From contig JASGJN010000026.1 of assembly GCA_049840735.1 (NCBI GenBank), positions 448,001 through 512,000 of the forward strand: a stretch of 64,000 nt of DNA, written 5' to 3'. Below are positions 1 through 64,000 of the stretch, in pieces. The translations under genes and the position numbers were made by a program. Origin of the DNA: Anaeromyxobacter sp. GTDB lineage: Bacteria > Myxococcota > Myxococcia > Myxococcales > Anaeromyxobacteraceae. The notes beneath the pieces were generated by a model, which made no database searches, was not told where the DNA came from, and saw only the letters and a program-made list of their open reading frames with translations. Numbering within the stretch: the first letter of the stretch is position 1; each line of letters starts with the position of its first letter.

Positions 1-853
1 CGCCACGCCCTGCGCCACGCCAGCGTGCCGGTGGTGGCCACCTTCCACGCCAACGCCGAGCGCGAGGTCCCGCTGCAGCGGCTGCTGCGCCGCTTCGCGG
101 CCGGCGGCCTCGCGCGCATCGCCTTCGGCGTGGCGGTTCTCGCTCCAGGCCAAGCGCTTCTCCCGCACGATCTTCCGCGGCCGGACCGCGGTCATCCCCA
201 ACGGCGTGGACCTGTCCCGCTTCCACGCCGCGGTGGAGCGCGCCGGGGACGAGCCGCATCCGCACGGCCCGCCGGAGGTCCTCTTCGTGGGCCGCTACGG
301 CGAGCCGCGCAAGGGGCTGGCGGTGCTGCTGGACGCGGTGGCCCACCTGCACGCGCAGGGGCGGCCGGTGAGGACGCTGGTGGTGGGCGAAGGCCCCACC
401 GAGCGGTTCGCGGCGCGCGCCGAGCGGCTGGGGGTCCGGTTCCTGGGCCGGCTCGACGACGACGCGCTGGCCGCCCGCTACCGCGCCGCCGACGTGTTCT
501 GCGCCCCGTCCACCGGCGGCGAGAGCTTCGGGATGGTGCTGGTGGAGGCCATGGCCGCCGGCTGTCCGGTGGTGGCCAGCGACCTCCCCGGCTACGCCGA
601 GGCGGCGCGCGGCGCGGCGCTGCTGGCGCGCACCGGCGAGCCGGTCGCGCTGGCGGAGGCGCTCTGGCGCGCGTGCCAGGATCGCGCCCTGCGCGAGCGG
701 CTGGTGGTGCGCGGGCGGGCCCGCGCCGACGCGCTCTGCTGGACGCGCGTGGCCGCGCGCGTGCTCCACATCTACCAGCACGTCGTCGCGGCGCCGCTGC
801 CGGTCCAGCCGGAGCCCGCCGCGGCGCCCTCGCCCACCCGGCGGACCGCATGA
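1..853 (+). CDS. GT4 glycosyltransferase, PimA-like (5' end outside window; apparent +1 frameshift at ~137)
   Basis: Frame 1 reads VPVVATFH. After removing one T at GGTTCTC (135-141) it continues AVSLQAKRF..VIPNGVDL into ORF 206..853, which has LFVGRYGEPRKG and GGESFGMVLVEAMAAG (GT4 EX7E motif). Confidence 0.85.
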   Translation, partial: ATPCATPACRWWPPSTPTPSARSRCSGCCAASRPAASRASPSAWRFSLQAKRFSRTIFRGRTAVIPNGVDLSRFHAAVERAGDEPHPHGPPEVLFVGRYGEPRKGLAVLLDAVAHLHAQGRPVRTLVVGEGPTERFAARAERLGVRFLGRLDDDALAARYRAADVFCAPSTGGESFGMVLVEAMAAGCPVVASDLPGYAEAARGAALLARTGEPVALAEALWRACQDRALRERLVVRGRARADALCWTRVAARVLHIYQHVVAAPLPVQPEPAAAPSPTRRTA

Positions 854-1560
854 GCGATCCCAGCTTCCCCCGCACCTGGCGGCAGAAGGCCGTGCTGATC
901 CCCATGGCCCGGACCCTCAAGCTCTGGTACCGGCCCCGCGTCCACGGGCTGGAGTCGGTCCCGGCCGACCAGCCGGTGATCTACGTCGCCAAGCACCCGC
1001 GCACGTTCCTCTACCTCGAGGTCATCGTCCTCGGCCTGCTCACCTTCTGGGACGGCGACCGGCGCCCCTTCCGCCCCATGGAGAAGCGCGGCACCTCGCT
1101 CCACAAGGTGCCCGGGCTGGCCTGGATCCGCCGGCACGTCGGCACCATCGAGGCCACCGAGGAGGCGGCGCTGGCCGCGCTCCGCGGCGGCGAGTCGGTG
1201 CTGGTCTTCCCGGGCGGCGCGCGGGAGCTGTACGGCCCGGCCGACCAGGTGGACTGGGGCGGGCGGCGCGGCTACGCGCGCATCGCGGCGCAGGCGCAGG
1301 CGCCGGTGGTGCCGCTGGCCATCGGCGGCGCCGACCAGCAGCACCCGCTGCGGCTGCCGCTGGGCCGGCGCGGCTCGCTCTGGCTCCCGCCGGTGCCGCT
1401 GCCGGTGCCGCTCGACTTCTGGTTCGGCCAGCCCATGCGCCCGCCCGCCGCCGGGGACGAGCTGGCGGTGAGGGCCTTCGCCGACGACGTGGCCGGCTGC
1501 ACGCAGGACCTGCTCGACCGCGCCGTGCTGGGCCGCCGCAAGCCCTGGAGCCTGACGTGA
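850..1560 (+). CDS. Lysophospholipid/PlsC-superfamily acyltransferase
   Basis: ATG at 850 overlaps the upstream stop (ATGA). Motifs VHGLESVP, VIYVAKH, VLVFPGGARE, PVVPLAI, FGQP. The N-terminal part of the track ORF 25..1560 is shadow sequence. Confidence 0.8.
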   Translation: MSDPSFPRTWRQKAVLIPMARTLKLWYRPRVHGLESVPADQPVIYVAKHPRTFLYLEVIVLGLLTFWDGDRRPFRPMEKRGTSLHKVPGLAWIRRHVGTIEATEEAALAALRGGESVLVFPGGARELYGPADQVDWGGRRGYARIAAQAQAPVVPLAIGGADQQHPLRLPLGRRGSLWLPPVPLPVPLDFWFGQPMRPPAAGDELAVRAFADDVAGCTQDLLDRAVLGRRKPWSLT

Positions 1561-2306
1561 CCGCCTCCCCGCCCGTCCGCCCCGAGATCCCGCGCATCGA
1601 CGACCGGGATCCCATCTACCGCCGCGGCATCCTCCCCTTCGCCTGGACCCTCTCGCGCTACCACCGCATGTCGATGCAGGGCGGGCCGCCGCCGGACGGC
1701 CCCTGCATCTACGTGATGCTGCACGGCGCAGGGTACCTGGTGCTGGACCTGGTGCTGGTCGGCTACTTCCTGCAGTGGAAGGGCTGGTTCGAGCGGGGCG
1801 AGCCGCACCGGCCCCTGCGCATCGTGGCGGCGCAGTCGAAGATCGAGCGGTTCCTGCCCGGCCTGCCGCGCCTCAAGGACGCGGTGGGGATCATCGGCAC
1901 CGACGAGGAGGCCTGCGCCGCCGTGCTGGAGCGCGGCGAGCAGCTGCTCATCACGCCGGGCGGCATGCGCGAGGCGCAGCCGGCGCGCGACTTCTACCGC
2001 CTGCGCTGGGAGGGGCGGTACGGGTTCGTGCGCCTGGCGCTCCGCACCGGCGTGCCCATCGTGCCGGTGGCGGTGGTGGGCGGCGCCGAGGCGTACCCCG
2101 GTTTCCGGCTGAAGAAGCTCTCCTTCTGGTCCCCGGTGCCGCTGCCCGCGCGGCTCGACATGGCCATGGGCGAGCCCATCGCCGTGCCGCACCAGCCGGA
2201 CCGCGCCCGCGAGCTCGCGGTGGTGAAGCCCATCCACGCGCTGGCCTGGCAGCGGACGCAGGCGCTCTACGACCGGCTCACGGCGGAGCGGGGCCGGCGC
2301 CGGTGA
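1557..2306 (+). CDS. Second lysophospholipid acyltransferase family protein
   Basis: GTGA overlap with upstream gene. Motifs PCIYVMLH, LLITPGGMRE, GFVRLALRTGVPIVPV, MGEPI. Confidence 0.8.
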   Translation: MTASPPVRPEIPRIDDRDPIYRRGILPFAWTLSRYHRMSMQGGPPPDGPCIYVMLHGAGYLVLDLVLVGYFLQWKGWFERGEPHRPLRIVAAQSKIERFLPGLPRLKDAVGIIGTDEEACAAVLERGEQLLITPGGMREAQPARDFYRLRWEGRYGFVRLALRTGVPIVPVAVVGGAEAYPGFRLKKLSFWSPVPLPARLDMAMGEPIAVPHQPDRARELAVVKPIHALAWQRTQALYDRLTAERGRRR

Positions 2307-2989
2307 CCGCGCCGCGGGTGCGCATCGCCAGCGACTGGCACCTCGCGCCGGGCAGCCCGCCGCTCCACGCCCGGCTGGCCCGCGCCTTCCTGGAGCAGGC
2401 GCGCGCCGACGGCGCGGCGGTGATCCTCAACGGCGACGTCTTCGACGACCTGTTCGCCGGCGCGGGCCGGGGCGAGGCGGCCCACCCCGAGGTGGTCGCG
2501 GCGCTGGACGCGCTGCGGGCCGACGGGCGGCTCACCCGCACCTGCGGCAACCACGATCCCGGCGCCGGCGAGCCGCGCGCGGTGCTGGACTGGCCGGGGC
2601 TGGGGCGGGTGCTGGTGGAGCACGGCCACCGCGCCGATCCGGTCAACAGCTCGCCGCTGGGCCGGCTGGGCGACGGCATCTCGCGCCGCTTCGGCCGGCT
2701 GGGCGTGGTGCGCGGCGCGGCCTGGCTGGCGGAGCAGGCGGCGCGGGCGGTGGCCGGGGAGCGGCTGGTGCGGGTGTTCAGGGCCCGCTGCCTCGCCCGG
2801 GTGGAGCGCGAGGGCTTCGCGCTGGGCGTCTTCGGGCACGTGCACGCGGCGCACCTGGCGCCGGGCGACCGCTACGCCAACGCCGGGTCGCTGCGCGGGG
2901 AGGCGCTGGAGTACCTGGAGCTGGGTCCGGGCGGGCCGCGCCTGGGGCTGCTCCGGGCGGCCGACCTGGGGCCAGACGGCACCGCCTGA
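2303..2989 (+). CDS. Calcineurin-like metallophosphoesterase (LpxH-like)
   Basis: GTG at 2303 overlaps the upstream stop. All metallophosphoesterase motifs are present: SDWH, NGDVFD, GNHD, HGH, GHVH, NAGS. Confidence 0.8.
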   Translation: MTAPRVRIASDWHLAPGSPPLHARLARAFLEQARADGAAVILNGDVFDDLFAGAGRGEAAHPEVVAALDALRADGRLTRTCGNHDPGAGEPRAVLDWPGLGRVLVEHGHRADPVNSSPLGRLGDGISRRFGRLGVVRGAAWLAEQAARAVAGERLVRVFRARCLARVEREGFALGVFGHVHAAHLAPGDRYANAGSLRGEALEYLELGPGGPRLGLLRAADLGPDGTA

Positions 2990-3061
2990 GCGGGCGGTCA
3001 GGGCATACAATGCGCCGCGCCGGGAAGCCTGGCCGGCTCGACGACAAGGACACCCCGGACG

Positions 3062-5533
3062 ATGTCGCTCTCCGAACGCTGGGTCCGCTTCGCGGACCGC
3101 CGCCGCCGCCCGCTCCTCCTGGCCTGCACCGCGGTCGCGCTGCTGGGGCTCCTGGGCACGATCCACCTCTACGCGGACCTGCGCCCGGACCTCTCCGAGC
3201 TGCTCCCGGCCAACAGCCGCAGCGCGCTGGACCTGGCGGCGGTCACCGCCCGCGTGGGCGGCTACGCCGAGCAGACGGTGATCCTCTCCGGCCCGGATCC
3301 GATGGCGCTGCAGCTCCTGGCGGACGACCTGGCCGACCAGCTGGCCCAGGCCCCGCGCAGCCTGGTGAAGGGCGTCGAGTACCGGGTGGACGAGGTGCGC
3401 GACTTCTACCTGCCGCGCCTGCTCCTCTTCCTCTCGCAGCCGGACCTGGAGGCGCTGCGCGACCGGCTGGCGGCGCGCATCGCCTGGGAGCGCGACCAGG
3501 CGGCGGGGCGCGCCGCGGGGCCGGCCCCGGACGTCGAGGGGCTGCTGAAGCAGCTGGCCGGCGACCGGCAGGACCTGGTGGGCCGGTTCCCGGACGGCTA
3601 CGTGATGGGGAAGGTGCCGGGGCGCGAGCCGGGCCAGGAGATCACCGCGCTGGCCATGGTGGTCCGGCTGGCGGCGCCGCCCGACGACTACGGCGCGGTC
3701 ACCGCGCTGGACCGCGAGGTGCGCGCGGCCATCGCGCGGGTGGAGCCGGCGCAGCGGCAGGGGATCGAGATCGGCTTCGGCGGCTACGTCACCTCCAGCA
3801 TCCTGGAGCACGACGCGCTGGCCGAGGACCTGGTGTGGGCCACGCTGCTGGTGCTGGCGGCGGTGGCGGCGGCGGTGGCCGTCTACAACCGGACCTGGAA
3901 GGCCGTCTTCGCGGTGGGCGCCCCGCTGCTGGCCGGCACCTTCGTGACCTTCGGCGTGGCCGACCTGGTGGTGGGTCACCTCAACTCCAACACCGCCTTC
4001 CTGGGCTCGATCGTGGTCGGCAACGGCATCAACGTCGGGCTGATCCTGTTCGCGCGCTACCTGGAGGAGCGGCGCCACGGCCAGGCGCCGCTGCCGGCCA
4101 TGATCACCGCGGTGGAGGCCAGCTGGCTGGCCACGCTCACGGCGGCGCTGGCCGCCGGCGCGGCCTACGGCTCGCTCCTCTCCACCGACTTCCGCGGCTT
4201 CAACCAGTTCGGGCTGATCGGCGGCCTGGGCATGGCGCTGGCCTGGGTCTTCTCGTACGCCATGACGCCGCCGCTGGTGCTGGCCTGGGAGCGGCGCTCG
4301 CCCATCCCGCGCCAGGGCCAGCGCCCCGCCCACCCCATCTTCACCCAGGCCATCTCCTGGGCGGTGGACCGCGCGCCCCGCGCCACCGCGCTGCTGGCCG
4401 CGCTGGTCACGGCCCTCTCGGTGGTGGCGGTGGTCCGCTTCGCCCGCGATCCCATCGAGCACGACTTCCGCAAGCTGCGCGACCAGCACGCGGCCGACCC
4501 GGGCGGCCCGGCCTGGTGGGACGAGCGGGTGGACCGGATCCACGGCGGACACCTGACGCCCACGGTGCTGCTGGCCCGGGACGAGGCGGAGGCGCGGGCC
4601 ACCGCGCGCGCGCTGGAGGCGCACCGCAAGGCCACGCCGGGTACGCTGCTGGGGCAGGTGATCTCGGTGGACGCGCTGGTGCCGGAGGGGCAGGCCGGGA
4701 AGCTGCCGGTGATCGCGCAGATCCGGGCGCTGGCCACGCCGGCGAACCTGGCCTTCCTGGCCCCGGACCGCCGCATGGCGGTGCAGAAGGTGATCCCGCC
4801 GGCGGACCTGCGCCCCTTCGGCGTGGCGGACCTGCCGGAGGCGCTGCGGCGCCCGCTCACCGAGGTGGACGGGCGCGCCGGCACGCCGGTGCTGGTCTAC
4901 GCGGCCCCCTCGCTCGACAACTGGGACGGGCGCCAGGTGACGGCCTTCGCGCGCGAGCTGCGCGCCGTGGCGCTGCCGCGGGCGGACCTCCCCATGGCCA
5001 GCTCCATGCTGGTCTTCGCCGACGTGCTGGAGGCCATCGAGCAGGACGGCCCGCGCGCCACGCTGCTGTCGCTGGCCGGCGTGGTGCTGCTGGTGCTGGT
5101 GGCCTTCGGGCTGGGGAAGCGCTCGGTCCGCTCCCTCTCCGACGCGGGCTGGGTGCTGGCCTCGCTGGGCGTGGGCGTGCTCTGGTTCGGCGGCCTGGCC
5201 GGCGCGCTCCAGCTGAAGCTCAACATGCTCAACTTCATCGCCCTGCCCATCACCTTCGGCATCGGCGTGGACTACGCGACCAACGTCTTCCAGCGCCGCC
5301 GGCTCGACCACGCCGGCTCCATCGCCGACGTGATCCGCACCACCGGCGGCGCGGTGGCGCTCTGCTCGCTCACCACCATCATCGGCTACGCCTCGCTGCT
5401 CATCGCGCGCAACCAGGCGCTGATCTCCTTCGGCCTGCTGGCGGTGCTGGGCGAGGTGGCCTGCCTGGCGGCGGCGCTGCTGGCGCTGCCGGCGGTGCTC
5501 CGCTGGTACGAGCAGCGGCGGCGCGGAGGCTGA
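3062..5533 (+). CDS. MMPL/RND-family lipid transporter
   Basis: 823 aa, two repeats of (1 TM + large loop + 5 TM). Motifs GNGINVGLIL and ITFGIGVDYA, plus TTIIGYASL. Confidence 0.85.
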   Translation: MSLSERWVRFADRRRRPLLLACTAVALLGLLGTIHLYADLRPDLSELLPANSRSALDLAAVTARVGGYAEQTVILSGPDPMALQLLADDLADQLAQAPRSLVKGVEYRVDEVRDFYLPRLLLFLSQPDLEALRDRLAARIAWERDQAAGRAAGPAPDVEGLLKQLAGDRQDLVGRFPDGYVMGKVPGREPGQEITALAMVVRLAAPPDDYGAVTALDREVRAAIARVEPAQRQGIEIGFGGYVTSSILEHDALAEDLVWATLLVLAAVAAAVAVYNRTWKAVFAVGAPLLAGTFVTFGVADLVVGHLNSNTAFLGSIVVGNGINVGLILFARYLEERRHGQAPLPAMITAVEASWLATLTAALAAGAAYGSLLSTDFRGFNQFGLIGGLGMALAWVFSYAMTPPLVLAWERRSPIPRQGQRPAHPIFTQAISWAVDRAPRATALLAALVTALSVVAVVRFARDPIEHDFRKLRDQHAADPGGPAWWDERVDRIHGGHLTPTVLLARDEAEARATARALEAHRKATPGTLLGQVISVDALVPEGQAGKLPVIAQIRALATPANLAFLAPDRRMAVQKVIPPADLRPFGVADLPEALRRPLTEVDGRAGTPVLVYAAPSLDNWDGRQVTAFARELRAVALPRADLPMASSMLVFADVLEAIEQDGPRATLLSLAGVVLLVLVAFGLGKRSVRSLSDAGWVLASLGVGVLWFGGLAGALQLKLNMLNFIALPITFGIGVDYATNVFQRRRLDHAGSIADVIRTTGGAVALCSLTTIIGYASLLIARNQALISFGLLAVLGEVACLAAALLALPAVLRWYEQRRRGG

Positions 5534-5538
5534 CCCGC

Positions 5539-5910
5539 TCAGCCCGGCGGGGCCCCGACCGCCGAGAGCGCCAGCTCCAGCTGCTCGCGCGAGAAGGGCT
5601 TCTCCAGGAACGCCTGCGCGGTCGGGCGATCGGTCCCCCGCTCGGCGCTCATGGCGATGATGGGCACGCCCGCCAGGCGCGGGGTGCGCCGGATGCGTGC
5701 CACCAGGTCGTGGCCGGTCATGCGCGGCGTGTAGAGGTCCACCAGCACGGCGGCGGGCCGCGGGCCCCGGCCGAGCAGGTCCCACGCCTGCGCCCCATCC
5801 GCGGCGGCGGCCACGCGGAAGCCCGCCCGCTCGAGGAGCGCGCGGATCGCGCTGCGCATGCCCGGGTCGTCCTCGACCAGGAGGATGAGCCGGATGAGGT
5901 TCTGGTCCAC
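5539..5910 (-). CDS. Single-domain response regulator (CheY-like)
   Basis: ILLVEDD, VLVDLYTP, IIAMSA, FLEKPF. Probable GTG start at 5910. Confidence 0.8.
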   Translation of the reverse strand: MDQNLIRLILLVEDDPGMRSAIRALLERAGFRVAAAADGAQAWDLLGRGPRPAAVLVDLYTPRMTGHDLVARIRRTPRLAGVPIIAMSAERGTDRPTAQAFLEKPFSREQLELALSAVGAPPG

Positions 5911-6023
5911 GGCGGAAACCTGCACAGCCCCACGTCCCGCCGCGACCGGGCGCCCCGGGCGCGACGGGGCGTGAAACCTGGCCTCGCCGCGCGCAACGTT
6001 GCAGGGCGGAGGAGGAGGCCCGC

Positions 6024-8214
6024 ATGCAGAGCGGGGACCTGGGCAGGGAGGCGGGGACGGGGCTGGCCGGCGTGCTGCGCGGGCGGCGGCAGGCCATCGT
6101 GCAGGCCTGGGCCGAGGCGGCGCGCGCGGCCGGCGCGGGGCGGGGCCTGTCCCAGCCGGCGCTGGAGGACAACGTCCCCGAACCTGCTCGAGGCCATCAC
6201 GCAGCGGCTGGAGGGGCGCGACGACGGCGGCGCCTTCGGCAAGGGCACGGCGGAGGAGCACGCCGAGACGCGGCGCTCGCAGGGCTACGACCTGCGCCAG
6301 GTGGTGGACGAGTACGCGCTGCTCCGCCAGGTGGTGCTGCGCGAGGCGGGCGCGGCGGGGGCCCTGGGGGACGAGGCGGGGCTCCGGACGTTCTCGTGGA
6401 GCATCGACCAGGCGGTGGTCGAGGCGGTCGACGCCTTCATCGCGGGGCGCGACTCGACCCAGGCGGCGCTGGACCGGATCGCCTCCGCGGCCCTAGAGAG
6501 CCGTGACCGGCGCGAGCTGCTGCCCCGCCTGCTCGAGGCGCTCACCACCTCCTGCCCGGGCATCGACACCGCGGCCATCCTGATCCGCTCGGGTGATCGG
6601 CTGATCACCGAGGCGGCGACCGGGCTGGAGACGCCGGCCGGGGTGCCGCCCTACGCGGTCCGATGGGGCGAGGGGTTCGCCGGCTGGATCGCCGCGCACC
6701 GGGCGCCGCTCTCGGCGCGCGAGGCGGCCCAGGACCCGCGGGTGCGCAACCCGGCGGTGCGGCGGGCGGGCGTCCGCGCGCTGGTGGGCGTGCCGCTGAT
6801 CTTCCAGGACGAGGTGCTGGGCGTGGCGCACGTGGGCTCGCTCACCCGCCCGGAGATCGCGCGCGAGGAGCTGCAGCTGTTCCACGCCATGGTCGAGCGC
6901 GCGGCGCAGGGGATCGGCCTCCACCTGCTGCGCGAGCGGGCCGAGGCCTCCGCCGCGGCGCTCGCGCTGCGGGTCCGCCAGCAGGCGGCGGTCTCGGCGC
7001 TGGGGCGCGCGGTCCTGGCCCGCCGGCCGGTGGCGGAGGTGCTGGAGGAGGCGGCGCGCCGGGCGGCCGAGGCGCTGGAGGGGGACCTGGCCTACGTGAC
7101 CCGGCTCGAGCCGGACGGGCAGGCGGTGCGGATCGTGGCCGGGATGGGCTGGGCGCCGGACGTGGTGGGGACGGCGCTGCTCCCGGTGGGCACCGGCTCG
7201 CTGGCCGGCTACACGCTGCGCGCCCGCGCGCCGGTGGTGGTGGGCGACTACCCGCACGACGGGCGCTTCAGCCCCGCGCCGGTGCTGCTGCACCACGGCA
7301 TCGTGGCCGGCGTGACCGCGGTGGTGGAGCGGCGCGGCGCGGCCGAGCCGCTGGGCACGGTGGGGGTGTTCGCGCGCAGGCCGCGGGCCTGGGTGGAGGC
7401 GGACCAGCACTTCGTCCAGGCCATCGCGAACGCGGTGGCGGACGCGCTGGAGCACGACCGGCTGGACCAGGAGGCGCGCCGCGAGCTGCAGCTGCGCGAG
7501 GACGTGCTGGGGGTGGTCTCCCACGACCTGCGCGGCCCGCTGGGCGTGATCCGCATCGGCCTGGCGGTGGTGGCGCGCTCGCTCTCCGGGCAGGCGGCGG
7601 CCGACGCCCGGCGCTCCTTCGCGGCGGTGGAGCGGGCCGTGGGCCGGATGGAGCGGCTGATCCGCGACCTGCTGGACATGGCCCGGATCCGCGCCGGCCG
7701 GGTGGTGGTGGCGCGCCGCCCCGAGGACCTGGCCGCGCTGGTGGAGGAGGCGGTGGCCGGCCTGGTGGCCGCGGCGCAGGAGAAGGGCGTGGCGCTGCAC
7801 GGGGCGGCCCCGGGCGGCGTGACGCTGGCCTGCGACCGCGACCGCATGCTGCAGGTGCTCGACAACCTGCTGGCCAACGCCGTCCGCTTCACCCCGGCGG
7901 GCGGGCGCGTGGCGCTGGACGCCGGCGCGGGGCCGGAGGGCGTGTGGCTGACCGTCACCGACACCGGGCCGGGCATCCCCGCCGCCGACCTGCCGCTGAT
8001 CTTCGAGCCGTACTGGTCGCGCCCGGGGCGGACGGCGGGGCAGGGGACCGGGCTCGGGCTCTACATCACCCGGGCGCTGGTGGAGGCGCACGGCGGCACC
8101 ATCCGGGCCGAGGCGGCGCCTGGCGGCGGCGCGCGCTTCACGCTGCAGCTGCCTACTGCGGGTCCGCCGAGGGAGGCGCCGCCGCCCGCGCCCGACGCCG
8201 CGCCCGCCAGGTGA
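6024..8214 (+). CDS. Cytoplasmic sensor histidine kinase: RsbRD_N-like domain + 2 GAF + HisKA/HATPase (apparent frameshift ~6180)
   Basis: ORF 6024 (LRGRRQAIVQAW..LEDNVP) joins the 3010-frame (LLEAI..HAETRRSQGYDLRQVVDEY). H-box VSHDLRGPL, N-box NLLANAVRFT, DTGPGI, GTGLGLYI. Confidence 0.85.
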
Positions 8215-8785
8215 GCCCGGCGGCCGCGGCCAGGGCCGCCGCGACGGCCAGCGCCGGCCAGGCGGCCTGCAGGGCCTCGGCCCCGCCCAGCCGCTCGTAG
8301 CCCGCGCCCAGCGCCCAGCCCAGCCAGAAGTAGAGCGTGGCCCAGATCAGCCCGGCCGCCGTGGTGCCGACCAGGAACGTGGAGCGCGGCAGCCGGAGCG
8401 CGCCGGCCACCACGGTCATGACGATCCGCAGCCCCGGGATGAGCCGGCCCACCACCACCGCCAGCCAGCCCCGCCGCGCCAGCCAGCCCTCCAGCCGCGC
8501 CTCGCGCGCCTCGGTATAGCCGAAGCGGCGGGCGACCTTGAGGATGAGCGGCCGGCCGGCGTGGCGCGAGAACAGGTAGAGCGCTGCGGCGCCGAGCACC
8601 GTGGCGGAGGTGACGACGGCCGCGGTGGGGAGGAAGGCGGCGCGCCCCTGCTGCGCCATGAACCCCATGGCGGCGATGAACAGGTCGCCTGGGAGCGGCA
8701 GGGGGACGCCCGCCTCCTCGATCAGGATGACGGCGAACAGCCCCGCGTAGTGCCAGCGGGCGAGGAAGTCGGCGGGGCTCTGCAC
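8153..8785 (-). CDS. DedA family membrane protein
   Basis: IEEAGVPLPLPGD and GRLIPGLR motifs. Probable GTG start at 8785. Confidence 0.85.
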   Translation of the reverse strand: MQSPADFLARWHYAGLFAVILIEEAGVPLPLPGDLFIAAMGFMAQQGRAAFLPTAAVVTSATVLGAAALYLFSRHAGRPLILKVARRFGYTEAREARLEGWLARRGWLAVVVGRLIPGLRIVMTVVAGALRLPRSTFLVGTTAAGLIWATLYFWLGWALGAGYERLGGAEALQAAWPALAVAAALAAAAGLTWRARRRARAAAPPSADPQ

Positions 8786-8940
8786 CTGCCATCCATGCCA
8801 CAGGGCGCCGGGTGCGCGGAAGGGCGGGGGGTGGGCTGCCTGGCCCCGGCCCGACCGCGACCTCGCGAGCGGCTGCCCCGCCGCCCGGCCCCCCAATCCC
8901 CGGCCTTGGCGCCCGGCCCGTCCCTGCCCACCCCTTTCGC

Positions 8941-9252
8941 ATGGCCGCTGCGTCGCAGGGATGGCACGAGTCGGAGGCGCTGCTCGACGGGCGCACGCGG
9001 GATCTGCACCGCGCCATCGTCTCGCTGCAGGAGGAGCTGGAGGCGGTGGACTGGTACCAGCAGCGGATCGACGCCACCCAGGACCCGGAGCTGAGGGCCA
9101 TCCTGGCCCACAACCGCGACGAGGAGAAGGAGCACGCCATGATGCTGCTGGAGTGGATCCGGCGGCACGACGTGGGCTTCGCGCGGCAGGTCAAGCTCCA
9201 GCTCGGCCACGCCGGCCCCATCGCCGCCGAGAAGGACGAGGAGGAGGGATGA
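8941..9252 (+). CDS. Encapsulated ferritin-like protein (EncFtn/Flp), 103 aa
   Basis: DLHRAIVSLQEELEAVDWYQQR..AILAHNRDEEKEHAMMLLEWIRR is the characteristic EncFtn sequence. It lies directly upstream of an encapsulin. Confidence 0.93.
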   Translation: MAAASQGWHESEALLDGRTRDLHRAIVSLQEELEAVDWYQQRIDATQDPELRAILAHNRDEEKEHAMMLLEWIRRHDVGFARQVKLQLGHAGPIAAEKDEEEG

Positions 9253-10070
9253 GCTGGCACGATTGGGAGGACGCGCCCTTCCCGCAGGACGTCTGGGACC
9301 AGCTCGCGGCGGTGATCACCGCCGCCGCCGACGAGGTGCGGGCGGGGCGCCGGCTGCTGGAGCGGGTGGGGCCGCTCGGGTTCGGCGCGCGCGCCGGCGT
9401 GGCCGAGGACGAGCCGGCGCTGGAGGCGGACGAGGCGGAGCGGCGCGCCCACGTGCACGTCCCGCGCGTGCGGGCGCTGCCGGTGATCCACCGCACCTTC
9501 TCGCTGGGCGCCCGGGCCATCGAGGCGCTGGGGGCGCGCGGCGAGCCGCTCACGCTCACCGAGGCGGCCGAGGCGGCCCGCCAGGTGGCGCGCGCGGAGG
9601 ACCACCTGCTCTTCGCCGGGAACGCGCGGGCAGGGGTGCGGGGGCTGCTCGAGCACGAGGGCGCCGTGCCGCTGCCGCTGGGGGACTGGACCGACCCCGG
9701 ACGCGCCGCCGACGCGCTGCTGGAGGCCGCGGCCAGCCTGGACCAGGCCGGGCGGCACGGCCCCTACGCGGTGGCGCTGGCGCCGGCCCGCTGGTACCAG
9801 CTGTTCCGGCCGCACCCGGGCAGCGGGCTCACGCCCTACCAGCAGCTCCAGCCGGTCTTCGCCGGCGGGCTGGTCAAGGCGCCGGCGCTGCAGGAGGCCG
9901 TGGTGGTGGTGACCCGCTCGGCCTCCGGGCCGCGCGTGGTGGTGGGGCAGGACCTGGCCGCCACCTACGACGGGCGCGAGGGGATCTTCCACCGCCTCTC
10001 GCTGGTCGAGTCGGTGACGCTGCTCCCCGGGGTGCCGGGGTCGGTCGCGATCCTGCGCGGCGCACCCTGA
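9249..10070 (+). CDS. Family 1 encapsulin shell protein (Linocin_M18/HK97 fold), 273 aa
   Basis: ATG at 9249 in an ATGA overlap. Motifs APF..W, GRRLLERVGPLGFG, ARAEDHLLFAG, GPYAVAL, VVGQDL..Y, ES.TL. Confidence 0.9.
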   Translation: MSWHDWEDAPFPQDVWDQLAAVITAAADEVRAGRRLLERVGPLGFGARAGVAEDEPALEADEAERRAHVHVPRVRALPVIHRTFSLGARAIEALGARGEPLTLTEAAEAARQVARAEDHLLFAGNARAGVRGLLEHEGAVPLPLGDWTDPGRAADALLEAAASLDQAGRHGPYAVALAPARWYQLFRPHPGSGLTPYQQLQPVFAGGLVKAPALQEAVVVVTRSASGPRVVVGQDLAATYDGREGIFHRLSLVESVTLLPGVPGSVAILRGAP

Positions 10071-10234
10071 GCCGCCCTACCACCTGCGCCCACCTCCGTC
10101 CACCCGGAGTCGACCGGCCCGGAGTCGACCGGACCGCAAGTAAACGTCCGCGGCCCCCTTCCGCGCGGCCGGTCCGGTGTGCTGGGATCGGTGGCCTGGG
10201 CGGGGGCGGCGCGCGCCCCCGGGGATGAGGTCCG

Positions 10235-10822
10235 ATGCCGACCGACAAGCAGGATCTGAAGGAGCGGGTCGCCCGCGCCACCGCGCGGGAGGGCGACACC
10301 ACCCGCGGGCTCAACTTCAACACCGTCTTCACGCTGGTGCGGGAGGAGCTGGGGGCGGAGGCGGCCAAGGCGGTCGATCCCACCGGCAAGGGCTCCCGCG
10401 TGGACTTCTTCTCCTACGCCATGGCCGACTACCTCTGGATCACCTGGAACGCGGCCGACCGGCTGGAGAAGCGGCTGGGCGGCGTGGAGGCGGTGTTCCG
10501 GGAGCTGGGCAAGCGCACCGTCACCGGGTTCCTGGGCTCGGCGCTGGGGCGCACCGTCTTCGCCATCGCGGGGCGCGATCCGCGCCGCGTGATCTCGGCC
10601 GGTCCCGCCGGCTACCGCTCGGCGGTCGGCTACGGCGATCGGCGCGTGGAGTGGCTGGGCGAGCGCGAGGCGCGCTTCGTGTTCCAGGGCGACTACATGC
10701 CGCCGGCCTTCCACGCCGCGGTGATCGAGACGGCGCTGCTCTCCACCGACGCGGTCTCGCCGCGCGTGGTGGGGCGCTCCACGGGGCCGCTCGACTCGGA
10801 ATACCTGATCAGCTGGAGCTGA
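10235..10822 (+). CDS. DUF2378 / TIGR02265-like myxobacterial protein
   Basis: DTTRGLNFN, VDFFSY, FLGSALGRT, YRSAVGYG.R, MPPAFH, Y.ISW pattern typical of this family. Confidence 0.75.
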   Translation: MPTDKQDLKERVARATAREGDTTRGLNFNTVFTLVREELGAEAAKAVDPTGKGSRVDFFSYAMADYLWITWNAADRLEKRLGGVEAVFRELGKRTVTGFLGSALGRTVFAIAGRDPRRVISAGPAGYRSAVGYGDRRVEWLGEREARFVFQGDYMPPAFHAAVIETALLSTDAVSPRVVGRSTGPLDSEYLISWS

Positions 10823-10926
10823 GCGGCAGGGGGCGTGGAGGACGGGGCCCCGGCCATGGCCGCGGCGATCGCGTGCCCCACGCCCCGGGGCTTGGATCCG
10901 CCCGGGCGGCCTGCTACCACCGCCCG

Positions 10927-11772
10927 ATGGCCCAGCCGGCTCCGCAGGGCGAGGTCGAGGCGGTCGCGCGCAGGATCGCGGCCGCCTACGCGGCGATCCC
11001 CGAGGTCGAGGCGGTGGCCATGGGCGGCTCCTGGGCCACCGGCCAGGCCACCGCCGGCTCCGACATCGACCTGTACGTCTACGCCCGCGGCGGCGAGCCG
11101 GCCCTGGGCGCGCGCGCCGGGGCGGCGGCCGGGAGCCCCCGGGCCGAGCTGGGCAACCACTTCTTCGAGCCGGGCGACGAGTGGATCGACGCGGCCAGCG
11201 GCATCCACCTGGACGTGATGTTCCGCGATCCGGCCTGGATCGAGGCAGATCTGGAGCGCGTGCTGGTGCGCCACGAGGCGTGGGTGGGCTACTCCACGGC
11301 CTTCTGGCACAACCTCCGGACCGCCGTCCCGCTCTTCGACCGGAGCGGCTGGTACGCGGCGCTGCGGGCCCGCGCCGCCGCGCCGTACCCCGCGCCGCTG
11401 GTGCAGGCCATCGTGGCCAAGAACCAGCCCCTGCTGCGCGCCTCGCTCTCCTCCTACGCCTACCAGCTGGAGCGGGCGGTGGCGCGGGCCGATCGCGTGT
11501 CGGTGAACCACCGCGTGGCCGCCTTCCTGGCCAGCGTCTTCGACGTGCTCCTGGCGGTGAACCGGCTGCCGCACCCCGGCGAGAAGCGGCTGCTGGCTTT
11601 CGTCGAGGCGAGCTGTCCGATCCGGCCGCCTGCGCTGTCTTCCCTGGTGGAGCGGTTGCTGGAGGCGGCGGGTCGGGGCGGGCCGGAGGTGCTGGCCGCG
11701 GCGGACGCGCTCGCCGCGGCGCTGGACGCGCTGCTGCAGGCCGAGGGGCTGCTGCCGGCCTGGCCGGCGTGA
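10927..11772 (+). CDS. Nucleotidyltransferase-domain protein (DUF4037-like)
   Basis: GGS.ATG...SDIDLYVY pol-beta-fold motif and HPGEKRL. ATG at 10927. Confidence 0.75.
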   Translation: MAQPAPQGEVEAVARRIAAAYAAIPEVEAVAMGGSWATGQATAGSDIDLYVYARGGEPALGARAGAAAGSPRAELGNHFFEPGDEWIDAASGIHLDVMFRDPAWIEADLERVLVRHEAWVGYSTAFWHNLRTAVPLFDRSGWYAALRARAAAPYPAPLVQAIVAKNQPLLRASLSSYAYQLERAVARADRVSVNHRVAAFLASVFDVLLAVNRLPHPGEKRLLAFVEASCPIRPPALSSLVERLLEAAGRGGPEVLAAADALAAALDALLQAEGLLPAWPA

Positions 11773-11897
11773 ATCTGCGGGGCCGACTTCTCGTCGGATT
11801 TTTGGGAAAGGGAGCTAGCGCGATGTGTCATGAGGCAGAACGTCACGGCCCCGGCTGGGGCTCCGATCAACTCGGCTGCTCAGGCCAATATGCGCGG

Positions 11898-13400
11898 ATG
11901 CACGCGACCCGCTGGGCGTTCCTCGCGGCCTTCCTGGCCGCGTTCACTGCATGTGCGCACGGTCCCTCCGTCACCGGCGCTGGCGGTGAGCCGAAGCCGC
12001 TGCCGGCGCGCCCGTGGGGCGACGAGGTCCTCTACTTCGTGCTGGTCGATCGCTTCGCCGACGGCGATCCCGCCAACAACATCAAGGTGAAGGACGAGCA
12101 GGGCTACTTCCACGGCGGCGACCTCAAGGGCCTCACGCAGCACCTGGACGAGATCGCCGACCTGGGCGTGAGCGCCATCTGGATCAACCCGGTCCTGACG
12201 CAGGTGAAGGGCTACGTCACCGGCGCGGGCTTCGAGGACTGGGCCTACCACGGCTACTGGGCCGACGGGTACGACACGGTCGATCCGCGCTTCGGCACCG
12301 AGCAGGACCTGAAGGACTTCGTCAACGCCTGCCACGCGCGCGGCATCCGCGTGCTGCTGGACGTCGTCTACAACCACGTCGGCTACGACTCGACCTTCAT
12401 CTACAAGAAGGAGACCCGGAACCTCTTCCGGTCCGGGATCAACGGCCAGTGCGGCGAGGGCGACGACCTCACCGCGTGCCTGGCCGGCCTGCCCGACTGG
12501 AAGACCGAGGAGGAGCCGGTCCGGCAGTTCCTGTTCGCGAAGCAGCTGGCCTGGGCCAGCAAGTACGGCTTCGACGGCTACCGGCTGGACACGGTCAAGC
12601 ACGTGGAGCCCGACTTCTGGGTCGAGCACTCGAAGCTTGTCGATCAGCAGCTGGGCAAGGACTTCTTCCTGCTGGGCGAGGTCTTCGGCGGGAACAAGGA
12701 GTCGCTCTCGCCCTACTTCGAGGACGACGCGCTGGACGCCGGGTTCGACTTCGAGTTCCAGGGCCAGGCCACCGCCTGGGGCATGGGCCGGATGCGCAGC
12801 GTCGCGATGGCGAAGTACCTCGAGACCCGCCACCGCATCCCGAAGAACCGGTGGATGGCCCAGTTCCTCTCCTCGCACGACGTGACCGGCGCCCTGAAGC
12901 TGGCCGGCGGCGACGTGGACGCCTTCCGGCTGGCGGCCACGCTGCAGCTCACCGCCATGGGCATCCCGACCATCTACTACGGCGAGGAGGTGGCCCGGGA
13001 CATCGGCCAGTGGCCCGCCAACCGCTCCGACATGCCCTGGGGCGACAAGGCCATCGAGCCCGGCGCCGGCAAGCCGCGGAACGAGGCGCTGCGGGCGTAC
13101 TACAGGCAGCTGATCGGTATCCGCCGCGCCCACACCGCCTTCTCCCGCGGCACGCAGGAGAAGGTCTTCGCTGACGGTGACGTCCTGGCCTTCCTTCGCC
13201 GTGACACGAATGACGCGGTGGTGGTCTGCCTGAACCGGGGCACACAGCCTGCCACCCTCAAGGTACCGGCTCCCAAGGAATGGGGACAGGGCACGGTCAC
13301 CGAGCTGATCGAGGGCAAGAAGGTTGCCGTGACCGAAGGTTCGGTCGATCTGGTGATCCCGCCTAAAAGCGCCCGGATCCTGGGCACGAAGGCGCGGTAG
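11898..13400 (+). CDS. GH13 alpha-amylase-family lipoprotein
   Basis: Lipobox FTAC. DRFADGD, GGDLKG, YHGYW, DVVYNH, GYRLDTVKH (nucleophile), GEVF, SHD, YYGEE. Confidence 0.9.
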   Translation: MHATRWAFLAAFLAAFTACAHGPSVTGAGGEPKPLPARPWGDEVLYFVLVDRFADGDPANNIKVKDEQGYFHGGDLKGLTQHLDEIADLGVSAIWINPVLTQVKGYVTGAGFEDWAYHGYWADGYDTVDPRFGTEQDLKDFVNACHARGIRVLLDVVYNHVGYDSTFIYKKETRNLFRSGINGQCGEGDDLTACLAGLPDWKTEEEPVRQFLFAKQLAWASKYGFDGYRLDTVKHVEPDFWVEHSKLVDQQLGKDFFLLGEVFGGNKESLSPYFEDDALDAGFDFEFQGQATAWGMGRMRSVAMAKYLETRHRIPKNRWMAQFLSSHDVTGALKLAGGDVDAFRLAATLQLTAMGIPTIYYGEEVARDIGQWPANRSDMPWGDKAIEPGAGKPRNEALRAYYRQLIGIRRAHTAFSRGTQEKVFADGDVLAFLRRDTNDAVVVCLNRGTQPATLKVPAPKEWGQGTVTELIEGKKVAVTEGSVDLVIPPKSARILGTKAR

Positions 13401-13567
13401 CCGATCGAGGTATTGACGAAACGCGAAATTGGAAATTCGGCGCCGGACAATGCAGTGGCGAATCGTCCGGTACCCATTTGGCCTTTACCTGCGGCCCCCG
13501 ATCGGGTTTAAGACGAGCACGCTTTCCGACGGGCCTGGCCGCAGTACTCGCTGAGCAGGGGTGTGAC

Positions 13568-14656
<1,089 letters not shown>

Positions 14657-14691
14657 AGCGCACCCGGTCCCGCAGGCAGGAGGTGGTGACG

Positions 14692-15892
14692 ATGAGGAAG
14701 CTGTCTCTGCTCGCCCTCGCCGTTCTTGGGCTCGCCGCGCTCCCCGCAGCGGCCGCCGATCTGGTCGTGTGGCACGCGTACCGCGGCGCCGAGAAGGTGG
14801 CGTTCGAGAAGGTGGTCGCGAACTACAACGCCCGGCCCGGCGCCAAGGCGAAGGTCGCGCCGCTGGCCGTCCCGTACGACGCGTTCGCCGACAAGATCTC
14901 GGCGGCCGTGCCCCGCGGCAAGGGCCCCGACGTCTTCATCTACGCGCAGGACCGCCTGGGCGGGTGGATCGAGGCCGGCAAGACGGTGGAGCCGATCGAC
15001 TTCTACGTCGACGACGCCATCCGCTCCCGGTACATCCCGACCACGCTCGACGCGATGACCTACAACGGCAGCCTCTGGGGCCTGCCGCTGAACTACAAGG
15101 TCGTCAGCCTCATCTACAACAAGAAGCTGGTCCCGACGCCGCCCAAGACCACCAACGACCTGGTGGCGCTGGCCAAGAAGCTGACCAACAAGACCAGCGG
15201 CAAGTTCGGCCTCGCCTACGAGTACGGCAACTTCTACTTCAACGCGATCCTCTTCAACGGGTTCGGTGGCGGCGTCTTCGACGCCAAGGGCAACCCCACC
15301 ATGAACTCGCCCGAGAACATCAAGGCCTTCGAGTACCTGATGAAGTGGAAGGGCATGGGGTTCCTCCCCCGCCGAGCCCTCGCCCACCCTGATCACCTCG
15401 CTCTTCAACGAGGGCAAGGCCGCCATCGTCTTCTCCGGCCCCTGGTTCCTCGGTGAGGTCGCCCCGGACATCGAGTACGGCGTCGCGCCGCTGCCGATGA
15501 TCTCCGAGATCAACAAGCCCCTGCGCCCGTGGATGACGGTCGAGGGCGTGTACGTGACGGCCGGCTCGCAGCAGAAGGAGGCCGCCTTCGACTTCGCCAA
15601 GTACCTGACCGACGTCGACGCGGCCAAGATCATGGCGCTCGAGGGCCGGCAGAGCCCCGCCAACGCCAAGGTCTACGAGGACTCCAAGGTCGCGAGCGAC
15701 GCCATCCTGGCCGGCTTCCGCAAGCAGGTCGAGGTGGGCATCCCGATGCCGAACGTCCCCGAGATGACGATGGTCTGGTCCCCCGCGACCACGGCCGGGA
15801 ACACCATCCTCCGCGGCACGCCGCCGAAGGATGCCCTCGCCAAGGCCCAGGCCACGGTCGTCAAGGACGTGCAGGGCCTCCGCAAGAAGTAA
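14692..15892 (+). CDS. malE: Maltodextrin-binding protein (apparent +1 frameshift in a C run at ~15366)
   Basis: Signal peptide, LVVWH, GKGPDVFIYAQDRLGGW, LIYNK. After the frameshift: LFNEGKAAIVFSGPWF, PMPNVPEM..VW. Confidence 0.85.
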
Positions 15893-15953
15893 GTGAACCA
15901 TTGCCGCGGGGTCCGCGCCGAGCGGACCCCGCGGTGCACCGCTGGAAGCGAAC

Positions 15954-17943
15954 GTGACCACGACGACGAAGACACCTTCGTATCGCCATCGGTTCCTGGC
16001 CGGCCTGGCCGCTGCCGCCCTGCTGGGCGCCGGGCTCGGGCACGTGGCCCTGCAGGCCGGTCGCGACTCGATCGTGGGCGCTCGCGAGCAGCGGAAGGCC
16101 ACGGCCTCCGCGCTCATGCTGGCCGACCTGGTGCAGCGCGCCGGTGGCAAGGGCGACCAGGTCCGCCAGGTCGTGGACACCTGGGCCAGCCAGGCGCCCA
16201 AGCCGGCCGCCGCCCAGGTCATCCTGCTCAGCCCGCCCACCATGGAGGCCTTCGCCGCCAGCGGTCCGGGCGCGCCGCCGGTGGGCGACCCCGCGCCGCG
16301 CGACCTGCGCCGGGCGGGCCCCAACACCGAGAAGCCGCTCTACGACCTCGTCCAGGGGCTGCGCGCCGCGGTCGGCAACAACCGCGACGGCGTGAGCGCC
16401 ACCAAGCGCGAGATTCGAGGTGGTCTCCGACGGCGACCGCCTCGCGGTGGCCGTGCCGCTGGAGCAGCAGGGCGCCGACGGCGCCGCCGCCGACGTGATC
16501 GGCGCGGTCCGCATCCTGGTCCCCGCCGAGCCCGCCGGGGCCACCCCGCTGTGGCCGCTGCTGCTGGCCATCCTGGCGCCGGTGGCGGTGATCGCGGCGG
16601 CGCTGCGCTTCCTGCCCGACCGCGCCTGGCCGATGTTCGCCGCCACGGCGGTGGCGCTGGCCCTGTCGCTGGGCGCCTACTTCGTCTGGGCCCGCGGTGA
16701 GGCGCAGGACGCGCGGGTCGACGCGCACCAGGACGTCTCGAAGCACGTGAAGGCGCTGCAGGCCGAGGCCATCACCATCTCCAACAGCCACGGCATCGCC
16801 GCCACGGCCGTCCCCCCGGGCAGCTGGGACGCCGGCCCGGAGCGCCGCCCGCTGGGCTACCTGCAGCCCAACGGCGACCTGGACCGGGCCCGGATCGACG
16901 CCACCGGCGCCGAGGCGGACGGCTCGGTCCTGCGGGTGATCTGGGTGCTGGCCGGCCTGGCGCTGTTCGTGCTCGCCACCGTCGGCTTCGGCGGCGTCCA
17001 CAAGGTGGCCGCGGGCTTCTGGAAGCACCGCACGGCCTACGGCTACATCACGCCGGCCATGGTGGGCGTGACGCTGCTGGTCTTCTTCCCGTTCTTCTAC
17101 GGCGTGACGCTGTCGTTCACGAGCAGCGACCTGCACACGGTCCACGCCTCGCCGTTCGACATCTGGATCGGCCTGCGCAACTACGCCACCATCCTCGGCG
17201 ACTGGCAGGTCGCGACCATCACGCCGGCCGGCGAGCTGTCGCTCAACTTCACCAACTTCTATTACACGTTCCTGTTCACGGTCCTCTGGACGGTCACCAA
17301 CGTCGCCATCGGCGTCACCGGCGGCCTGATCCTGGCCCTGATCCTGAACACCAAGGGGCTGGCCCTGCGCCCCATCTACCGGGTGGTGCTGATCCTCCCG
17401 TGGGCCATGCCGAACTACATCACCGCGCTGATCTGGCGCGGCATGTTCCACCGCCAGTTCGGCGTGGTGAACAACTTCCTGGCCATCTTCGGGGTGGAGC
17501 CGCTCAGCTGGTTCGACAACCCGGTCACCAGCTACCTGACCGCGCTCGCCACCAACGGCTGGCTCTCGTTCCCCTTCATGATGGTGGTCTCGCTGGGCGC
17601 CCTGCAGTCCATCCCGGCCGACATCTACGAGGCGGCCCGCGTGGACGGCGCCACCCGCTGGCAGCAGTTCAAGGCCATCACGCTGCCGTCGCTCAAGCCT
17701 GCGCTGGTCCCGGCCATCATCCTGTCGGTGGTCTGGACCTTCAACATGTTCAACGTCATCTACCTGGTGACGGGCGGTGAGCCGGGCGGCGCGACCGACA
17801 TCCTGGTGACCCAGGCGTACAAGTACGCGTTCCAGCAGTACCGCTACGGCTACGCGGCCGCGTACTCCACCATCATCTTCGGGATCCTGCTCGTGTACGG
17901 CGTGTTCCAGAACCGCATGACCAAGGCGTCGGAGGGCATCTAG
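15954..17943 (+). CDS. malF: Maltodextrin ABC permease MalF-like with long N-terminal extension (apparent frameshift ~16414)
   Basis: ORF 15954 joins ORF 16420 if AGATTCG is read as AGATCG. C-terminal half has ILPWAMP, EAA motif YEAARVDGA, FNMFN. Confidence 0.8.
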
Positions 17944-17945
17944 CC

Positions 17946-18839
17946 ATGGCGACGACGAAGCGAAGCCGCCGGGGCGACGAGCTGCCGCACGCGCCGCTGC
18001 ACGTGCTGCTGGTGCTGGCGGTCTTCACCACGCTCTACCCGATCTTCTGGGTGCTCACGATCGCGTTCTCGGGCCGCCAGAGCCTGGCCATCGCCGATCT
18101 GCCGTCCGACCCGACCACCTGGGACCGCCTGCGCGCGGTCATGCCCTGGCCGGCGCACTTCTCGCTCCAGAACTTCGCCTCCGTGTTCTCGGATCAGCCG
18201 TTCATGCTCTGGATCCTGAACTCGGCGGTGGTCTCGGTGGCCACCACGGCCCTGGGCGTGTTCCTGGCCTGCACCGCCGGCTACGCCTTCTCCCGGTTCA
18301 AGTTCCCGGGGCGGCAGACCGGCATGATGTCCTTCCTGGTCTCGCAGATGTTCCCCGGGACCCTGATGCTGATCCCCCTCTACATCATCATCGTCAAGTG
18401 GCTGGGTCTGGGGAACTCCCGCACCGGCCTGGTCATCGTCTACGCGACGACCTCCATCCCGTTCTGCGTCTGGATGCTCAAGGGATATTTCGATACCATC
18501 CCGAAGGAGCTCGAGGAGGCAGCGGTGATCGAGGGCGCTGGGCCTGCGCGCATCTTCTGGACCGTCGTGTTGCCGCTGGCCAAGCCGGCCATCGCGATCA
18601 CGGCCCTGTTCTCCTTCATGACCGCCTGGAACGAGTTCATCCTCGCGGCCACCTTCATGGAGGACGACAAGCTCTACACCGCCCCTGTGGGCCTCCGCTT
18701 CTTCGTGGGCGGCTTCAGCTCGCAGTGGGGCTACTTCGCCGCCGGATCGATCATCGTCTCGGTCCCGGTCGTCTTCCTGTTCCTCTATCTGCAGAAGTAC
18801 CTGGTCTCCGGTCTCACCGCCGGGAGCGTCAAGGGCTAG
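17946..18839 (+). CDS. malG: Maltodextrin ABC permease MalG-like
   Basis: AYAFSRF-like GYAFSRFKF, QMFP, KGYFDTIPKELEEAA, VSGLTAGSVKG. Confidence 0.9.
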   Translation: MATTKRSRRGDELPHAPLHVLLVLAVFTTLYPIFWVLTIAFSGRQSLAIADLPSDPTTWDRLRAVMPWPAHFSLQNFASVFSDQPFMLWILNSAVVSVATTALGVFLACTAGYAFSRFKFPGRQTGMMSFLVSQMFPGTLMLIPLYIIIVKWLGLGNSRTGLVIVYATTSIPFCVWMLKGYFDTIPKELEEAAVIEGAGPARIFWTVVLPLAKPAIAITALFSFMTAWNEFILAATFMEDDKLYTAPVGLRFFVGGFSSQWGYFAAGSIIVSVPVVFLFLYLQKYLVSGLTAGSVKG

Positions 18840-18887
18840 CCACCGCCTCGGGGGCGGGTGCAGCCACTCACAAGGAGGAGTGTAGGT

Positions 18888-21308
<2,421 letters not shown>

Positions 21309-21340
21309 CCTTCACCGCGTAGCTACAGCAGAGGCAGTGA

Positions 21341-21374
21341 GAGGCCGGGAGGGAGGCGACTCCCTCCCGGCCTC
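21341..21374 (+). terminator. Perfect 15-bp stem-loop between lamB and the next gene
   Basis: GAGGCCGGGAGGGAG-GCGA-CTCCCTCCCGGCCTC. It has no clear U tract, so it may be an mRNA-stabilising hairpin rather than a terminator. Confidence 0.55.
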
Positions 21375-21436
21375 GTCGTTCAGCAGGCAGTTGAATACCG
21401 ACCGCTTCGGATCGTCCCGTCTACGGAGGAGAGACC

Positions 21437-21907
21437 ATGATGAAGAAGCTCATGATGCTGTGCGGTCTGCTGGCTGCCGTCGCGTTCGCGCCGGCCACCC
21501 AGGCCGAGGATCTCAAGCTGCCCGAGGGCCAGGTTGCCGTTCACTACTTCCGCGCCGACGGCTCCTACGACGGCTGGGGCCTCCACGTGTGGGAGTCCTT
21601 CCAGGCCAAGGAGGAGGCCGGTGACGAGTTCGCGCTCAAGGAGATGAGCGACCGCCCCCTGCCCGGCGTGACCTGGTTCAAGCCGCTGCCCCAGTCCGGC
21701 AAGGACGACTTCGGCGCGTACTGGCTGCTGCCCGAGAAGGAGTTCAGCAACGGCCGCGTGAACTACATCCTTCACAAGGGCGACAAGAAGGACCAGTGCA
21801 ACAAGGACATGTTCTTCCTGATCAAGGACTCCCGCGAGATCTACATCAACTCCGGTGACTGCTCAATCTACACGTCCAAGGACGCGGCCCTGAAGGCCCG
21901 CAAGTAG
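21437..21907 (+). CDS. Secreted stand-alone pullulanase-associated (CBM41-like) domain protein
   Basis: Signal peptide ending TQA. VHYFRADGSYDGWGLHVW, KDDFGAY, YILHKGDKKD are characteristic of the PUD/CBM41 module. Confidence 0.8.
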   Translation: MMKKLMMLCGLLAAVAFAPATQAEDLKLPEGQVAVHYFRADGSYDGWGLHVWESFQAKEEAGDEFALKEMSDRPLPGVTWFKPLPQSGKDDFGAYWLLPEKEFSNGRVNYILHKGDKKDQCNKDMFFLIKDSREIYINSGDCSIYTSKDAALKARK

Positions 21908-21932
21908 TCGACGCATCCTGCTGTTCCTGGCG

Positions 21933-21971
21933 GAGGCGGCTGGACGGGGTCCGGCCGCCTCTTCCTGTCTT
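21933..21971 (+). terminator. Putative intrinsic terminator of the maltodextrin operon
   Basis: GAGGCGGCTGGAC-GGG-GTCCGGCCGCCTC stem followed by TTCCTGTCTT. Confidence 0.5.
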
Positions 21972-22530
21972 CAGCCCCCTGCGCGGGCCTCCGGCCGCGC
22001 CGCCAGGCTGGGCCAATCGGGCCCGCCGCGCCAGTCGGACGCCGCGCCGGATCCCGCGGGCGCTCCCCGGCGCGCGCGGCCACCGCTCCGCCGTCCGCCA
22101 CCGCTCCAGCGCCGCGGGATCCGATCACCGGTCCGCGCGCTGGGGCCCGGCGGCCCCGGTCAGCCTGGGCGTGAAGGGCTGTACCGGGTCTGCAGGACGC
22201 CGCCCGGTGGACCGGGCCCAAGGCCCGATCCGGCGCAGGTCGAAGGGTCCATTGCGGCCCGTCTGCCTCGGCGATTGGACTGGGGAAATTTCGTTCCAAT
22301 CGTCCCCTGAACTAGGGTCACCCCTCCCACGAAAAGCCTGATAGACGGGGTCAGTGACCCGGGGCGGGTCAACCCGGCTGGACGGAGCACACTCTGCGTG
22401 CGCGTCCAGACGGCCGGAAGGACGGCGATCCTTTGCTCGATGGGGTTGGAGCGCCGTTTGCTGAGGGGGGCCTGGGGCGCCGACCGCTTCGGCTCGCACC
22501 GCTTCACGCTCGTTCCACAGAAAGGCCGAC

Positions 22531-25500
22531 ATGTCCTCCATCTCACGGCTCACGGTCCTGACCGCCGCGCTCGCGGCGCTGGGCCTCGCCTGCTCTCGCC
22601 AGGAGGCGCAGCTCGGCGCGCCCATCCGCACGTCCGCAGCCGCCCCCATCGCCGCCGGCAACACCGGCGCCCGCACCGGCCACGTGGCGGTCGCGCTCCC
22701 CACCGGCAAGATCCTCATCGCCGGCGGTCGCGGCAGCGTCGCGGGCACGCCCCTGGCCACGGCCGAGCTGTACGACCCGACCACCGGCGCCGTCGCCGCG
22801 ACCGGCCCGCTGACCACCGCGCGCGCCGAGGCCACCGCCACGCTGCTCGCCGACGGCCGGGTGCTGGTGGCTGGCGGCCACGGCGCCGCCGGCGCGCCGC
22901 TGGCCAGCGCCGAGCTCTACGACCCGGTCGCCGGGACCTTCTCGGCGGCGGGCAGCCTGACCAGCGCCCGCGCGGGCCACACCACCACCCGGCTCTCCAG
23001 CGGCGTGGTGCTGGCGGCCGGCGGCCAGGGCGCCTCGGCGCCGCTCGCCTCCGTCGAGGCGTACAATCCGGCCACCAACCTGTGGACCGCCGCCCCCGAC
23101 CTCGCCGCCGCGCGCGTCAACCACACCGCCACGCTGCTCCCCTCCGGCGCCCTCCTGATCGCCGGCGGCGAGGGCGGCGTCCCCTCGGTCTCCGCCGAGC
23201 GGTACACCCCCGGCGCCGGCTCGGCCGCGCTGCCGGACATGGCCACGGCCCGCAGCAAGCACACCGCCACGCTGCTCCCCGGCGGCGACGTGCTGATCGC
23301 CGGCGGTGGCGACGGCGCCGGCCCCACCGCCTCCGCCGAGGTGTTCGACGGCGCCGGCTTCTCCGGCGTGGGCGACCTGAACGCCGCGCGCCTCGACGCC
23401 AGCGCCACCCTGCTCCCCGACGGCCGCGTGGTCGTGGCGGGCGGCGAGGGCGCGAGCGGCCCCCTGGACTCGATCGAGGTCTACTCCGGCACCACCTTCG
23501 GCCCCGGCGGCCTGCTGGACGCCGCCCGCACCGGCCACACCGCCACGCTGCTCCTGGACGGCCGCGTCCTGCTGGTGGGCGGCGCCGGCGCCTCGAGCGT
23601 GCTCACGCTGGCCGAGGCCGTCGCCCCGATGGGCGGCGACTGGTCCGACGCCGGGACCGTGCTGGCGGGCCGCTACGGCCACGCCTCGGTCCTCCTCCCC
23701 GACGGCCGCGTCCTGGTCACCGGCGGCGTCAATCCCTGGGGCGGCTACCTGGCCACCACCCAGCTCTACGATCCGTCCGCTGGCTGGTCCACCGCGCACT
23801 CGATGGCCAGCGCCCGCGCGTTCCACTCCGCGACGCTCCTGCCCAGCGGCCTGGTGCTGGTGGCCGGCGGCAAGGGCGGCCCGAACAACTTCCGCGACAC
23901 CGCCGAGCTGTACGACCCGGCGTCCGACACCTGGACCGCCGCGGGCTCGATGACCAGCCCGCGCTCGAACCACACCGCCACGCTGCTGGGCAACCGGCAG
24001 GTGCTCATCACCGGCGGCGAGACCGCCGGCGGCGAGCTGAACAGCGCCGAGCTCTACGACGCGACCACCGGCTTCGCGGTCACCGGCGCCATGGCCGAGG
24101 CGCGGTCGCACCACACCGCCACGCTGCTGCCCGAAGGCACGGTGCTGGTCACCGGCGGCAGCGATGGCACGCACGCAGGGCTGGCCTCCGCCGAGGTCTT
24201 CTACCCGCCGAGCAATGCCTTCGTGCAGGTCGGCAGCATGTCCGTGGGTCGCGCCTCCCACACGGCCACGGTCCTTCCGAACGGGAACGTGCTGATCGTC
24301 GGCGGGATCGACCCTGTCTCCGGTCCGCAGGCCCTCGCGGAGGTGTTCATCTCCACGGGCTTCGTGTGGGGCTCCGCCGGGACCCTGGTCACCCCGCGCG
24401 GCGATCACGCCGCCGTCCTGCAGCCCAACGGCGACCTGCTGGTCATCGGCGGCCGCGCCGGCGCGGCCGGCGGCCTGCACGACGTCGAGCGCTGGGACGC
24501 CGCCACCTCCACCTTCGAGCAGCTCCGCCCGCTCTCCAACGCGCGCCGTGACTTCACCGCCACGGTCCTGCCCGACGCCACCGTGCTGGTGGTGGGCGGC
24601 GACACCGTGGTCACCGGCAACGGCGCGGAGGTCTACGACGCGTACGCCCTCACGCCGGCCGTCTACGCGCCCACCCTGGCCGGCCCGATGCCCATCCGCG
24701 TGCCGGGCGCCCTGCTGGACCTCTCCGGCACCGGCCTCACCGGCGTCTCCGAGGGCTCCTCCGGCGCCACCACCTCCTCGGCCGTGAACCACCCCATCGC
24801 CGTCCTGGAGCGCGAGGGGAACGAGGGCGTGCTCTACGCGCCCGTCACCCGGTTCACCACCACCAGCGCCACCGTCCGCCTGCCTGGGCTGCAGCCCGGC
24901 TGGTGGTGGGTGCGGGTCTACGCCGCCGGCGTCCCGACCCGCGCCTGGCCGCTGCAGGTGCTCGATCCCTTCATCGTCGACCCGGCCACCGTGACCGTCC
25001 CGCCGCGCGGCAGCTACGCCTTCTCCGCGACCGGCGCGAGCGGCACCGGCTACGTCTGGTCCATCGCCCAGGCGGGCAGCCTCCCGGGGACCACCATCGA
25101 CGCCGCCTCCGGCGTCTACACCGCCGGCTCCACCGGCGACACCACCGACATCGTCGAGGTGGAGGACTCGAGCCACAACACCGCCCAGGCGGTGGTGACG
25201 GTGGGCCCAGGCGTCTCCATCACCCCGGCCGACCCGCAGGTCCCGCCGCGCGGCTCGGTGGCCTTCTCGGCCGCCGGCGGCTCCGGCGCCGGTTTCCAGT
25301 GGGCCATCGCCACCAACCTGTCCGGCGGCGCCATCGACGCCGCCTCGGGCGCCTACACCGCCGGCGCGAGCGGCGGCGTGACGGACGTGGTCCAGGTGAC
25401 CGACTCGCTCGGCAACATCGCCACCACCACCGTGCGCGTCACCACCGCGCTCGAGATCAGCCCGACCGAGGCCGACACCACCCCGCTCGGCACCGTCACC

Positions 25501-27675
25501 TTCACCGCCAGCGGCGGCAGCGGCGAGGGCATCACCTGGTCGGTCTCCACCAACGCCTCCGGCGGCTCGATCGCAGGCGGCGTCTACACCGCCGGCCGCA
25601 CCGGCAGCGTGGACGACGTGGTCCGCGTGACCGACTCGGTGGGCAACGTCGCCGAGGCCGTCGTCCACGTCAGCGCCGGCATCAGCATCACCCCGCCCGG
25701 CACCACCGTGGCGCCGGGCGCCGGCGCCGCCTTCACCGCCACGGGCGGGACCGACACCGGCTTCGTCTGGGCCCTGACCACCAACGGCTCCGGCGGCACC
25801 ATCGACGCCGCCACCGGCGCCTACGTCGCCGGCACCGCCAACGGCCCGCGCGGCCAGGTCACCGACGTGGTCACCGTGACCGACTCGCTGGGCAACCTCG
25901 CCAGCGTCAACGTGACGGTCACCCCCGGCATCACCATCTCGCCGGCCAACCCCGGCGCCCACCCCGGCGAGTCCATCACCCTCACCGCCAGCGGCGGCAG
26001 CAACGCCGGCTACACCTGGACCACCGTCACCAGCACCTCCGGCGGCGGCGTCACCGCCGGCGGCGTCTACACCGGCGGCACGCAGCCCGGCACGGTGGAC
26101 GTGGTCCGCGTGACCGACTCGCTCGGCAACACCGCCGAGGTCGAGGTGGTGGTCTACCCCGAGTGGAAGGCCACCGGCTCCGGCTGCACCTCGTCCGGCG
26201 GCAGCTCGGGCGGCCTGGCCCTGGCGCTGATGGGCCTGCTGCTGGCGCTCCGCGCCGGCCGGCGGTCCTCCCGCTCCTTTCGCAAGGGCGCGGCGGCGCT
26301 GATCCTGATCGGCGCCGCGGCCACCGCCCAGGCGCAGGAGGCCTCCCGCGCCTTCGTCGTGCAGCGCTTCCAGCCCTCCGGCGGCGCGTACGACGTGCTG
26401 GGCGTGGAGTCGGCCCAGACGCCCGGCCACCTGAAGTTCAGCGGGCAGCTCTGGCTCAACTACGCCAGCCGCCCGCTGGTGCTGGTGGCGCCGAACATGG
26501 AGGACGTGGCGCTGGTGAAGAGCCAGACCGGCATCGACCTGGCGCTGTCGCTGGGCCTGACCGACTGGGCCGAGGTGTCGGTGGTCGCGGCGGGCGTGCT
26601 CGACCAGACCAGCGAGACCAACCGCTTCGTGCCGCCGCAGCTGGCGGCCGACCTGACCAGCCCCGGCTTCTCCGACCTGCGCCTCATCCCCAAGGCCCGG
26701 CTGCTGGACTGGAAGGGCCTCCGGCTGGGCGTGTCCGTCCCGGTGACCTTCCCCACCGGCGACGCCGACTCCTACCTGGGCCACGACGCCGTCACCTTCG
26801 CGCCGCGCGCCCTGGTCGAGGTGGACACGCTCCCCTGGCTGCGCCTGCTCCTCAACGGCGGCGCCGTCATCCGCGAGGATCGCCAGCTGGTGAACCTCAC
26901 CGTCGGCAACGCCTGGACCTACGGCGTCGGCGCCGAGGTGCCGTTCATGGTCGGGCAGCAGCGCCTGTCCGCCATCGGCAGCCTGGCCGGTGAGATTGGG
27001 ATGGACGACTCGTCCGCCCAGGCCAGGCCGCTGGAGGCGCTGGCCGGCCTGAAGTGGCTGCACCGGTCCGGCCTGTCGCTGGCCGCCGGCGGCGGCCCCG
27101 GCATCGGCGAGGGCTACGGCACGCCCGAGTACCGCGTCTTCTTCCAGCTGGGCTGGACCAACGCCAATCCGAAGCGGTCCGGCTACACGCCGCCGCCTCC
27201 GCCGCCGCCCGCGCCGAAGGAGGAGCTGAAGAAGGAAGAGCCGAAGAAGGAGGAGCCCAAGGCCGAGCCCACGCCTCCGCCGCCCCCGCCGCCGGTCGTC
27301 ACCCCGCCGCCCGCCGAGGAGCAGGAGGAGGAGCTGCGGATCGACACCCGCATCTACTTCGGCTTCAACAAGAAGGACCTCAAGCCCGAGTACCAGAAGA
27401 CGCTGGCCGAGCTGGCCCAGGTCATCGCCTCCGACCCGCGCTACCGCCACATCCGGATCGAGGGCCACGCCGACGACCTCGGCGCCGAGGAGTACAACCA
27501 GTGGCTCTCTGAGCAGCGCGCCCAGACGGTGAAGAAGTACCTGGTGAAGCACGGCGTCGACCCGAGCCGCATCGAGGTGATCGGCTACGGCAACCGCCGC
27601 CCGTCCGAGCCCGGCAAGACCAAGTCCACCCGCGCCAAGAACCGCCGCGTCGAGTTCGGGGTCAGCTCGCACTAA
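22531..27675 (+). CDS. 1714-aa surface protein: lipoprotein signal, 14 kelch blades, 5 Ig-like repeats, internal MYXO-CTERM-like motif, second signal peptide, OM beta-barrel, Pro-rich linker, OmpA C-terminal domain
   Basis: LGLAC21. 14 repeats of R..HTATLL..G.VL..GG..AELYD. Five ~80-aa F.A.GG...W....G.YTAG...DVV.VTDS.GN repeats. GSGC-x-hydrophobic-RAGRR. EGHAD..N..LS..RA..NRRVEF. Confidence 0.85.
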   Translation: MSSISRLTVLTAALAALGLACSRQEAQLGAPIRTSAAAPIAAGNTGARTGHVAVALPTGKILIAGGRGSVAGTPLATAELYDPTTGAVAATGPLTTARAEATATLLADGRVLVAGGHGAAGAPLASAELYDPVAGTFSAAGSLTSARAGHTTTRLSSGVVLAAGGQGASAPLASVEAYNPATNLWTAAPDLAAARVNHTATLLPSGALLIAGGEGGVPSVSAERYTPGAGSAALPDMATARSKHTATLLPGGDVLIAGGGDGAGPTASAEVFDGAGFSGVGDLNAARLDASATLLPDGRVVVAGGEGASGPLDSIEVYSGTTFGPGGLLDAARTGHTATLLLDGRVLLVGGAGASSVLTLAEAVAPMGGDWSDAGTVLAGRYGHASVLLPDGRVLVTGGVNPWGGYLATTQLYDPSAGWSTAHSMASARAFHSATLLPSGLVLVAGGKGGPNNFRDTAELYDPASDTWTAAGSMTSPRSNHTATLLGNRQVLITGGETAGGELNSAELYDATTGFAVTGAMAEARSHHTATLLPEGTVLVTGGSDGTHAGLASAEVFYPPSNAFVQVGSMSVGRASHTATVLPNGNVLIVGGIDPVSGPQALAEVFISTGFVWGSAGTLVTPRGDHAAVLQPNGDLLVIGGRAGAAGGLHDVERWDAATSTFEQLRPLSNARRDFTATVLPDATVLVVGGDTVVTGNGAEVYDAYALTPAVYAPTLAGPMPIRVPGALLDLSGTGLTGVSEGSSGATTSSAVNHPIAVLEREGNEGVLYAPVTRFTTTSATVRLPGLQPGWWWVRVYAAGVPTRAWPLQVLDPFIVDPATVTVPPRGSYAFSATGASGTGYVWSIAQAGSLPGTTIDAASGVYTAGSTGDTTDIVEVEDSSHNTAQAVVTVGPGVSITPADPQVPPRGSVAFSAAGGSGAGFQWAIATNLSGGAIDAASGAYTAGASGGVTDVVQVTDSLGNIATTTVRVTTALEISPTEADTTPLGTVTFTASGGSGEGITWSVSTNASGGSIAGGVYTAGRTGSVDDVVRVTDSVGNVAEAVVHVSAGISITPPGTTVAPGAGAAFTATGGTDTGFVWALTTNGSGGTIDAATGAYVAGTANGPRGQVTDVVTVTDSLGNLASVNVTVTPGITISPANPGAHPGESITLTASGGSNAGYTWTTVTSTSGGGVTAGGVYTGGTQPGTVDVVRVTDSLGNTAEVEVVVYPEWKATGSGCTSSGGSSGGLALALMGLLLALRAGRRSSRSFRKGAAALILIGAAATAQAQEASRAFVVQRFQPSGGAYDVLGVESAQTPGHLKFSGQLWLNYASRPLVLVAPNMEDVALVKSQTGIDLALSLGLTDWAEVSVVAAGVLDQTSETNRFVPPQLAADLTSPGFSDLRLIPKARLLDWKGLRLGVSVPVTFPTGDADSYLGHDAVTFAPRALVEVDTLPWLRLLLNGGAVIREDRQLVNLTVGNAWTYGVGAEVPFMVGQQRLSAIGSLAGEIGMDDSSAQARPLEALAGLKWLHRSGLSLAAGGGPGIGEGYGTPEYRVFFQLGWTNANPKRSGYTPPPPPPPAPKEELKKEEPKKEEPKAEPTPPPPPPPVVTPPPAEEQEEELRIDTRIYFGFNKKDLKPEYQKTLAELAQVIASDPRYRHIRIEGHADDLGAEEYNQWLSEQRAQTVKKYLVKHGVDPSRIEVIGYGNRRPSEPGKTKSTRAKNRRVEFGVSSH

Positions 27676-27741
27676 CCGTTCGGGCCGGCGCCGCCGGCCC
27701 GAACCTCCGGTCCCGAACCCGGAGACGCTGCGCAACAAACC

Positions 27742-27782
27742 AGGCCCGGTCACCTTCCGAGGTGGCCGGGCCTTTCTGTTGT
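27742..27782 (+). terminator. Intrinsic terminator after the kelch/OmpA gene
   Basis: AGGCCCGGTCACCT-TCCG-AGGTGGCCGGGCCT stem followed by TTCTGTTGT. Confidence 0.7.
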
Positions 27783-27840
27783 CCCCGGCTCACCCAGCGC
27801 CACGTGACCAAGCCGCCTGCCCCCCCGTCGCAGTCCCCCC

Positions 27841-27972
27841 CGTCCCCGTCCCTCCCCTCCCTGCGCCCGGCACCGCTCCCCCTGTCCCCGTCCCCGTCCC
27901 TCCCCTCCCTGCGCCCGGCACCGCTCCCCCTGTCCCCGTCCCCGTCCCTCCCCCCCTGCGCCCGGCACCGCT
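27841..27972. repeat. 48-bp C-rich tandem repeat, ~2.7 copies
   Basis: Unit CGTCCCCGTCCCTCCCCTCCCTGCGCCCGGCACCGCTCCCCCTGTCCC starts at 27841, 27889 and 27937. Confidence 0.9.
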
Positions 27973-28283
27973 TCCAAGGCGCTGCTCGCAGCTCATACGA
28001 ACTCCGCCCACTGGCCGGCAGCTCCACACTTCGAGGCAACCCCGGTCAACTATCGCCGGCGATAGCTCGAGTGGGGCGCGAACAGTGCAGTGTTGACGCG
28101 AGCAGATCGCCGTTGACTGGCCGTGATCAGGGCCGCCCGACGAAGCTCCGCCTCGCTTCATCGACCCCGGCTGATGCACCCCGTCCCGCCCTGGCAACTT
28201 GATTCGGGCGGATGATGTCACGCGCCTCGCAGTGCCGTACCACCCAGGCGCCGCCCGTCCGGTCAGCGCCCAGCACAGTCTGT

Positions 28284-28312
28284 CCGCGGTTCGACAGGCT
28301 CACCGCGAACGG
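28284..28312 (-). repeat. REP-like palindromic element (short variant)
   Basis: Minus strand CCGTTCGCGGTGAGCCTGTCGAACCGCGG shares the CCGTTCG..TGAGC..GTCGAA frame with the other copies. Confidence 0.55.
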
Positions 28313-28505
28313 ATGGCGCCACCTCGCTGCACCCAGCGCCCGCACTCACACCTGACTGTCAGCGCTGTCGTGCCTGGCTCCGCCAAGGCCCACGCCCCAC
28401 TTCCCCCCCAGTCCCAAGCCCCCCAACTCCTCCCCTCAGCAGCGCACCGCCCTCGGCGCGGGGGCAGGGCCCCCCGCGCTCCGTACCGCCGGCAGGCCCA
28501 TACCG

Positions 28506-28745
28506 CCGGCAGCCCCCACGCCGGCAGCCCCCACGCCGGCAGCCCCCACGCCGGCAGCCCTCACGCCGGCAGCCCCCACTCCGGCAGCCCCCACTCCGGC
28601 AGCCCCCACTCCGGCAGCCCCCACTCCGGCAGCCCCCACTCCGGCAGCCCCCACTCCGGCAGCCCCCACTCCGGCAGCCCCCACTCCGGCAGCCCCCACT
28701 CCGGCAGCCCCTCACTCCGGCAGCCCCTCACTCCTGCAGCCCCCT
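28506..28745. repeat. 15-bp tandem repeat (VNTR) CCGGCAGCCCCCAC(G/T), 13 copies plus 2-3 degenerate 16-bp copies
   Basis: Units start every 15 bp from 28506 to 28686, then at 28701, 28717 and 28733. No spacers. Confidence 0.95.
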
Positions 28746-28869
28746 CCCGCCCCCCCCACTCCGGCACCGCATCCCCCGCCCGCGCAACCAACACCCCCCA
28801 TCTCAGACAGCTCGACCCGGCCCCCTCGCGGAGGCCGGGCCGAAAACCCGCAAGCAACGGAGTCGGTGC

Positions 28870-30567
28870 CTACCTGAGCCGCCAGATCCCGCTCCCCCGC
28901 CCCGGCAGCGTGGCCCGCCAGCCGGTGCCGGACTTCACCAGCCTCCCCTTCCCATCCACCAGCAGCTTCTCCGCCGCGGCCGCGGTCACCTCCAGCACCC
29001 CGGTGTCCACCGGCCGGCTGCCCAGGTTGTGCACCACCAGCACCGTCTCGTCGCCGGCGCGGCGGAGGAACGCCACCACTGTCCCGCGCCCCTCCGGCAC
29101 CGTGAGCAGCTGCAGGTCGCCGCGGGAGAGCGCGGCCGAGGCGTGCCGCACGCGGATGAGCGTGCGGTAGCGCGAGAGGACGGACTTCGGGTCCTTCGTC
29201 TCCCTGGCCACGTTGGCCTTGTCGGCGCCGGGCGCGAAGTCCTCCCACGCCTCCGAGGCGGCGGTGAAGCCGTGCGTGGGCGTGGCGTCCCAGGGCATGG
29301 GCGTCCGCTTCTCCTCGTCCTGGTCGCCCTCGCCGTTCTCCATCCCCAGCTCCTCGCCGTAGTAGATGAACGGGGAGCCGGGGAGGGTGAGCAGCAGCGA
29401 GCCGGCCAGCTTCAGCTTCTCGGTGTTGCCCAGCACCAGCGAGCCGAGTCGGCGCTGGTCGTGGTTGGTGAGGAAGGGGGCATCCACCGCGCCCTTCGGA
29501 TACGCGGCCTGGACGGCCTGCAGCGTCGAGACCAGGTCGTCGGCCCGGCCGCCCGCGGCGGCGCTGGCCAGCGCGGTGGCCAGCGGGAAGTCGAAGAGCA
29601 GCTGCAGCTCCTCGCGCGCGTCGCTGCCGTAGTAGGGCGCGATGTCGTCGGTGGTGGACCAGACCTCGCCCACCAGCGCCGCGTCGGGGCGAACGGTCCG
29701 GACGGCGGCGCTGAACTCCTTCAGGTAGACGTGGGTCTCGGGCAGGTCGGCCTGCGTCTCGGTCTTCTCGTCCTCCATCAGGTAGCGGATGGCGTCGAGC
29801 CGGAACCCGTCCACGCCCTGGTCCAGCCAGAACCGGGCGATGCGCTTGGCCTCCTCGCGCACCTCCGGGTTGCGGTAGTCGAGGTCGGGCATGCCGCCCC
29901 AGAACACGCCGTAGAAGTAGGCGCCCTTGCGCTGGTGCCAGACCTTGCCGGAGGGATCCCACGGCTGCCCCCAGTCCGGATCGTCCTGCCGCCAGACGTA
30001 CCAGCCGCGCTTCGGGCTGTCCGGCGAGGAGGCCGACTCGCGGAACCAGGGGTGGACCTCGGAGGTGTGGTTGAGCACCAGGTCCACGATCACCTTGAGG
30101 CCGCGCTTGTGGGCCTCCGCCAGCAGCCGCTGGAAGTCGGCGTTGGTGCCGTAGTCCTTCTCGATCTTCTCGTAGTCCACCACGTCGTAGCCGTGGTAGC
30201 TGGGCGACTCGAAGACCGGCATGAGCCACAGCGCGTCCACGCCCAGGTCGGTGGTGGTGGCCGGGTTGCCGTCGTTCAGGTAGTCGAGGCGCGAGATGAG
30301 CCCCTGCAGATCGCCCTTGCCGTCCTTGCCGCTGTCCTGGAAGGAGCGGACGAAGACCTCGTAGAAGACGGCTCCCTTCCACCATGGGTTCTCGCCGGCA
30401 GACGGCGGCGGCGGAGGCGGGGGAGGCGGGGGAGGAGGCGGCGGCTTCGGTGCCTCGGCCACCGGCGCGGTCGCGGGCGGCGGCGCGGGGGGCGGCTGGG
30501 ACGGCTTGGGCGGCGCGCTGGCGCAGCCGGCGACGAGGCTGAGCAGCAGGGCGAGGGAGCGGCGCAT
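28870..30567 (-). CDS. GH13 alpha-amylase-family lipoprotein with poly-Pro linker
   Basis: Lipobox VAGC, Pro-rich stalk, [51 protein letters not shown]. Confidence 0.9.
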
Positions 30568-30623
30568 GGGACCTCCTGTGGGAGGCGGACTCTAGCCCGC
30601 GCCCGCCGCCGGCGCGAGCGTCC

Positions 30624-31275
30624 TCACCGCCGCGCTGCGTGCGCCGCGCGGACGCAGCGGGCCAGCGCCTCGGCCCGGTCGCGCAGGTCGCTGCTCCACG
30701 CCAGCGGCCGGAACGGATCGGTGGCCAGCGCGAACCAGTAGAACCCCAGGCCCGCGCCCTGGTCCGACCCCTCCAGCCCCTCGATCAGCAGGTCGGGATT
30801 GCGCAGCTCGATCCCGCTGGTCTGCCAGAGCACCTCGAGATAGGCGGCGCGCTGCTCGCGGCAGGCCTCCGCCGGCGTGGGGGCGGGGGCAGCGTCCGGG
30901 CCGCTCCACCCGGCCGGAGCGGAGGCCGGAGGCGGGGGCCCGCCCGCGCGGGCCACCAGGTAGGGCGCCACCGACGCGGCCGGGACCACCGAGAAGGAGC
31001 CGGTTCTCGCGGTCCTCGGGGCCGGCCTCCTCCACGCGGAACCAGCCCTCGGGCAGGTCCACCCGCTGCCCCACCTTCACCTCGCGCCCGAGCACCTCGA
31101 CCCGGACGTTGTCCACCTGGATGCGTCCCTCGGCCCTGGGCGCCGCCGTGGCCACCGCGGCGGGTGCCGACCCGGGTGCCGCCGGCGCCGGCTCGGTCTG
31201 GGCCGCGGCCGGCCGGGTGGCGGCGACGGCCAGCGTGAGGACCAGGGCACGGAGCAGCGCGGACGGGCGGGGCAT
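30624..31275 (-). CDS. Hypothetical secreted protein (apparent frameshift ~31004)
   Basis: Signal-peptide-like start (..RPAAA/Q) in ORF 30592..31281 joins ORF 30624..30989 if GAGAACC is read as GAGACC. The product has a Cys pair. Confidence 0.55.
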
Positions 31276-31397
31276 GGGCACCTCCAGCGCAGAACATCGT
31301 CAGGTGGCCGAGCGGGCGCAAGCCACCGGCCCGCGAGGCGCAACGACATCCTGCCCCGTTTCGGCTACGAGGGAGAAGATCGTCAACGGAGGCCGTC

Positions 31398-32342
31398 ATG
31401 CGGGTCGCGATCGTGGGGGCAGGCGGGGTCGGTGGGCTCCTGGCGGCGCTCCTCTCCCGCGCCGGGGAGGACGTGGCGGTGGTCTCGCGCGGCGCCACGC
31501 TGGACGCGCTGCGCGCCCGCGGCCTGGCGCTGGACTCGCCGCTGGGGCGCTTCACCTGCCGGCCCGACGCGGCGGAGGACCCGGCGGCGCTGGGGGTCGC
31601 CGACGCGGTGCTGGTGGCGGTGAAGGCCTGGCAGGTGGCGGAGCTGGCGCCGCGGCTGCGGCCGCTGGTGGGATCGGAGACGGTGGTGGTGCCGCTGCAG
31701 AACGGCGTGGAGGCGCCGGAGCGGCTGGCGGCGGCGCTGGGGTCGGCGGTGGCGGGCGCGACCATCCACGTGCTGGCCTGGCAGGTGGGGCCGGCGCAGG
31801 TGCGCCACGGCGGTTACCCGCCGCGCGTGACCCTGGGCGCGCGCGGGCAGGCGGCGCTGGCGCCGCGGCTGGCGCGCCTGGCGGACGCGCTGCAGCGCGC
31901 CGGGGTGGGCGCGAAGGTGGTCGAGGACGTGGACCGCGCGCTCTGGGAGAAGCTGATGCTGGTGGAGCCCTGGGGCGCGGTGGGGGCCGCGGCCCGGGCG
32001 CCGGTGGGCGTGCTGTGCAGCGTGGCGCCCACGCGCGCGCTGCTGCGCGGCGCCATCGGCGAGGTCGGGGCGGTGGCCCGCGCGCGCGGGGTGGCGCTGC
32101 CGGAGGGGGTGGAGGACGCCACCCTGGCGGCGCTGGAGGCCATCACGCCCGAGGCCACGGTCTCGATGCAGCGCGACCTGGGGCAGGGCCTGCGCTCGGA
32201 GCTGGACGACCAGACCGGCGCGGTGGTGCGGCTCGCCGGGCCGGCCGGGGTGCCGGTCCCGATCCACGCCGCCCTCCACGCCGCCCTCGCGCCCCAGGCC
32301 TGGGCGGCCTTCGGCCGGATCCCTGCCTTCCCTCGGACGTGA
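31398..32342 (+). CDS. panE: 2-dehydropantoate 2-reductase
   Basis: GAGGVGG, VAVKAW, PLQNG, WEKL, SMQRD, SELD. Confidence 0.9.
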   Translation: MRVAIVGAGGVGGLLAALLSRAGEDVAVVSRGATLDALRARGLALDSPLGRFTCRPDAAEDPAALGVADAVLVAVKAWQVAELAPRLRPLVGSETVVVPLQNGVEAPERLAAALGSAVAGATIHVLAWQVGPAQVRHGGYPPRVTLGARGQAALAPRLARLADALQRAGVGAKVVEDVDRALWEKLMLVEPWGAVGAAARAPVGVLCSVAPTRALLRGAIGEVGAVARARGVALPEGVEDATLAALEAITPEATVSMQRDLGQGLRSELDDQTGAVVRLAGPAGVPVPIHAALHAALAPQAWAAFGRIPAFPRT

Positions 32343-32601
32343 GTTTCTCCACACCGCAGAAGATCTCGACGGTCGGGCCCCCTGCGCGCCAAGCTGCGGG
32401 AATCCATGCTGTTTTCGGGGTGCCCGGCACCAGCAGGTGCTGAGCCCCTCCACGCGTCCGGGCGCCGCGCGGGGCTTATCCCCCCGGGAACATTCGCCCC
32501 GGCGCCTGGCCCGGCGCTTGCCCTTGTGGCGGTTGGGCCACCCCCGCTGATGCGCCGCTCCCGCCCGGAGCGGCCGGCGGCCCGGGCCCGGGAGACGAGC
32601 C

Positions 32602-33315
32602 ATGTCGAGCCTCGTGGAGCTGCTTCAGTCGATGGGCGCGTTCGTGGCGGGCCTGGCCGGCCGGGCCGGCGTGTTCCTCCTGGCCACGCTGCTGGTGCTG
32701 CTCCCGGCGGTGATCCTGGCCCTCGCGTGGCGGGGGATGCAGCGGCGGCGCTCCCAGGAGGTGGCGGCGCGCGCCGGCAGCTTCGCCTGGCGCCGCGGCG
32801 CCTTCCACGCGCCCAACCACACCTGGCTGGCGCAGCGCGCGCCGGGCGAGCTGGCGGTGGGCATCGACGACCTGGCCCGCGAGCTCCTGCCCTCGGTCAC
32901 CGCCGTGGAGCTGCCGCGGCCGGGCGTGATCGTGCGGCGCGGCCAGCCGGCGGCGGTGCTCTTCGCCGGCGCGCGCGCCATCCCCATCGAGTCGCCGGTG
33001 TCCGGGATGGTGGTCCGGCCCAACGCCGGCGTGGCCGGCGACCCGGCGCTGGTGCGGCGCGAGCCCTACGGCGCCGGCTGGCTCTTCTCGGTGGCGCCGG
33101 CCGACGCCGGCTACAAGGCCTTCCCGGCCGAGGAGGGCGCCGAGGCCTGGATGGCGGCCGAGGCGCGCCGCCTGGCGGCGATGCTGGAGACGCAGCTGGG
33201 CGTGGCCGCCGCCGACGGCGGCCCGCTCCCGCCGCCCAGCCCGTCCACGCTGGGTGACGAGGGCTGGGCGGAGCTGCTGCGCAGCTTCCTGCACGAGCCC
33301 GCGCCGAAGGGCTAG
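32602..33315 (+). CDS. Membrane-anchored glycine-cleavage-H-like protein lacking the lipoyl lysine
   Basis: N-terminal TM, H.W, VGIDD, SPVSG.V...N, EPYGAGWLF. The canonical ES.K site reads FAGARA. Confidence 0.75.
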   Translation: MSSLVELLQSMGAFVAGLAGRAGVFLLATLLVLLPAVILALAWRGMQRRRSQEVAARAGSFAWRRGAFHAPNHTWLAQRAPGELAVGIDDLARELLPSVTAVELPRPGVIVRRGQPAAVLFAGARAIPIESPVSGMVVRPNAGVAGDPALVRREPYGAGWLFSVAPADAGYKAFPAEEGAEAWMAAEARRLAAMLETQLGVAAADGGPLPPPSPSTLGDEGWAELLRSFLHEPAPKG

Positions 33316-33330
33316 CTGGGCTTCGCTGCG

Positions 33331-33392
33331 CCGTTCATCCTTCGACTCCGCGAGCCGGCCGCCGGACGGCTCGCTCCGCCCAGGACGAACGG
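33331..33392 (-). repeat. REP-like palindromic element between convergent genes
   Basis: Minus strand CCGTTCGTCCTGGGCGGAGCGAGCCG...CGGCTCGCGGAGTCGAAGGATGAACGG forms nested inverted repeats. Confidence 0.7.
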
Positions 33393-33417
33393 AGGTCCTT
33401 CCAGGGCGTCGCCTCCT

Positions 33418-35151
33418 TCAGAACGGCCAGCGCCCGAGCTCGAGCGCGTGCCCCGCGATGGCGCGGAGCACGCGGTCCTCGGCCGGGCGCTCCAGCCCGG
33501 CCAGGCTGGCCTCGACGCGCCGCCGCGCCTGCGCGGCCAGCGCCCGCAGGATCTCCCGCTCCGGCGCGGCCGCCTCCACCCCGTGGTCCTCCACGCGCGT
33601 GGAAACGCGCGCCAGCACCGCCGCCAGCGTGAAGAGCTCGATGAGCGCGTCGGCCACCCGCCGCATCACCAGCTGCTCCTCGGCGGCGCGCGGCCCCAGC
33701 CGGCGCAGCACCCGCTCCGCGCCCACCGCCAGCCCGCGCACGCCCTCCTCGAAGATCGCCGCCTCCGGCGCCAGCGCCGGGTGGAGCAGCCGCCACCGGC
33801 CGCGGTCGCGCCGGGCCGCCACCGCCAGCTCGGCGCGGTGCTGCGCCGTCCCGGAGAAGAGCCCCAGCCCGCGCAGCGCGCCGTCCAGCACCCCCTGCAG
33901 CCCGCGCCCGGCCTCCGGGAGCTGCGCCGCCACCCCGTCCAGCGCCGTGAGCGCCAGCGAGAGGCGCAGCACGTCGTTCGTGCCCTCCAGGATCCGGTGC
34001 AGCCGGCTGTCGCGCAGCAGCCGCTCCTGCGCCGAGCCGCGGAGGAAGCCGCGCCCGCCGGCGATTTGCATGGCCTCGTCGGCGGCGCGCCAGAGCGCCT
34101 CGGTGGCGAACACCTTGGCGATGGCCGCCTCCAGCTGCGTGTCCTCGAAGCCCTGGTCGATCAAGCCGGCCACCAGCTGCACCGCGCTCTCCGCCGCGTA
34201 GCAGTCCGCCACCAGGCCGGCCAGCTTCTGCTGCACCAGCCCGAAGGCGCCCAGCGGGCGCCCGAACTGCCGCCGCTCGGCGGCGTGGCGCAGCGACAGG
34301 TCGATGAGCCGCTTCATGCCGCCCACTGCCCCGCCGCCCAGCGCGGTGCGGCCGGCGTTGAGCACCTTCATGGCCAGGCGGAAGCCGTCGCCCACCTCGC
34401 CCAGCACCTGGTCGTCCGGCACCCACACCCGGCGCAGCCGCACCGCCGCGGTGGGCGCCGCCCGCAGCCCCAGGGTCTCCACGCGCGGCCCCAGCGCCAC
34501 GCCGGGCGCCTCGGTCGGCACCAGGAAGGCGGTGAGCGCGTGCGGGCCGCTGCCGGTCCGGGCGAAGACGGTGAGCAGCCCGGCCAGCTGGCCGTTGGCC
34601 ACCCAGGACTTCTCCCCGTCCAGCACCCAGCCGTCGCGCTCGCGCGTGGCGGAGGTCCGGACCGCGGCCGCGTCGGACCCCGCGCCCTCCTCGGTCAGGC
34701 AGAAGGCCGCCAGCCGCTCGCCGCGCGCCAGCGCCGGGAGCCAGCGCGCCCGCTGCGCCTCCGTGCCGAAGAGGAGCAGCGTCCGCAGCCCGGTGGAGCC
34801 GTGGGCGCCCACCGTCAGCGCGGTGGTGGCGTCGGCGCGCGCCAGCTCCTGCAGCACGCGCGCGTGGGCCGCCGCCCCCAGCCCCAGCCCGCCCAGGTGG
34901 CGCGGCACTGTCAGGCCGAAGAGCCCCAGCCCGCGCAGCTCGTCCAGGTAGGCCGCCGGGAGCGCGCCGGCCTCGTCCCAGGCGGCGTAGTCGCCGGCGT
35001 GGCGGGCCAGCACCGGCGCGAGCGAGGTGAGCAGCTGCTGCAGCCCATCCCGCTCGGCCTGGCGCGGCCCGGGGAAGGGGAGGAGGATCTCGTCCTCCAC
35101 CGCGCCGGTCACCATCGACCGGACGAAGCTCGCGGTCCGCCGCTCGAGCAC
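33418..35151 (-). CDS. Acyl-CoA dehydrogenase (long, ACAD9/VLCAD-like)
   Basis: AAFCLTEEGAGSDA, GEKSWVANG, R.QFGRPL..FGLVQ, MQIAGGRGF, RILEGTNDVLR, extended C-terminus. Confidence 0.9.
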   Translation of the reverse strand: MLERRTASFVRSMVTGAVEDEILLPFPGPRQAERDGLQQLLTSLAPVLARHAGDYAAWDEAGALPAAYLDELRGLGLFGLTVPRHLGGLGLGAAAHARVLQELARADATTALTVGAHGSTGLRTLLLFGTEAQRARWLPALARGERLAAFCLTEEGAGSDAAAVRTSATRERDGWVLDGEKSWVANGQLAGLLTVFARTGSGPHALTAFLVPTEAPGVALGPRVETLGLRAAPTAAVRLRRVWVPDDQVLGEVGDGFRLAMKVLNAGRTALGGGAVGGMKRLIDLSLRHAAERRQFGRPLGAFGLVQQKLAGLVADCYAAESAVQLVAGLIDQGFEDTQLEAAIAKVFATEALWRAADEAMQIAGGRGFLRGSAQERLLRDSRLHRILEGTNDVLRLSLALTALDGVAAQLPEAGRGLQGVLDGALRGLGLFSGTAQHRAELAVAARRDRGRWRLLHPALAPEAAIFEEGVRGLAVGAERVLRRLGPRAAEEQLVMRRVADALIELFTLAAVLARVSTRVEDHGVEAAAPEREILRALAAQARRRVEASLAGLERPAEDRVLRAIAGHALELGRWPF

Positions 35152-35284
35152 GCCGGGGCTCCTTGGAGTGAGCCCCTGGCGGGAGTGCCGGGCTCACCCC
35201 AGGAGTATAACGCGGTGCGGCATGAGGCGAAACGGGCCAGAATAGGACGGCGAAAACCGTCGGGACGCCGCCCGGTTCAGGCCC

Positions 35285-36691
35285 TCAGCGGCCGCCGGCG
35301 CTGTAGAGGTCGATGATCCGCTCCAGCGACTTGCGGCAGACGGCGCAGAACGGCACCGGGTTGCGGGTGAACATCACGCAGTCCATCTGCGGCCGGTAGA
35401 AGCCGGAGGCCTCGTAGTTGGCTCCCTCGAAGGCGCCCAGGTCTGTGGCGTGCTTCGCCTTCGAGAGCAGCGCCGACTCCTCCTCCAGCTGCGCCTGGAA
35501 GAGCGCGTCCATCTCCGCCTCGGGCCGGTTCTCGGCGCGGATGCGCTTGCGGCGCTCCTGGAACTCCTGTGCACGCTTGGTGAACAGGTCCTTGGGCCAG
35601 GGCGTGGGGAGCGGCGTGCCCGGCTTGACCAGCGCGCCCCACTTGGCCGCCTTCGGGTCGGCGGTCACGTTGGGCTCCCACGGCTCGGGGCGCCCCTGCG
35701 CCGGGAGGTAGGCGGTGTCGGAGGTGAAGTACTCGTCCGCCAGCGCCGCCAGGTGGTGCCCCAGCTCGTGCACGAAGATGTAGCTGGCCCAGCGGTTGTC
35801 GGCGGCCACGGTGGCGTAGAGGTTGAAGATGCCGCCGCCGCCGTAGGTCTCGCCGTTCACCAGGACGGCCAGCGCGTCGTAGGGCGCGAACGAGGCCACG
35901 TCGCGCAGCGAGCGGTTCTCGAAGGAGAGGATGTACCGCTCCGAGCCGAACGCGTCGTAGGTGGCCCCCACGCGGCTGCGCCGGTGCTGGCCGGTGAGCG
36001 GGCGGGAGACGCCCTTCTCCTCGCTGGGCGGGCAGAGCCCCCAGACGTTGAAGTCGGCCTTGCGCGACCTGAACGGCTCCTTGTCGAACAGCGCGGCGGT
36101 GAGCCGGCGCGCGTCGGCCTCGAACTTGGCCCGGTCCTTCTCGGTGTAGCCGTCGCCGATGAGGAGCAGGTCCAGCTTCTTCCGGGGGTCGCCGCTCTCG
36201 AGGATGGGGATGACCGGGCCGGGCGAGGAAGGCCGGGCGGTGTCCACCTCCTGATCGCGCGGGTCCACCACCAGCGACCAGACCTCGCGGAAGGCGTTGC
36301 CCTCGCCGCGCTTCTTCACCACCAGCTGGACCGGCCGCGCCGGCGCCGGGAAGCGGAGCGACTCGGAGAAGGTGCGCGAGACGCGGCGGGCCTCGTCGGT
36401 CGTCTCCCACTCGCCGTAGAGCGAGGCGTAGCCGCGCGAGTAGGTCACCTGGTTGGTGGCCAGATCGCGGACCTCGAAGAAGTACTTGCCCAGGTTTGTG
36501 TCGTCGAGCGGGCGCGCCGGGTTGCCCGGGAACGGCAGCGGCTCGAGCACCAGCCGGTCCACCGCGAACCGCTCCTCGGTGGCGGTGCCGGTGTGGAACA
36601 CGTCCACGCGGAAGGCCCGATCCGTGGCGGGCGCTGCAGCGGGCGCGGTGGGCGAGGCGGCCAGGGCGGTGGCGAGCAGGGCTGCGAGCAT
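35285..36691 (-). CDS. Secreted M64 (IgA peptidase-like) zinc metallopeptidase
   Basis: Signal peptide from ATG 36691, IGDGYT, YGGGGIFN, HELGH..ALADEY, GAFEGA.Y..YRP..DC.M..FC.VC. Confidence 0.85.
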   Translation of the reverse strand: MLAALLATALAASPTAPAAAPATDRAFRVDVFHTGTATEERFAVDRLVLEPLPFPGNPARPLDDTNLGKYFFEVRDLATNQVTYSRGYASLYGEWETTDEARRVSRTFSESLRFPAPARPVQLVVKKRGEGNAFREVWSLVVDPRDQEVDTARPSSPGPVIPILESGDPRKKLDLLLIGDGYTEKDRAKFEADARRLTAALFDKEPFRSRKADFNVWGLCPPSEEKGVSRPLTGQHRRSRVGATYDAFGSERYILSFENRSLRDVASFAPYDALAVLVNGETYGGGGIFNLYATVAADNRWASYIFVHELGHHLAALADEYFTSDTAYLPAQGRPEPWEPNVTADPKAAKWGALVKPGTPLPTPWPKDLFTKRAQEFQERRKRIRAENRPEAEMDALFQAQLEEESALLSKAKHATDLGAFEGANYEASGFYRPQMDCVMFTRNPVPFCAVCRKSLERIIDLYSAGGR

Positions 36692-36863
36692 GGGGGCGGA
36701 GTCTAAGGGGTCAGCGGCTTCGGGCTGCAGGAAAGAGAGGCCCCGCTTCGCGGTATGGCCATGTCGGCCGGGGTCGCAGACACCCATCGACGGCCGCCCA
36801 TCGGGGACCACCCGATCGTCCAAGGGGTTGCGCTCCGGGCCGATCGCTGTCTACTTAAGGGCC

Positions 36864-37055
36864 ATGACTCCCGGGAACGAAAGCCCACCCCGGGGCTTCT
36901 CGAAGCTGGAAGCGCTCCTCGAGTTCCGGCCGTGGATGCTGGCGCTGGCGGTGTTCCTCGCCTGCGCGATCGGCGTCGCGCTGATGGAGCGGTTCCGCGA
37001 CGCGCCGCCCACGCTCTACGCGCAGGCCACGCCGCCTGCGCAGACGCACCGGTAG
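36864..37055 (+). CDS. Small single-TM hypothetical protein (63 aa)
   Basis: ATG 36864, one hydrophobic segment, GC3-biased codons, divergent from the M64 gene. Confidence 0.5.
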   Translation: MTPGNESPPRGFSKLEALLEFRPWMLALAVFLACAIGVALMERFRDAPPTLYAQATPPAQTHR

Positions 37056-37171
37056 CGCCCCCGCTCCTCGACGGTCGGGCCATCGTCACCGAGCCGACAC
37101 GCAGGCGTCACGGTTCTGCCCGGCTCCGCCGCTACGGTGCAGGGGTCCCACCCTGTCCAGACGAGCGCGCC

Positions 37172-37378
37172 ATGATCGCCCAGAGGGAAACGTTCTACCG
37201 CTGCACCTTCTCCTCCCCCACCGCGCAGGTCACCGCGCACGTGCGCGCCTGGGACGTGGACGAGGCGGTCCAGCTCTTCCGCACCGAGCTCGAGACCGAC
37301 GGCGTCGAGGAGCGCGGGACCATCGACGTCTCGCAGCTCGACGGCCGCGACCACCACCGCGCCAGCTACCGGCCCTGA
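37172..37378 (+). CDS. Small hypothetical protein (68 aa)
   Basis: MIAQRETFYRCTF... with strong GC3 codon bias and globular composition. Confidence 0.6.
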   Translation: MIAQRETFYRCTFSSPTAQVTAHVRAWDVDEAVQLFRTELETDGVEERGTIDVSQLDGRDHHRASYRP

Positions 37379-38511
37379 TCGGCCGGGCCGGCCCCCGCCG
37401 CCCCGTCCATGGGCCGGACCGGATCGTCCACCAGCCGGCAGGCCTCCGCGTCGCCGCCCTGGCAGCCGCGCTGCAGCAGCGCGCGCGCCGCGGCCTCGTC
37501 CTCCGGCACGCCGGCGCCGAACCGGTGCAGCACGCCCAGCCCGGTGCAGCCCTCCGCGGCCCCGGCGTCGCAGGCCTGGCGGTAGAGCGCCGCCGCGCGC
37601 GCGCCGTCGCCGGGCACCGCCACGCCCTCCTGGTAGAGCCGCCCCAGCTTCGCGCAGGCCGGCCCGTCGCCGGCCTGACACGCCGCCTCCAGCAGCGCCG
37701 GCGAGGGCGACCTCCCCAGCGCCGCGCCCGGTCCGCCCAGGTGCGCGCGGGCCGCCGCCACGCACTCCGCGGCCGGCAGCGCCGGGCAGTGCTCGCGCAG
37801 CAGCCTGAGCCCCTCCGGCAGGTCCTCGTCGCCCACCGCGATGAGCCCCAGCCCGAGCAGCGCGCAGGCCTCGCCGCCGCCCAGCTCGCAGCCGCGCTCC
37901 AGCAGCGCGCGGGCCAGCGCCGGATCCCGCTTCAGGTGCTGCCGCGCGGCGCCGGCGCAGCCGGCGGCGGAGTGGAGCGCGCAGGCGCGGTCGAGCAGCC
38001 CGGTGCGCCGGGCCTCGGGCAGCGCCGTGGCGGTGGCCACGCAGGCGTCGCCGTCGCCCAGGTCGCAGGCGCGGGTGCGCAGCCGGGCGGCGCGGGCCGG
38101 GTCGGCCTCGGCGGCGGAGCGCTGGGCGCAGGCGCTGGCCGAGCCGGCGGCGCAGCCCTCCTCGAGCAGCGAGCGGGCGCGGGCGGGATCGGCCGGGGCC
38201 ACCAGCCCCGCCAAGCGCGTGCAGCCCTCCGGCAGCCCCGCGCTGCAGGTCCGCTCGTAGAGCCGCTGCGCGCGCGCCAGGTCGGCCGGGGCGCCGGCGG
38301 TGCCGGCCTCCAGCACCCGGCCCAGGAACAGGCAGGCGTGGCGACGCCCCGCGTCGCAGGAGTCCGCCAGGGCCTCGGCGCAGGCGGCGGGCGTGCGCGG
38401 GCCGTCGTCGCGGGCCACCAGCGCGGCGTACAGCTCGCACGGCGAGGGCGGGGGAGCGGCGGCGAGGAGCGCGGCAGCGGCGAGGGCCAGCACCCGCTCC
38501 AAGAACCACAT
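37366..38511 (-). CDS. Secreted Sel1-like (Cys-rich, Hcp-type) repeat protein
   Basis: Signal peptide followed by repeated (A/G)C..G...(A/G)C..LG motifs and D...A..LY..AC. Confidence 0.8.
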   Translation of the reverse strand: MWFLERVLALAAAALLAAAPPPSPCELYAALVARDDGPRTPAACAEALADSCDAGRRHACLFLGRVLEAGTAGAPADLARAQRLYERTCSAGLPEGCTRLAGLVAPADPARARSLLEEGCAAGSASACAQRSAAEADPARAARLRTRACDLGDGDACVATATALPEARRTGLLDRACALHSAAGCAGAARQHLKRDPALARALLERGCELGGGEACALLGLGLIAVGDEDLPEGLRLLREHCPALPAAECVAAARAHLGGPGAALGRSPSPALLEAACQAGDGPACAKLGRLYQEGVAVPGDGARAAALYRQACDAGAAEGCTGLGVLHRFGAGVPEDEAAARALLQRGCQGGDAEACRLVDDPVRPMDGAAGAGPADQGR

Positions 38512-38536
38512 CCCGGGCGCCGGGGGAAGGATCCGC

Positions 38537-39199
38537 TCAGCCCGGCGCGAAGCAGCGGTCCAGCAGCTCCGCCAGCATGCGCCCGGTGAGCCCCCACACC
38601 ACCCGCGCCTCGTCGGCGTGGAAGGACCAGATGCGCAGGTGGCCGGTCTCGCCGTCCACGTCCTCCAGGTCCACCCGCGCCTCGCGCAGCGCGGCGGCGA
38701 GCTCCGGCGGGAGCCGGCCCGGATCCCAGAGCGTGGCGCGCCGGACCGCCGGATCGAGCAGGCGGGCCAGCGGCAGCTCGAAGGCCTCCTCCACCTCCCC
38801 GTCCGCCGCCGTGAAGGCCGCAGGCGGCGAGGCCACCGCGGCCACCACCGGCGTGACCACGAAGCGGGCCACGCTCACCACGTCGTCCAGCCGGCCCAGG
38901 CAGCGCACGGCCCCGGGGGCGAGGCCGATCTCCTCGCGCGCCTCGCGCAGCGCGCCCGCCTCCGGCGCCTCGCCCGGCGCCAGGCCGCCGCCCGGGAAGC
39001 TGATCTCGCCGCGGTGGTGGGGCAGCGCCAGAGAGCGGCGCGTGAAGAGCAGCGCCGGCCCCGCGGGGCGGGAGAGCAGCGGCACCAGCACCGCGGCGCG
39101 GCGGAAGCCCTCCACCGCCAGGGCGCGGGGCGGCCGGGCCGCCAGCGCGGCCTCCACGCGGGCCACGGCGGCCTCGAAGGTGGGGGCAGGCGGGGGCAC
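38537..39199 (-). CDS. Nudix CoA pyrophosphatase (NudL/Pcd1-like)
   Basis: AAVLVPL, FTRRS..L.HH.GEISFPGG, ALREAREEIGL, VWGLTG. Confidence 0.88.
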   Translation of the reverse strand: MPPPAPTFEAAVARVEAALAARPPRALAVEGFRRAAVLVPLLSRPAGPALLFTRRSLALPHHRGEISFPGGGLAPGEAPEAGALREAREEIGLAPGAVRCLGRLDDVVSVARFVVTPVVAAVASPPAAFTAADGEVEEAFELPLARLLDPAVRRATLWDPGRLPPELAAALREARVDLEDVDGETGHLRIWSFHADEARVVWGLTGRMLAELLDRCFAPG

Positions 39200-39300
39200 G
39201 CCGGTGATCTAACCAGGCGCCCCGTCCGGAACACGCGGCGTGGTGTCTCGCAGCGCCCGGTCCAGTTGACCCACCCCTCCGGATCCGCCAAAAACATCGG

Positions 39301-40980
39301 ATGCGCAGCGACAGGATCAAGAAGGGCTTCGAGCGGGCGCCCCACCGCAGCCTCCTCCGCGCCACCGGCCTCACCGACGCCGACTTCGACAAGCCGTTCA
39401 TCGGCATCGCCAACAGCCACGTCGACATCATCCCCGGCCACTTCTTCCTGGCCGAGTACGGCCGGATCGCCAAGGACGAGATCCGCAAGGCCGGCGGCGT
39501 GCCCTTCGAGTTCAACACCATCGGCGTGGACGACGGCATCGCCATGGGCCACGAGGGCATGCGCTACAGCCTGCCCTCGCGCGAGCTCATCGCCGACTCG
39601 CTCGAGACGATGATGAACGCGCACTGCCTCGACGCGCTGGTGTGCATCCCCAACTGCGACAAGATCGTGCCCGGCATGCTCATGGGCGCGCTGCGCGTGG
39701 ACGTGCCCACCGTGTTCGTCTCCGGCGGCCCCATGAAGGCGGGCCAGCTCTCCGACGGCACCGCCATCGACCTCGCCACCGCCTTCGAGGCCGTCGCCAA
39801 GCGCTCGCGCGGGGAGATGACCGACGCCGAGCTGTACGAGATCGAGTGCAAGGCCTGCCCGTCCGGCGGCTCCTGCTCGGGCATGTTCACCGCCAACTCG
39901 ATGAACGTGCTCTGTGAGGCCATGGGCGTGGCGCTCCCCGGCAACGGCACCATCCTGGCGCTCACCCCCGAGCGCGAGGCGCTGGTCCGCGCCGCCGCCC
40001 GCCGCGCCGTGGAGATCGCCGGCGACGAGCGGTTCCGCATGCGCCGGGTGGTGACCGCCGACGCCATCCACAACGCGTTCGTGGTGGACATGGCCATGGG
40101 CGGCTCCACCAACACCGTGCTGCACATGCTGGCCATCGCGCGCGAGGCGGGGGTGCCCTACGGCCTGCGCGACATCGAGGCGGTGGCCGGGCAGGTGGCC
40201 CACATCGCCAAGATCGCCCCCTCGCTCTCCACCGTGCACATGGAGGACGTGCACCGCGCCGGCGGGGTGCCCGCGGTGCTGAACGAGGTCTCGAAGCGCG
40301 GCGGCGTGGTGCGGACCGAGGTCCTGACGGTGACCGGCCAGACCGTGGGCGAGCGGATCCGCGGCGCCCGCATCACCGACCCGGCCGTGATCCACCCGCT
40401 GGAGGAGGCCTACTCGCCGGTGGGCGGGCTGGCGGTGCTCTTCGGCAACCTGGCCTCGGAGGGCGCGGTGGTGAAGACCGCCGGCATCCAGCCCTCCATG
40501 CGCAGGTTCACCGGCAAGGCCATCTGCTTCGACTCGCAGGACGAGGCGGTGGCCGGGATCATGGCCGGCAAGGTCCAGGCCGGCCACTTCGTGGTGATCC
40601 GCTACGAGGGGCCCAAGGGCGGCCCGGGCATGCAGGAGATGCTCTCGCCCACCGCGCTCATCATGGGCATGGGGCTGGGCGAGAAGGTGGCGCTGGTCAC
40701 CGACGGCCGCTTCTCCGGCGCCACCCGCGGCGCCTGCGTCGGCCACGTCTCGCCCGAGGCGGCCGAGGGCGGCGTGATCGGCCTGGTGCAGGACGGCGAC
40801 GCCATCACCATCGACGTGGAGAGGCGCGCGCTCACGCTGGACGTGCCGGACGTGGAGCTGGCGGCCCGGCGCGAGCGCTGGAGGCCGGTGCGCCGGCAGG
40901 TCGGCTCCTCCTGGCTGCGCCGCTATGCACACCTGGTGACCAACGCGTCGGCGGGGGCGGTGCTGCGGTCGGATCTCTAG
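39301..40980 (+). CDS. ilvD: Dihydroxy-acid dehydratase
   Basis: [53 protein letters not shown]. Confidence 0.97.
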
Positions 40981-41046
40981 CGCTGCAGGTTGACCTCCGG
41001 GATCTCCCGGGGTGAGATGGGCGCCTTCTCCAACCCCGGGGTTCCC

Positions 41047-41823
41047 ATGTCCGAGCCGCTCCTCGCCCACCCGCCGCCGCTGCAGACCGCGCCCTTCACC
41101 GTCGGTGGCGCCATCTCCACCACGTTCGCGGTCTGGGCCAGGAACCTCGTCCCCTTCACCCTGCTCACGCTGGCGCTCGAGGCTCCGGTCTACCTGCTGA
41201 CCTGGCTGGCGCAGGACGGGGGCAGCGGTGCCCAGCGCGCCGTCCAGTTCCTGGGCCAGCTGGTCAGCCTGGTGGTCACCGCCGCGCTCACCTACGGCGT
41301 GCTGCGCAGCCTGGCGGGTGAGCGGGTCGAGCTCGGCCGGCTCTTCTCGGTCGGCCTCAGCCGCTTCGGGGCGGTCCTGGGGACCTCGATCCTGGTCGGC
41401 CTGGCGGTCATCGTCGGCCTGATCCTGCTGATCGTGCCCGGCATCATCGTCGGCGTGGGCCTCTCGGTGGCGCTGCCGGCGCTGCTGGCGGAGAAGGACC
41501 TCGGCGCCACCGCCGCGCTGAGCCGCTCCTGGGAGCTCACCAAGGGGCGCAGGTGGGAGGTCTTCGCCGTGCTGCTGGTGATCGGCCTGGTCATGCTGGT
41601 GGGCGTCCTCGTGCTCGGCGGCGTCATCGGGCTGGCCGTGGGGGTCACGGCCGGGCTGGGCGGTGACGGGACCGGGTTCGTGGCGCTGGTGGGCATCGCG
41701 GTGGGGGTGATCTCCGCGCCCCTGACCGCGCTCTACGCCTGCGCGCCGGCGGTCCTCTACCGCGACCTGCGCGTGCAGAAGGAAGGCGTGGACACGGCCA
41801 GCCTGGCGGCGGTGTTCGAGTAG
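41047..41823 (+). CDS. Multi-pass membrane protein of unknown function
   Basis: About 5 TM segments, LLIVPGI, AL.RSWELTKG, YRDLR..KEG. Family not pinned down. Confidence 0.75.
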   Translation: MSEPLLAHPPPLQTAPFTVGGAISTTFAVWARNLVPFTLLTLALEAPVYLLTWLAQDGGSGAQRAVQFLGQLVSLVVTAALTYGVLRSLAGERVELGRLFSVGLSRFGAVLGTSILVGLAVIVGLILLIVPGIIVGVGLSVALPALLAEKDLGATAALSRSWELTKGRRWEVFAVLLVIGLVMLVGVLVLGGVIGLAVGVTAGLGGDGTGFVALVGIAVGVISAPLTALYACAPAVLYRDLRVQKEGVDTASLAAVFE

Positions 41824-41859
41824 CGCTCCGCGGGGCGGGCTGCGGCCTCGGCCGTGGCC

Positions 41860-43134
41860 TCAGCCCGCCCGCTCCCACGCGGCCGCGAAGAAGCCGTCCG
41901 TCCCGTGCCGGTGCGGCCAGGTCCGCACGAAGCCCTCGGCGGTGAGCACGGCCGGATCGAGCGCCGGGACCACGCGCCGGAAGCCGCGGTGGGCGGCCTC
42001 GAAGGCCAGCGCCACCGCCTCGTCCTCCTCGCGCCGGAAGGTGCAGGTGGCGTAGACCAGCCGGCCTCCGGGGCGCACGTGGCCGGCCGCGCGCGCGAGG
42101 ATCTCCAGCTGCAGCGCCGGCAGCGGCGCGAAGCGGGCCGGGTCGAGCCGCCAGCGCAGGTCCGGCCCGCGCCGCAGCGCGCCCAGCTCGGAGCAGGGCG
42201 CGTCCACCAGCACGCGGTCGGCCCGGAGTCCGGGCGGCGCCTCGGCGCCGTGCACCCGCACGATCCCCGCCGCGCCGGCCCGCTCGGCCCGCGCGCGCAG
42301 CCGGACCAGCCGCTCAGGATCCGGATCGGCCGCGTGGACCGCCCCGGCGCTGCCCACCTCGGCGGCCAGCAGCAGCGTCTTGCCGCCGGGGCCGGCGCAG
42401 GCGTCCAGCACCACCTCGCCCGGCCGCGCCTCCACGGCGGCGCCGAGCAGCTGGCTGCCCTCGTCCTGCACCTCGAAGTGCCCGTCGCGGAAGGCGGGCA
42501 GGCCGTAGACGTTGGGGCGCGGGTGGACCGAGAGGAGCGCGTGCGGCGCCAGCGCGGCGGCGCGTGTGGGGACGCCCTCCCAGGCCAGGCGCGCTGCCAG
42601 CGCCGGGCGCGTGGTGCGCAGCAGGTTGGCGCGCAGGAAGACCGGCCCGGGGAGGTCCAGCGCGTCGGCCAGCGCCGCGGCCTCCGGGCCGGCCGCGCCG
42701 CGCAGCTCGTCGGCGAGCCAGTCCGGGAGCGAGAAGCGGTCCGCCAGCCCCGGCGGCGGCGGGACCGGCGGCGGCAGCGCGTCCGGCGGCAGGGCCGTCA
42801 GGGCCGCGGCGTCGGCCCGCCCGCCCAGGTCGCGCGCCAGCGCCGCCAGCAGCAGCCGCGGCGGCGCGTCCGGCGCGCCCAGCTGCGTCCGCAGCCGGCG
42901 GCGCCACAGCCCCACGCCGAAGATGGCCTCGGCCGCCGCGGCGCGGCTGGGGGCGCGCAGCTCGCGGTGGGCGCGCAGGAAGCGATCCAGCACCCGTTCC
43001 CCCGGGGCGCCGGCGAGCACCTCCGCCAGCGGGCCGTCCAGCGCCGGCGCCAGCCCTGCCAGCGCCTCCCAGGGCACGCCCTGCAGGCGCGCCTCCGACG
43101 GGGACGCCGGCGTGGTCTGTGCGTCCAGCGCCAT
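41860..43134 (-). CDS. RsmB/NOP2-family RNA m5C methyltransferase
   Basis: QDEGSQL, DACAGPGGKT, DAPCS.LG, LVYATC, GTDGFF. Confidence 0.9.
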   Translation of the reverse strand: MALDAQTTPASPSEARLQGVPWEALAGLAPALDGPLAEVLAGAPGERVLDRFLRAHRELRAPSRAAAAEAIFGVGLWRRRLRTQLGAPDAPPRLLLAALARDLGGRADAAALTALPPDALPPPVPPPPGLADRFSLPDWLADELRGAAGPEAAALADALDLPGPVFLRANLLRTTRPALAARLAWEGVPTRAAALAPHALLSVHPRPNVYGLPAFRDGHFEVQDEGSQLLGAAVEARPGEVVLDACAGPGGKTLLLAAEVGSAGAVHAADPDPERLVRLRARAERAGAAGIVRVHGAEAPPGLRADRVLVDAPCSELGALRRGPDLRWRLDPARFAPLPALQLEILARAAGHVRPGGRLVYATCTFRREEDEAVALAFEAAHRGFRRVVPALDPAVLTAEGFVRTWPHRHGTDGFFAAAWERAG

Positions 43135-43243
43135 CGGACGAGGATAGCGCAGCGGGCGCGGCCGGCGTGGGTCCCGATGCCGCGCGGCGCGGCGGCCGGC
43201 CCGGTCTTCCGCTACACTCCAGGGGTGATGGCCTTCCTGAAGA

Positions 43244-43291
43244 CCGTTCGGCCTGAGCGTGGGGCCGCGAAGCGGCCCGGAGTCGAAGGCC
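43244..43291 (+). repeat. REP-like palindromic element
   Basis: CCGTTCGGCCTGAGCGTGGGGCCGCGAAGCGGCCCGGAGTCGAAGGCC. Confidence 0.7.
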
Positions 43292-43361
43292 AGGGATCGC
43301 GCCGCCCGCCGCTCGCCCGGCCACCCGTCTCCCGCCCCTCCGCGGGGCTGAGGGAGGCGCG

Positions 43362-44753
43362 ATGAGCCAGGCCCGCGTGCTGGTGGTGGACGACAAGGAG
43401 AACCTGCGCAAGCTCTTGGCGCGGGTGCTGGGGGAGCAGTTCGAGGTGGAGACCGCCGAGGACGGCGCCCGCGCCATGGCGCTGGTGGCCAGCCGCCCCT
43501 ACGACGTGGTGCTCACCGACATCCGAATGCCGGCCGCCGACGGCTTCGAGCTCTTGGCGGCGGTGAAGGCGCGCTCCCCGGACACCGAGGTGGTGATGAT
43601 GACCGGGTACGCCACCGTGGCGGACGCGGTCCGCGCCATGAAGCTGGGCGCGCTCGACTACCTGGAGAAGCCCTTCGACCCCGACGCCGCGCTGGCGGTG
43701 GTGGCGCGGGCGGCGGAGCGCAAGCGGTCGGCCGACGCGGCGCGCGCCGAGGCCCCGGGCGAGGAGGCCCGCTTCCACAACCTGGTGGGGAAGAGCCCGC
43801 GCATGCGCGAGGCCTACGCGCTGCTGGAGAAGGCGGCCGGCCTGGACCTCACCGTGCTGCTGCTGGGCGAGACCGGCACCGGCAAGGAGCTGGCGGCGCG
43901 CGCCGTCCACTACCACTCCGCCCGGCGCGAGCGCCGCTTCGTGCCGGTCAACTGCGGCGCGCTCCCGGCCGAGCTGGTGGAGAGCGAGCTGTTCGGCCAC
44001 GCCCGCGGCGCCTTCACCGGCGCGGCCACCGCGCGCGCCGGGCTGTTCGAGGAGGCGCAGGGTGGGACGCTGTTCCTGGACGAGATCGGCGAGCTGCCGC
44101 TGCCGGCGCAGGTGAAGCTCAACCGCGCGCTGCAGGAGAAGGAGATCCGCCGCGTGGGCGACGCGCAGGCCATCCCTGTGGACGTGCGGGTGATCGCCGC
44201 CACCCACCGCGACCTGCGCGACGAGGTGAAGGCCGGCCGCTTCCGCGAGGACCTCTTCTACCGGCTCAACGTCTTCCCGGTGCCGCTGCCCCCGCTGCGC
44301 GAGCGGCCAGAGGACGTGGCGCTGCTGGCGGCGCACTTCCTGGAGAAGCACGCCCGCGCGCTGCGCCGGGCCGTCACCGGGTTCGAGCCGGAGGCGCTGC
44401 GCCGCATGGCGGCCCACGCCTGGCCAGGGAACGTGCGCGAGCTGGAGAACGCGGTGGAGCGGGCCGCCGCCGTGGCCAGCGGCGAGAAGATCACCGCCGC
44501 CGACCTGCCGCCCGACGTGGCCGCGCCGGCGCCGGGCGCCGCACCCTTGGAGCCGGCCGCCGCGCTGGCGCGCCTGCCCTACCGCGAGGCGGTGGCCGGC
44601 GCGCGCGATTGCGTCTCGCGCGAGTACCTGGTGGCGCTGCTGGAGGAGTTCGGCGGGAACGTCACCCGCGCCGCCGAGCGGGCCGGGCTGGAGCGCGAGA
44701 GCCTGCACCGGCTGCTGCGCAAGTACGGGCTGCGCTCGGAGGACTTCAAGTAG
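43362..44753 (+). CDS. Sigma54-dependent response regulator (NtrC family)
   Basis: Receiver domain, [36 protein letters not shown], Fis-type HTH. Confidence 0.95.
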
Positions 44754-45180
44754 TCAGAAGAGGCGCAGGCCGCAGCTCAGCGGGGAGAAGACGGCCGCCA
44801 GCGCCAGGAAGGCCAGCACGACCTGCCAGGTGGGCCGCCTGCGGGCGGCGGCGAGCCGCTCTGCGGGAGACTGGGCCAGCGCGAGCGGCGCCGCGGCCTC
44901 CGGGGCTTCGCCGGTGGCCTCGGCAGCCAGCTGTTCGGCGGTGGGCGCCTCCAGCATCTCCCCGACCACCTCGGCCGCGCGCGCCAGGTCGGACTCGAGC
45001 ACGTAGATGCCCGCGCTGCGCCCCACGTTTCCGAGGACCCCGGCGCCGAACAGCTGCGGCAGCACGCCGTCCAGAATCGCGCAGCTGGCAGGGCACGCCG
45101 GCCTCCTCGAGCAGCCCCTGCACCACGAGGGCCTCGCCGTGGTCGGCGTAGCTGGCGAACAGGACGGTGCGGTCGGACAT
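44754..45180 (-). CDS. DUF2007-like protein with C-terminal TM (apparent frameshift ~45075)
   Basis: [15 protein letters not shown](QLRD)LDG..IYV.ESD..RA.EV once GATTC is read as GATC. Confidence 0.7.
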
Positions 45181-45265
45181 GGCCGGACCGTAGCACGGCC
45201 GCGCTGGCGGCGGACGGCCGCCGGTCGTCCACGTCGCGGCCCGGTGCCTCGTGTACAGTCCAGGG

Positions 45266-45847
45266 ATGATGACCCCCGCCGCCTGCCCAACCTGCCTGCA
45301 GCCGCTCCCGGAGCCGCGCGGGAGCTTCTGCCCAGCGTGCGGCGCGCGGCAGGCGTCCGCCGGGCCGGAGCTCCCGGTCCCCAGCGCGCCCGCGGCGGCC
45401 ACGCTCCACCCCGGGCTTCGCCCCACGGGCGTCCTCTTCCTGGCCCGGGCGGCGCTCTCGCTGCCCGGGCTCGTCACCGCCGTCCAGTCGTCGTTCCGGT
45501 TCCCGCTCCCCTGGGTGGCCGAGACCGTGCTCATCGCAGCCATCGGCGCGGCGCTGCTGGCCCGGGTGCAGGCGCTGCGCTGGCCGGCGCTGGGCGCTGC
45601 CGCCCTGCCGCTGGTCCTGTCGATCCACCTGCTGGGGTCGATCGCTGGATACGGCGGCGGCGAGGCGTTCCTGACCGCCGGCGTGCTCATCCCCATGCTG
45701 CTGTCGCCGCTGGTGTTCCTGGCGGCGACGGCCCTCCTGCTCGTCCCGCGCCCGCAGCCCACGGCGCGGGTGGCGCTGGTGGCGCTCGGCCTGGCGCCGG
45801 GGGTGCTGCTGACGCTGTGGAACCAGATCAAGCTGATGGTGGGGTAG
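45266..45847 (+). CDS. Zinc-ribbon membrane protein
   Basis: CPTC..FCPACG at the N-terminus followed by ~5 hydrophobic segments. Confidence 0.65.
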   Translation: MMTPAACPTCLQPLPEPRGSFCPACGARQASAGPELPVPSAPAAATLHPGLRPTGVLFLARAALSLPGLVTAVQSSFRFPLPWVAETVLIAAIGAALLARVQALRWPALGAAALPLVLSIHLLGSIAGYGGGEAFLTAGVLIPMLLSPLVFLAATALLLVPRPQPTARVALVALGLAPGVLLTLWNQIKLMVG

Positions 45848-46033
45848 GCGAGGAGGTGGGGATGGGCCTGGCGGGGTTCCGCGCCTCGTGAGCGCGGCCG
45901 CGTCCGGTCCGGCAAGGATCAGCCCGGCCGCGCCGGGCTCACCACCGCGTCGTAGCGGCGCGTGCCGGTCCGCTCGAAGCGAGCGCGGCGGCCCGGCGCA
46001 CGTGGGGGCTAGGCGCCGCGCAGCCGCCGTGGC

Positions 46034-46525
46034 ATGAACCGGAGGATGGAGGCGCTGCTCTACACGCTGGGTGGGGTGCTCCTGGTGGTCGGGCTGGCCG
46101 GCGTGGTGCTGCCCGCCGTGCCGGGCTCGCTCTTGCTGGGCCTGGGCGCGGTGCTCATCGGCTGGGCCGACGGCTTCCAGCGGGTGGGCTGGGGCGCGGT
46201 CATCACCGCCGTGGTGCTGGCCGTGATCATCTGGGCGGTCGACCTGCTGGCCGGGATCCTCGGCGCGCGGGCCTTCGGCGCGTCGAAGTGGGCCGTGATC
46301 GGGGCCGGCCTCGGCCTGCTGGCCGGCCTCTTCTTCGGCCTGCCCGGCCTGGTGCTGGGTCCGGCGGTGGGCGCCATCGCGCTCGAGTACCTCCGCAACC
46401 CGGACTTCGAGCGCGCGCTCAAGGCCGGGGCGGGCGCGTTCCTGGGCTTCGTGCTGGGCAGCGCCGTCAAGGTGGCGCTGGCCTTCGTGCTGATCGGCGT
46501 GCTGGTGCTGGCCCTCGTCATCTGA
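46034..46525 (+). CDS. DUF456 family membrane protein
   Basis: GLAGVVLPAVPG, GA..FGASKW..GA..G, GP.VGA..E. Confidence 0.8.
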   Translation: MNRRMEALLYTLGGVLLVVGLAGVVLPAVPGSLLLGLGAVLIGWADGFQRVGWGAVITAVVLAVIIWAVDLLAGILGARAFGASKWAVIGAGLGLLAGLFFGLPGLVLGPAVGAIALEYLRNPDFERALKAGAGAFLGFVLGSAVKVALAFVLIGVLVLALVI

Positions 46526-46685
46526 GCCCCCCCCTTGGTAAGGGTGGCGCGTCACCTCCGGGTGTGGCGTGCCCGGGCGATGCCGGCAGAAATGGGCCCT
46601 GGTTTCACGGACCCGTGGTCCGTCCCCTCCGGTGCGGAGCTTGCTTCCGTCCAGGCGTCCCCCTGGCCCAGCCGGCGCCGCCAGG

Positions 46686-49152
46686 GTGTGGAGGACTCTG
46701 GGGAAAACCTTGGCTCGCAGCGGCTTCTCGCGGACGCCCATGCTGCTCTTCGCTGGCCTGGCCCTGGCCATCGCGGCCGGAGGCGTGGCCTTCGAGCGGC
46801 AGACGACCGAGGCGCGGCGCGAGGAGACCGAGCGCAAGGTGGCGGCCATCGCCAGGCTGCAGGCCGACGCCATCGGCGCCTGGCGCGCGGAGCGGGTGCG
46901 CGCGGCGGTCGGGCTGGCGTCCACCATCGAGGCGCTGGTGGACCTGCCGGCGCTGGGCCGGACCGGCCTGGCCGCCGACGGCGTCCGCGCCGACCTGACG
47001 CTCGCCTTCGCCGCCTACCAGCGCGAGCGACGCGCCGACCTGGCCGCGGTGGTGGATGCAGGCGGCCTCCCGCTGGCGGGCACCGCGCAGGACCTCCGCC
47101 CCGTCCTCTCGGCAGGGCTGCCCGGCGCGCCGCTGGCGACCGACGTCACGCTCCCCGGCGGCGGGCTGGGGCTGCAGGTCACGGTGCCGCTGCAGGCGCG
47201 CGCGCCGGCGGCGGCGCTGGTGGTCCGCTTCGACGCGGCGCGCGAGGTGCTGCCGTTCCTCCGCGGCTGGCCCGGCGCCACCGCCAGCGGGCAGCTGCTG
47301 CTGGTGCGGCGGTCCCGCGGGCAGGCGGTGACGTTCGGCGCCGGCGCGAGCGCCGCGGAGCTCTCCTCGCGGCTGCCCGGCGGCTCCCTCCTGGACGGGC
47401 TGACCGCGGCGGCCGCCACCGGCCGCCCGGACGTGGTGCGCGGGCTGGACGACCGCGGCGTGGAGGTGATCGCCGCCGCCCACCCGGTCCCGGGCTCGCC
47501 CTGGACGGTGCTGGCCCGCGTCGACGCCGCCGAGACCGAGGGGGCCGAGCGGACGCTGGGCGCGCTCACGCTCATGGCCGCGCTGGGGCTGGTGGCGGCC
47601 ACCGGCGCCGGCCTCCGCCTCTGGTCGCGCCGCGATCGCGTGCGGACGCTGGAGCGGGCCTGGAGCGCCGAGCGGCGGGCCCGCCTGCTGCGCGACGAGC
47701 AGGCCCGGCTGGTCGAGCTGGTGGGCGAGCCGGTGGTGCTGCTCGACCCCGAGCAGCGCGTCCGCTTCTGGAACCCGGCCGCGGAGCGGCTTCTTCGGCC
47801 ACCCGCCGGACGAGGCCATCGGCCGCGACCTGGACGAGCTGCTGGCGGCGCGCCCCGCCGGCGATCCGGAGGGGCTGCGCCGCCTGCGCGAGCAGCCTCG
47901 CTGCACGACCGAGCTGCGGCTCTGCCGCCGCGACGGCGAGCCGCTGGAGGTGGAGGTCACGGCGGTGGCCCTGCGGGTCGCGGAGGGCGCCGTGGCCGGG
48001 CACCTGCGCGTCCTCCACGACCTGACCGCGCGCCGGCGCGAGGAGGCCTCGCGGCTGGCGCTCAGGGCGCGGCTGGCCGAGAACCGATCGCATGGCGTCG
48101 ATGGGCCTGGTGGCCGCCAGCGTGGCGCACGAGGTGGCCACGCCGGTGGGCTACGCCCTGACCAGCCTGCGCTTCGCGCGCGAGGAGCTGGCCCGGACCG
48201 CGCCCGCGCTCCAGGAGATCGAGGCCGCGCTGGCCGACGCCGAGGAGGGCGCCGAGCGGGTCCGGCGCATCGTGGCCGAGGTGCGCACCTTCTCGCGCGC
48301 CGGCGCAGAGGAGGGGCCGGCCGACGTGGCGCGGGTGGTGGACTCGGCCCTGCGGCTGGCCGGCGCCGAGCTGCGCCACCGGGCGCGCGTGGTGGTGGAG
48401 GTCGCGCCGGTCCCGCCGGTGCGGGCCAGCGCCCACCACCTCGGCCAGGTGCTGCTCAACCTGCTCGTCAACGCCGCCCACGCCATCCCGCCCGGCGCGC
48501 CGGAGCGCAACCAGGTGCGGGTGGTGGCGCGGCGCGACGGCGACCAGGTGCTGGTGGAGGTGGCGGACACGGGCGGCGGCATCCCGCCCGGCGTCGCCGA
48601 GCGGCTCTTCGAGCCGTTCTTCACCACCAAGGCGGCCGGGCAGGGCACCGGCCTGGGCCTGGCCATCTGCAAGCGGCTGGTGGACGAGGCCGGCGGGGCC
48701 ATCTCCTTCGAGAGCGCGCCGGGGCAGGGCACCACGTTCCGGCTGCGGCTGCCCGCGGCGCCGGCCGCCGCCGACGCGGCCGGCCGGGCCCGCGTGCTGG
48801 TGGTGGACGACAATCCCTCGGTGGCGCGCGCCCTGGCCCGCACGCTGGCCTCGGCGCACGACGTCCGACCGAGACCGACCCGCGCAGCGCGCTGGCGCTG
48901 CTGCGGACCGGCGAGCCCTTCGACCTGGTCATCTGCGACGTGCGCATGCCCGGGCTGGACGGGATCTCGCTGCTGGAGCGGGCCGGCGAGGCGCGGCCCG
49001 GGCTGCAGGCCAGCTGGGTCTTCGTCACCGGGCACGCGGGCGAGGCCGAGGAGCGGCTGGTCCGGACCGGCCGGCCCGTGCTGCGCAAGCCCTTCGACCC
49101 CGCCGCGCTCCGCGCGCTGGTGGACGGGCGGATCTCCCGGCGGGCCTGCTGA
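46686..49152 (+). CDS. Hybrid sensor kinase: TM-periplasmic-TM, PAS, HisKA/HATPase, receiver (apparent frameshifts ~47791, ~48082, ~48867)
   Basis: Pieces across frames: FWNPAAERL, VAHEVATP, NLLVNAAHA, FEPFFTTK..GTGLGL, VLVVDD, ICDVRMP, LRKPF. Start is uncertain (GTG 46686 or ATG 46740). Confidence 0.8.
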
Positions 49153-49184
49153 GCCGGGTGCGCCGCGGCCCGCGGGCCTGTACC

Positions 49185-50311
49185 ATGGCCGCCTTGTCCC
49201 TGCGCCCCGCCCTCGCCGCGCTGCTGCTCTCCCTGGCCTTCCCTGCGGCCGCCGCGGTGCGCGCCGGCGACGCGCCGCTGGGGCTGGCCACGCCCGGCCC
49301 GCTGCGCGGGCTCTTCCTGGACATGCCGCTCCACGACGCCCGCGGCGCCGGCGCCCCCACCCTCGAGCTGCGCTGGCACCTGGCCAACAGCTGGACCGAG
49401 CCGACGCTGCTCTTCCGCGGCGAGCAGGTGGTCTCGGTGCAGCAGGACGTGCAGGCCGACGTGCTGCAGCTGCGGGTGGGCGTGCCCTGGTCGCGCCTGC
49501 TGCAGGCCGCGTGGGCCGAGCGGGTCGAGACCACCGTGGAGGCGCAGCTGTCGTACCTGTGGGGCGGCTGGACCGACCTGCCCATCGAGCGCTGGCACGC
49601 GCTCATCGACTCCTGGAACTTCGAGCGCGAGCAGTACCCGCGCGACGAGGTGCACCTCACGCTGGCCGAGGAGGGCGGCCCGACGCTGGCGCAGCTCGAC
49701 CACCCGCGCCTGGGCTTCGGCGACGTGGCGCTGCGCACGCAGGCGCGGCTCTGGTCCGGCCCGGCCGCCCCCGGGCAGGCGCCGCGCTGGGCGGTGGCGG
49801 GCCGGTTCGAATCTCAAGCTCCCCACCGGCCAGCTCGCGGCCATGGGCGGCTCGGGCGGCCTCGACGCCGGGCTGGGGCTCTCCGGCACCTGGGCGCCGG
49901 CGGGCTGGTTCACCGGCCACGCCGGGGGCAGCCTGCGCGCGGTGAGCGGCCTCCCGCACGGCTTCCCGCTGCAGCCCCGGACGCTCCAGGGCGGCCTGGA
50001 CCTGTCGCTGGTGGTGCGCCCCTGGCCCTGGCTGGCGCTGGTGGGCGAGGCGCGCCTGTCCTCGGCGCTCTTCCAGGACGGGTGGTCGCTCGCGCCGGGC
50101 GTGAAGGAGCCGGAGGCCACCGCCTGGTACTCGCTGTTCCGGGCCCAGCAGCAGCTCACCGGCGCGGTGCGGGTCGGCGAGGTGACCGTGTTCCTGGCCG
50201 AGGACTTCACGGTGGGGAAACGCTACGCCACCGACCCCGGGGCCGTCCTGGTTCTACGACACCAACACGCCGGACCTGGTGCTGGGCGTGTCGTGGCGCC
50301 ACGCGTACTGA
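49185..50311 (+). CDS. Outer-membrane beta-barrel protein, DUF3187-like (apparent frameshifts ~49810, ~50240)
   Basis: Signal peptide, GG.TD.PIE.WH, GFGDV.L, (D)LKLPTG, ED, ending PDLVLGVSWRHAY* with a terminal aromatic residue. Confidence 0.65.
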
Positions 50312-50388
50312 GACCTCAGGCTCCAGACCTCAGGCCTCAGGGGAAGCAGCAGCTCCAGCGGGACCGCGAGCTGCGGACCAGCGCCCTT

Positions 50389-50436
50389 CCGTTCGCCCTG
50401 CGCGCAGCGGCGCGAAGCGCCGCGGAGTCGAAGGGC
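50389..50436 (+). repeat. REP-like palindromic element between convergent genes
   Basis: CCGTTCGCCCTGCGCGCAGCGGCGCGAAGCGCCGCGGAGTCGAAGGGC. Confidence 0.7.
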
Positions 50437-50447
50437 AGGGCTCGACC

Positions 50448-51011
50448 TCACCTCACCCCGCGCAGGCGCCGCACCGGCGCGGCCGCGGGCGGCGCGTCCT
50501 GCGGCGCCACCAGGGCCACGCGGCCCGGGTCGCGCGCCAGGATCACCTCCGGCCCCTGGTCCGGCGCCAGCGCCCGCAGCTCCGGGAAGACCGCCGCGCC
50601 GAACAGGGCCGGCTCGCGCACCGCGCCGCCGGCCGCGGTGGCGGCCAGCGGGCGCCCCTGCTGCCGGGCGGCGGCGGCCAGCGCGGCCAGGTGGCCCGGC
50701 AGCGGCGCGGCCTCCTCGCTCCCCAGCAGCATCACCCCGCCGGCGGCCGGCGCGCACTCCAGCAGCCGGGCCAGCCCGCGCTGCAGCAGCGCCGGGGCGC
50801 CCGGCCCGGCGCCGGCCCCGCACACGGTGACCACCGGGAGCCCGGCCAGCGCGCCGCGCAGCGGGTCGCTGGAGAGGGCCAGCACCACCACCACCGGCCA
50901 GAGCCCGGCGTCCACGGCGGCGCTGGCCGCCTGGCGCACCAGGGCGCCGTCATCGTCCGCGCTTCCGGAACGCGGCGCCCCGGCCAGCACGATCCCGGCC
51001 AGCCCTTGCAT
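50448..51011 (-). CDS. Degenerate MocA/MobA-like NTP transferase family protein
   Basis: AGIVLAG, PVVVVL, PALF...FPEL..L..D.G...I. The catalytic motifs are eroded. Confidence 0.6.
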   Translation of the reverse strand: MQGLAGIVLAGAPRSGSADDDGALVRQAASAAVDAGLWPVVVVLALSSDPLRGALAGLPVVTVCGAGAGPGAPALLQRGLARLLECAPAAGGVMLLGSEEAAPLPGHLAALAAAARQQGRPLAATAAGGAVREPALFGAAVFPELRALAPDQGPEVILARDPGRVALVAPQDAPPAAAPVRRLRGVR

Positions 51012-51176
51012 GTCGCTGGAGTCCGTCACGTCCCCCGCCGCAGCGCCCGACGGGGCGCGCGACCGGGATTCTGTCCGGACCGAGGCGCGGCGTCCCGCCG
51101 GAACGTTCGTTTTCCCCCACCTGGGAACCCGGGCAGCCCAGGTCAGGCTGCGCGCTCCAGCGCGCTCAGGGCGCGC

Positions 51177-52730
51177 TCAGCCCCGCGCCGCCGCGGCCAG
51201 CGCGGAGGCCAGCTGGGCGAGGTCGAAGGGCCTGTCCACCAGCGGCCGCCCGGTCCGCGTCACGGCCGCGCGACGCGCGGCGTCGAGCTTCCCGGTGGCG
51301 GTGAACACCACCCGGCGCGCCAGCTCGGGCCAGCGGGCCGCCAGCGCCTGGTGCAGCGCCTCGCCGGCGAGGTCGGGCGTGTCCAGGTCGCAGAGGATCA
51401 CGTCGAAGCGCTGGCCGGCCTCGAGCCGCGCCTGCGCCTCGCCGCCGCTGGCCACCACCGAGACCTCGTGGTCCGGCAAGAGCCGCGCCAGCGACCGGCC
51501 CACCTCCGGCTCGGCCTCGATCACCAGGAGCCGCGTCCGGTCCTCCGCCGCGGGGGCCGCGGCGGCGCCGGGGACGGCCGCCGGCAGGACCACCTGCGCC
51601 ACGGTCCCGCCCCCCGGCGTGCTGTCGAGCAGGAGCGAGCCGCCCAGCGACGTGAAGATGGCCCGCGCGGCCGGGAGCCCCAGCCCGTGCCCGGTGCCGG
51701 CGGGGCCCGCCGAGAAGGGATCGAAGGCGCGGCTCAGCTTCTCCTGCGCCAGCCCGGCGCCGTCGTCGGAGATCTCCACCCGCGCGTCCCCCTCCGGCGT
51801 GCGGCCCAGCCCGACGCGCAGGGTGTGGACCTCGGGCGCCCCGTCCGGCAGCGACTGCAGCGCGTGCACCAGCAGGTTCAGGAAGGCCTGGGCCAGCCGC
51901 GCCTCGTTGGCCAGCACCCGCGGCGCCTCCTGGAAGGCCCGCACCAGGCGGGCCCGGCGGCGCAGCGCCGGCGTGAGGAGCGCCAGCGCCGCGTCGAGCA
52001 CCCGGGCCAGGTCGAGCGCGGCGCGCGGCTCGTCCTCTGCGCGCGCGAAGAGGCGCAGGTACCGGACCGTGTCGCGCACCCGCTCGGCGGCCTCGCGCGC
52101 GTCGCGCAGCGCCGCCTCCAGCTCCGCCGCGGCCTCGCGCTGGGCGCTGGCCGGCGGGAGCGCCGCCGCCAGCCCGGGCAGCGCCTCCAGCGCGTAGCCC
52201 AGGTTGGCCAGCACGCCGGCGAGCGGGCTGCTCACCTCGTGGGCCACGCCCGCCGCCAGGGTGCCGACCGCGGCCAGGCGGCCCGCCTGCAGCGCCCGCT
52301 CCTCGGCCTCCTTGTGCGCCGTGACGTCGAGCAGCGTCCCCTCGATCAGCTCGGTGCCGTCCTCCACCACCCGCAGCTGCTCGCTGTAGATCACCCAGAC
52401 CGGCGTCCCGTCCCGCCGGCGCATGCGCAGCTCGCCGGCCTGCAGCGCGCCGTCGGCGCGCAGCCGCGCCAGGATCTCCTCACGCATTCGCGGGTCGAGG
52501 TAGAGGGCGGTGGCCGGGACCTCCTGCAGCTCCTCGGGCGAGGCGTAGCCGAAGGCGCGGGCGAAGGCCGGGTTCACCTCCAGCAGGCGCCCGTCCGGCG
52601 TGCTCCGGTACACGCCGGCCAGGTTGCGCTCGAACAGGTCGCGGTAGCGCTCCGCGGTGGCGCGCAGCGCCGCGGCCAGCTCCGCCGCGCGGAGCGCCTG
52701 CTCGCCGGTCGTGTCGGGGGGCGCCGTCAC
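51177..52730 (-). CDS. PAS-domain hybrid histidine kinase with atypical receiver
   Basis: YRDLFE, VNPAFARAFGY, AAGVAHEV..PL, D.G.G, GLGL, FDVILCD. Confidence 0.85.
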   Translation of the reverse strand: MTAPPDTTGEQALRAAELAAALRATAERYRDLFERNLAGVYRSTPDGRLLEVNPAFARAFGYASPEELQEVPATALYLDPRMREEILARLRADGALQAGELRMRRRDGTPVWVIYSEQLRVVEDGTELIEGTLLDVTAHKEAEERALQAGRLAAVGTLAAGVAHEVSSPLAGVLANLGYALEALPGLAAALPPASAQREAAAELEAALRDAREAAERVRDTVRYLRLFARAEDEPRAALDLARVLDAALALLTPALRRRARLVRAFQEAPRVLANEARLAQAFLNLLVHALQSLPDGAPEVHTLRVGLGRTPEGDARVEISDDGAGLAQEKLSRAFDPFSAGPAGTGHGLGLPAARAIFTSLGGSLLLDSTPGGGTVAQVVLPAAVPGAAAAPAAEDRTRLLVIEAEPEVGRSLARLLPDHEVSVVASGGEAQARLEAGQRFDVILCDLDTPDLAGEALHQALAARWPELARRVVFTATGKLDAARRAAVTRTGRPLVDRPFDLAQLASALAAAARG

Positions 52731-52885
52731 CGGACCGACAGTAGGAGAACGCGCCGCCCGGCCGCAAGCGCCTCGCGGTCACGCCTGCGGGGCGGTGCGG
52801 CCTGCCCCCACACCGGGGCCGGGACCGGGGGCCCGCGCGCACTTACCGGTCGCCCGCCGGGCCGCGACGGGGTAGGACTCGGGCG

Positions 52886-53641
52886 ATGATCGCCTGGGAG
52901 ATCGTGGAGCGCGCGGAGCAGCCCGGTGGCGGCGAGCTGGTGCTGGCTCGCCGGGGCCAGGAGTGGGCGGTGCGGGCCGGCGGGCGCGTGCTGATGACCT
53001 CGCGCGTCCACGGCTCGGAGGAGGCGCTGGCGGCGCTGGCGCTGGAGCGGGCCGCGCAGGCCCGGGCGGTGCTGCTGGGCGGCCTGGGGATGGGCTTCAC
53101 GCTGCGGGCCACGCTGGACCGGCTCCCCGGGGACGCGCGCGTGATCGTGGCCGAGCTCTCGCCGGCGCTGGTGGCCTGGAACCGGGGGCCGCTGGCGGAC
53201 CTGGCCGGCCGGCCGCTGGAGGATTCGCGGGTGCGGCTGCAGGTGGGAGACGCCGCGGCCCGGATCCGCGAGGCGCGGGGGGCCTGGGACGTGATCCTGC
53301 TCGACGTGGACAACGGCCCGGAGGCGGTGGCCCGCCCCGCCAACGCCGGGCTCTACGGCAACCCGGGCATCCGCGCCTGCCGCGACGCGCTGCGCGGCGG
53401 CGGCGTGCTGGCGGTCTGGTCGGCCGGGCCCGACGCCGCCTACCAGGCGCGCCTGGAGCGGGCCGGCCTCTCGGCCGAGGTCCGCACCGTGACCGCACGC
53501 GGCGAGGCCGGCGGCGTGCGCCACACCGTCTTCCTGGCCAGCAAGCCCGCCTCCCGCCCCAACCAGCCGCGCCCCGCGCCGGCGCGCCGGGCCGGGCCCG
53601 CGCCGCGGGGCGGCGTGCGGCGGCGGCCGGGGAGAGGGTAG
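52886..53641 (+). CDS. Spermidine-synthase-like SAM-dependent methyltransferase
   Basis: LMTSR.HGSEEAL, GGLGMGFTL, LLDVDNGP, LAVWSA. Confidence 0.8.
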   Translation: MIAWEIVERAEQPGGGELVLARRGQEWAVRAGGRVLMTSRVHGSEEALAALALERAAQARAVLLGGLGMGFTLRATLDRLPGDARVIVAELSPALVAWNRGPLADLAGRPLEDSRVRLQVGDAAARIREARGAWDVILLDVDNGPEAVARPANAGLYGNPGIRACRDALRGGGVLAVWSAGPDAAYQARLERAGLSAEVRTVTARGEAGGVRHTVFLASKPASRPNQPRPAPARRAGPAPRGGVRRRPGRG

Positions 53642-53650
53642 GCTCCCGGC

Positions 53651-54058
53651 GTGCGCCCGTCGCCCACCGCCCGCGCCGCGCTGGCCGCCGCCGCCCTGCT
53701 GGCGGCCGTCGCGCAGGCCGGCTGCTCCCGGAGCTACGACGACGAGCACTACCGGCGCGTCTCGGCGCTCTGCGCCGGGCTGGTGGAGGCGCGCGCCACG
53801 GTGGGGGACGCCGTGGCCGCGTTCGGCAAGCCGCCCTCGCAGGAGGCCTGCGAGCCGGCGGCCTCGCTGGGCGAGGGGGACGCCTGCACGGTCGCCGCGC
53901 CCTGCGCCGTCCGCTGGGTCTGGCCGGCGCGCGACGAGGGGCTGTGCGGCGGCGCCGGGTGCTCCTACGGCTGCGAGCTGCGCTTCGACGATCCGGCGCT
54001 CGAGGGCGGCAGCTGCGCCGGCCAGTTCCTGGACGCGATCCCGCCCGCGCGGCGGTAG
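53651..54058 (+). CDS. Cys-rich hypothetical lipoprotein
   Basis: Signal ending AGC, followed by 8 further Cys in ~110 aa. Confidence 0.55.
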   Translation: MRPSPTARAALAAAALLAAVAQAGCSRSYDDEHYRRVSALCAGLVEARATVGDAVAAFGKPPSQEACEPAASLGEGDACTVAAPCAVRWVWPARDEGLCGGAGCSYGCELRFDDPALEGGSCAGQFLDAIPPARR

Positions 54059-54119
54059 GCTCCGGCCGCGCTTGCCCCCGGCCGCCGGGTAGGGGATACC
54101 GGCAGCGGTGCCCGGCCCC

Positions 54120-54680
54120 ATGTACACCGCGCTCGAGGAGCGCCTGTTCCGCGCCCTGAACGCGGACGGCGGCCCCTGGCTCGACCGGCTGGCGACGCTG
54201 TTCGCGCCGGAGGAGACCGGCATCGCCTTCGGCCTGCTGCTGGCGCTGGCGCTCCTGTCGCTGCCGGGCCGCGAGGTGGGCCGCGCCGAGCGTGCCCGGC
54301 GGGTGGTGGCGCTGGGGCTGGCGGTGACGCTGAGCGACCTCCTGGGGAACGAGCTGATGCGGCCGCTCATCGGCCGCATGCGCCCGAACCACGCGCTGGA
54401 GGCGGTGCGCCAGCTGGCCCCGGGGCGCAACGTGGGCTCGCTCCCCAGCCTGCACGCCGCCAACTACGCAGCCATGGCCACCGTGGCCTTCGCGGGCGCC
54501 CGCTGGCTCGGGCTCCTGGCGGCCGGGGTGGCGGCGCTGGCCGCCTGGAGCCGCGTCTACGTGGGGGTGCACTGGCCCACCGACGTCCTGGCCGGCGCGG
54601 CCTGGGGCGTGGGCTGGGCCCTGGTCTCACTGCAGGTCACGCGCGGCGCGCTGCGCGCCTGGGTTCGCCGGCGCTGCTGA
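54120..54680 (+). CDS. PAP2 family membrane phosphatase
   Basis: R.RP, PSLHA, SRVYVGVHWPTDV. Confidence 0.88.
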   Translation: MYTALEERLFRALNADGGPWLDRLATLFAPEETGIAFGLLLALALLSLPGREVGRAERARRVVALGLAVTLSDLLGNELMRPLIGRMRPNHALEAVRQLAPGRNVGSLPSLHAANYAAMATVAFAGARWLGLLAAGVAALAAWSRVYVGVHWPTDVLAGAAWGVGWALVSLQVTRGALRAWVRRRC

Positions 54681-54846
54681 CGGCCGGACGTCCCCTGTGA
54701 GGGCGGGCGTCCGGCCGGACCCCCGGCAGGCCCCTGGCCCCTGTCGTCCGATCCGGGGGGACCCCTCCGGCCCTGACCCGTGCCATGATGCAGGCCGCAG
54801 CGCGGACGGCTGATCGCCCCTGCTCCGTCCGTACGCTCCTCCTCCG

Positions 54847-55249
54847 ATGCCCCAGGAACCCGCCAGACCCAACGCCCCCCGGCTGCTCCTCGTCGAGGAC
54901 GAGGAGTCGAATCCGGCTGCTCATGCTGCGCCGGCTCACGCTGCGTGGGTTCAGCGTGACGGCGGTGGGCAGCGCCGAGGAGGCGCTGGAGGCGGCGCCG
55001 GTCGGCGGCTTCGGCGCGGTGCTGCTCGACGCCGGCCTGCCGGGCATGAACGGCTGGGAGGCGCTGGCGGCGCTGCGGGCCGACGAGCGGACGCAGGCGC
55101 TGCCGGTGGTGCTGGTCACGGCCCACGCCTACTCGGCCGACCGCGATCGCGCCATGGCGCTGGGGGCCTCGGGGTTCTTCTCCAAGCCGGTCGACTTCGC
55201 GGCGCTGGTGGCGCTGCTGTGGGAGCTGGCGGGGGCGCGCGCGGCGTGA
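54847..55249 (+). CDS. Single-domain response regulator (apparent frameshift ~54910)
   Basis: RLLLVEDEES joins IRLLMLRRL..LLDAGLPGMNGW..VTAHA..SKPVD. Confidence 0.8.
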
Positions 55250-56412
55250 GCTGGCTGGAGCGGATCATCCCGGCGCGCCCGCCCCGCCCGACGCGGAGCG
55301 GGCTCCTGATCCTGGCGGCGCTGGTGGCCGCGGCGGTGGCCGTCGGGGTGGTGCTGCGGGCGCTCGGGCTGGACGACGCCGGCGTGCTGACCCTGGTCTG
55401 GGCGGTGCCGGCCGGCTGGATGCTGGGGGCGCGCGCCGGGCTGGCGGCCGGCGTGGCCGGGCTGGTGCTCGACGTGGTGCTCACCCGCACCGGCGTGAAC
55501 CCCGGGCCGCTGCGGGACGACTGGCCGGGGCTGGTGGCGGGGCTGCTGGTGCCGCCCGCGGCCGGCGCCGCGCGCAGCCTGGTGGAGAAGATGCAGGCGC
55601 AGGCGGCGCAGCTGGAGGCCGCGCGGGTGGAGGCCATCCGCGCCTCGCAGGCCAAGAGCGCCTTCCTGGCGCGCATGAGCCACGAGCTGCGCACGCCGCT
55701 GGCGTCGATCCTGGGCTACGCCGAGCTCCTGCAGGAGGAGGCGCGGGACGGGGCCCCGGAGGCGCTGGACGCCGACCTGAACCGGATCACCCAGGCGGCC
55801 CGCCACCTGATGGCGCTGGTGGAGGACCTGCTCGACCTGACCCGCATCGAGGCGCAGCAGCTCACGCTCACCTTCGAGCCCTTCTCGCCGGCGGCGATGG
55901 CCGCCGACGCGGCCGAGCTGATCCGGCCGCTGGCCGAGGCGGGCGGCAACCAGCTGGTGCTGGAGGTGGAGCGGGCGCCGGAGCGGCTGGTCTCGGACCA
56001 GCGCCGCTTCAAGCAGGTGCTGCTCAACCTGGCCGGGAACGCGGCCAAGTTCACGCGCCAGGGCACCGTCACGGTCATCGTGGAGCGGGCGCCGCGCGGC
56101 GAGGTGGCCGGGCTGGCGCTGCGGGTGAAGGACACCGGGCCGGGCATGACGCCGGAGGAGCAGCGGCGGCTCTTCGAGGAGTTCTACCAGGCGCCGCGGG
56201 CCCGGGCCTCGGGCAAGGGCACCGGCCTGGGGCTGGCCATCTCGCGGCGGCTCTGCGAGCTGCTGGGCGGCACGCTGGAGGTGGCCAGCGCGCCGGGCGA
56301 GGGGAGCACCTTCACGGCCTGGTTCCCGTCGGTGGAGAGCGCGGTGGCCTTCACCAGCGGCGTGGGTCAGAGCAGCCGGCCGGCCAGGACGATCGACGCC
56401 ACGGTGAAGTAG
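55246..56412 (+). CDS. Membrane sensor histidine kinase
   Basis: GTGA overlap, ~4 TM, AKSAFLARMSHELRTPL, NAAKFT, DTGPG, GTGLGL. Confidence 0.88.
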   Translation: MSWLERIIPARPPRPTRSGLLILAALVAAAVAVGVVLRALGLDDAGVLTLVWAVPAGWMLGARAGLAAGVAGLVLDVVLTRTGVNPGPLRDDWPGLVAGLLVPPAAGAARSLVEKMQAQAAQLEAARVEAIRASQAKSAFLARMSHELRTPLASILGYAELLQEEARDGAPEALDADLNRITQAARHLMALVEDLLDLTRIEAQQLTLTFEPFSPAAMAADAAELIRPLAEAGGNQLVLEVERAPERLVSDQRRFKQVLLNLAGNAAKFTRQGTVTVIVERAPRGEVAGLALRVKDTGPGMTPEEQRRLFEEFYQAPRARASGKGTGLGLAISRRLCELLGGTLEVASAPGEGSTFTAWFPSVESAVAFTSGVGQSSRPARTIDATVK

Positions 56413-57701
56413 ATCACCAGCCCGCTCACGTCCACCAGGGTGGCCACGAACGGCGCCGAGGCGCTGGCCGGGTCGAGCCCGAGCCGCCGCAGCAGGAAGG
56501 GCAGCATCGAGCCGGCCAGGCAGCCCCACAGCACCACGCCGACGAGCGAGAGCCCCACGGTGGCGGCCACCGCCACGGCGTGCTCGCCGTAGGTGTGGAA
56601 CATCCCCTGCCAGACCAGGATGCGGGTGACGCCGATGGCGCCCAGGATCAGCCCCAGCCCCAGCCCGGAGAAGACCTCCCGCCGCGCCACGCGCCACCAG
56701 TCGCGCAGCCGCACCTCCCCCAGCGCCATGGCGCGGATCACCAGCGTGGTGGCCTGCGAGCCGGAGTTGCCGCCGGAGGAGATGATGAGCGGGACGAAGA
56801 GGGCCAGCACCACCGCCTTGGCGATCTCGTCCTCGTAGGAGGCCATGGCGGTGGCGGTCAGCATCTCGCCCAGGAAGAGCGCGGCCAGCCAGCCGGCCCG
56901 CTTCTTAACCATCGACCCCATCGACATGTCGAGGTAGGGCGCGCCCAGGGCCTCGGTGCCGCCCAGGCGCTGGATGTCCTCGGTGGCCTCCTCCTGCACC
57001 ACGTCCACGATGTCGTCGACGGTCACGAGGCCGCGCATCCGGCCCTCGGCGTCCACCACCGGCACGGCGATCAGGTCGTGCTGGGCGAAGACGCGGCTGA
57101 CCGCCTCCTGGTCCATGTCGTCGCGCACCGTCACCACGTCGCGGACCATCGCGTCCTGCACCTGCTGGTCGGGGCGGGCGGTGAAGAGGTCGCGGAACGA
57201 GGTCACGCCCAGCAGGCGCTGATCCGCGTCGAGGACGTAGGCGTAGTAGATGGTCTCGACCCGGTCCCGCGCCTGGCGGCGCAGGTAGGTGATGGCCTCG
57301 TCCACGCTCATGTCCGGCCGCACGCGCGCGAAGCGCGGGTTCATCAGGCCGCCGGCGTCGTCCTCGGCGTAGGCCAGCAGCGCCGAGACCTCGCGCCGGG
57401 TCGCCTCGTCGAGGAGCGCCAGCAGCCCCGGCCGCTCCTCCGGCGGGTGGAGTTGGAGGAGGTCGGCGGTGTCGTCGGGGGCCAGGAGCCGCAGCCAGGC
57501 GCGCCGCTCCGCCTGCGGCAGGCTGGAGAGCAGGTGGAGCTGGTCGCGCGACGAGCTCTCCAGGAAGAAGTCCTCCTGGTCGATCCGGCCCAGCGCGTGA
57601 AACCCTTCGGCCCGCTCCTCGTCGGAGAGGAGGTCCCAGGTCTCGCGCAGCTCCTCCGGAGTCAGGGCGAGGTCGAGGGAGGGCTCTGGCGGGGTGGTCA
57701 C
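56367..57701 (-). CDS. mgtE: Magnesium transporter MgtE
   Basis: AGGLM, CBS pair, EEATEDI, SGGNSGSQ, DPASASAPFVATLVD. Confidence 0.95.
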   Translation of the reverse strand: MTTPPEPSLDLALTPEELRETWDLLSDEERAEGFHALGRIDQEDFFLESSSRDQLHLLSSLPQAERRAWLRLLAPDDTADLLQLHPPEERPGLLALLDEATRREVSALLAYAEDDAGGLMNPRFARVRPDMSVDEAITYLRRQARDRVETIYYAYVLDADQRLLGVTSFRDLFTARPDQQVQDAMVRDVVTVRDDMDQEAVSRVFAQHDLIAVPVVDAEGRMRGLVTVDDIVDVVQEEATEDIQRLGGTEALGAPYLDMSMGSMVKKRAGWLAALFLGEMLTATAMASYEDEIAKAVVLALFVPLIISSGGNSGSQATTLVIRAMALGEVRLRDWWRVARREVFSGLGLGLILGAIGVTRILVWQGMFHTYGEHAVAVAATVGLSLVGVVLWGCLAGSMLPFLLRRLGLDPASASAPFVATLVDVSGLVIYFTVASIVLAGRLL

Positions 57702-57889
57702 TGTGGATCTCCGGCGCGACGGTGCCACTTCCTAACCCACCTGGCGCACGCTGGCACGCGCGGAGTCGCGGGCGCCGGGCCGCTGCGCGCGCCCCGGCGC
57801 ACCCGCCTGCACCGCACCCACCGGGGGAACGGGTCAGGCCAGGAGCCGGGCTTGACGGGTCCGGAGCGCTGTGGCCGTATCATGCCATC

Positions 57890-57901
57890 GCAAACGTTTG
57901 C
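57890..57901. promoter_or_regulatory. LacI-family (RbsR-type) operator GCAAACGTTTGC
   Basis: Perfect 12-bp palindrome with the LacI-family AAAC-GTTT core, upstream of rbsR-rbsK. It is preceded by TTGACG (57852) and TATCAT (57878), but their 20-bp spacing is non-canonical. Confidence 0.75.
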
Positions 57902-58085
57902 TCGGCGTGCTCCAGCGGTCGCCGGGCGGCGGCGCGTCGCCTGCCCGTCAGGGGCGGTGGAGGCGCCGGGATGCCGGACGTTGTGTTCGGCCGCGCGGGG
58001 CCGGACCAGCGTATGATCGTGCAGGTGCTTGTGGCCCGGCGCGGGCGCGCGCGGGAGCGACGGCTGGGAGGGGCCGAGAGAAGAC

Positions 58086-59123
58086 ATGGCGACCATCAAG
58101 GACGTGGCTGCGCTGGCCGGAGTGTCCTACACGACGGTCTCGCACGTGCTGAACGAGACGCGGCCGGTGCTGCCCGGCACGCGCGAGCGCGTGCTGGCCG
58201 CGGCCCGGAAGCTGGACTACGAGCCCAGCGCGGTGGCCCGCTCGCTCAAGCACCAGGTCACGCACACCGTCGGCCTGCTGGTCCCCAACAGCACCAACCC
58301 GTACTTCGCCGAGCTGGCGCGCGGCATCGAGGACGCCTGCTTCGCGGCCGGCCACAGCCTGATCCTCTGCTCGTCGGACGACGAGCCGGAGCGGCAGGCG
58401 GCGTACCTGAGATTGCTGCGGCAGAAGCGCGTGGACGGGATCGTCGTCGCGTCCGCCAGCGACGAGCCGCGCTGGGTGGGCGCGCTGCGCGACCTGCGCC
58501 TCCCGCTGGTGGTGGTGGACCGCGGAATCGGCGGCCTCTCCGCCGACCTGGTGCAGGTGGACAACGAGCGCGGCGGGGCGCTGGCGGCAGAGCACCTGCT
58601 CTCCCTGGGGCACGAGGCCATCGCCTGCATCACCGGCCCGCCGGGGCTGAGCGTGGACCGCGACCGGCTCCGCGGTTTCCGCCGGGCGCTGGCGGCCGGC
58701 GGCGTGAAGCTGCCGGAGGGCCGGGTGCTGGAGAGCGACTTCACCGCCCCGGGCGGCCGCAAGGCGGCGCTGGAGCTGCTGGAGAGGACGCCGCGGCTCA
58801 CCGCCCTCTTCGTCTTCAACGACCTGATGGCCATCGGCGCGCTGCGCGCGGCGGCCGAGCTGGGGCTCCCGGTGCCGGGGCGGCTCTCGGTGGTCGGCTT
58901 CGACGACGTGGAGCTGTCACGGTACGTTTACCCGTCGCTCACCACGGTGGGCCAGTCCATCCGCAAGCTGGGCGAGGCCACCGTCGAGGCGCTCTTCGCG
59001 CGGGCGGCGCGCAGGGAGGAGGCGCCGCGCAGGGTGCGGCTGCGCCCCATGCTGCACGCCCGCGAGAGCACCGGCCCTGCGCCGGGCGCCGCGCAGGCGA
59101 AGGAGGGGAGGCGGACGCCGTGA
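58086..59123 (+). CDS. rbsR: LacI-family ribose operon repressor
   Basis: MATIKDVA..AGVS.TTVSHVLN, ARSLK, NPYFAELARGIED, GFDD. Translationally coupled to ribokinase. Confidence 0.85.
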   Translation: MATIKDVAALAGVSYTTVSHVLNETRPVLPGTRERVLAAARKLDYEPSAVARSLKHQVTHTVGLLVPNSTNPYFAELARGIEDACFAAGHSLILCSSDDEPERQAAYLRLLRQKRVDGIVVASASDEPRWVGALRDLRLPLVVVDRGIGGLSADLVQVDNERGGALAAEHLLSLGHEAIACITGPPGLSVDRDRLRGFRRALAAGGVKLPEGRVLESDFTAPGGRKAALELLERTPRLTALFVFNDLMAIGALRAAAELGLPVPGRLSVVGFDDVELSRYVYPSLTTVGQSIRKLGEATVEALFARAARREEAPRRVRLRPMLHARESTGPAPGAAQAKEGRRTP

Positions 59124-60023
59124 CCTCGCCGCAGGTGGTGGTGGTGGGCAGCCTCAACATGGACCTGGTGGCGCGCGCGGCGCGCCTGCCGGTCCCGGGC
59201 GACCGTGCCCGGCGAGGCCTTCACCACCGTGCCGGGCGGCAAGGGCGGCAACCAGGCGGTGGCCGCGGCGCGGCTGGGCGCCCGCACGGCGCTGGTGGGC
59301 TGCCTCGGCGACGACGGGTTCGGCGCGCAGCTCCGGGCAGTCCTGGCGGCGGACGGCATCGAGCTGTCCGCGGTGCGGACCGCGGCCGGCACCTCCTCCG
59401 GCGTGGCGCTGATCGTGGTGGACGGCGCGGGGCGCAACGGGATCGTGGTGGTGCCGGGCGCGAACGGCCTGCTCGCGCCGGACGACGTGGAGGCCGCCGC
59501 GCCGCTCCTGGCGGCCGCCCAAGTGGTGGTGCTGCAGCTGGAGACGCCGCTCGAGACCGTGACCCGCGCGGCCGAGCGCGCCCGGGCGCTGGGCAAGCAG
59601 GTGGTGCTCAACCCGGCGCCGGCGCGGCCGCTCCCCGACGCGCTGCTGCGGCTGGTGGACTGGCTGGTGCCCAACGAGACCGAGGCCGCCGCGCTCTCCG
59701 GGCTGCCGGTGGGGTCGCTGGCCGAGGCCGAGGCGGCCGCGCGGGCGCTCCAGGCGCGCGGCGCGCGGCAGGTGCTGGTCACCCTGGGTGAGCAGGGGGC
59801 GCTGGTGGCGGGCGCCGGCCCGGCGCAGCACTTCCCCGCGCCCCGGGTGAAGGCCGTGGACACCACCGCGGCGGGGGACACCTTCATCGGCGGGTTCTGC
59901 GTGGGGCTGGTGGAGGGCAAGACCATCCCAGAGGCGGTCGGGCTGGCGCAGGCCGCCGCGGCCCTGAGCGTGACCCGCTTCGGAGCGCAGCCCTCCATCC
60001 CGCGCCGCGCCGAGCTGGGCTGA
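59120..60023 (+). CDS. rbsK: Ribokinase (apparent 2-bp deletion ~59200)
   Basis: VVVGSLNMDLV, PG(ET)V, GGKGGNQAVAAARLG, QLE, NPAPA, PNETE, DTTAAGDTF. Confidence 0.92.
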
Positions 60024-60115
60024 TCCCTGGGGCGGAGGGCGGGGCGGCGGCCCCGCGCCGCGCTGCGGCAAACTGCATGCGGCGGCCGGGGCCGGCCGGT
60101 GCCACACTCGGCGCC

Positions 60116-60560
60116 ATGGACGGGAGCGCCGACGGCACCGCTGTCACCCGCGCGTTCGTGGCCAGGCACCAGGTCCACTACGACGTCCGCGACGAGATCG
60201 AGGTGGTGGACGAGCAGCGGATCAGGACCGGCTACACGCTGCGGCTGTGGGGCGTGGTACCGGCCGGCGGCCCCGAGCTGCTGCCGGCCGAGGTCCCCAC
60301 CTCGCCCCTGGCCCACGGCCTCTCGCACCTGGCCGAGCACGCCATCCCGGTGGCCCGGGGCCGGACCTCGGTGCTGATCGAGCCGCCCGGCCCGGCCCTC
60401 TACGCGTCACGGGTGGTGAACGGCGCCGACGAGAATCGCGCTCGACGTGCGGATCGTCACCGGCCAGCTCTCCGGGATCCCGGCCGGCGCCCCGGAGGCG
60501 GCCTGCCTCAAGGCCGTCCGCCAGACGCTGGAGCAGCTGGGGGCGAAGCAGCGGGACTGA
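60116..60560 (+). CDS. Hypothetical protein (apparent frameshift ~60434)
   Basis: MDGSADG..GADE joins IALDVRIV..CLKAVRQTLEQLGAKQRD* if AGAATCG is read as AGATCG. Confidence 0.55.
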
Positions 60561-60663
60561 GCGAGGCGGCCTGGGGCCACCCCACGCCGCCCCGCCGCGC
60601 CGGGCGCGGGGGCCAGGACGCATCCGCCTGCAGGCGGCCCCGAGGTGAGGTAGAACGGCCGGC

Positions 60664-61875
60664 ATGCGCGCCCCGGCCACCTTCCTCCTGCTGCTCGCGT
60701 ACCTGGCCTTCGTCTCGCTGGGACTGCCCGACACCGTGCTGGGCGTGGCCTGGCCCTCGCTGCGCGGCGCCTTCGACCTCTCGCAAGCCGGCATGAGCGC
60801 CGTGCTGGTCTCGCAGGTCAGCGGGTACTTCCTCTCCGGGCTGGTGGCGGGGCGGCTGGTGGGGAAGCTGGGCGTGGGCGGGCTCCTGGCCGGGAGCAGC
60901 CTGCTGGTGGCGCTGGGGCTGGCCGGCTACGCCGCCGCCCCGGCCTGGGCGCTCTTCTTCCCCTGGGCCGCCGTGATCGGCCTCGGCTCCGGCGCCATCG
61001 ACGCCGGCATCAACGGCTACGCCGCGCGCCACTTCCCGGTGCGCCACCTCAACTGGCTGCACGCGTTCTGGAGCGTCGGCGCCACCGCCGGCCCCGCCAT
61101 CATGACCGCGCTCATCGCCGGGGGGGCTGGCTGGCGCGCCGGCTACGCCGTGCTCTCCGCCGCGCTGGCCGCCATGACCGCCGCGTTCTTCATCACCCGG
61201 AGCAGCTGGAACGACCCCGCCGCGCCGCCGCAGCCCGCCCCCGCCGGCGAGGATGGCCAGCCTCCGCCGCACGCGCCCATCGCCGACGAGCCGCTCGCCC
61301 AGGTGCTCCGGCGCGGGCGGGTCTGGCTGCAAATCGCGATCTTCTTCTGCTACACCGGCCTCGAGGCCGGCACAGGTGCCTGGTGCTTCACCGTCCTGCG
61401 CGAGGCGCGCGGGCTCTCGGTGGAGGCCGCCGGCGCGCTGACCACGGTCTTCTGGGGCAGCCTCACCGCCGGCCGCATCGCCATGGGGTTCGTGGTGGAT
61501 CGGGTGGGCGCGGATCGCCTGCTCCGGCTCGCCACCCTCGGCGCGCTGGCCGGCGCCACGCTGTTCGCCGCCGGCGGCGCCGTGGGGGGCGGCGCCGGGC
61601 TGGTGGTGCTGGGTGTCTGCCTGGCCCCGCTCTTCCCCACGCTGATGGCGCGGACCCCGGCCCGCCTCGGCGCCGGCGCGACCGCGCACGCCGTCGGCTT
61701 CCAGGTGAGCGCCGCCACGCTCGGCTCGGCCGTGATGCCGTCGGTGGCCGGCTTCCTGGCGCAGCGGATCGGCCTGGGCGCCGTCGGCCCGTGGCTGGCC
61801 CTGCTGGCGCTGGCGCTGCTGGCGCTGCACGAGACGCTGCTGAAGGTGACGCGGGTGAGGGTGGCGGAGGCCTGA
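60664..61875 (+). CDS. MFS transporter
   Basis: 12 hydrophobic segments, FVSLGLPD..LGVAWP, GAIDAG.N, NWLHAFW. Confidence 0.88.
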   Translation: MRAPATFLLLLAYLAFVSLGLPDTVLGVAWPSLRGAFDLSQAGMSAVLVSQVSGYFLSGLVAGRLVGKLGVGGLLAGSSLLVALGLAGYAAAPAWALFFPWAAVIGLGSGAIDAGINGYAARHFPVRHLNWLHAFWSVGATAGPAIMTALIAGGAGWRAGYAVLSAALAAMTAAFFITRSSWNDPAAPPQPAPAGEDGQPPPHAPIADEPLAQVLRRGRVWLQIAIFFCYTGLEAGTGAWCFTVLREARGLSVEAAGALTTVFWGSLTAGRIAMGFVVDRVGADRLLRLATLGALAGATLFAAGGAVGGGAGLVVLGVCLAPLFPTLMARTPARLGAGATAHAVGFQVSAATLGSAVMPSVAGFLAQRIGLGAVGPWLALLALALLALHETLLKVTRVRVAEA

Positions 61876-61891
61876 CCCGGAACGCAGGCCG

Positions 61892-62956
61892 CTACAGCTG
61901 GCTGGCCGTGAGGCTGTCATCCGCCGCGAAGACGCGGGCCCGGCGCGGCGCCAGGTGGACCTGCTCGCCGGCCGCGAGCGCCAGGCGCTCCGCGGTGCGG
62001 GTCTCCACCTCGACCTCGATGGGCCCGTCGTGCGCCGCCGAGCTGAGCTCCACCCGGACCGCCGAGCCCAGCGGGACCACGCGGTCCACGCGGGCCGGGA
62101 AGGCGCCCGCCGCCGGGTCGCGCTGGATCTCCAGCTCGTGCGGGCGGACGAAGACGTGGGCCCGGCCCGGCGCGCGCCGGCCCGCGTCGGCGAAGGGGAC
62201 GCCGTTGAGCCAGGCCTGGCCGCGCTCGATGCGGCCGTGGAAGACGTTCACCGCGCCCAGGAAGCGCATCACGAACGGGCTGGCCGGCTCCTCGAAGACC
62301 TGCGCCGGCGTGCCCACCTGCTCGATCCGCCCCGCGTTCATCAGGACCACGCGGTCGGCCACCTCGAAGGCCTCCTCCTGGTCGTGCGTGACGAAGACGC
62401 TGGTCACGTGCAGCTCGTCGTGCAGCCGCCGCAGCCAGCGGCGCAGGTCCTGGCGCACGCGCGCGTCCAGCGCGCCGAAGGGCTCGTCCAGCAGGAGGAA
62501 GCGCGGCGCCGTGGCCAGCGCGCGGGCCAGCGCCACGCGCTGCCGCTGGCCGCCCGAGAGCTGCTGCGGGTAGCGGTTGCGGTAGCCGTCCAGCTGGACC
62601 AGCGAGAGCAGCTCGTCCACCCGCGCCTTCACCTCGGCGCGCGGCCGCTTGCGGACCCGCAGCGCGAAGGCCACGTTCTCGGCCACCGTGAGGTGGCGGA
62701 AGAGCGCGTAGTGCTGGAAGACCACGCCCACGTTCCGCTCGCGCGCCGAGCGGGCCGACAGGTCCTCCCCGTCGTGCCGCACCGCGCCCGCGTCCGGGTG
62801 CTCCAGGCCGGCGATGATCCGGAGCAGCGTGGTCTTGCCGCAGCCCGACGGGCCCAGCAGCGCCACCAGCTCGCCGGAGGGGACCTGCAGCGACACGTCG
62901 CGCAGGACCGGGTGGCCGTCGAAGGACTTCCGGATGCCCTGGACCTCGATGCTCAT
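61892..62956 (-). CDS. cysA: Sulfate/thiosulfate ABC transporter ATP-binding protein
   Basis: [50 protein letters not shown]. Confidence 0.93.
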
Positions 62957-63939
62957 GGGATGGCCTCCTCGGCCGCTTCGCGGGACACCGCCCGGGGCTC
63001 CGCCGCCGCGCCGTCGCCCTCGACGGCGGGCGCCGCGGCCTGCGCCGCGTCGCGGTGGGCCCGCCGCTGGTGCCACTCCAGCGCCTGCTTGGCCACCAGC
63101 GTGACCAGCGCGAGCAGGAAGAGCAGGGAGGCCACCGCGAAGGCCGCCTGGAACGCGTACTCGTTGTAGAGGATCTCGACGTGCAGCGGGATGGTGTTGG
63201 TCAGCCCGCGGATGTGGCCCGACACCACCGAGACCGCGCCGAACTCGCCCATCGCCCGGGCGTTGCAGAGGATCACGCCGTAGAGCAGGCTCCACTTCAC
63301 GTTGGGGAGCGTGACGCGGGTGAGGATCTGCCAGCCGTTCGCGCCCAGCGTCAGCGCCGCCTCCTCCTCCTCGATGCCCTGCGCCTGCATGAAGGGGATG
63401 AGCTCGCGGGCCACGAAGGGGAAGGTGACGAAGACCGTGGCCAGCACGATGCCCGGCACCGCGAAGACGATCTTCACGCCGTGGTCGATGAGGAAGGGGC
63501 CCAGCCAGCCGTGCGCCCCGAAGAGCAGCACCGTCACCATCCCGGAGATGACCGGCGAGACGCCGAAGGGCAGGTCGATGAGCGAGAGCAGCGCGCTCTT
63601 CCCGCGGTAGCGGAAGCGCGTCACCGACCAGGCCGCGGCCAGGCCGAAGAGCGTGTTGAGCGGGACGGCGAAGAGCGCCACCAGCCCCGTGAGCCGGATG
63701 GCCGCCAGCGCGTCCGGGTCCACCAGGGCCTTCCACCAGAGCGCCAGCCCCTTGCGCAGCGCCTCGTGGACCACGCTCGCCGCCGGGACCAGCACCAGCA
63801 GCGAGAGCAGCAGCAGGGCCAGGGCCGTCAGGCTCCAGCGCACCCAGGCCGGATCCTGCGTGGCCGGGCGGACGCGGGGCGCGCCGCGGGCGGGGGCGGC
63901 CGGGGAGGCCAGCGCGGCGGCGTCGGCGGAGGCGCTCAT
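62953..63939 (-). CDS. cysW: Sulfate ABC transporter permease CysW
   Basis: [51 protein letters not shown]. Confidence 0.95.
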
Positions 63940-64000
63940 GCGTGCCCCGTGCGCTGCCGGGTCCAGGCCTGGAGCCGGTTGATGGCCAGCAGCAGGAGGA
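63936..64000 (-). CDS. cysT: 3' end of sulfate ABC permease CysT (partial)
   Basis: [11 protein letters not shown] with its stop overlapping the cysW ATG. The order cysT-cysW-cysA is the expected one. Confidence 0.7.

Follow-up and report, generated by a model that had tools for sequence, protein, structure and literature searches.

The architecture closest to the one described here was reported for MXAN_5598 of Myxococcus xanthus, an atypical open reading frame (ORF) that comprises an adhesin region, an internal MYXO-CTERM tag, a barrel and an OmpA domain (Guo, Haft and Wall, 2025; PMC11980579). In this report MXAN_5598 was likened to TraA plus TraB, its N-terminal part was proposed to be processed and internal tags were called rare; a second signal or a route for the release of the barrel has no mention in the covered text of the report, the drawing in its Table S1 aside (PMC11980579). 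By proteomics, a peptide of the passenger half of MXAN_5598 (residues 741–755) was found in three of three vesicle samples and in one membrane sample. It was the only peptide of the protein, with none from the barrel half, and these data do not discriminate between the cut and the uncut protein because the search was restricted to tryptic peptides (PMC4158809). For TraA and TraB the stoichiometry was given as 1:1, and it was shown that each of them reaches the outer membrane without the other (PMC12045341). C-terminal tags that act from inside a protein were also described for an ArtA substrate of Haloferax and for LPXTG fusions (cited in PMC11980579).

The true traA and traB are two genes that overlap by four bases and encode a tagged surface protein followed by a protein of barrel and OmpA domain. 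For the internal tags of the ArtA and LPXTG type we know of neither a barrel partner nor a second export signal. Bacteria usually co-express partner proteins via operons. Polyproteins that are split by proteases and carry export signals inside the chain are typical of viruses and eukaryotes, and to our knowledge few bacterial examples exist. In the Bradyrhizobium fbcH precursor and in viral glycoprotein polyproteins, one gene yields two proteins by signal peptidase cleavage at an internal signal; unlike the locus described here, these systems are not known to have a sorting tag, a second protease or a reusable junction with swappable partners.

Here, we describe a gene in a window of 64,000 nucleotides from the genome of an Anaeromyxobacter species. 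A preliminary description of this DNA had proposed a self-splitting precursor and had supposed that similar fusions may already exist; there are in fact many, including MXAN_5598. The fused architecture is thus already in print. In the literature covered we found no description of a conservation of the second signal, of the junction as a portable element or of frames with several units. A junction of tag and second signal was absent from the covered parts of the TraA papers of 2012 and 2019, the Haft preprint, the 2025 TraAB preprint and two GlyGly-CTERM papers, and no account of it was found elsewhere in the freely accessible literature covered.

Anatomy of the open reading frame

The ORF extends over positions 22531..27675 of the plus strand, on which all features given below are encoded. 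As the preliminary description had stated, it is uninterrupted, with 1714 codons and no stop, and we regard it as encoding a predicted polyprotein precursor. The word AGAAAGG is found five bases 5′ of the ATG, and a terminator-like hairpin of 14 pairs with a T-rich tail follows downstream (27742..27773). Third-position GC amounts to 0.92–1.00 across all 300-base blocks, the junction included, and codon bias is even through the junction. Since third-position GC marks the plus-strand frame, the long opposite-strand and alternative-frame ORFs over 22531–27675 were rejected.

The protein has only two cysteines, C21 in the lipobox and C1219 in the tag. The first signal is a lipoprotein-type signal peptide that ends with C21 (22531..22593). 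Of the N-terminal lipobox claimed before, the hydrophobic stretch, at the end of which C21 is located, and the cysteine itself, which is kept in five close full-length homologues (P0002, P0005, P0006, P0007 and P0009), hold up, whereas the lipobox is loose and not canonical because position −3 is a Gly. Kelch repeats with 14 blades follow (22660..24654; 13 recognized by pattern and one by eye), which presumably form two seven-bladed propellers, then a domain of about 105 amino acids without Pfam match (24655..24975) and five repeats of about 79 amino acids with no match in Pfam or NCBIfam (24976..26163), which may constitute an Ig-like stalk. A role for the passenger as adhesin or glycan binder seems most likely. 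The kelch half was also considered as a GlxA radical copper oxidase, an enzyme that needs a cysteine for its cofactor, and this was rejected: NF052501 scores 77.9–87.2 bits with a cut-off of 800, and the kelch region contains no cysteine.

The internal tag and the second signal

The internal tag KATGSGC(1219)...RAGRR noted earlier is present and occupies positions 26185..26265, starting with C1219 (at 26185) and continuing with a Gly/Ser spacer, a hydrophobic helix (1229–1240) and an Arg cluster. This is the MYXO-CTERM layout, i.e., a Gly-rich motif with an invariant Cys, a hydrophobic helix and an Arg cluster, in a position that is not C-terminal, as about 470 residues lie downstream. The hydrophobic run 1229–1240 holds the most hydrophobic 11-mer of the protein (KD 2.70). 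The second most hydrophobic 11-mer is 1254–1264 (KD 2.45), behind which A1266-Q-A1268|Q1269 is found. The linker in between (1241–1253) carries six K/R residues; it has one Ser more than the letters quoted in the preliminary description and contains, in agreement with it, no ATG, GTG or TTG. Signal 2 (26251..26334) is thus composed of the basic region 1241–1253, the hydrophobic region 1254–1263 and an AQA site ending at A1268, as expected for the signal-peptidase-I-type signal with AxA site that had been postulated. A home-made pattern for basic, hydrophobic and A-x-A regions was found in 0 of 503 control windows taken from passenger regions. Moreover, C1219 is invariant in a 45-row alignment and A1268 in 13 homologues.

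The TIGR03901 profile, proposed earlier as a check, matches the excised tag segments with 16.3–19.8 bits and so recognizes them, but below its cut-off of 20; TIGR03382 reaches 14.7 bits at best (cut-off 15.85). In a structure model of residues 1210–1549 the junction contains helices at 1227–1242 and 1248–1261, which are predicted with low confidence (pLDDT 47–67) to form a helical hairpin.

The barrel and OmpA half

Downstream of signal 2, the barrel-like region and the OmpA domain described before were both recovered: a predicted outer-membrane β-barrel of FapF/COG4313-like fold, distantly homologous to TraB (26335..27177; model pLDDT 84.7), a Pro/Glu/Lys-rich linker (27199..27321) and an OmpA-like peptidoglycan-binding domain (27355..27645; PF00691, 92.1 bits, residues 1609–1705). 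The match to the TraB profile NF033763 starts at residue 1257, at profile position 4, and yields 191.6 bits, compared to a cut-off of 700 and to 975.8 bits for a true TraB, with which the barrel/OmpA half shares 28% identity. PF02412 (TSP3) has no match between barrel and OmpA domain, where TraB has its TSP3 repeats and the present protein the Pro-rich linker, and PF13557 matches the barrel weakly (16.9 bits). In the genome, which is 94% complete, no NF033763 match at cut-off was found. TIGR04566 had no match there either, but as its control matched nowhere, a traA gene may still be present. The closest solved folds to the barrel model are FapF (PDB 5O65; Z 20.8, rmsd 3.1, 225 residues aligned) and COG4313 (Pput2725, PDB 4RL8; Z 20.3), at 14–19% identity. 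These are tied with other small barrels, including KdgM (Z 19.8), followed by autotransporter barrels (Z 15.6–17.8), and the tie with KdgM suggests that the match reflects a general small-barrel fold, from which no function follows. The suggested comparison with TraB thus revealed distant homology and the same layout of barrel and OmpA domain, but the best folds are FapF and COG4313 and the score lies below the TraB cut-off.

For TraA (NF033759, TIGR04566) no match was obtained in residues 22–723 and 815–1219, and the N-terminal domain and the Cys-rich repeats of TraA are absent. Of the TraA-TraB-like pair proposed earlier the layout therefore stands, whereas membership in either family does not: the gene would act like TraA plus TraB from one message. 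Nothing suggests outer-membrane exchange for this protein.

With MXAN_5598 the protein shares passenger, internal tag, barrel and OmpA domain in one ORF. It differs in the passenger, here kelch and repeats with a lipoprotein signal, and in its location, which is not between ftsA and ftsZ in a cell division context; the gene is flanked by lamB/PUD and alpha-amylase genes in a maltodextrin gene cluster. A homologue in genome G030 likewise has lamB on one side and an alpha-amylase gene on the other, and one in G034 follows lamB. A locus that does lie between ftsA and ftsZ, as reported for MXAN_5598, is fused (L257), has the second signal and a barrel that is 39% identical to the one described here; it is a relative of MXAN_5598 and not that protein, because the vesicle peptide is not found in it letter for letter.

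Fused and separate forms in related genomes

In order to compare fused and free-standing barrels, 120 barrel loci were gathered and, after dropping 10 duplicates, 110 were classed by the Cys-helix-Arg tag alone, resulting in 56 fused and 54 separate loci, the fused ones being spread over 10 family codes and 17 genus codes. As the loci were chosen, many of them for long frames, 56 of 110 is not a prevalence, and as they are related the counts are not independent. The rule missed one locus that is fused by eye (L076) and selected an incorrect Cys further upstream in about three. Homologues that retain both internal signals in frame, for which a search had been advised, were thus found across distant relatives. 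A second hydrophobic run is present in all 56 fused loci, and an AxA motif follows it in 52, compared to six in which AxA follows the first helix. The median hydrophobicity of the second run is nearly the same in fused (KD 2.72) and in separate genes (2.74), and the home-made signal pattern is found in 45/56 and 46/54, respectively. AxAQ occurs in 45/56 fused loci, 24/54 separate loci and 6/935 controls. Judged from these sequences, the second signal of fused forms appears no less intact than that of free-standing barrels. Furthermore, in free-standing homologues the mature barrel begins at the same place as in the fused form. TIGR03901 matches 51 of the 56 excised fused tags, 25 of them above cut-off, and 38 pass the cut-off of TIGR03901 or TIGR03382.

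When 1.84 billion representatives were searched with a profile, 2163 proteins were obtained at E ≤1e-30, of which 150 were listed. In total, 166 proteins with barrel start were examined, a set that overlaps with the genome loci, and 105 of them have at least 110 amino acids before the barrel. Among the matches listed, these 105 long proteins show the Cys-helix-Arg arrangement in 97 cases by rule and the tag Cys in 104 (97 by rule plus seven by eye), P0101 being the one without it; a second hydrophobic run is present in 102 and AxA in 94. The passengers of fused proteins vary and include Ig, cadherin-like, TSP3, DUF11, Cys-rich and kelch types, some exceeding 4000 amino acids and many being rich in Cys, and a lipoprotein-type first signal was seen in 36/68 by a loose pattern. 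Matches in a protein atlas all scored below 0.9 and are leads at best.

A quick tree of the 110 barrels has at least 16 changes between fused and separate forms, eight of which are forced by well-supported branches; their direction was not inferred. One clade of 49 rows contains 42 fused rows from four families. In two split pairs (L255, 2820 plus 625 amino acids; L256, 1792 plus 546 amino acids) the tag ends the upstream gene and a full signal starts the downstream gene. Similarly, at L151 the true traA and traB are two genes with the tag at the end of the first and the signal at the start of the second.

The word preceding the tag cysteine

The tag is preceded by a short word, W1212–G1218 (26164..26184), of which W1212, G1216 and G1218 are invariant in 13 homologues. 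A hydrophobic word before the Cys was found in 74/97 fused proteins and in 3/28 unpaired tags, by a pattern that was written after seeing the data. In a later set this pattern matched 2/7 barrel junctions and 0/24 others, and at least two hydrophobic residues before the Cys were present in 5/7 barrel junctions compared to 3/24 other junctions. True TraA lacks the word. These sequences suggest that a short hydrophobic pre-Cys word goes with barrel partners. In the model of 1210–1549, an uncontrolled construct, residues 1210–1219 have a pLDDT of 87 and include a strand at 1213–1215. As the only other strands of this construct lie in the barrel half, the model suggests that the word, which is tethered to the barrel in the construct, may pair with it. 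The word provides a concrete hypothesis for how the tagged protein finds its barrel.

The junction beyond barrel proteins

In six genomes chosen for having fusions, 47 TIGR03901 loci were classified into 29 terminal tags, 17 internal tags and one false tag, L179, which has no Cys and was dropped. All 17 internal tags are followed by a second signal-like stretch, which leads into a barrel in 12 cases, into a lipoprotein-type part in three and into small domains in two. A junction profile, which also matches plain terminal tags, was run over 81 genomes, and 27 further loci were picked for a near-full match, so that the second signal was partly selected for. Two of these are terminal and 25 stay in frame past the tag, continuing into six barrels, six lipoprotein-type parts and 13 soluble parts behind a signal-peptidase-I-type signal. 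Matrixin, multihaem cytochrome and copper-monooxygenase-like domains are among the parts encoded downstream. In a two-contig genome, one frame of 4051 amino acids (L235) has four tags, three of them with a signal after, and units that are 30–34% identical; two-unit frames occur in seven other regions, some beside single-unit genes. The tags of L206 and L217 turned out to be terminal, and for L243 no frame passed the filter. The source genome itself has a second case of the junction, beside the myxosortase gene and with a lipoprotein-type second signal. By sequence, the junction thus appears more general than the preliminary description had guessed, serving barrels, lipoproteins, soluble domains and multi-unit frames.

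Taken together, we consider it somewhat more probable than its opposite that the hairpin of tag and signal is a portable polyprotein junction of the Myxococcota. At this junction two housekeeping proteases, myxosortase together with either signal peptidase I or signal peptidase II, would divide an ORF into envelope proteins that are targeted separately; the part behind the junction could be a barrel, a lipoprotein, an enzyme or a further tagged unit, with a maximum of four units per frame, and the pre-Cys strand would dock on the barrel where the partner is of TraB type.

Proposed mechanism and alternative explanations

From the anatomy, its conservation, the split counterparts and the machinery genes we infer cleavage, and we regard it as likely that one precursor is cut twice at the inner membrane, resulting in a lipid-anchored surface protein and its outer-membrane anchor. 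Signal 1 would start Sec export and C21 would be lipidated. Helix 1229–1240 would stop the transfer, the Arg-rich loop would remain in the cytoplasm and helix 1254–1263 would restart export, thereby forming a hairpin. Signal peptidase I would cut after A1268 and free the barrel/OmpA half of 446 residues for BAM insertion and cell-wall binding. As in the TraA pathway, C1219 would be lipidated, myxosortase would cut beyond it and type II secretion would take the passenger of about 1200 residues to the surface (PMC11980579). Finally, the word before C1219 may dock on the freed barrel, so that the two products would come together again in a 1:1 ratio and the passenger would become attached to peptidoglycan; for this last step we see the case as evenly balanced. 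The role of the passenger as adhesin and the 1:1 binding of the two halves would be part of this picture. The source genome encodes the machinery, i.e., a myxosortase core (NF040914, 125.7 bits, cut-off 100), GspD (TIGR02517, 539.8 bits, cut-off 351.35), three signal peptidases I and BamA (312.7 bits), all above cut-off. The hairpin with double cut, as originally proposed, seems to account best for the comparative data, in which both signals are kept and split forms exist, alongside the machinery genes and the predicted hairpin.

Alternatively, there might be one cut: signal peptidase I would free the barrel while the tag stays unprocessed and the passenger remains on the hairpin, or myxosortase would cut and another protease would free the barrel. 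The tag of the window stays below the HMM cut-offs, the passenger is already lipid-anchored at C21, and some TraA is still displayed at the surface when MrtX is lost in M. xanthus, for which an mrtX deletion strain and a reconstitution in E. coli are available (PMC11980579). The retention of the tag Cys in 104 of the 105 long proteins among the matches listed, its invariance in the alignment and the fact that it is one of two cysteines here argue against this, and we consider a single cut unlikely.

The fold matches to FapF, COG4313 and autotransporter barrels would also be consistent with a barrel that acts as export channel for its own passenger, rather than as a dock for a passenger exported by type II secretion. 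KdgM matches nearly as well, TraA and TraB are mutually independent in reaching the outer membrane (PMC12045341), the fused passengers can be very long and Cys-rich, and the majority of tags lack a barrel partner (29 of 46 are terminal), which makes a channel function quite unlikely.

In a further model the barrel half would mainly originate from an internal start at M1234, giving two overlapping products with the fusion being incidental. An in-frame ATG is indeed located at 26230 inside the first hydrophobic run, ATG is found between Cys and helix 2 in 27/56 fused loci, and at two of the three junctions of L235 a possible start (ATG or GTG) is positioned right before the Arg run. Including GTG and TTG, a start codon lies somewhere between Cys and helix 2 in 47/56 loci; the remaining 9/56, among them the close homologue L017, have none, the linker has none in 41/56, and a start with Shine-Dalgarno-like word in the junction occurs in 2/56. 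No GGAG, GAGG or AGGA word precedes the ATG of M1234. These counts weaken internal initiation as judged from sequence. Moreover, as no stop interrupts the frame, translation from the upstream start would still run on into the barrel, and cleavage of this product would be required all the same; we regard this model as very unlikely.

As cutting is deduced indirectly, the protein might also remain uncut in the inner membrane, anchored by the hairpin and with both halves in the periplasm. The confident barrel model, which matches outer-membrane barrels, the preservation of AxA after helix 2 and not after helix 1, and the identical start of the mature barrel in free-standing homologues render this highly improbable. 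That two genes were merged by an assembly error can practically be dismissed: frames are indeed broken in this assembly in lamB, in bamA and in the neighbour of the myxosortase gene, but codon bias is unbroken over the junction, eight close database homologues (51–62% identity, two labelled Anaeromyxobacter sp.) have the same in-frame junction, and it recurs in many genomes, several of them in one or two contigs, the junction region matching 43 of 61 related genomes.

Implications

If the double cut is true, a junction of about 50 residues would fix the stoichiometry of two envelope proteins, and the products of one gene would take separate routes, i.e., type II secretion, BAM and the lipoprotein route. 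Moreover, such a junction might be used as a linker for the co-expression of envelope proteins in bacteria. For the myxobacteria, the double cut would imply that many large ORFs annotated as “OmpA family” are mis-described as single proteins.

Among the parts downstream of the junction, i.e., of the internal MYXO-CTERM-like tag and the second export-signal-like stretch, are a multihaem cytochrome, a protease of the matrixin type and a lipoprotein that resembles copper monooxygenases (loci L232, L226 and L216). Moreover, two loci carry post-junction parts of about 195 aa each (L159:1586-2170 and L167:1642-2220), one of which shows weak matches to small barrels, and both junctions are without the hydrophobic word preceding the tag cysteine. 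At L122 (G113:C4:59889-62200) the second signal and the barrel are retained and the tag was apparently deleted in frame. The junction of the database protein P0101, possibly a decaying copy, has lost the cysteine and retains both hydrophobic runs. In genome G126, a single frame of 4051 aa (L235:1644-13796, minus strand) contains four tagged, CARDB/He_PIG/nidogen-like units, and related genes with one or two units each form tandem arrays in G131, G095, G107 and G116.

In G000, the genome containing the window, a myxosortase gene lies divergent from a large gene in whose product an internal tag precedes a lipoprotein-type signal (L254, G000:C13:67948-74185); unbroken counterparts are present in G020 and G009 (L156, L157, L250). 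The gene at G000:C13:72081 is split over two frames, as are lamB (window 19970-21308, break near 20750) and bamA (G000:C13:195500); the G000 assembly probably contains small indel errors.

Finally, the polyprotein gene is flanked on both sides by a maltodextrin uptake cluster (window 13367-21907 and 28870-30567) encoding ABC permeases, a glucodextranase-like protein, LamB, a pullulanase-associated domain and an alpha-amylase. As this gene order is partly conserved in G030 and G034, the neighbourhood hints at a glycan as ligand of the kelch domains.
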